Origin: a virus
Lineage: Duplodnaviria > Heunggongvirae > Uroviricota > Caudoviricetes
Virus record (IMG/VR): IMGVR_UViG_2609460125_000012
Reading direction: 5' to 3' (one strand)
Length of the DNA: 5,564 bases
Shown here: piece by piece, positions 1 to 5,564 of the stretch
Layout of the letters: each line of letters starts with the position of its first letter
How positions within the stretch are numbered: the first letter of the stretch is position 1
Made by a program: the position numbers and the translations under genes
The notes under the pieces: generated by a model
What the model was told of the DNA's origin: nothing
Databases searched by the model: none
Seen by the model: the letters and a program-made list of their open reading frames with translations, nothing else

Positions 1-51
1 CTGCATGACAAGGTCATCGGGCATTATCTGAACATAAAACACTATCAGTAA
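1..51 (+). CDS. insB: IS1 transposase InsB, C-terminal end (partial; 5' end outside window)
   Basis: In-frame translation [16 protein letters not shown] with TAA stop at 49-51, 15 bp inside the IS1 terminus. Confidence 0.85.
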   Translation: MHDKVIGHYLNIKHYQ

Positions 52-66
52 GTTGGAGTCATTACC
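1..66 (+). mobile_element. IS1 insertion sequence, right (insB-proximal) terminus; body of element lies upstream of the window
   Basis: Bases 1-51 read in frame as ...[16 protein letters not shown]-stop, which I recognise as the InsB C-terminus, followed by the IS1 terminal inverted repeat gttggagtcattacc ending at 66. Bases 1-66 are the exact reverse complement of 5363-5428. Confidence 0.9.
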
Positions 67-254
67 GAATCGGGCAATGGCCATGCGATACCGGATGCAA
101 GAAATCGCTGAAAAAGCGTATGTATTGTGGAATGACTGAGACCCAGACGCTGAGCGATGGCCCGGATGGTCAGTTTATCTTCAAATCTTAAACGCAGGGC
201 ATCAGGCAAATAAGAACGGAAGCAGGGAATATCTTTTGTTGTCTGGGAATTCAT
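67..254 (-). pseudogene. Transposase-like HTH protein, N-terminal 62 codons only; reading frame runs into IS1 (ORF 45..254)
   Basis: Translation MNSQTTKDIPCFRSYLPDALRLRFEDKLTIRAIAQRLGLSHSTIHTLFQRFLASGIAWPLPD contains a classic helix-turn-helix (TIRAIAQRLGLSHSTIHTLFQR) of the kind seen in IS30/IS21-type transposase N-termini. The frame continues into IS1 sequence and stops at 45, so the gene is interrupted. Confidence 0.4.
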
Positions 255-352
255 CGTTCGTGTCCATCAATATAGATGGGCGCGATTGTTGCCAGACAGG
301 ACAATTTTCACAAGACGTCGCTGATGGGGCGCTTACCGTAATGATGGCGACA
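67..352 (-). mobile_element. Unidentified IS-like element, left end (possibly IS21-family-like), truncated by the IS1 at 66
   Basis: On the minus strand a TG-initiated sequence (tgtcgccatcatt...) starts directly after the holin stop codon. It carries three CCCATC(A/T)-type direct repeats within about 100 bp, then an ATG at 254 opening an HTH-containing ORF. This layout resembles an IS end with transposase binding repeats; family assignment is inference. Confidence 0.35.
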
Positions 353-568
353 TTATTCACCTCTCGCAGCCTTACGCTTGTCTTCTCTGATTTTGAAGTA
401 CAGATTTGTCAGATAAGTCAGGAAGCCCAGAACCAGACTCCCCAGTACACCAATCGCAGCCCACTGTGACGGACTGACCTGATCAAGCCACTGTAAAAAC
501 CAGTAGCCAGCACTGCCTGCGGAGGTGCCGTAGGCAATGCCCGTTGAAATTTTGTCCATGGATTTCAT
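353..568 (-). CDS. Class II holin (pinholin), phage 21 S21 / EssD-EssQ family, 71 aa with dual-start motif MKSM
   Basis: ORF translation [71 protein letters not shown] matches my recollection of the phage 21 S holin (Met1 antiholin and Met4 holin starts, two TMDs, basic C-terminus). A GGAGGTGA Shine-Dalgarno lies 6 nt upstream (minus strand, 571-578). Confidence 0.9.
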
Positions 569-675
569 AGCCTCACCTCCGCAAATAACGGATGGCGTAG
601 TTTTACACTGAGAAATGAAAGGGATTTGAAAAGAAAAAACCGCAAAAGCGGGCGAAACGATATATACAGTAAGGA

Positions 676-854
676 AAGCACTCTATCCAACAAACCACTC
701 ACAGTTAATCGGAATAAAAGCAGAGTGCTTATGAATGATCGCCTGCCCGAAGGTTAGTATTTCTGCACAGCAATTTTGCAAAAAAAAGCGATCATTCATA
801 ACTTAAACGTCTTTCAGTCACTCCGGGATTTCCCATCATCGCAGACTGAAAGAC
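676..854. repeat. Three tandem long-loop inverted repeats (potential stem-loops) in the tRNA-holin spacer
   Basis: Perfect inverted repeats read directly: aagcactct 676-684 with agagtgctt 722-730 (9 bp); atgaatgatcgc 731-742 with gcgatcattcat 788-799 (12 bp); gtctttcagt 809-818 with actgaaagac 845-854 (10 bp). Confidence 0.6.
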
Positions 855-860
855 TCTGAC

Positions 861-935
<75 letters not shown>

Positions 936-938
936 ATA

Positions 939-1014
<76 letters not shown>

Positions 1015-1016
1015 AC

Positions 1017-1093
1017 TGGACCGCCACCGGGGACTCGAACCTCGCACACTCAACTTAAAGGGTTGACGCTCTTTCCTGATGAGCTAGTGGCGG
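1017..1093 (-). tRNA. Atypical tRNA or pseudo-tRNA, anticodon position reads UUU (Lys-like); C33, C1:G72, U73
   Basis: Reverse complement CCGCCACTAGCTCATCAGGAAAGAGCGTCAACCCTTTAAGTTGAGTGTGCGAGGTTCGAGTCCCCGGTGGCGGTCCA has a perfect 7-bp acceptor, perfect D-stem GCTC/GAGC, perfect anticodon stem TCAAC/GTTGA and GGTTCGAGTCC T-arm (one A.C mismatch). The anticodon loop is CCUUUAA, so the near-universal U33 is replaced by C. Confidence 0.5.
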
Positions 1094-1094
1094 T

Positions 1095-1170
1095 TGGTGG
1101 CCCTTGCTGGATTTGAACCAGCGACCTGGCGATTATGAGTCGCTCGCTCTCACCACTGAGCTAAAGGGCC
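1095..1170 (-). tRNA. tRNA with CAU anticodon, most similar to tRNA-Ile2 (lysidine type, ileX-like) rather than elongator Met
   Basis: Reverse complement GGCCCTTTAGCTCAGTGGTGAGAGCGAGCGACTCATAATCGCCAGGTCGCTGGTTCAAATCCAGCAAGGGCCACCA is a canonical cloverleaf with anticodon loop CUCAUAA. It is close to my recollection of E. coli ileX (GGCCCCTTAGCTCAGTGGTTAGAGCAGGCGACTCATAATCGC...). Confidence 0.8.
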
Positions 1171-1274
1171 GGGCGCAGGATAATAACGTTACGAAATCAA
1201 TGTTGCAAGCATTCAAAAATCACCCTTATCTCCTCCACCAGCGCATTCACCATGTCTATCCGAGATAAGTGGCA

Positions 1275-1305
1275 CAAAAAACCCGCTTGTGGGCGGGTTT
1301 TGTTT
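1275..1305 (-). terminator. Rho-independent terminator downstream of the Q-like gene (tR'-like); hairpin is bidirectional
   Basis: Stem acccgc (1281-1286) / gcgggt (1293-1298) with loop ttgtgg. On the minus strand the hairpin is followed by a U5-6 run (plus-strand A-run 1276-1280); on the plus strand it is followed by tttgtttgcttt. Confidence 0.6.
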
Positions 1306-1351
1306 GCTTTGGCCATCACGTACAAAATCGGCAAAGTATCAGATTTGCATG

Positions 1352-1380
1352 AATATATGCCTTTTAATCTACTTTTGCAA
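1352..1380 (-). promoter_or_regulatory. Candidate sigma70 late promoter (pR'-like) overlapping the 3' end of the Q-like gene
   Basis: Minus strand reads TTGCAA (1380..1375), a 17-nt spacer, then TATATT (1357..1352). The predicted start near 1345 lies about 70 nt upstream of the terminator at 1275-1305, the arrangement expected for a Q-dependent pR'/qut/tR' unit. Motif match only. Confidence 0.35.
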
Positions 1381-2059
1381 CACTTTGCTTTGAAAATGCC
1401 GTCTTTTTTTTTGAACGTGTTCTCATTACAAACAATAAAGCCTCACTATCCAGTCGGTGAAAAATGTGTTTCATTGCAACCCAGTGACGAGTAAATGTTT
1501 TGGACCAGTTTTTAGTTGTCACTCCCGCCAGTAATGCCAGCTCCTGGTATTCATAACCTTCCCCACCAAAAAGTTCTGCTTTTACTGCCTGCGCCGCCAG
1601 CCAGATTAATTTTTTCAGGCGTTCCTGCGTTTTCCCTGCAATTTTTCTGGTACCGGATTGAGCATTAAATTCATTCCACGCCCACTGTGTTATCGCGATC
1701 TGATATTCCCAACAAATACTCCCGCTGTAACACCACAACAACCAGGCTTTATAGTGCTCTTCAAGAGACAGAACAGCCCGCCGCCACGATGATGTCGAAA
1801 ACTCAACCGGACTGACCAGAGGAATTGACGTCCCCTTCGCCAGCGATTGCTTTCCCGGGATTGGTGGATTATCCCGCGTTATCATTTTTCCAGTCACTTC
1901 ATCGCGGTACCGGATTTTTTTACGCCTGTAACGCCCTGTATCGAACATGGCATTCTCTTGCCAGGCTTCAAGCTGACCTTTTGTTGCCCCACTCAAATCA
2001 GCGGTGGCGATAATGAGCTGCTCACGCACAAACTGTAAATACTGGTTATTCATGCGCAC
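1364..2059 (-). CDS. Putative late-gene antitermination protein Q-like (231 aa); function assigned mainly by position
   Basis: ORF 1364..2059 lies immediately downstream of rusA (10-nt overlap) and immediately upstream of the promoter/terminator pair, tRNA array and holin, which is the canonical lambdoid Q position. It has a C-terminal HTH-like segment (ELALLAGVTTKNWSKTFTRHW). I could not match it to lambda Q or Q21 from memory. Confidence 0.5.
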   Translation of the reverse strand: MRMNNQYLQFVREQLIIATADLSGATKGQLEAWQENAMFDTGRYRRKKIRYRDEVTGKMITRDNPPIPGKQSLAKGTSIPLVSPVEFSTSSWRRAVLSLEEHYKAWLLWCYSGSICWEYQIAITQWAWNEFNAQSGTRKIAGKTQERLKKLIWLAAQAVKAELFGGEGYEYQELALLAGVTTKNWSKTFTRHWVAMKHIFHRLDSEALLFVMRTRSKKKTAFSKQSVAKVD

Positions 2060-2415
2060 CCCAGTTCTGTGATTTTTATCCCCAGCCGCCCACCAGGAAC
2101 GAGCTGACCGCGCACAATATTGATTTCATCAAACTGCTCGTCGTCTATAAGTAGTCCAGCATGCGTCAGCGCATCCAGCGGTGCCTTCAGGATATTGTCC
2201 AGGTCACGACGGCGCTTATCCGGTGGCTCTGCAATAATCTTTATCGCCAGCCTTCCGGACAGGTTTAATTTCAGTCGCTGCTGGCGAACAATTAGCGCCA
2301 CATCACGGCGATAACGCTCACCGGCTTTTGATACAAAATATGTGCTGCCACGACGTCGCCAGTAGGTGTTCACCGTTGGCGGGTAAGGCAAAACAAATTC
2401 TATGCGTTCGGTCAT
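2050..2415 (-). CDS. rusA: Crossover junction endodeoxyribonuclease RusA (Holliday junction resolvase), 121 aa
   Basis: Translation MTERIEFVLPYPPTVNTYWRRRG...PPDKRRRDLDNILKAPLDALTHAGLLIDDEQ...GGRL shares the RusA hallmark motifs with E. coli RusA as I recall it (LPWPPS.N.YYR..., DRRRRDLDN, DALT.AG...DD.Q). Confidence 0.9.
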   Translation of the reverse strand: MTERIEFVLPYPPTVNTYWRRRGSTYFVSKAGERYRRDVALIVRQQRLKLNLSGRLAIKIIAEPPDKRRRDLDNILKAPLDALTHAGLLIDDEQFDEINIVRGQLVPGGRLGIKITELGCA

Positions 2416-3474
2416 TTATGCTTTCCACTTCAGAACACCCGAATTTCTCGCGTGCATTAAAAAACGAATCAGCAACAACAACTGACTACCGTGTTTTTCT
2501 TCAAAATCTTTTACCCCGGCGTGTAGTTCGTTATGGCATTTACGACACAGCGGAATAACAAACAAATCGTCAGCCTTTGTTCCCATCCCTCCCAGTCCAT
2601 GACCAATGATGTGGTGCGGATCATCTGCCTGATTGCCACACGTCATGCATTTCTGCGTTTTTACCCAGCGCGTGTATACAGGCATCTCTTCCCGTTGTGG
2701 TTTCTGGCGCTGGAGATACTGAGCCGGAGATTCCGGATCAACGGCAATGCTGACCACCGTCTCTTCCTGTGGTGGATTCTGTTGCTGGTGGGCGTGAGGC
2801 AGCGGCGCAAGATTTTTTGTGCGCTGCTTCAGTATGCTGGTGGCGGTCTGCTCTCCCGGCACGATGTCGCTTTCACGGTACATTGAGCGGATTTTTTCCG
2901 CACGCAACCCCAGCGAACGACGTAATACCGCTTCCGGTAGCGCGTCCGCCACCTGATTGCGGACCGCCCACCAGGATAATTCAGCCAGAGATAATTCACG
3001 CTCCTGCGTACCGCTTATTGCGTGACCGATGACGTCAATCATCCATGCTGACAGGTTTTGATGAGCAAGTTGCTCGAGTGATTCGGATGTCTGGTCACGC
3101 AGCTGGTTGTCGCAGTGCCAGCACAATACCATTGCGCCGGTACCATAACGGTGAATGACGGTTTCGCTGTGATGATAATCGCCGTGTGGCCACTGGCAGG
3201 ATTTAATATGGCGCAACAGCCAGTCAGACAATGCGCCAGCACCACCAGCAGCACGAATCACCCGTGCGTTACTGAAAAACGGCAGCAATGTTTTGTCTTC
3301 CACTAGCGGCTGGCGAACGGCAGGAACGACCCCGGACGGCAGATTACGCATGCTTTTCGGTTCCGGCTCCACCAGTACCCGGGTATTGTGGAATACCGGC
3401 ATGGATTCACGACCGGGCTTAAGGACCACCAGCCCGAGTTCCGGAACCAGAACAGGTCGAAGTAATACCCGCAC
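2416..3474 (-). CDS. DUF968-family prophage protein (YdfU-like) with Cys/His-rich HNH-like motifs; GTG start, alternative ATG at 3402
   Basis: 352-aa ORF with two Cys/His clusters: HGDYHHSETVIHRYGTGAMVLCWHCDNQ and CMTCGNQADDPHHIIGHG...PLCRKCHNELH. Size and position (upstream of rusA and Q) match the YdfU-type nin-region protein of lambdoid prophages. GGAGG lies 4 nt before the GTG at 3474. Confidence 0.65.
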   Translation of the reverse strand: MRVLLRPVLVPELGLVVLKPGRESMPVFHNTRVLVEPEPKSMRNLPSGVVPAVRQPLVEDKTLLPFFSNARVIRAAGGAGALSDWLLRHIKSCQWPHGDYHHSETVIHRYGTGAMVLCWHCDNQLRDQTSESLEQLAHQNLSAWMIDVIGHAISGTQERELSLAELSWWAVRNQVADALPEAVLRRSLGLRAEKIRSMYRESDIVPGEQTATSILKQRTKNLAPLPHAHQQQNPPQEETVVSIAVDPESPAQYLQRQKPQREEMPVYTRWVKTQKCMTCGNQADDPHHIIGHGLGGMGTKADDLFVIPLCRKCHNELHAGVKDFEEKHGSQLLLLIRFLMHARNSGVLKWKA

Positions 3475-3475
3475 A

Positions 3476-3754
3476 TTACCTCCAGATCCGTTGCTGGAAT
3501 GTGCAGGACGGACGCGGTGGCCGTTCGGAATAAGGGAGCCTGACGAAGATTATCCAGTGACGATAATCGAGACTGAGGGCTTTCTTAATCTCGTATCCGT
3601 GTCTGCGGTAGCGCTGAATCAGCCATTCAGCCTGTTCTTCGGTGCAGGGGTCGTGCTGATACCCGTCAGATTTGAATGCATGAGAACGCCGCCCGTGCCT
3701 GCTGGCAGGGGCGGCAGAGTTATCCGAATTGTAAAATTTGGTATCGTGCGCCAT
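3476..3754 (-). CDS. Hypothetical small nin-region protein (92 aa from internal ATG; ORF track extends to a GTG at 3883)
   Basis: Open frame MAHDTKFYNSDNSAAPASRHGRRSHAFKSDGYQHDPCTEEQAEWLIQRYRRHGYEIKKALSLDYRHWIIF... The longer GTG-initiated version would overlap the hok terminator hairpin, so the internal ATG is preferred. The Shine-Dalgarno is weak. It sits where Qin-type prophages carry a small gene (rem) between hok and the DUF968 gene; that homology is unverified. Confidence 0.4.
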   Translation of the reverse strand: MAHDTKFYNSDNSAAPASRHGRRSHAFKSDGYQHDPCTEEQAEWLIQRYRRHGYEIKKALSLDYRHWIIFVRLPYSERPPRPSCTFQQRIWR

Positions 3755-3825
3755 CTGTTTTCTCTGCTGGCGCAGCAGGTGCCAGTTGTTCAGGCTGACG
3801 GATGGATTGTAAACCAGAACGACCA

Positions 3826-3853
3826 GAAAAAACAAAACCCGCCGAAGCGGGTT
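3826..3853 (-). terminator. Rho-independent terminator at the 3' end of the hok mRNA
   Basis: Minus strand reads aacccgc-ttcg-gcgggtt (a UUCG tetraloop hairpin) followed by ttgttttttc; plus-strand arms are acccgc 3837-3842 and gcgggt 3847-3852. Confidence 0.7.
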
Positions 3854-3921
3854 AAGTGCGGGTGCGTTGAGGATGCCTGACACATCAGCGGTGGCGAGGG
3901 ATTTCTCCCCCGCCGGGTCTC

Positions 3922-4077
3922 TTACTCCTCAGGTTCGTAAGCTGTGAAGACAGCGACCTCCGTCTGGCCGGTTCGGATTCGTACCTCGCAGAGGTCTTTC
4001 CTCGTTACCAGTGCCGTCACTATGACGGTTAAACAGATGACGATCAGGGCGATTAACATCGCCTTTTGCTGCTTCAT
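3922..4077 (-). CDS. hokD: Hok/Gef-family type I toxin (51 aa), HokD/RelF-like
   Basis: Translation MKQQKAMLIALIVICLTVIVTALVTRKDLCEVRIRTGQTEVAVFTAYEPEE matches my recollection of HokD (RelF). AAGGAG Shine-Dalgarno sits 8 nt upstream (minus strand). The ORF track's 70-aa version starts at an in-frame upstream ATG (4134). Confidence 0.9.
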   Translation of the reverse strand: MKQQKAMLIALIVICLTVIVTALVTRKDLCEVRIRTGQTEVAVFTAYEPEE

Positions 4078-4281
4078 AGCCTGCTTCTCCTTGCCTTTCG
4101 GCACGTAAGAGGCTAACCTACATGTGTTCAGCATGGATTGAGCCTCAGATTAATGTTAAGCGTCTTGCAGGACGCGTAATGTTAACTGGGGCTTTTCTCT
4201 ATCTGCCTTTTGGTGTTCATGCCTGAGACAGATAGCCTCAAGCACCCGCAGTCATTCTACTTAACTAAGATTTCCCTGCAA
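4078..4281 (-). promoter_or_regulatory. hok mRNA leader with candidate promoter, 5' tac-like element and mok-equivalent start
   Basis: Minus-strand -35 TTGCAG (4281..4276), 16-nt spacer, -10 TAGAAT (4259..4254). The predicted 5' end tgcgggtgcttgaggc resembles the plasmid R1 hok mRNA 5' end as I recall it. An upstream ATG at 4134 sits at the position mok occupies in R1. The 5' segment (about 4236-4250) is complementary to the 3' segment cctcaacgcacccgca near 3855-3875. Confidence 0.5.
4126..4195 (+). ncRNA. Candidate Sok-like antisense RNA (coordinates approximate)
   Basis: On the plus strand, TTGCCT (4091-4096), a 17-nt spacer, then TAACCT (4114-4119) form a promoter-like pair antisense to the mok/hok translation initiation region. 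A downstream hairpin gcgtc-ttgcag-gacgc lies at 4160-4175. This matches the position of sok in hok/sok loci. Inferred, not verified. Confidence 0.35.
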
Positions 4282-4336
4282 ACCGTTTTTGTCCGGCACA
4301 GTAAATATCCAACTAAACCAATAGCGTTCGCTGTAT

Positions 4337-4516
4337 TTACCGCCAGTATTCAATGCACATGACCGCCATGAACACCCCTAAAAAAAGGGCATTTATATGT
4401 CCAAACATTAATATCAAAACATCAATTTTTTCCATATACCTTGCTGTGAAGATGATGGGCATACATGATGCGAACAACCAGAACGCAACAAACAAAAACT
4501 GCAATGCGTTTTTCAT
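4337..4516 (-). CDS. Hypothetical small hydrophobic peptide (59 aa, two predicted TM segments) in an AT-rich island
   Basis: Frame MKNALQFLFVAFWLFASCMPIIFTARYMEKIDVLILMFGHINALFLGVFMAVMCIEYWR with AGGGGG Shine-Dalgarno about 6 nt upstream of the ATG at 4516. The surrounding region (about 4340-4700) is markedly AT-rich, so this could also be a chance ORF in a regulatory region. Confidence 0.25.
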   Translation of the reverse strand: MKNALQFLFVAFWLFASCMPIIFTARYMEKIDVLILMFGHINALFLGVFMAVMCIEYWR

Positions 4517-4728
4517 TATTCCCCCTACAATCAATGTGCAATAACATTTAAACACACCTCAATTTGGCCGGACATATAAATATCTAAACCAGAAAAAATC
4601 ACTTACATAGCGTTACAAACTCTTTAGTCTAAATACTCATCGTAAAACATTCCCCATACTTATCAGTCCGTTCCGCGCCAGGTAGCTTATTGCCTTATCT
4701 GGCAACCTATAATCAGGTTTCCGCTTTT

Positions 4729-5151
4729 TCAGTTGGCTGGTCGTTTAACCGACATAGTTAACCCATTAATCTGGTTGCCGGATGCTGGTGGATTTTCGCG
4801 TTTTAATTGTTCATAAAAGTGCACAGCTTTAACCAGTTCTTCTGATGTAACCGGGACTGGTGGGGCAGTGAATAAGGCCTGAATTTCATAGTTCGGCCTG
4901 TCGTTACAATCCTCTTTTTTCGGTACATATTTCCAGTCACCAACCCACAACTCCCCCTGAGAGTCCATAACACCTTTTTTCACGTAGCGATATCGCCACG
5001 CTATCGGCTCTGCTTCCAGCGATGCCCGTGCAATTTTGAATAACTCGCCCTCTACTCGCGCCATCCCTGAATTGGGGTGGCATTTCGTAATCGCTATTTT
5101 TAATTTGGCTTCTTCGATTAATTGTTCTTTTGTTAATTCAGTCATTTTCAT
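4729..5151 (-). CDS. Hypothetical protein, 140 aa, no family recognised
   Basis: Clean 140-codon ORF (MKMTELTKEQLIEEAKLKIAITK...WVGDWKYVPKKEDCNDRP...) with balanced composition and a TTA-rich codon choice suggesting foreign origin. The antisense ORF 5036..5224 is less plausible. Confidence 0.55.
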   Translation of the reverse strand: MKMTELTKEQLIEEAKLKIAITKCHPNSGMARVEGELFKIARASLEAEPIAWRYRYVKKGVMDSQGELWVGDWKYVPKKEDCNDRPNYEIQALFTAPPVPVTSEELVKAVHFYEQLKRENPPASGNQINGLTMSVKRPAN

Positions 5152-5362
5152 TACCGCCCTGGTAATGCTGCCACCAGCGAAAATGGTTAATGGAAAACGG
5201 GCTTCCGTTCTATACCAATCGTAGTGGCAAACCGATTGTCAGCCGGGATCTATTTACCTGCAATAAAACTTTACCACCACGCGAGGTAGAGCCGAATTTT
5301 GGTGCGATCTGATGGGAAGACGAAGGAAAAATCCTGAACACGAAAAATTACCTCCAAATGTA

Positions 5363-5564
5363 GGTAATGACTCCAACTTACTGATAGTGTTTTATGTTCA
5401 GATAATGCCCGATGACCTTGTCATGCAGCTCCACCGATTTTGAGAACGACAGTGACTTCCGTACCAGCCTTGCCAGATGTTGTCTCAGATTCAGATTATG
5501 TCGCTCAATGCGCTGAGTGTAACGCTTGCTGATAACGTGCAGCTTTCCCTTCAGGCGTGATTCA
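5363..5564 (-). mobile_element. IS1 insertion sequence, right terminus, inverted relative to the copy at 1-66; body continues beyond window end
   Basis: ggtaatgactccaacttactgatag... from 5363 is the IS1 terminal inverted repeat. 5363-5428 is the exact reverse complement of 1-66, and the internal sequence continues as IS1-like insB-region sequence to 5564. Confidence 0.9.
5378..5564 (-). CDS. insB: IS1 transposase InsB, C-terminal part (partial; 5' end outside window)
   Basis: Reverse complement of 5378-5428 encodes ...[16 protein letters not shown]-stop, identical to 1-51. The frame stays open to the window edge. Confidence 0.85.

Follow-up and report, generated by a model that had tools for sequence, protein, structure and literature searches.

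An orphan S21-type pinholin gene in a Shigella flexneri prophage remnant probably dismantled by successive insertion sequences

How does an intact holin gene come to stand without an endolysin, and can it still harm the cell that carries it? The question is raised by a lambdoid late-region remnant, with its genes all on the minus strand between two IS1 ends, in a stretch of 5,564 bases (the window) that is identical to positions 4691-10254 of locus L006 (scaffold KN150715.1, assembly GCA_000754175.1). In this scaffold the window corresponds exactly to one contig, with an N gap on either side (L006 4591-4690 and 10255-10354); the draft assembly broke at these points because IS1 lies at both ends. 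Complete and draft genomes of Shigella flexneri (CP026765.1, CP026768.1, CP020753.1, NCTC assemblies) contain loci that are 99.9% identical to the window. The window is very probably the remnant of a Qin-like lambdoid prophage at the mtfA/tRNA-Ser site of S. flexneri, dismantled stepwise by insertion sequences, in which the orphan holin most likely persists as a silent relic.

The remnant carries, in order on the minus strand, a 140-aa ORF, hokD with the sok RNA, a rem-like ORF, a DUF968 gene, rusA, the antiterminator gene Q, four tRNA genes and the holin gene (Table 1). The prophages of E. coli AR_0089 (L017, Qin-like) and FDAARGOS_944 (L001) share the mtfA and int neighbourhood and the order hokD, DUF968, rusA, Q, four tRNA genes, holin, and nucleotide identity to L001 is 99.6% over 337-5160. 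Unlike the window, both retain endolysin and spanin, and L017 also retains the exo-dicB-repressor-replication region. The tRNA genes were called by ARAGORN and by four matches to Rfam RF00005, and the array is common to both of these intact relatives. The CAT-anticodon tRNA (1095-1170) was called Met by ARAGORN; RefSeq lists it as tRNA-Ile (lysidine type) in L001 and L017. The hok/sok type I toxin-antitoxin locus is apparently intact; it is a second small membrane toxin kept in the remnant.

Table 1. Positions of the features described in the text (window coordinates).
Feature	Position	Strand	Evidence or remark
IS1 end, GGTAATGACTCC... terminus	1..66	plus	No difference from the full IS1 copies of L003-L009
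First 270 bp of IS66-family ISSfl3	67..336	minus	100% identity to annotated copies
SAR endolysin gene remnant (rrrD/R21 type), 17 nt	337..353	minus	Identity to intact cassette; alignment; translation
S21-type pinholin/antipinholin gene, intact, 71 aa	353..568	minus	PF04971
Shine-Dalgarno GGAGG	576..580	minus	7 nt before Met1; shared with phage 21, where it is annotated as ribosome-binding site
Four phage-borne tRNA genes	861..1170	minus	Between Q and holin; Gly-TCC, Thr-TGT, Lys-TTT, CAT anticodon
Candidate tR' terminator, GC-rich hairpin and T6	1278..1301	minus	AAAACCCGCCCACAAGCGGGTTTTTTGTG; terminator scan lists plus strand
Candidate late promoter pR', TTGCAA-17-TATATT	1352..1380	minus	Overlaps Q end; consensus scan, 9/12 matches
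Q antiterminator, phage-82 type	1364..2059	minus	PF06323, E=1.9e-91; full length, in frame here
hokD	3922-4134	minus	PF01848, E=3e-23
sok RNA	4072-4247	minus	Rfam RF01794, 118.9 bits, full length
140-aa ORF, nin-region	4729-5151	minus	
Deletion scar, 3' part of xis-like DUF4224 gene and first 17 lambda-like integrase codons	5161..5362	plus	ATG 5312
Second IS1, inverted relative to the first	5363..5564	minus	Simple insertion in int, some strains only

The holin gene is intact, with both start codons and a Shine-Dalgarno sequence, just as the sequence-only reading had described it. Its product matched PF04971 ('Bacteriophage P21 holin S') over profile positions 1-63 of 64 with 121.5 bits (cut-off 26; E=1.4e-35). 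It is identical to the S protein of phage 21 at 70 of 71 residues (98.6%), the sole change being R64K in the C-terminal tail, and the holins of four E. coli phages are 100% identical to it. The N-terminus MKSMDK... carries the dual start Met1-Lys2-Ser3-Met4, the same as in phage 21, for which both products are annotated; it gives a 71-aa antiholin and a 68-aa holin from Met4. The first of the predicted transmembrane segments (TMD1) is weakly hydrophobic and rich in Gly, Ala and Ser, and TMD2 is hydrophobic with G40, S44 and G48 (G40xxxS44xxxG48); the hydropathy peak falls at residues 36-58, and residues 1-63 are identical to S21. The sequence was unchanged in all 12 of the 12 related loci. Pinholins form heptameric pinholes of about 2 nm, with collapse of the proton motive force (PMC9636201). 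Judged by its sequence, the 68-aa product, if expressed, should form such ~2-nm heptameric pinholes and collapse the proton motive force, with the 71-aa product as antiholin. Given its identity to S21, expression in the absence of SAR endolysin and spanin would be expected to result in cell death without lysis. The gene could then be usable as an inducible kill switch, of whose natural occurrence there is no sign here.

The cassette of phage 21 (OL657228.1) comprises the S21 pinholin/antipinholin (annotated at 2501-2716), the R21 SAR endolysin (2716-3213) and the Rz/Rz1 spanins. The window resembles it in the holin itself, the dual start, the Shine-Dalgarno sequence, the TAATG overlap with the endolysin start and the layout of Q, pR', terminator, tRNA genes and then S. 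It differs in that 17 nt of endolysin and no spanin are kept, in that Q is of the phage-82 type and not Q21, and in the number of tRNA genes between Q and holin (four, compared with two in phage 21). Lysis modules are also found in the defective lambdoid prophages of E. coli K-12, namely essD-rrrD-rzpD in DLP12 and essQ-rrrQ-rzpQ in Qin, and close relatives of the window holin are labelled essD, followed by rrrD, by PGAP. Both the K-12 modules and the window place a class II, S21-like holin after a Q homologue within a cryptic prophage; unlike the former, the window has lost both endolysin and spanin, and its early region is also deleted.

The exact place at which the cassette is cut was established by comparison with intact cassettes. 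The sequence-only reading had put an IS end at the base following the holin stop codon (TG at 352) and had the cassette severed at that codon. Neither statement holds: positions 337-352 still belong to the phage and have the sequence of intact cassettes, and ISSfl3 begins 16-17 nt past the stop codon, inside endolysin codon 6. The endolysin ATG at 353-351 overlaps the holin TAA (TAATG), as in phage 21, and TG at 352 is therefore part of the endolysin start codon; as an IS terminus it was rejected on the alignments with intact cassettes and phage 21. On the minus strand the junction reads GGT GAA TAA TG TCG CCA TCA TTA CG and continues as GTAAGCGCCCC. The surviving endolysin codons give MSPSL followed by CG, after which the frame is closed by G-TAA from the IS end. 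MSPSLR is a SAR endolysin N-terminus (R21: MPPSLRK...), and from codon 6 onward intact rrrD reads CAAGGCTGTTGCAGTTGC... The FDAARGOS_944 cassette encodes holin, RrrD and Rz, and its identity to the window stops at 337; a three-way alignment with phage 21 likewise places the phage/IS junction between 336 and 337. This rrrD'/ISSfl3 junction was found in at least 12 contigs of independent S. flexneri assemblies, complete genomes included, and also in CP182556.1 (strain SFBU1023, L015) and CP178302.1 (ECMA0423, L014); it was absent from the complete E. coli genomes searched, which places its source in Shigella.

The element at the junction is named ISSfl3 here, following the PGAP label 'IS66-like element ISSfl3'. 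Its terminal inverted repeat GTAAGCGCCCC starts at 336 on the minus strand, and the minus strand from 336, GTAAGCGCCCCATCAGCG, is identical to the left end of an intact copy in L013 (1017-3770). That copy is uninterrupted over 2,754 bp and carries tnpA (224 aa), tnpB and tnpC; its left terminus is GTAAGCGCCCC, its right end ...GGGGCGCTTAC, and it is flanked by an 8-bp duplication, GGGAAGTC. ISSfl3 thus combines a tnpA-tnpB-tnpC gene set with termini starting GTAAGCG and 8-bp duplications. The window keeps 270 of the 2,754 bp; the right end and its duplication are lost, and a search of the loci, viral contigs and metagenomes did not recover TCATTACG, the duplicate that would be expected. Of the three genes, the window holds a part of one: tnpA starts with an ATG at 254 and retains 62 codons and 2 nt of a 224-codon accessory HTH gene. 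By translation, the 69-aa ORF at 45-254 is a chimera that ends inside IS1. It matched NCBIfam NF038385 (IS66_access_TnpA) with E=2.5e-22 and 79.4 bits, which falls below the cut-off of 150 because tnpA is truncated, and it also matched generic HTH Pfam families. The window holds a fragment of an IS66-family member, not a functional element. The sequence-only reading had seen here an IS-like HTH transposase fragment, and was right about the insertion sequence and the HTH; the ORF is, however, the IS66 accessory protein TnpA and not a transposase. An assignment of the HTH ORF to IstA of the IS21 family was considered and rejected, since NCBIfam and DNA identity point to IS66 TnpA.

The ISSfl3 fragment is in turn cut by IS1, as had been proposed, at 66/67. 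Both window ends match full IS1 copies with DDE_Tnp_IS1 genes, and the two copies point the same terminus (GGTAATGACTCC) towards the window interior. The left IS1 abuts position 270 of ISSfl3, and its DDE_Tnp_IS1 gene was called beyond the window end. A simple insertion of IS1 gives a duplication of 8-9 bp. Around the left IS1 no target duplication was detected, the flanks GCCCGATTC and CGTTAATCG being different, which fits an adjacent deletion anchored on IS1, or else recombination of one IS1 copy with another. The right IS1 has an 8-bp duplication, CAAATGTA, in L005 and interrupts a lambda-like integrase gene at codons 17-18; it was present only in L005 and L006 and absent from L003, L004, L007, L008, L009 and L011. 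Adjacent deletions mediated by IS1, and IS expansion, occur in Shigella genomes. The left IS1 resembles such deletions in that its end is fixed at ISSfl3:270, its far side varies among strains and no target duplication is seen, and there is nothing unusual in this. On the far side, IS600:358 was found in most strains and a truncated zinT in L010 (3481-4300); the zinT junction is a further IS1-anchored deletion, which removed IS600 and the ipaH island.

A less decayed state of the locus is found in SFBU1023, in which holin, rrrD', ISSfl3 (1-1934), IS600 and tail genes follow one another. At the shared junction, ISSfl3 of this strain keeps full tnpA and tnpB and half of tnpC; it is interrupted at 1934 by an IS600 of 1,264 bp, 99.2% identical to an annotated copy. 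Past this IS600, genes for tail terminator, sheath, tube and chaperone lie in the same orientation. When L015 was compared with window-type loci, the match extended to ISSfl3:270 and resumed at IS600:358; 2,022 bp (ISSfl3 271-1934 and IS600 1-357) are replaced by a 768-bp IS1 in the window-type loci. From the L015 state and this replacement without duplication it follows that the window state is derived, and that ISSfl3 came first, then IS600, then IS1.

The decay comprises five steps. ISSfl3 first entered codon 6 of the SAR endolysin gene, 17 nt after the ATG, uncoupling the pinholin from its endolysin. IS600 then entered ISSfl3 at 1934, and the rest of ISSfl3, the endolysin, the spanin, the terminase and the head genes were lost; this state is still seen in SFBU1023. 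In a third step IS1 replaced the 2,022 bp with no target duplication. Separately, the early region from exo to O/P, including the repressor and pR, was deleted, and in some strains a second IS1 hit the int gene. The survival of the holin may be put down to the small size of the gene, the recency of the events and a probable lack of expression; the last is suggested by a Q gene that stands without its early operon and is frameshifted in most sister strains.

The ECMA0423 locus, which is labelled E. coli, shows 142 differences from the window, all within a patch at 4001-5000; this divergent patch points to recombination. The genome measures 4.44 Mb, and its small size and the shared rrrD'/ISSfl3 junction suggest a Shigella-like lineage labelled E. 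coli.

As had been stated from sequence, no endolysin or Rz follows the holin in the window, where the cognate SAR endolysin is represented by 17 nt and where L001 and phage 21 have the full gene immediately downstream. When RrrD and Rz of the intact relative were used in tblastn searches, no rrrD or Rz match was found up to 10 kb from the holin in either direction in 10 S. flexneri loci, and none in L014 or L015. Just beyond the left IS1, complete genomes included, neither gene was present; IS600 was found there, followed by an ipaH island with tail-fibre remnants or by the chromosomal genes yebW, yebV and rsmF. The reciprocal junction (ISSfl3 right end, TCATTACG and the remaining endolysin gene) had no match in viral contigs. 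Two metagenome matches to it were rejected as chance hits: the contigs are unrelated and GC-rich, and resemble neither ISSfl3 nor the phage. Among the cluster representatives that matched intact RrrD in a protein search were proteins of E. coli, Salmonella and others; none bore a Shigella label, and no remnant was located. The orphan status of the holin thus holds locally. The serotype-converting phage SfI has a holin that is 98.6% identical, and some strains may therefore carry a complete lysis cassette elsewhere. The absence of the endolysin is a loss of context and not of membership in the S21-type pinholin family.

Whether the holin could be expressed depends on the region upstream of it. 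The sequence-only reading had the holin placed for expression from a Q-dependent late promoter. The elements for this were in part recovered. Over 231 aa, Q shares 97.8% of its residues with the Q proteins of E. coli phages; its identity to Q82 is 75.7%. The candidate pR', a consensus match, occupies a position analogous to pR' of phage 21, and for the hairpin downstream the role of tR' is likewise suggested by its position, as in phage 21. The early region is, however, deleted. Homology to L001 ends at 5160, and homology to the DUF4224 and int genes of E. coli prophages starts at 5170; the scar between them (5161-5169) joins the 140-aa ORF to the DUF4224 gene, with the early region between them missing. 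In the AR_0089 prophage about 10 kb lie at this place, with exo, dicB, ydfABC, repressor, cro-like and replication genes. The early operon from which Q is transcribed (pR, N, nin region) is deleted relative to both L017 and L001; with this ~10-kb region, therefore, Q has lost its normal promoter system.

The Q gene itself varies among copies. Its A-run (window 1404-1412, minus strand) is A9 in the window, in frame and matching AAAACAAAA of the intact AR_0089 gene. In eight relatives, namely six S. flexneri assemblies, FDAARGOS_944 and ECMA0423, the run is A8 (PGAP: 'frameshifted'), a -1 frameshift of the last ~14 residues that affects eight of 10 related copies; in L010 it is A7, with read-through to 284 aa. 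A7 and A9 come from one draft assembly each. The lengths A7, A8 and A9 could reflect true slip-strand variation, or else the two drafts could contain sequencing errors in the homopolymer, and the in-frame A9 of the window contig may be a reversion or a homopolymer error. Since the window has Q in frame and an intact, plausible promoter and terminator, some late transcription could still arise through read-through from hokD or other upstream promoters. Four sites vary among the S. flexneri copies over 5.3 kb (1311, 1353, 1404 and 4045). Three of the four, small numbers though these are, fall within 94 bp that take in the end of Q, the -10 hexamer of the candidate pR' (1357-1352) and the leader preceding the hairpin.

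On these data a harmful relic, with the IS exactly at the holin stop codon and the holin still driven by Q from the late promoter to depolarise the membrane, appears unlikely. The holin is indeed intact, with dual start and Shine-Dalgarno sequence, Q is in frame and close to phage Q, the interval from Q to holin contains a promoter-like site and a terminator hairpin, and endolysin and Rz are not nearby. However, the junction lies at 336/337 within the endolysin gene and not at the stop codon, the early operon expressing Q is deleted, and the A-run of Q is frameshifted in most related copies, so that the A9 of the window may be a reversion or an error. The locus is also stably carried by many strains, even in duplicate, which argues against appreciable toxicity. 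In S. flexneri 1c (CP020753.1; L007 and L008) the entire locus, including the chimeric 69-aa ORF, is present twice, ~25.7 kb apart, which suggests a large duplication.

Still less probable, to the point of being improbable, is a domesticated holin, in which the pinholin with Q and the tRNA array would be selected for a host function (stress-triggered depolarisation, suicide, abortive infection, or release of vesicles or proteins) and the A-run of Q would serve as a slip-strand on/off switch. Such a role would accord with the complete conservation of the holin in all copies amid destroyed neighbours, with the variation of the A-run among strains and with the clustering of three of the four variable sites in 1311-1404 (Q end and late-promoter leader). 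Through its lysis module a defective prophage can alter the host phenotype, as with DLP12 and OMV production (PMC7918800). Against it, the divergence among copies is too low for selection to be detected, A7 and A9 may be homopolymer errors, and the holin stands without a partner endolysin, spanin or early promoter; moreover, IS-driven decay is pervasive in Shigella, and the chance retention of a 216-bp gene is expected. The holin ORF is free of lesions in every copy despite its broken neighbours. No inference on selection can be drawn from this, because the copies differ at just 1-4 sites per 5.3 kb and the ECMA0423 copy, with differences confined to 4001-5000 and none in 251-500, leaves a comparison on the holin without power. 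That the holin/IS/IS1 junctions are artefacts of collapsed repeats in a draft genome, as a contig between N gaps with both ends in IS1 might suggest, can practically be dismissed: the same junctions occur in the complete genomes and other assemblies named above, and the rrrD'/ISSfl3 junction, being present in so many independent contigs as well as in CP182556.1 and CP178302.1, is not a misassembly.

A silent relic, left by a known kind of IS-mediated prophage decay, is thus the preferred reading. The locus belongs to ordinary Shigella genome erosion and presents no new system; all of its parts (S21-type pinholin, ISSfl3, IS600, IS1, Qin-like prophage and the IS-mediated decay of Shigella genomes) are already known, and public genomes already contain the locus with annotation. 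It does offer a clean stepwise case of a Shigella prophage dismantled by ISSfl3, IS600 and IS1, with an intermediate kept in one strain. Its value lies mainly in annotation, with the breakpoint corrected: the endolysin start survives, and the holin stop codon was not hit by the IS. Two further points of annotation were observed. The name of the IS66-family element is in conflict, PGAP giving ISSfl3 and the older annotation of S. flexneri 2a 301 calling a clustered ORF 'ISSfl4 ORF1'; and in the cluster to which the 69-aa ORF belongs, some truncated members carry the wrong label 'phage tail protein'.

Follow-up and report, generated by a model that had tools for sequence, protein, structure and literature searches.

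Several described RNAs lie next to tRNA genes or in the operons of lambdoid phages. In Escherichia coli, 3'ETS-leuZ (glyW-cysT-leuZ operon) and RtT (tyrT operon) are tRNA-operon trailer RNAs, which lie between the last tRNA and the operon terminator and arise as byproducts of tRNA maturation; these operons have their own promoter with a GC-rich discriminator. In phage T4, the stable RNAs called 'species 1 and 2' sit in the tRNA cluster. In lambdoid phages, HK639 is known for RNA-mediated antitermination, and the put RNAs of HK022 and HK639 are cis-encoded structured RNAs that lie in an operon upstream of terminators. GOLLD and ROOL are phage-encoded, conserved, elaborately folded and tRNA-adjacent RNAs whose function is partly known at best (PMC12286853). 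Finally, the 'moron' sRNAs of lambdoid prophages (the Pas sRNAs, AgvB and AsxR) are found after Q/PR' and shortly before the gene for the class II holin (PMC8550237 table S6; bioRxiv 10.64898/2026.05.13.724894; PMC4104026). Among them, PasD (EcOnc13) is sense-oriented, ∼172 nt long and ended by a terminator, whereas PasA, PasC, AgvB and AsxR are 51-85 nt long and convergent to the late operon (AgvB and AsxR, 51-60 nt; PMC4104026).

Here, we have analyzed a 5,564-nt stretch of DNA (IMG/VR record IMGVR_UViG_2609460125_000012, hereafter the window), which is a fragment of a lambda-like prophage with all relevant genes on the minus strand. The neighbouring genes and signals are as follows.

3922-4134, minus strand: ORF for a Hok toxin of the Hok/Gef family
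4072-4247, minus strand: sok RNA (118.9 bits, Rfam)
2416-3474, minus strand: DUF968 protein gene
2050-2415, minus strand: RusA gene
1364-2059, minus strand: antiterminator Q gene
1278-1301: terminator-like hairpin, called by the consensus scan on the plus strand only
353-568, minus strand: P21-type (class II) holin gene, with which the lysis genes downstream begin (listed as context; it lies outside the RNA)

Both ends of the window (1-65 and ∼5367-5564) are presumably IS1 termini. The lysozyme gene that follows the holin gene in relatives is absent here (45-352), and with the IS1-like ends this indicates that the prophage is a remnant cut just downstream of the holin gene. The window is 99.7% identical over a 1147-nt overlap to Shigella flexneri SFBU1023, which has two copies of the RNA element described below. 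Two side observations concern the neighbourhood. The minus-strand region 3922-4247 is a complete hok/sok type I toxin-antitoxin locus. In addition, the minus-strand stretch from the end of Q to the tR'-like terminator (1276-1349) gave sub-threshold Rfam matches to the Salmonella prophage sRNAs isrK (21.8 bits) and isrJ (23.2 bits); the hairpin at 1278-1301 is also followed by a T-run on the minus strand (by eye), which matches the expectation for tR', and the stretch probably represents the PR'-tR' short transcript. Such a transcript acts as an sRNA (StxS) in Stx phages (PMC7547250).

The spacer between tRNA-Gly and the holin start is 292 nt long (569-860), and the initial annotation had described three perfect inverted repeats in it. 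A search of 560-870 found exactly three, at the positions reported:

676-684/722-730: inverted repeat of 9 bp with a 37-nt loop
729-742/788-801: inverted repeat of 14 bp with a 45-nt loop
809-819/844-854: inverted repeat of 11 bp with a 24-nt loop

The first arm length had been given correctly as 9 bp; the other two had been measured too short (12 and 10 bp). The first two repeats are indeed adjacent, as had been noted at 730/731, but rather than merely abutting they share bases 729-730. That one arm pair begins with ATGAATGATCGC on both strands, another early remark, holds for every palindrome. When the spacer was shuffled 3000 times with its dinucleotides preserved, the mean count of perfect inverted repeats (arms of 9 bp or more, loops no longer than 60 nt) was 0.043; at least one was present in 126 shuffles and at least two in 3, and three were never reached. 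The spacer RNA of the minus strand folded with z = −4.33, and the three hairpins folded singly gave z values of −3.7, −4.7 and −4.7.

Each of the three repeats corresponds to a domain that folds on its own within a single conserved non-coding RNA; we call these domains modules A, B and C (in the order of transcription). Their main parts are listed here, all on the minus strand.

809-854: module A (the 809-819/844-854 repeat), a hairpin whose outer stem has 11 bp and whose internal loop resembles a kink-turn
729-801: module B (the 729-742/788-801 repeat), a 14-15-bp outer stem carrying two small inner hairpins in a Y-shaped junction
766-784: almost invariant 19-nt RNA stretch of module B, UUUUUGCAAAAUUGCUGUG
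746-753: mini-hairpin CC-UUCG-GG of module B
676-730: module C (the 676-684/722-730 repeat), in which an internal loop separates the outer stem of 9 bp from an inner stem of 10-11 bp rich in G.U pairs
685-698: invariant RNA strand of module C, G(U)GGUUUGUUGGAU

To search for homologs, IMG/VR was scanned with two conserved words, and BLAST was run over all sequences fetched to that point. A total of 114 loci with a homolog were obtained, mostly IMG/VR viral contigs (designated below by L numbers where needed), which fell into 34 clusters at 96% identity. The most diverged homologs were ∼51-57% identical to the window over the extracted stretch of ∼320 nt. The spacer stretch was also present in 530 of 5426 complete E. 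coli genomes (∼10%), in most of them with at least 95% identity; these copies were chromosomal in every case and annotated in none. Five phage records carried the element: HK639 (76% identity over 687-851), the Stx2e phage phi467, vB_EcoS-689R5, PhiR47_1 and vB_EcoM-606R7. When single-species representative genomes were searched with a stricter two-part pattern, Escherichia, Shigella, Enterobacter, Citrobacter, Yokenella and Phytobacter were positive. As far as sampled, the element is confined to temperate lambdoid phages of Enterobacteriaceae. No conserved ORF was found across its homologs.

We aligned 24 non-redundant full A-B-C copies with MAFFT and derived their common structure with RNAalifold, which yielded seven helices with 60 pairs, in agreement with the single-sequence fold. 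The pairing was almost complete: 97.1% of cells were paired in the 24 A-B-C copies and 97.8% in 32 B-C copies, compared with 40-48% and 35-50%, respectively, when the partners were slid. Cells changed on both sides numbered 67 (A-B-C) and 65 (B-C), counts that overstate the independent events since much of the covariation separates two main clades, against 22 ± 4 and 21 ± 5 in shuffles, none of which reached the observed value (0 of 500 in each set). Such changes were found at ten pairs, which belong to the outer stem of each hairpin and to an inner helix of B. The outer stem of module C occurs as CACUCU/AGAGUG, CACUCC/GGAGUG, CACCUU/AAGGUG and CAUCUC/GAGGUG, and these several variants imply several independent changes; an isolated module C in the distant locus L124 has a newly compensated outer stem, CACAUUAC/GUAGUGUG. 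In the inner stem of this module, the 3' strand GGUUUGUUGGA is almost invariant and the 5' strand varies compatibly.

The alignment also bears on the strand. Some pairs are G.U in every sequence, and others switch among G.U, A-U and G-C. The fold energy was −68.4 kcal/mol for the minus-strand RNA vs −50.1 kcal/mol for the plus strand. Because an invariant G.U pair would be a C.A mismatch on the opposite strand, and because the minus strand folds better, the structure resides on RNA of the tRNA and late-operon sense and cannot be a palindrome of the DNA alone. Thus, comparative sequence evidence shows the fold to be present on the minus-strand RNA and under selection. The earlier proposal of a structured RNA on the late minus-strand transcript is borne out by the covariation in relatives and the invariant G.U pairs: in homologous prophages, double-sided changes keep the pairing in all three outer stems.

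Conservation is highest in the loops, namely the kink-turn core of A, the 19-nt stretch of B and the G/U-rich strand of C. The initial annotation had missed this, as well as the kink-turn signature of A and the fact that the hairpins are separable. The internal loop of module A is asymmetric (5 nt vs 2 nt; 5'-UGC GAU GA UGGG ... CCCG GA GUG-3'). Its sequence pattern comprises a Watson-Crick C-stem closed by the pair C841-G821, a 3-nt bulge (G840 A839 U838), tandem G837.A822 and A836.G823, and an NC stem formed by 832-835 with 824-827, which opens with U835.G824 and is capped by an apical loop (828-831). Thus, the loop matches the consensus of a kink-turn motif, the assignment resting on the sequence pattern. 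Module A resembles K-turn RNAs such as Kt-7 and box C/D hairpins in the C-G-closed stem, the 3-nt bulge (GAU, or GAA in L124), the tandem G.A/A.G and the NC stem, at positions that are invariant in A; all 23 distinct cores carry GA on the bulged strand, 22 of them carry GA on the opposite strand, and 22 keep the C-G closing pair. By comparison, the apical loop had 13 different sequences among the 23 distinct hairpins. In the distant module A of L124 the G.A positions are kept and the 3b.3n pair is changed from U.G to A-U. To our knowledge, E. coli lacks an L7Ae-type kink-turn-binding protein, and we know of no L7Ae-family partner in the enterobacterial host. We also considered, and rejected, a pseudoknot in which the apical loop of A would pair with the linker joining A to B, since by eye the two can pair in some clades (AAAU/GUUU, GUC/GAC) and not in others (UUC, UUU).

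The modules need not occur together. In four clusters tRNA-Gly is followed directly by B, without A; in four clusters B-C lies after inserted DNA; and L018 and L124 have A-B without C, L124 carrying a lone module C ∼1 kb upstream of its tRNA/A/B unit. These arrangements in the sequenced loci show that A, B and C can occur separately. As a separate observation, the isolated C of L124 (5529-5633, plus strand) adjoins an ORF of 1050 aa on the opposite strand (2261-5413, minus strand), which might be a defence-type moron.

Upstream of the element lies an array of tRNA genes with a promoter, and downstream of it a terminator-like hairpin. These features, all on the minus strand, are as follows.

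1180-1208: candidate sigma-70-type promoter of the tRNA operon (TTGCAA, 17 nt, TATTAT, then a GC-rich discriminator, CCTGCGCCC, to the tRNA 5' end; consensus scan)
1095-1170: tRNA with anticodon CAT, first of the array (Met by ARAGORN, tRNA-Ile in RefSeq)
1017-1093: tRNA-Lys(UUU), in the position of the array that we call slot X
939-1014: tRNA-Thr(UGU)
861-935: tRNA-Gly(UCC), the last tRNA
634-653: intrinsic-terminator-like hairpin CCGC-UUUU-GCGG followed by U6

The 3' CCA of tRNA-Gly ends 6 nt before hairpin A in the window and 6-8 nt before it among homologs. In 37 related loci the array almost always had the order Ile2(CAT), X, Thr(UGU), Gly(UCC) and was closed by the element. Most homologs of the element directly follow tRNA-Gly, either intact or reduced to a relic of its 3' end. 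The second tRNA was variable (seen in L011, L026, L052, L110, L118, L142, L151, L154, L165 and others): slot X could be occupied elsewhere by Arg(UCU), Phe(AAA), Leu(UAA), a tRNA with the 'stop' anticodon UUA, or tRNAs whose anticodon loops are abnormal and to which ARAGORN assigns no name. In HK639 and L018 a tRNA-Asn stands in place of the array. Even so, HK639 (L001) retains a degenerate tRNA-Gly directly before the element (3177-3248, minus strand), which scored 27.5 bits vs the Rfam threshold of 29 and was not called by ARAGORN.

Across the arrays the candidate promoter consists of a −35 hexamer TTGCNN, a 17-nt spacer, a −10 hexamer TAT(T/C)AT and a GC-rich discriminator, and lies 9-10 nt before the first tRNA. 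This distance implies a leader of only ∼2-3 nt. Hexamers and spacing were kept in 22 of 25 arrays, and the DNA further upstream was unrelated. The phage tRNA operon is possibly under stringent control. In HK639-type phages, tRNA-Asn abuts tR' and there is no dedicated promoter.

On the other side of the element, a canonical terminator was found 12-75 nt downstream in 24 of 33 representative loci (12-26 nt past hairpin C where C was located), with a second one close by in about a third; a simple scan found no canonical terminator in about a quarter. HK639-type terminators have stems of 8-10 pairs (G.U included) and are often doubled, and in HK639 itself three further annotated terminators separate the element from the holin gene. 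In the window, the hairpin with a U-tract that had been noticed near the holin gene was found again (634-651, minus strand) and is weak, as had been said: the stem has 4 bp (−6.6 kcal/mol, z = −1.9), and the consensus scan made no call. Close relatives have GCCCGC-UUUU-GCGGGC, from which two substitutions have led to a shorter stem and a longer U-tract in the window; this weakening may reflect decay in a defective prophage. Taken together, the sequenced loci show array order, promoter hexamers and downstream terminators to be conserved, and promoter, tRNAs, A-B-C and terminator together resemble a self-contained 'moron' inserted between the Q gene and the lysis cassette.

We then compared the element with known RNAs. 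The Rfam search that had been proposed found no family for it: with Rfam 15 (4227 models, region 300-1500, E up to 10) nothing was reported inside 569-860, apart from one sub-threshold match that lies mostly over tRNA-Gly and reaches 850. At the gathering score the whole window contained only the four tRNAs and sok. The HK639 copy gave only sub-threshold matches, over hairpin C and the terminator (istR, 26/45 bits; isrB, 22.5/35; rsmX, 21.7/56). A search of openly accessible literature for the invariant strings or the element found no description.

Several specific relationships were considered and rejected. An origin from tRNA was not supported, since 569-860 had no match to a tRNA model and A, B and C resembled the four tRNAs no better than shuffles did (best, 39 of 1000, uncorrected for 24 tests). 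Mimicry of GcvB was suggested by the shared 9-mer GTCTGCGAT, the longest word in common apart from a poly-U run, and by the G/U-rich strand of C; however, a shared word as long as the longest one overall (10 nt) also arose in 143 of 2000 shuffles, and the element had no match to the GcvB model of Rfam. Comparison with the Pas sRNAs of E2348/69 (PasA, PasC, PasD1 and PasD2, published coordinates) gave best BLAST words of 9-12 nt with E of at least 0.1 and one 18-nt stretch with 94% identity (E 0.8), and a covariance model of B+C (R1) found nothing in three E2348/69 Pas loci (L173-L175).

What remains is likeness of position and kind. The element shares its niche with the Pas sRNAs and, like PasD, is sense-oriented; PasA, PasC, AgvB and AsxR differ from it in size and orientation and, unlike it, are not tied to a tRNA array. 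With 3'ETS-leuZ and RtT it shares the position between the last tRNA and a terminator, in a unit that has its own promoter except in HK639-type phages, as judged at the sequence level; it differs in being phage-borne and ∼4 times longer than 3'ETS-leuZ, in having three structured domains with a kink-turn signature, and in giving no match to RtT. The T4 RNAs are alike in their adjacency to tRNAs. GOLLD and ROOL are much larger, and their Rfam models gave no match. The put RNAs have another architecture. A-B-C apparently represents an RNA family that has not been described before, familiar in its general kind but with an unusual modular architecture that includes a kink-turn-like motif.

Which function does this context suggest? 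A processing site, an attenuator and a small RNA had been put forward at the outset, and the context would favour a discrete RNA, as follows. On balance, we consider it probable that A-B-C is the 3' trailer RNA of a self-contained phage tRNA operon (promoter, tRNAs, A-B-C, terminator), released by processing and termination. By analogy with glyW-cysT-leuZ and tyrT of E. coli, the operon would be transcribed from its own promoter in the lysogen; RNase P and an endonucleolytic cut just after the CCA of tRNA-Gly would free the tRNAs; and the 3' end of the trailer would be set by the intrinsic terminator, giving a stable RNA of ∼225 nt (∼860 to 634). In the lysogen, the same terminator would also shield the holin gene from transcription of the operon. 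Once the prophage is induced, polymerase that started at PR' and was modified by Q would read through, so that A, B and C would also be present on the late transcript. We infer release, stability and action in trans from this analogy, and several points weigh against the trailer reading. The ends, stability and abundance of the RNA are all deduced from sequence; about a quarter of the loci appear to lack a canonical terminator in a simple scan, and that of the window is weak; the covariation mostly splits two clades, and the kink-turn is assigned from its pattern. In addition, HK639-type phages, which have no dedicated promoter, could produce the element only when transcription from PR' reads through, and this would be just as compatible with a role on the late transcript.

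Such a role in cis is the next candidate, although we regard it as rather unlikely. After excision of the tRNAs from the Q-antiterminated late transcript, the mRNA for lysis and morphogenesis would start a few nucleotides ahead of hairpin A, and the stacked hairpins would protect its 5'-monophosphate end from RNase E, or serve as sites for RNase III or RNase E, and thereby set the level and timing of holin. It is consistent with the orientation of the element, which is always sense to the late operon, with its start 6-8 nt past the CCA of tRNA-Gly and usually shortly upstream of the lysis genes, and with the absence of a separate promoter in HK639-type phages. However, a protective 5' hairpin needs no invariant loops, kink-turn or three different domains, and one or two terminators separate the element from the lysis genes in most loci. 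Furthermore, B and C also occur after inserted DNA without a tRNA directly upstream, and the C of L124 stands alone, far from lysis genes.

An effect on termination itself, with the element aiding insulation or serving as an attenuator, appears improbable. The element lies directly upstream of terminators that part a probably constitutive promoter from lethal lysis genes, and the doubling of these terminators in many relatives shows that insulation matters here; hairpins that pause polymerase or tighten termination could, in a lysogen, keep transcripts begun at the tRNA promoter from ever extending into the holin gene. Nevertheless, terminators function without structured domains upstream, neither a fold competing with the terminator hairpin nor an anti-terminator pairing was evident, and the strict conservation of the loops would be left unexplained.

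Very improbable, in our view, is a processive antiterminator of the put type, in which the RNA, while being made, would attach to the transcribing polymerase and let it pass the terminators downstream. A structured RNA followed by several terminators and then a long operon is indeed the layout of put and EAR, and the element is present in HK639. On the other hand, the B+C model had no match at E up to 1 in the 40.7-kb genome of HK022, which carries putL and putR; the phages with the element encode a Q protein; and with a conserved promoter upstream, an antiterminator would lead to holin expression in lysogens and should therefore kill them. The dimensions also differ, with ∼190 nt, three domains and a kink-turn-like motif in the late region here vs ∼70 nt and two stems just downstream of an early promoter for put (PMC9378689).

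Finally, we give hardly any credence to incidental palindromes, to DNA-level symmetry such as protein sites (the other option of the initial annotation) or recombination scars, or to a small-protein gene: perfect palindromes can be DNA sites, and window-type copies have a 38-codon ORF that starts at the ATG of the second repeat and is annotated as a hypothetical protein in two phage records, but the shuffles never reproduced the three repeats, the pairing is kept by G.U and compensatory changes on one strand only, with an asymmetric kink-turn-like loop and a variable 5' arm opposite the G/U-rich strand, and the ORF is confined to one clade, being cut to 10-25 codons or changed in frame in most others.

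Returning to the trailer RNA, conservation that peaks at the kink-turn core of A, the stretch of B and the strand of C leads us to expect that the RNA acts by being bound and not simply as a hairpin; its probable partner is another RNA or a protein, encoded by either host or phage. Ile and Thr tRNA species, to which constant members of the array belong, have been reported as targets of prophage anticodon nucleases (PMC13043305; also PMC10264068), and the tRNA array may serve counter-defence rather than codon supply. A more specific proposal, which we offer as speculation with little weight, is that A-B-C works with the tRNA array as a decoy or scaffold, whose kink-turn and invariant loops would trap an RNA-binding factor of the host or a defence nuclease directed at tRNAs; the operon would then be a cassette for counter-defence or host takeover, not for codon supply.

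Our data indicate that about one in ten complete E. coli genomes, as well as Stx2e phages and S. flexneri, carry an unannotated RNA element, and that a well-conserved fold lies between Q and the lysis genes, among the best-studied regions of phage genomes. If the RNA is stable, it would represent a new family among the prophage RNAs that act on the host, a clear phage case of a tRNA-operon trailer RNA, and an instance of a kink-turn-like motif in a host apparently without the usual kink-turn-binding proteins. Its link to an array with a hypervariable tRNA offers a way into the old question of what purpose the tRNA genes of temperate phages serve.

Follow-up and report, generated by a model that had tools for sequence, protein, structure and literature searches.

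What kind of protein does a piece of lambdoid prophage encode at its Q position, and what does the DNA that follows this gene do? In the 5,564-nucleotide stretch of viral DNA analysed here (the window), an open reading frame of 231 codons runs into a promoter-like site and a hairpin, and an earlier note had taken its product for a divergent Q-like antiterminator, perhaps of a less-studied family. We find that the region is very probably the late-gene switch of a phage-82-type lambdoid prophage, made up of a Q82-family antiterminator, the late promoter PR', a pause element and the terminator tR'. The sequence itself establishes the family of the protein, the place of its gene, and that a promoter, a pause element and a terminator are present in the proper register.

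The locus and its neighbours

The genes of interest in the window all lie on the minus strand, in the order (in the direction of transcription) hok, a small ORF, DUF968/HNH, rusA, Q, four tRNA genes and holin. The closest complete genome, that of E. coli FDAARGOS_944 (99.6% identity over 337-5160), has the order hokD, DUF968, rusA, Q, tRNAs and holin and runs on into lysozyme, Rz and terminase. The window therefore represents the early-to-late junction of a lambdoid prophage.

The hok toxin gene (3922-4134, minus strand; Pfam HOK_GEF, E 3e-23) is hokD in the annotation of the closest genome, and the sok antisense RNA is found at 4072-4247 (minus strand; Rfam RF01794, 118.9 bits), so that a complete hok/sok type I toxin-antitoxin locus is present at 3922-4247 on the minus strand. 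Two further minus-strand ORFs, of 140 aa (4729-5151) and of 72 aa and hydrophobic (4337-4555), have no Pfam or NCBIfam match; the former is a 'hypothetical protein' in the closest genome. A terminator-like hairpin, AACCCGCTTCGGCGGGTT with a T-run (3826-3853, minus strand), falls within the 5' part of a 135-aa ORF (3476-3883). RefSeq gives just a 92-aa protein at this place in FDAARGOS_944, and the real gene therefore probably begins only after the hairpin, which would stand between hok and the nin-type genes. The DUF968/HNH protein (2416-3474, minus strand) is followed by rusA (2050-2415, minus strand; Pfam PF05866, E 8.7e-16), the upstream neighbour of Q. In phage 82, rusA is likewise upstream of Q, but ylcG/orf45 stands between them; the window has no ylcG-like ORF there.

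Between tR' and holin, where they would be the first genes met by read-through from PR', are four tRNA genes (861..1170, minus strand) identified by ARAGORN, Rfam and the RefSeq annotation of the closest genome: one with a CAT anticodon, Lys-TTT, Thr-TGT and Gly-TCC. The CAT tRNA is Met according to ARAGORN and tRNA-Ile according to RefSeq, and is probably of the lysidine-modified Ile2 type. This array distinguishes the window from phage 82; in other Q82-type phages, the tRNA genes at this position are different ones or are missing altogether. The first late protein gene encodes a class II holin of the phage 21 S type (353..568, minus strand; Pfam PF04971, E 1.4e-35).

The lysozyme gene, which comes next after holin in the relatives, is absent from the window, and similarity to the relatives ends near 337-366, just past holin. 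A 69-aa ORF with an HTH (45-254, minus strand) corresponds to the N-terminal 53 positions of the IS66-like accessory protein TnpA (NCBIfam NF038385, E 2.5e-22, a match below the cut-off of the model, the ORF being a fragment). As this TnpA-like ORF occupies the lysozyme position of the relatives, insertion sequences have probably truncated the lysis cassette. Positions 1-66 and 5357-5564 share the same end sequence, GGTAATGACTCCAACTTACTGATAG..., facing inwards, and are presumably IS1 termini, which suggests that this 5.3-kb piece of prophage is bracketed by two inverted IS1 copies.

The Q gene encodes an ordinary Q82-family antiterminator

The mechanically called ORF (1364..2059, minus strand) comprises 231 aa from a GTG to the stop codon TAA at 1366-1364. 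Translation probably starts at ATG 2053 rather than at GTG 2059, giving a gene at 1364..2053 and a protein of 229 aa. This start is preferred because 229 aa is the length of phage 82 Q, because the ATG (2053-2051) overlaps the rusA stop codon (2052-2050) as ATGA, and because a few bases before it there is a GGGG run, which resembles a Shine-Dalgarno sequence.

The lambdoid Q antiterminators fall into three unrelated families, Q82 (PF06323), lambda Q (PF03589) and Q21 (PF06530) (PMC9388147, PMC7171158). The Pfam search that the earlier note had proposed returned PF06323 at 306.1 bits (cut-off 25; E 1.9e-91), residues 6-221 aligning with positions 1-216 of the 220 in the profile; this full-length match above the curated threshold places the protein in the Q82 family. 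It is not a divergent Q, then, but a full-length, high-scoring member. Its position is that of the family as well, at the end of the nin/rusA region and directly upstream of the late genes.

Comparison with phage 82 Q itself (X92588) gave a gapless alignment of two proteins of equal length with 173 of 229 residues identical (76%, 24% differing) and 193 of 229 positive. In a tblastn search against phage records, X92588 was found at 76% identity and phage 434 Q, described as 'Q82-like', at 73%. A large protein search produced 2,738 clusters; all 120 clusters listed carry PF06323, and those of the 120 that have a name are called antiterminator or antitermination protein Q, as are the relatives in RefSeq and GenBank (antitermination protein Q). 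NCBI already lists an identical 229-aa sequence from Shigella flexneri and E. coli under the name 'bacteriophage antitermination protein Q', and this exact protein is present on 19 contigs. The ORF is thus an ordinary, already annotated member of a known antiterminator family, and the proposal that it encodes a Q-like antiterminator at the lambdoid Q position holds.

No confident match to a non-antiterminator family was found in Pfam, in a PDB sequence search or in NCBIfam, which has no model for the protein. The PDB sequence search yielded no solved relative, its single match being weak and spurious (a phage lysin, E 0.014). There was no Pfam match to lambda Q, and hhalign detected no homology between the Q82 alignment and lambda Q (probability 0.2%). 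The protein shows no sequence similarity to AlpA of Pseudomonas aeruginosa or to phage 21 Q, which binds a direct repeat as a dimer; PF06530 gave no match at E <= 0.01, and the PDB search no sequence match to Q21 entries.

The remark that the protein has no CxxC motif like that of lambda Q is correct. Its two cysteines are C108 and C114, which are S and R in phage 82 Q; lambda Q, by contrast, has a four-ligand zinc ribbon. In published AlphaFold models, 82 Q and lambda Q are both AlpA-like, with the zinc finger of lambda Q as an insertion (Wen et al. 2022, PMC9371919). The protein of the window does not belong to the lambda Q family, and its resemblance to lambda Q at the level of the fold is restricted to the helical body. 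The family can hardly be called less studied, phage 82 Q having a substantial biochemical literature (PMC5001585, PMC4914094); what it lacks is an experimental structure. Q82 is the sole one of the three families without one, which raises the question of whether it, too, forms a closed nozzle (PMC9388147). The result of our PDB search agrees with these published statements.

Our own AlphaFold model was built from a shallow alignment (83 family members, 69-97% identity) and has a mean pLDDT of 67, with four of the five models scoring <=50. Residues 85-220 are modelled as all-helical with block means of 74 to 91, and the N-terminal 85 residues are poor. The C-terminal HTH-like segment put forward earlier is compatible with two predicted helices, 169-176 and 180-186. 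A helix pair of this kind might also be expected if the protein were a DNA-binding activator or repressor that shares an HTH with Q proteins and is no antiterminator, and the phage 434 record does name its homologue a 'transcriptional activator/anti-terminator'. We regard this reading as extremely unlikely, given that the protein is 76% identical to the one used in the published phage 82 Q antitermination assays (PMC4914094), that PF06323 is covered at full length, and that the cognate pause and terminator elements are present. The preferred assignment remains that of a Q82-family antiterminator.

The late promoter overlaps the end of Q

A site TTGCAA-17-TATATT overlapping the 3' end of the ORF had been noted before, and our scan located it at 1380-1352 (minus strand) with a score of 9/12. 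Its -35 hexamer, TTGCAA (1375..1380), lies within the last Q codons; the 17-nt spacer, AAGTAGATTAAAAGGCA (1358..1374), holds the Q stop codon; and the -10 hexamer is TATATT (1352..1357). The scan by itself performed at chance level, finding 11 sites in the window where shuffled sequences gave 7.7 +/- 2.7. Since the consensus match alone is not above chance, the assignment of this site as PR' rests on conservation. TTGCAA occurs at the same codons in phage 82, phage 434 and the Salmonella, Enterobacter and Klebsiella phages, and is TTGAAA in Cronobacter phiES15, while the relatives have TATATT, TATACT, TACATT or CATATT as the -10 at a 17-nt spacing.

The phage 82 pR' transcript begins with AAA (PMC5001585). 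The corresponding AAA in the window (1344..1346, minus strand) is by position and analogy with phage 82 the probable transcription start, and we take 1346 as +1; AAA is found at this place in 9 of the 11 alleles compared. It stands 5 nt after the -10 in the window, as against 6 nt in all but one of the relatives. For 82 Q, the Q-binding element (QBE) lies between -35 and -10 (PMC4914094). The spacer of the window agrees with the phage-82-type spacer at 14 of 17 bases, in DNA that also encodes the Q C-terminus and stop codon, and would by its position be the expected place of the QBE.

On the strand opposite to Q, TTGCAACACTTTGC (1375-1388, plus strand) is a perfect TTGC-N6-TTGC CII-type box overlapping the palindromic -35 TTGCAA. 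It is the single such match in the window, where 0.46 would be expected by chance. Phage 434 has a box of this type overlapping the -35 in the same way, and its record marks this site both as bound by CII and as the -35 of paQ, an antisense promoter; phage 82 has TTGCAATATTTTGC at this position. The plus strand of the window has no good -10 after the box, and the box is absent from the Klebsiella and Salmonella relatives.

A second site, TTGCAA-17-TATTAT (1208-1180, minus strand), raises the question of whether this might be the main or Q-responsive promoter and the site at 1380-1352 a chance match. It, too, scores 9/12 in the scan, and close relatives retain it despite an indel of ~15 nt just upstream. 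However, it lies downstream of tR', has no -10-like pause element after it, and ends 9 nt before the first tRNA gene, running straight into it as a tRNA promoter would. The site at 1380-1352 is instead conserved in position in distant Q82-type phages that lack such a tRNA array, and the pause signature of phage 82 comes after it. We therefore consider it very unlikely that the second site is the late promoter and retain 1380-1352 as PR'; the second site may provide the prophage tRNA genes with Q-independent expression.

A sigma-dependent pause element follows the start site

What makes such a unit responsive to Q is the pause element, which the earlier note overlooked. In 82 pR', this element is near-consensus and -10-like with an extended -10, has GCC at +15-17 and an A/T-rich segment at +18-25, and causes a pause at +25/+26, with U at +25 (PMC5001585). 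The window fits this description of a sigma70-dependent pause element at 1330..1341 (minus strand), with TGA at +6 to +8 as the extended -10-like part, TACTTT at +9 to +14 as the -10-like hexamer and GCC at +15 to +17. These are followed by the A/T-rich segment GATTTTGT (1322..1329, +18 to +25), which ends at the predicted pause site, T +25 (1322).

A blastn search of the PR'-tR' segment against the phage collection returned no separate record of the phage 82 late promoter, and the comparison with 82 pR' was made through prophages with an identical Q gene and through the published verbal description. Prophages whose Q gene is identical to that of phage 82 at 690 of 690 positions carry AAATCTGATATTTTGCCAATGTTGTA downstream, including TGA TATTTT GCC, a sequence that fits every published feature of 82 pR' (AAA, extended -10, GCC, A/T-rich +18-25 and U at +25). 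The corresponding sequence of the window, AAATCTGATACTTTGCCGATTTTGTA, keeps this register and shares 23 of the 26 bases.

The window and phage 82 thus share promoter hexamers, the 17-nt spacer, AAA, TGA at +6-8, GCC at +15-17 and T at +25. They differ in the pause hexamer (TACTTT in the window, TATTTT in the phage 82 type) and in the gap between -10 and +1 (5 nt versus 6). An 82-type pause element is therefore present downstream of Q, with one substitution at an otherwise invariant hexamer position. Since the window has the phage-82-type layout in the same register, we identify the promoter-like site as PR' and the hairpin that follows as tR'.

The intrinsic terminator tR'

The tR' terminator (1273..1301, minus strand) was recognized by folding and by a plus-strand scan match. 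On the minus strand it forms the hairpin AAAACCCGC-CCACAA-GCGGGUUUU (1301-1278), with a 9-bp stem (1301-1293/1286-1278), a 6-nt loop and a run of six U at 1281-1276 (GCGGG, then UUUUUUGUG). The scan listed the hairpin for the plus strand only because the first U residues were counted as stem on the minus strand. The centroid structure, at -13 kcal/mol, consists of this hairpin alone, and Rfam contains no known RNA family for the PR'-tR' leader. The earlier description of a strong bidirectional hairpin stands for the minus strand, with its -13 kcal/mol and U6; the plus strand folds too, so that bidirectionality is structurally plausible, but its tail, GTTTGCTTTG, is poorer. With +1 at 1346, the U-run falls at +66 to +71, in agreement with the distance of about 70 nt from the promoter given before, and the terminator lies between the pause site and the late genes, as in the Q82 family.

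Phage 82 also has an intrinsic terminator within 100 nt; that of the window is unrelated to it in sequence and ~10 nt closer. Among the relatives, a hairpin of -9 to -16 kcal/mol and a T-run are found at +47 to +98. The exceptions are Salmonella ZC-S1_prp, where the hairpin is weak (-4.0 kcal/mol), and Cronobacter phiES15, where the pattern was unmatched and the hairpin was seen by reading the sequence. As the terminator sequences are unrelated between phages, what is conserved there is the function and not the sequence. In lambda, the pause is at +16/17 and the terminated RNA ends at +193 (PMC5001585, PMC4914094).

The module is conserved across Q82-type phages

We compared the DNA after the Q stop codon in phage 434, five Salmonella, Enterobacter and Klebsiella phages, one Cronobacter phage, the closest E. 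coli genome, the common E. coli allele and the prophages with the phage 82 Q gene. The layout (-35, 17 nt, -10, AAA, TGn with a -10-like hexamer, G/C-rich triplet, terminator) was found in 10 other alleles from E. coli, Salmonella, Enterobacter and Klebsiella, and the module is also present in 78 of 80 close viral contigs. After the -10, these alleles have six bases, AAAT(C/T) (TACTT in Klebsiella phage 2), TGn, a hexamer starting TAT, and the G/C-rich triplet. The Cronobacter phage has a looser layout, with TTGAAA, a longer spacer and a poor -10.

Phage 434 resembles the window in that the final codons of Q contain its -35 and that a terminator follows the Q stop codon at a distance of 49-74 nt. 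It differs in the triplet (GTA at +15-17, the exception to the G/C-rich rule), in a shorter leader with the T-run at +47, and in the genes that come next. A compact promoter-terminator unit, which the earlier note had singled out as a system for antitermination studies, is therefore normal for this family, and an in vitro model already exists in phage 82 pR' (PMC5001585, PMC4914094).

From phage 82 work and from other Q families, the operation of such a switch can be outlined. RNA polymerase would start at the AAA near 1346, by analogy with the phage 82 literature; sigma70 would then re-bind TGnTACTTT at +6 to +14, and the complex would pause near +25. Q bound in the promoter spacer would load onto the paused complex, with NusA helping, and the Q-modified polymerase would pass the hairpin at 1301-1278 and reach the tRNA genes and holin. 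Without Q, a terminated RNA of ~70 nt would be expected.

Is this copy of the switch still functional?

The window differs from the common allele in four respects: the Q stop codon is TAA instead of TGA, one T is missing between the -10 and AAA, position 3 of the pause hexamer is C instead of T, and there is one more substitution downstream of the pause site. Hexamer position 3 is T in all 10 other alleles and in the 78 module-carrying contigs among the 80 close ones fetched. The 1-nt deletion between -10 and start is shared only with E. coli FDAARGOS_944, whose Q (L001 4028-4716) is annotated as a frameshifted pseudogene; the Q of the window is intact. The 131-nt segment was found at >=99% identity in none of 5,426 complete E. 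coli genomes. Either the pause hexamer change or the shorter -10-to-AAA gap could weaken pausing or Q loading.

These observations bear on the possibility that the unit is a relic, in which the Q ORF is intact but the switch is dead, the late operon is truncated, and Q and PR' are decaying prophage DNA. The change of TAT to TAC in the pause hexamer and the reduction of the -10-to-start spacing from 6 to 5 nt would be expected of a relic. So would the sharing of the 1-nt deletion with a genome where Q is frameshifted, the absence of the segment from complete E. coli genomes at that identity, the loss of similarity to intact relatives just after holin and the IS1 ends at 1-66 and 5357-5564. On the other hand, the Q frame is intact and of prototype length, the hexamer keeps its A (position 2) and T (position 6) as well as the preceding TG, and the occurrence of the exact protein on 19 contigs indicates that the allele is maintained at least clonally. 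Start-site choice also tolerates 1-nt shifts, which counts against a dead switch. We therefore judge a wholly dead switch to be a serious possibility, though one we doubt. The variant bases, the truncated lysis cassette and the IS1 flanks nevertheless make partial decay of the switch plausible, though less likely than not.

Of a phage-82-type late switch with these changes, it may tentatively be proposed, although we think it rather unlikely, that the window presents a natural variant loading site, in which the altered pause hexamer and the shorter distance from the promoter and presumed QBE to the pause have retuned or abolished Q engagement. If so, nature would have inactivated or attenuated a late switch within a prophage remnant, bounded by IS1, that keeps Q, four tRNAs and holin, and work on the 82 pR' system would have a spacing and pause mutant ready to hand.

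Significance

The gene, its family, the cis elements and the fold-level likeness to lambda Q and AlpA are already in the literature or in public annotation. The region is a textbook element in a degraded prophage, and matters little beyond correct annotation. Any well-behaved Q82 member with a compact cognate template would suit structural work, and phage 82 already serves in this role. For annotation, what the comparison offers is a simple signature by which the late promoter of Q82-type prophages can be recognized: TTGCAA in the last Q codons, 17 nt, TATATT, AAA, TGnTAT... and GCC.

What the first reader, a model, noticed from the sequence alone, without database searches (positions are those of the whole stretch)
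3826..4281. Apparently complete hok/sok-type type I toxin-antitoxin locus with long-range 5'-3' complementarity
Beyond the 51-aa Hok toxin, the locus appears to retain the full regulatory architecture: a promoter, a 5' leader resembling the plasmid R1 hok mRNA 5' end, a mok-position start codon, an antisense promoter placed like sok, and a 3' segment complementary to the 5' end, all closed by a UUCG-loop terminator. As far as I recall, hokD in E. coli K-12 is fused behind relBE and lacks these upstream elements, so this would be an intact standalone version. Unlike R1 mok, the upstream ATG here is in frame with hok and would give a 70-aa extended Hok.
Basis: partly seen in the sequence, partly recalled or inferred. 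Interest (0 to 1): 0.55.

Follow-up and report, generated by a model that had tools for sequence, protein, structure and literature searches.

The report
Intact prophage hok/sok toxin-antitoxin locus
This is a complete copy of a well-known small toxin gene (hok) with its antisense-RNA antidote (sok), the same cassette already annotated in Shiga-toxin phage 933W and tested experimentally in phage Sp5, so it is real but ordinary.

Summary
On the minus strand, window 4282-3826 carries a full hok/sok transcription unit.

- **Parts present:** promoter, a 5' leader (Rfam RF01794, 118.9 bits), a mok-position ATG, the 51-aa Hok, a hairpin after the stop codon, a 3' segment complementary to the 5' end, and a UUCG-loop terminator. 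A convergent Sok gene lies at 4126-4196 on the plus strand.
- **Folding:** the predicted fold of the 420-nt mRNA pairs 4247-4236 with 3872-3860 (z = -7.8). This end-pairing holds at the same position across the hok family, with compensatory changes.
- **Comparison with K-12:** K-12 hokD shares only window 3828-4091, and relE replaces the leader.
- **Novelty:** none. The cassette is about 94% identical to the annotated mokW/hokW/sokW of phage 933W. The Sok region differs at one base. The published Sp5 probes and the promoter-mutagenesis primer match exactly. At least 80% of a 621-bp stretch around the locus is present in 1771 of 5426 complete E. coli genomes.
- **In-frame 70-aa Mok:** this is shared with mokW and K-12 mokC.
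- **Source:** most likely a Shigella flexneri defective lambdoid prophage bounded by inverted IS1 copies.

Verdict: already known, low interest.

The parts
4254..4282 (-). hok/mok mRNA promoter: -35 TTTGCA (4282-4277), 17-nt spacer, -10 TAGAAT (4259-4254)
   Evidence: Consensus scan, 9 of 12 matches. It aligns with the equivalent hexamers upstream of 933W hokW and R1-type hok. The promoter scan alone is not significant (1 found, 1.0 expected); homology carries the weight.
4072..4247 (-). hok mRNA 5' leader, from the inferred +1 (G4247) to the hok start codon
   Evidence: Rfam RF01794 'sok', 118.9 bits, E = 1.6e-27, model positions 1-157 of 157. The model is written on the hok-mRNA sense strand and ends at the hok AUG. 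There is a 16-nt insertion in the second hairpin relative to the consensus, also present in 933W.
4236..4247 (-). 5'-terminal element GGGUGCUUGAGG (tac-like). It pairs with the 3' element in the full-length RNA, or with AAGCCC(C) at about 4194-4189 in the isolated 5' domain.
   Evidence: Full-length minimum-energy fold. The isolated 5' domain 4247-4189 folds into the alternative stem, and that stem is part of the Rfam consensus structure.
4109..4146 (-). Sok-target hairpin. It holds the mok AUG (4134-4132) in its stem and has the 7-nt loop CUGAACA, which begins with the YUNR-type sequence CUGA.
   Evidence: Local fold, -13.4 kcal/mol; part of the Rfam structure. The loop and upper stem are the most variable stretch among otherwise near-identical copies.
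4091..4119 (+). Sok promoter: -35 TTGCCT (4091-4096), 17-nt spacer, -10 TAACCT (4114-4119)
   Evidence: Read directly from the sequence. The region is identical to Sp5 sequence: probe YO-597 matches 4089-4118 exactly. Primers YO-421/422 from the Sp5 paper, which I take to be the pair that built the promoter-less sokW mutant, flank and replace this -10. That mutant lost antitoxin activity.
4126..4196 (+). Sok antisense RNA gene, about 71 nt: an unpaired 5' tail, then a long hairpin, then GGGGCUUUUCUCU
   Evidence: The 933W sokW feature maps to 4126-4196 and is 98.6% identical, with one loop difference. Fold: -31.5 kcal/mol, z = -5.2, first 9 nt unpaired. The Sp5 Northern probe YO-592 matches 4126-4155 exactly.
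3922..4134 (-). mok-position ORF, 70 aa, in frame with hok (a 19-codon N-terminal extension)
   Evidence: ORF list. Same length and frame as the annotated mokW of 933W and as mokC of K-12.
3922..4077 (-). hok toxin gene, 51 aa, with Shine-Dalgarno GGAG at 4090-4087
   Evidence: 100% identical to K-12 HokD, 92% to HokW, 82% to HokC, 41% to R1 Hok. Pfam HOK_GEF 3e-23. RefSeq names the same gene hokD.
3893..3914 (-). Stable hairpin just after the stop codon (GGCGGGGGA-GAAA-UCCCUCGCC). It is the likely stopping point for 3' trimming.
   Evidence: Local fold, -18.8 kcal/mol, z = -4.3. It occupies the same position as the GC-rich hairpin after the stop codon of R1-type hok. The role in processing is inferred.
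3860..3872 (-). 3' element CCUCAACGCACCC (fbi-like), complementary to the 5' end
   Evidence: Paired with 4247-4236 in the minimum-energy fold. Starts 49 nt after the stop. Equivalent complementary elements start 47-58 nt after the stop in most of the 24 distinct arm pairs recovered across the family, several with changes on both sides.
3826..3853 (-). Intrinsic terminator: 7-bp stem, UUCG loop, U tract
   Evidence: Terminator scan. Local fold, -13.8 kcal/mol, z = -5.6.

Best explanation
[quoted passage not shown] It is a self-contained transcription unit of about 440 bp sitting in a defective lambdoid prophage.

The likely mechanism follows the R1 and Sp5 paradigms.

1. A weak constitutive promoter makes a stable hok mRNA of about 420 nt.
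2. In this mRNA the 5' end (4247-4236) is paired to a 3' element (3872-3860). The RNA is therefore closed, untranslatable, and inaccessible to Sok.
3. Slow 3' trimming back to the hairpin after the stop codon removes the 3' element.
4. The 5' end then refolds into its local stem. This exposes the mok translation start and the Sok-target hairpin.
5. A stronger convergent promoter (TTGCCT-17-TAACCT) makes the unstable 71-nt Sok RNA. Its single-stranded 5' tail pairs with the target loop over the mok start. This blocks mok translation, and with it the coupled translation of hok, and marks the duplex for RNase III.
6. When Sok synthesis stops, the 51-aa Hok is made, inserts into the inner membrane, and kills or lyses the cell.

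What is shown here: all the sequence elements, their homology, and the predicted pairings. What is inferred from close homologues: transcription, 3' processing, toxicity and the biological trigger.
For: - Rfam leader match at 118.9 bits over the full model length.
- Hok is 100% identical to K-12 HokD and matches HOK_GEF at 3e-23.
- The mRNA is 94.7% identical to 933W hokW over 398 nt, and the Sok region is 98.6% identical. The annotated mokW, hokW and sokW features map onto the window ORFs and the antisense gene.
- Three Sp5 oligonucleotides match the window exactly: the Sok Northern probe, the hok probe, and a sokW-promoter mutagenesis primer.
- In Sp5, HokW is toxic and sokW neutralises it. 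Mutating the sokW -10 abolishes protection. Both RNAs were seen on Northern blots (PMC8621323).
- 5'-3' end pairing appears in the minimum-energy fold at z = -7.8. An R1-type hok mRNA folds with the same kind of 5'-3' end pairing.
- End pairing is kept across the family with compensatory changes, for example GGGUGCC/GGCACCC against GGGCGCC/GGCGCCC, and GGCGCUU/AAGCGCC.
- The alternative 5' stem and the target hairpin both fold locally.
- No insertion sequence or frameshift interrupts the unit. The nearest IS1 end is at 5363.
Against: - No expression data exist for this genome.
- The promoter scan is not significant on its own (1 found, 1.0 expected).
- The minimum-energy fold of a 3'-trimmed RNA (4247-3886) did not reproduce the textbook activated structure. 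It showed a small 5' hairpin instead.
- From memory of Pedersen and Gerdes 1999, echoed in bioRxiv 10.1101/2025.08.07.668861: several chromosomal hok loci did not give post-segregational killing even when they looked intact.
- The carrier prophage is truncated by IS1, so the phage-release role shown for Sp5 cannot apply here as such.
Confidence: 0.9

Rival explanations
1. The locus looks intact but is a silent relic. It would be transcribed too weakly, or never activated, to have any effect in this host, like several chromosomal hok loci of E. coli.
For: - Chromosomal hokA, hokB and hokC loci were reported not to mediate post-segregational killing (summarised in bioRxiv 10.1101/2025.08.07.668861).
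- The prophage around the locus is decayed. IS1 copies bound it at both ends, and on the left only the holin remains of the lysis cassette, next to an IS66-type accessory fragment.
- Degenerate copies exist elsewhere. One example is L009, which lacks the 5' element.
Against: - Every regulatory element is conserved relative to the experimentally active Sp5/933W locus. The differences fall in loops or are structure-compatible.
- The toxin is 100% identical to HokD.
- An intact toxin gene without a working antidote would be counter-selected, so conservation of both argues for activity.
Confidence: 0.1
2. Biological role 1 (the molecular identity is not in question): the cassette acts as an addiction module that stabilises the prophage remnant. 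Cells that delete the segment lose the short-lived Sok but keep the long-lived hok mRNA, and die.
For: - This is the classic R1 hok/sok behaviour (from established knowledge, also summarised).
- The architecture needed for delayed activation is all present: a closed stable mRNA and an antisense RNA that I assume to be unstable by analogy.
- The 5.3-kb segment lies between inverted IS1 copies, which invites rearrangement.
Against: - Chromosomal homologues tested so far did not show post-segregational killing.
- There is no direct test of this for hokW-type loci. The Sp5 study reports a different role.
Confidence: 0.35
3. Biological role 2: a helper of prophage-induced lysis, or an abortive-infection defence. 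Shut-off of host or prophage transcription, by induction or by a superinfecting phage, removes Sok and releases Hok.
For: - In Sp5, mitomycin C causes RecA-dependent loss of sokW RNA and production of HokW. Deleting the locus halves phage release.
- R1 hok/sok on a high-copy plasmid reduces T4 plating (cited).
Against: - In the window, only the holin survives of the lysis cassette on the left side, so this remnant probably cannot produce phage.
- Hok showed no enrichment near defence systems.
Confidence: 0.4

Closest known systems
mokW/hokW/sokW of Stx2 phage 933W (AF125520) and Sakai prophage Sp5
   Same: - Same cassette, with the mRNA 94.7% identical over 398 nt and the Sok region differing at one base.
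- Same 70-aa in-frame Mok and 51-aa Hok, with the same promoters.
- Same 5' and 3' pairing elements.
- Published Sp5 oligonucleotides match the window exactly.
   Different: - Hok differs at 4 C-terminal residues (TAYEPEE here, VDYESEK in HokW).
- The sequences diverge just after the 3' pairing element, so 933W lacks the UUCG-loop terminator at this position.
- The genomic position differs. Here the cassette lies in the nin-like region next to the rem-like gene and the DUF968 gene. In 933W it lies near the right end of the phage genome.
hokD (relF) of E. coli K-12, Qin prophage
   Same: - Identical 51-aa toxin.
- 98.9% identical DNA over window 3828-4091, covering the Shine-Dalgarno sequence, the coding region, the hairpin after the stop, the 3' pairing element and the terminator.
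- Similar prophage neighbourhood (rem, DUF968 gene ydfU, Q antiterminator).
   Different: K-12 lacks everything upstream of window 4091: the hok promoter, the 5' pairing element, the Sok target, the mok start, and the Sok -10 and gene. relE abuts the hok Shine-Dalgarno sequence instead. The window carries the undisrupted form.
hok/sok (parB) of plasmid R1
   Same: - Same order of parts and same predicted logic: 5'-3' end pairing, a leader matching the same Rfam family, a Sok gene convergent over the mok start, a hairpin after the stop, then the 3' pairing element and a terminator.
   Different: - Hok is only 41% identical, and DNA similarity is limited to short stretches.
- R1 mok is in the +1 frame relative to hok, whereas here it is in frame.
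- The Sok hairpin here carries a 16-nt insertion.
- R1 is a plasmid locus; this one is in a prophage.
hokC/mokC/sokC (gef) of E. coli K-12
   Same: - Same subgroup: HokC is 82% identical.
- mokC is annotated in frame with hokC with the same 19-codon extension (MLNTCR...).
- The 5' element GGGUGCUUGAGGC is the same.
   Different: - hokC is at a core-chromosome position.
- In K-12 the IS186A annotated just downstream of hokC coincides with the absence of a recognisable 3' pairing element. That the insertion removed it is my inference. The window locus is undisrupted.

Membership tests
[quoted passage not shown] | Small (about 50 aa) hydrophobic Hok/Gef toxin | tested here: met
   51-aa ORF at 4077-3922. 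HOK_GEF 3e-23, 81.6 bits against a cut-off of 22. 100% identical to HokD.
[quoted passage not shown] | Conserved structured 5' leader of the hok mRNA | tested here: met
   RF01794 at 118.9 bits against a gathering score of 59, over the full model length.
[quoted passage not shown] | Overlapping upstream reading frame (mok) whose start lies in the Sok target | tested here: met
   ATG at 4134 inside the target hairpin 4146-4109. It corresponds to the annotated mokW start. It is in frame with hok, as in mokW and mokC and unlike R1.
[quoted passage not shown] | Convergent antisense Sok gene with its own promoter and hairpin terminator, complementary to the mok start region | tested here: met
   Sequence-level test only. 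4126-4196 (+) equals the annotated sokW with one mismatch. The promoter TTGCCT-17-TAACCT lies within Sp5-identical sequence: probe YO-597 covers 4089-4118, all but its last base. The fold has a free 5' tail plus a hairpin.
[quoted passage not shown] | Long-range pairing of the mRNA 5' end with a 3' element (tac/fbi) | tested here: met
   A 12-bp helix with one bulge in the minimum-energy fold. 0 of 200 shuffles reach its energy, and it is conserved with compensatory changes across family loci.
[quoted passage not shown] | Alternative pairing partner for the 5' end, allowing refolding after 3' trimming | tested here: inconclusive
   The isolated 5' domain folds into the Rfam stem, GGGUGCUU with AAGCCC. 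The global minimum-energy fold of a trimmed RNA gave a different 5' hairpin.
[quoted passage not shown] | Sok actually transcribed, unstable, and able to neutralise Hok; Hok toxic | not testable with these tools
   Shown for the near-identical Sp5 locus (PMC8621323), not for this genome.
K-12-type truncated hokD (relBE-hokD fusion) | relE immediately upstream of the hok Shine-Dalgarno sequence, with no leader or sok | tested here: not met
   The window has the full leader. Similarity to K-12 stops at about 4091. No relE-like ORF lies upstream.

The most novel reading that the evidence does not exclude
Co-resident hokD/W-type copies may be kept functionally separate by divergence confined to the stretch of about 20 nt where Sok first contacts its target. 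This stretch covers the target loop, the mok start and the Sok 5' tail (window about 4139-4120). Each Sok would then control only its own hok.

In one S. flexneri genome, three copies are almost identical through the rest of the leader. At this spot they read CUCAAUCCAUGCUGAACACAUGU, CCCAAUCUAUGUCUCACAAAUGU and CCAAUUUCAUGCUUUGCACAUGU.

A second reading that is not excluded: the in-frame 70-aa Mok is itself a functional, N-terminally extended Hok isoform.
Probability: 0.35. Interest if true: 0.3.

Novelty: already known. Interest (0 to 1): 0.08.

Why it matters
It matters little beyond correct annotation. RefSeq labels only the 51-aa hokD coding sequence in these genomes. The sok RNA, the mok frame and the mRNA boundaries are left unannotated, so the window is a useful reminder that the intact form of 'hokD' is widespread. 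At least 80% of a 621-bp stretch around the locus is present in 1771 of 5426 complete E. coli genomes, and K-12's relBE-hokD fusion is the derived, truncated state. The locus could serve as a natural comparison for studies of hokW/sokW function in a defective rather than an inducible prophage.

Tried and rejected
1. An exact-match search for the left IS1/prophage junction in species-representative genomes found nothing. The likely source was inferred instead from a 99.93% match of 1401 nt to S. flexneri CP182556.1 (L011).
2. A duplex prediction between 110-nt upstream and 140-nt downstream windows first timed out. It then gave over-extended, uninformative duplexes with z values near zero. I replaced it with a 13-nt 5' arm against the 3' UTR, which gave clean results.
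3. The global fold of a 3'-trimmed mRNA did not reproduce the canonical activated structure. Only the local fold of the 5' domain did, so that membership row is left as inconclusive.
4. A weak isrK-like Rfam match over the hok 3' UTR (27 bits against a gathering score of 50) was judged to reflect hairpin and terminator resemblance and was not pursued.
5. I considered and rejected the idea that the in-frame Mok is a new feature, because mokW and mokC are annotated the same way.
6. I considered and rejected the idea that this is the K-12-type truncated hokD.

Full report
**What is there.**

The finding lies on the minus strand. Reading from 4282 down to 3826, the sequence carries the following parts.

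- A sigma-70-like promoter: TTTGCA, 17-nt spacer, TAGAAT, at 4282-4254.
- A 176-nt leader matching Rfam RF01794 over the whole model, at 118.9 bits against a gathering score of 59, E = 1.6e-27. The Rfam model is written on the hok-mRNA sense strand and ends at the hok AUG.
- An ATG at 4134 that opens a 70-aa frame, and an internal ATG at 4077 that opens the 51-aa Hok, with the stop at 3922.
- A stable hairpin just after the stop codon, 3914-3893.
- The segment CCUCAACGCACCC at 3872-3860.
- A UUCG-loop intrinsic terminator at 3853-3826.

The toxin matches Pfam HOK_GEF at 3e-23. It is 100% identical to K-12 HokD, 92% to HokW of phage 933W, 82% to HokC and 41% to R1 Hok.

**The long-range pairing.**

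The 420-nt transcript (4247 to 3828) folds to -173 kcal/mol, z = -7.8, and no shuffle folds as well. In that fold the first 12 nt, GGGUGCUUGAGG, pair with 3872-3860 with one bulged C. An R1-type hok mRNA folded the same way also shows pairing between its 5' end and a 3' element downstream of the stop.

To see whether the pairing is conserved rather than accidental, I collected hok loci from species-representative genomes. For each, I folded the 13-nt 5' arm against the 170 nt after the stop.

- In most of the 24 distinct arm pairs recovered, a complementary element starts 47-58 nt after the stop. Many of these reach an energy that few or no shuffles reach.
- The arms differ between subfamilies in a compensatory way: GGGUGCC/GGCACCC against GGGCGCC/GGCGCCC in hokB-type loci, GGCGCUU/AAGCGCC in R1-type loci, and GGGUGCUUGAG/CUCAGGCACCC in Enterobacter loci.
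- Disrupted loci behave as expected. K-12 hokC, where IS186A is annotated just downstream, shows no 3' element.
- K-12-type hokD copies lack the 5' element.

The isolated 5' domain (4247-4189) folds so that GGGUGCUU pairs with AAGCCC instead. This is the stem in the Rfam consensus and provides the alternative partner needed for refolding. A global fold of a 3'-trimmed RNA did not reproduce it, so that step remains inferred.

**The antisense gene.**

The sokW RNA annotated in 933W (AF125520) maps to window 4126-4196 on the plus strand. Identity is 98.6%, and the single difference lies in the hairpin loop.

- Upstream lie TTGCCT (4091-4096), a 17-nt spacer and TAACCT (4114-4119).
- The RNA folds with nine unpaired 5' nucleotides followed by a long hairpin and a U-rich tail, at -31.5 kcal/mol and z = -5.2.
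- Its 5' tail is complementary to the loop CUGAACA and the mok AUG in the target hairpin 4146-4109.

**Relation to what is known.**

Similarity to K-12 hokD covers only 3828-4091, at 98.9%. Upstream of that, K-12 has the 3' end of relE. K-12 therefore lacks the hok promoter, the 5' element, the Sok target, the mok start and the Sok gene.

The intact form is not new, however.

- Phage 933W has carried the annotation mokW (70 aa, in frame), hokW (51 aa) and sokW.
[quoted passage not shown] HokW arrests growth and sokW counteracts it. Mutating the sokW -10 removes protection. Both RNAs are seen on Northern blots. Mitomycin C causes RecA-dependent loss of sokW and production of HokW (PMC8621323).
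- Three oligonucleotides from that paper match the window exactly: the sokW probe, the hokW probe, and one of a primer pair that I take to be the sokW-promoter mutagenesis pair.
- The in-frame Mok is shared by mokW and by K-12 mokC, whereas R1 mok and K-12 mokB are in the +1 frame.

The cassette is common.

- A 621-bp query around it hits 4951 of 5426 complete E. coli genomes.
- 1771 of those genomes cover at least 80% of the query, usually under the RefSeq name hokD.
- It also occurs in 79 phage records and on plasmids.
- A recent survey reports enrichment of hok in prophages (bioRxiv 10.1101/2025.08.07.668861).

**Context.**

The window is closest to Shigella flexneri CP182556.1, at 99.93% over 1401 nt, and to E. 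coli FDAARGOS_944. In the direction of hok transcription, the genes run as follows.

- A 140-aa hypothetical protein, then hok/sok.
- A rem-like gene, a DUF968/HNH protein, RusA, and antiterminator Q.
- Four tRNA genes.
- A phage-21-type holin.

The segment 67-5362 is bounded by inverted IS1 ends.

Similarity to other hokD/W-type copies in different contexts begins near 4258-4290 and ends near 3828-3857. The shared unit is therefore essentially the transcription unit itself. This fits a self-contained 'moron'-type insertion, which is my inference.

**Mechanism and role.**

I commit to the R1/Sp5 model, with these steps.

1. A closed, stable full-length mRNA.
2. Slow 3' trimming to the hairpin after the stop.
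3. Refolding of the 5' end.
4. Sok binding at the target loop, which blocks mok translation and hence hok translation, followed by duplex cleavage.
5. Hok synthesis and membrane damage once Sok disappears.

The sequence elements and pairings are shown here. Transcription, processing and toxicity are inferred from the near-identical Sp5 locus and from HokD. Because the host prophage is truncated, the phage-release role described for Sp5 is unlikely here. Stabilising the remnant, or defence by abortive infection, are the plausible roles, and neither was tested.

**Verdict.**

The locus is a member of an already described and experimentally validated system, so novelty is nil and interest is low.

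The only mildly interesting side observation concerns near-identical copies of the cassette, three of which sit in one S. flexneri genome. They differ mainly in the stretch of about 20 nt where Sok first contacts its target. This could keep co-resident systems from interfering with each other.

Noticed in passing
window 1-66 and 5363-5564: Both ends of the window look like IS1 termini (recognised from memory) in inverted orientation. The 66-nt arms are 100% complementary. They enclose a 5296-bp prophage fragment, an arrangement that could move or invert as a unit.
   Followed up: partly
window 4120-4139; L013 and L020 (S. flexneri CP182556.1), L014, L017, L021: Among hokD/W-type copies that are otherwise almost invariant through the leader, variation is concentrated in the Sok-target loop, the mok start and the Sok 5' tail. 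Three different versions co-reside in one S. flexneri genome, which may keep the paralogous Sok RNAs from cross-reacting.
   Followed up: partly
window 861-1170, minus strand: Four tandem tRNA genes (CAT anticodon, called Met by ARAGORN and Ile by RefSeq; then Lys-UUU, Thr-UGU and Gly-UCC) lie between the Q antiterminator and the holin. This is the position where Stx phages (from memory) carry their own tRNA clusters. The Lys tRNA scores lower than the others (44 bits).
   Followed up: no
window 45-336: A 69-aa helix-turn-helix ORF resembles the N-terminus of an IS66-type accessory protein TnpA (2.5e-22, below the curated cut-off). It is cut off by the IS1 end. Similarity to the related E. coli prophage starts only at 337, so the phage lysis genes beyond the holin have been replaced.
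   Followed up: partly
window 1364-2059, minus strand: The Q antiterminator reading frame is intact here (231 aa, Phage_antiter_Q 1.9e-91). In the closest E. coli relative, FDAARGOS_944, it is annotated as frameshifted.
   Followed up: no
window 3832-3913 and 1276-1349, minus strand: There are weak matches, below the gathering scores, to the Salmonella prophage sRNA families isrK and isrJ (22-27 bits). One lies over the hok 3' UTR and terminator, and one lies over the terminator-like hairpin between the tRNA cluster and Q. The two sites also share a 21-nt imperfect inverted repeat (1292-1312 and 3823-3843).
   Followed up: no
L009 (E. coli CP178302.1) and L076 (S. flexneri CP182556.1): Decayed relatives exist. 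L009 shares the window's flanks at 93% identity but has lost the 5' pairing element. In L076, a hokB-type locus, the leader is replaced by unrelated sequence that I did not identify.
   Followed up: no
window 4337-4555, minus strand: A 72-aa hydrophobic ORF lies just upstream of the hok promoter. It has no family match and no RefSeq annotation in the closest genome. It may be a small membrane protein or a chance ORF in AT-rich DNA.
   Followed up: no

Follow-up and report, generated by a model that had tools for sequence, protein, structure and literature searches.

A 59-codon open reading frame, possibly a small membrane-protein gene, between a decaying accessory gene and hok in a Qin-like prophage

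The AT-rich DNA upstream of hok in the 5,564-nt window (the whole stretch of viral DNA that was analysed, IMGVR_UViG_2609460125_000012) was first described as an island of two unassigned open reading frames (ORFs). Judged from its sequence, this "island" is not a single unit but an assemblage of remnants of a decayed prophage: a deletion junction, an accessory gene in decay, and a small ORF that may still be live. Of all the elements in the segment, only this ORF, of 59 codons, gives the impression of having been maintained. Its features lead us to lean towards a genuine small membrane-protein gene, the predicted product of which would be a two-transmembrane (two-TM) inner-membrane peptide. 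Such a gene would be present in roughly one quarter of E. coli and Shigella genomes.

Gene content identifies the window as the post-replication and late-control portion of a Qin-like lambdoid prophage, with the - strand as the reading strand (Table 1). The order on that strand is the 140-codon ORF, the 59-codon ORF, hokD and sok, and a PHROG 1212 gene, followed by a DUF968 gene, RusA, the antiterminator Q, four tRNAs, and a class II holin. The two ORFs of interest are thus oriented like hok, as the preliminary description had stated. The hokD product matches Pfam HOK_GEF (E 3e-23), and sok was matched in Rfam at 4072-4247 (118.9 bits). The best matches were obtained with E. coli FDAARGOS_944 (positions 337-5160, 99.6%) and with Shigella flexneri SFBU1023 (positions 1339-5362, 99.9%). 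Positions 5363-5428 are the reverse complement of 1-66, and the window has at both of its ends an inward-facing end of an element that we take to be IS1 from its terminal sequence.

Table 1. Features of the window that bear on the region upstream of hok
Feature	Positions	Strand	Remarks
Class II (S21-type) holin	353-568	-	
hok mRNA promoter-like site, TTTGCA-17-TAGAAT	4254-4282	-	just upstream of the sok match; downstream edge of the AT-rich segment
Spacer from the stop codon of the small ORF to the hok -35 hexamer	4283-4336	-	54 nt, no terminator
59-codon ORF and stop, MKNALQFLFVAFWLFASCMPIIFTARYMEKIDVLILMFGHINALFLGVFMAVMCIEYWR	4337-4516	-	predicted two-TM hairpin; candidate small inner-membrane protein
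Conserved AT-rich intergenic stretch	4517-4636	-	no consensus promoter
Shine-Dalgarno sequence, AGGGGG	4521-4526	-	4 nt ahead of the ATG of the small ORF
Out-of-frame 3' remnant of the 140-aa gene	4637-4728	-	full-length alleles encode ...LVSQLKKAQPDCKLPEKAMDYLKRNGLISVEDVLR, stop at 4637-4639
140-aa ORF, damaged PHROG 660 allele	4729-5151	-	138 aa from the ATG at 5145 in RefSeq
Deletion junction, int-xis prophage end/post-replication (nin-like) region	5161-5169		
DUF4224 (excisionase-like, xis-like) gene, 3' two-thirds	5170-5312	+	first ~20 codons deleted
Tyrosine integrase, first 17 codons, MGRRRKNPEHEKLPPNV	5312-5362	+	interrupted by IS1 at 5363
End of the presumed IS1 copy	5363-5564		inverted counterpart at 1-66

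With regard to the right-hand side of the region, the nin-region context (as in locus L001) is matched up to 5160, and the DUF4224/int context from 5170 onwards. This switch indicates that the entire early region was lost by a deletion, which brought the end of the prophage up against the accessory genes. The DUF4224 fragment is matched at 100% by genes annotated as DUF4224 in 1102 E. coli genomes, and the gene map of strain 4/4 agrees with this assignment. The adjoining integrase fragment is identical to the first 17 residues of an uninterrupted 341-aa integrase in locus L092, which matches Pfam Phage_integrase. The two ORFs had been placed directly inside the right-hand IS1, but these two fragments lie in between. 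The sequence GGTAATGCTGCCA at 5161-5173 looks like the left end of IS1, a resemblance that is regarded as coincidence.

The 140-aa ORF had been said to have no recognisable family; however, its residues 1-139 fit the profile of PHROG 660 (E 6.3e-47, 161 bits), a family of unassigned function, although no match was obtained in Pfam at E <= 0.1, in NCBIfam, or in PADLOC. A large protein collection contains 568 relatives, a search at E <= 0.001 gave 401 cluster representatives, and no homology to a housekeeping phage function was found. Alignment with these relatives reveals a variable N-terminus and an invariant core (AWRYRYVKKG...DWKYVP.KEDCNDRPNYEIQ) that is common to hundreds of prophage proteins. 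In the relatives, there is also a conserved C-terminal helical module (ETGAWKDAVDWVL..., …ENPPVETGAWKDAVDWVLKEAC…, …ENPPVETGAWKDAVDWVL…), the longest forms running on to …ISVEDVLR. The same alignment shows that the window allele does not have this full-length architecture: its C-terminal module is deleted and its tail is frameshifted. A 90-nt in-frame deletion near 4785 has removed 30 codons between two NPP motifs, and a 4-nt deletion (tggt) between 4740 and 4739 shifts the frame and leads to a stop at 4729. An example of the full-length allele is found in locus L194. In the population, the 90-nt deletion is present in 88/116 loci and the 4-nt deletion in 48/116, and sister alleles are labelled "frameshifted; internal stop" by PGAP. 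Since the most widely shared module of the family has been lost, the window allele is most likely inactive.

A structural model of the 140-aa protein was obtained with AF2 from a 74-sequence alignment, with a mean pLDDT of 80.7 (~96 for residues 50-90, below 50 for the tail, 127-136); a first model from a shallow alignment (pLDDT 50) was discarded. The model comprises an N-terminal helical hairpin, a small beta core (residues 51-93), one helix, and a disordered tail that corresponds to the frameshifted part. Foldseek comparison with viral models returned uncharacterised phage proteins and one Ead/Ea22-like protein, while no meaningful match was obtained in the PDB, the lambda Ea22 structure not being among the matches listed. 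PHROG 660 is a modular family, the core and the C-terminal module occurring each alone or fused to Ead_Ea22 or DUF551 in larger proteins. For example, the mosaic relatives P0198 and P0245 carry PF13935 (Ead/Ea22-like), and P0182 and P0232 carry PF04448 (DUF551) as a separate C-terminal domain; the 140-aa ORF itself matches neither in Pfam. Some tblastn matches of the ORF fall on genes annotated Ea22 or EaA/EaD. Lambda Ea22 is a pro-lysogenic protein of the exo-xis region, the C-terminal domain of which has been solved by NMR (PMC10834534, PMC7093339). The 140-aa protein resembles it as a non-essential lambdoid early-region protein in which an N-terminal helical/coiled-coil part is followed by a small mixed domain.

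The preliminary description had raised the prospect that a small membrane peptide and a neighbouring protein of unknown function form an undescribed toxin or exclusion unit. The two genes are indeed adjacent on the same strand, beside the membrane toxin locus hok/sok, and neither product has an assigned function. A remnant of the PHROG 660 family lies upstream of the small ORF in 110/113 loci, and it is always the long-C-terminus variant of the upstream gene that the small ORF follows. However, the upstream gene is frameshifted or truncated in ~76% of the loci with an intact small ORF, this window included, and the persistence of the small ORF beside frameshifted alleles means that the two are not a co-maintained pair. 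Co-occurrence fails in the other direction as well, PHROG 660 being widespread without the small ORF: other members of the family reside in small early/accessory gene arrays with Ead_Ea22, DUF4014, DUF551, and PAPS-reductase genes, where neither the small ORF nor hok is present. Only 19 genomes have the complete 4135-5160 arrangement (vs 1544 for the AT-rich module), no promoter or terminator delimits the pair as a unit, and neither protein matches a PADLOC-DB model at E <= 0.1. The linkage between the small ORF and PHROG 660 is physical and does not show that the two function together. A two-gene toxin, abortive-infection, or superinfection-exclusion module has already been largely refuted by the decay pattern and retains only a very slight probability; nothing found supports a toxin or exclusion role.

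The reported AT-richness was confirmed, GC content being 0.345-0.375 in 200-nt windows between 4301 and 4700 vs ~0.45-0.58 elsewhere. As an island, the stretch stood in composition but not in unity, since 4637-4728 is the dead 3' end of the 140-aa gene. The AT-rich module (4300-4728, with a core at 4283-4636) was detected, with 95-97% identity, in 1544/5426 complete E. coli genomes. As a rule hokD comes next, although in some genomes the two are separated by an insertion sequence. The segment is absent from Qin of K-12, and K-12 Ribo-seq data and small-protein catalogues are therefore of no help. Phage morons are AT-rich accessory genes located between conserved phage genes and equipped with their own promoter and terminator. 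The segment resembles them in being AT-rich (GC ~0.35 vs ~0.5 around it) and in lying between conserved genes, beside the accessory insert hok/sok, but differs in that consensus scans revealed neither a promoter nor a terminator of its own. Across 3850-5400, these scans, which can miss real signals, detected the hok promoter-like site as the only sigma-70-like site, with none ahead of the small ORF, and gave no intrinsic terminator on either strand.

The 59-codon ORF begins with ATG and is nested in a 72-codon GTG ORF. The ORF, its Shine-Dalgarno sequence, and the two hydrophobic stretches were all found much as the preliminary description had reported them. The only common polymorphism within the Shine-Dalgarno hexamer, g4523a, is present in 59/151 loci and converts the hexamer to AGGAGG. 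The hydrophobic stretches have Kyte-Doolittle 19-residue means of 2.1-2.15, and the GRAVY of the peptide is 1.2. A two-TM pattern was produced by 0.16% of dinucleotide shuffles of the ORF (P 0.006 for GRAVY), so that this pattern is beyond chance. The length alone, on the other hand, is within chance for the composition of the AT-rich segment. In dinucleotide shuffles of 4283-4636, the longest ATG ORF equals the observed length with P 0.12, where the 63 codons used as the observed length are those of a + strand ORF (4353-4544) and the - strand ORF under test has 59; for the longest open frame, P is 0.26.

Searches with the 59-aa peptide covered 5.8 billion proteins, GTDB genomes, IMG/VR, and metagenomes, and yielded only near-identical copies from Escherichia/Shigella, with no homologue below ~75% identity or outside these genera; Pfam, PHROG, NCBIfam, and PADLOC gave no match. 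An apparently divergent homologue ("52% identical", L092) was rejected, as the hit comes from this same locus in an assembly whose genes are all frameshifted.

To assess conservation, 120 loci were fetched from IMG/VR with a 34-mer that is non-coding, invariant, and located upstream of the small ORF; 117 of these loci were usable. This mode of retrieval makes the sample independent of the integrity of the ORF. The ORF is kept across these homologous regions, being intact at 59 codons in 115/117 loci, while the upstream PHROG 660 gene is full length in 24/113. At least seven frame-breaking indels occur at high frequency in the upstream 504 nt, vs singleton indels only in the 180 nt of the small ORF. 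Because the sampled loci are close relatives (>=92% identical), the counts of loci overstate the number of independent observations. Common polymorphisms affect 6/177 sites (3.4%) in the ORF and 11/120 (9.2%) in the adjoining intergenic stretch, and all six in the ORF are conservative replacements (A16V, I31V, M37I, H40Y, A43V, and M53T). In the frame of the ORF, 1 synonymous polymorphism was counted vs 10-12 non-synonymous ones, which is the lowest synonymous share of the six frames; for hok in the same loci, the counts are 13 and 22. According to a binomial estimate from the numbers of sites, the small counts for the ORF fit neutrality or weak constraint (P ~0.3) and do not fit strong purifying selection (P ~0.01 at an omega of 0.2). 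The ORF has no codon-level signature of purifying selection. Frameshifts at the T-run are found in roughly 15% of the distinct database sequences of the ORF. Moreover, indels are almost as scarce in the 120 nt of non-coding DNA upstream as they are in the ORF, and the conservation is therefore not specific to the reading frame.

These observations bear on the main rival to a small gene, in which the 59-codon ORF would be incidental and untranslated and the AT-rich segment a non-coding spacer between the dead accessory gene and hok. The uniformity of the segment would then reflect a recent horizontal spread of a hok-linked module or a role in cis, for example as a structured part of the early RNA or as an AT-rich tract to which H-NS binds and which insulates the hok promoter. 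The almost wholly non-synonymous polymorphisms, an ORF length within chance, the lack of distant homologues in the collections searched, and the similar conservation and scarcity of indels in the intergenic 120 nt are all in line with such a spacer, as is the omission of the ORF by PGAP in the RefSeq loci inspected (unannotated in 5/5 that carry the module). RNA folding points in the same direction: for the - strand RNA of 4283-4640, the predicted energy is -100.7 kcal/mol vs -83.9 +/- 5.2 for shuffled sequences (z -3.2, 0/100 as stable), and a 23-bp A-U/G-U hairpin is predicted at 4576-4640, starting at the ancestral stop codon of the upstream gene. However, covariation of the fold cannot be demonstrated in alleles that are >=95% identical, and at E <= 1 Rfam detected only sok, with nothing in 4283-4640. 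Also against an incidental ORF are a consensus Shine-Dalgarno sequence at the right distance that is kept or improved by its common polymorphism, a two-TM hydropathy that is very unlikely from composition alone, the integrity of the ORF in 98% of loci while the neighbouring gene decays, and a lower density of common polymorphisms than in the adjoining non-coding DNA. Taken together, the spacer is a serious but doubtful explanation. The Pas small RNAs of prophages were considered for this segment and rejected, as they are located between esterase and holin genes and have terminators.

If the ORF is a gene, it may be asked whether its product could be another membrane toxin of the type I kind, which would be controlled, by analogy with hok/sok, by an antisense RNA transcribed from the + strand. 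The peptide is small and very hydrophobic, as Hok/Gef proteins are, and is encoded in a prophage, 260 nt upstream of hok and in the orientation of hok. A weak promoter-like site on the + strand (TTTCCA-16-GATGAT at 4429-4456; 7.5 on an ad hoc scale, sub-threshold) lies inside the ORF, and a 63-codon antisense ORF is annotated in three phage records. However, no match to HOK_GEF or another toxin family was found, and two TM segments are predicted rather than one. Type I toxins typically have a single TM segment. The ORF also differs from hok/sok-like type I loci in that no antisense RNA gene, terminator on either strand, or mok-like coupling was detectable, and the fold of the + strand RNA is unremarkable (z -1.0). 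A toxin of this kind is therefore very improbable. Class II (S21-type) holins are likewise phage-encoded proteins of ~60-70 residues with two TM helices, but the peptide has no holin match in Pfam or PHROG and no charged C-terminal tail, and its gene lies in the early region upstream of Q and not in the lysis cassette.

The region is best explained by the following history. A Qin-like lambdoid prophage decayed in a genome of the Shigella flexneri type and left a patchwork, in which IS1 cut the integrase gene and a deletion fused the int/xis end to the post-replication accessory region. The first accessory gene there, the 140-aa member of PHROG 660, lost its C-terminal module through the 90-nt deletion and the 4-nt frameshift, so that its dead 3' end now leads into the conserved AT-rich core, which ends at the hok promoter. 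With neither a promoter nor a terminator to itself, the small ORF would depend for its translation on the rightward delayed-early transcript of the phage, on which ribosomes would use the consensus Shine-Dalgarno sequence of the ORF. The product, most likely a helical hairpin, would be made on prophage induction or by read-through and act as a non-essential accessory factor in the inner membrane; its translation, its membrane insertion, and any activity are what we infer from the features described above.

Exclusion and toxin functions are known to arise from small membrane proteins of this kind. A specific role of the peptide, as a real inner-membrane prophage protein linked to hokD/sok that acts in superinfection exclusion or abortive infection or modulates Hok damage on induction, is nevertheless unlikely. 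If the ORF is translated, the accessory genes of lambdoid prophages would include one more uncharacterised small membrane protein, which is common yet unannotated in the RefSeq records inspected; if it is not, the segment would be ordinary spacer DNA linked to hok/sok.

The 63-codon ORF on the opposite strand was also considered as the gene and was rejected, as it has no family match and no coding signature (5 synonymous vs 10 non-synonymous polymorphisms); in the three phage records it is named "hornerin". Both proteins discussed here are already catalogued as hypothetical proteins, and a literature search with the sequence strings found no paper containing either sequence in the library searched. 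The exact 140-aa sequence is present in public databases as "bacteriophage protein", and the exact 59-aa sequence has been deposited as "membrane protein [Shigella flexneri]" and "putative membrane protein [E. coli ATCC 25922]".

The same kind of terminus is found at both edges of the window, pointing inward in each case, and is taken here to be that of IS1 on the basis of the IS1 terminal sequence (the features discussed are listed below). Two inverted copies of this element therefore flank the entire prophage remnant, an arrangement that is composite-transposon-like. The right copy breaks the integrase gene after codon 17, and the left copy truncates a 69-aa ORF. At the deletion junction, where the int-xis end is joined to the post-replication region, the string GGTAATGCTGCCA resembles GGTGATGCTGCCA, the IS1 left end; the likeness may be a trace of a deletion mediated by IS1, or it may be coincidental.

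Features of the window, with the comparison locus in the last row (coordinates of its own record)
Feature	Position	Strand	Remarks
IS1 termini	1-66 and 5363-5564		same kind of end at both edges
69-aa ORF	45-254	-	helix-turn-helix domains (Pfam HTH_23 and others)
Class II holin	353-568
Four-tRNA array	861-1170	-	Gly-TCC, Thr-TGT, Lys-TTT, CAT-anticodon tRNA; downstream of Q
Antiterminator Q	1364-2059	-	231 aa; Pfam E 2e-91
Weak isrK match	3832-3913	-	Rfam, 27 bits, E 0.0019
hok with upstream extension	3922-4134	-	70-codon ORF
IS1-like string GGTAATGCTGCCA	5161-5173		at deletion junction
L092 (CP178302.1, E. coli ECMA0423)	2300-3600		same locus as window; integrase uninterrupted

The helix-turn-helix domains of the truncated ORF are of the kind typical of a transposase N-terminus. 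Since this ORF directly follows the class II holin, the window lacks the lysozyme and Rz genes that are present in related prophages. Further inward, Q is intact, whereas the nearest genome in RefSeq (3231-3919 of L001, a comparison locus with nin-region context) has its Q gene marked as frameshifted. With regard to the tRNA array, the CAT-anticodon tRNA is assigned to Met by ARAGORN but to Ile in the RefSeq annotation of the homologous gene.

The hok gene itself comprises 51 codons from an ATG at 4077, preceded by a 19-codon in-frame extension, and the resulting long form is labelled 'host killer protein' in some phage records. Just 3′ of its stop codon, within the DNA leading to the next gene, lies the isrK-like stretch, whose score is below the Rfam gathering score of 50. 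isrK is an Hfq-binding sRNA of Salmonella Gifsy prophages.

In the AT-rich segment upstream of hok, the - strand RNA (4283-4640) folds at -100.7 kcal/mol, compared with -83.9 ± 5.2 for shuffled sequences (z -3.2), and the + strand RNA fold of the same segment is unremarkable. A 23-bp A-U/G-U hairpin in the - strand RNA (4576-4640) starts at the upstream gene's ancestral stop codon; this gene is the damaged PHROG 660 allele that now encodes the 140-aa ORF.

In L092, this 140-aa ORF and the 59-aa ORF are both frameshifted, and many singleton differences are present; the record looks like an error-rich assembly. Polymorphism counts were made with L092 set aside. Other PHROG 660 members, of 148 and 170 aa, occur on contigs of ~60-140 kb (L367-L374), where they lie in dense arrays of small genes carrying Ead_Ea22, DUF4014, DUF551, and PAPS-reductase domains. 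The contigs are mostly ~90 kb long, which suggests that the elements are phage-plasmid-like.
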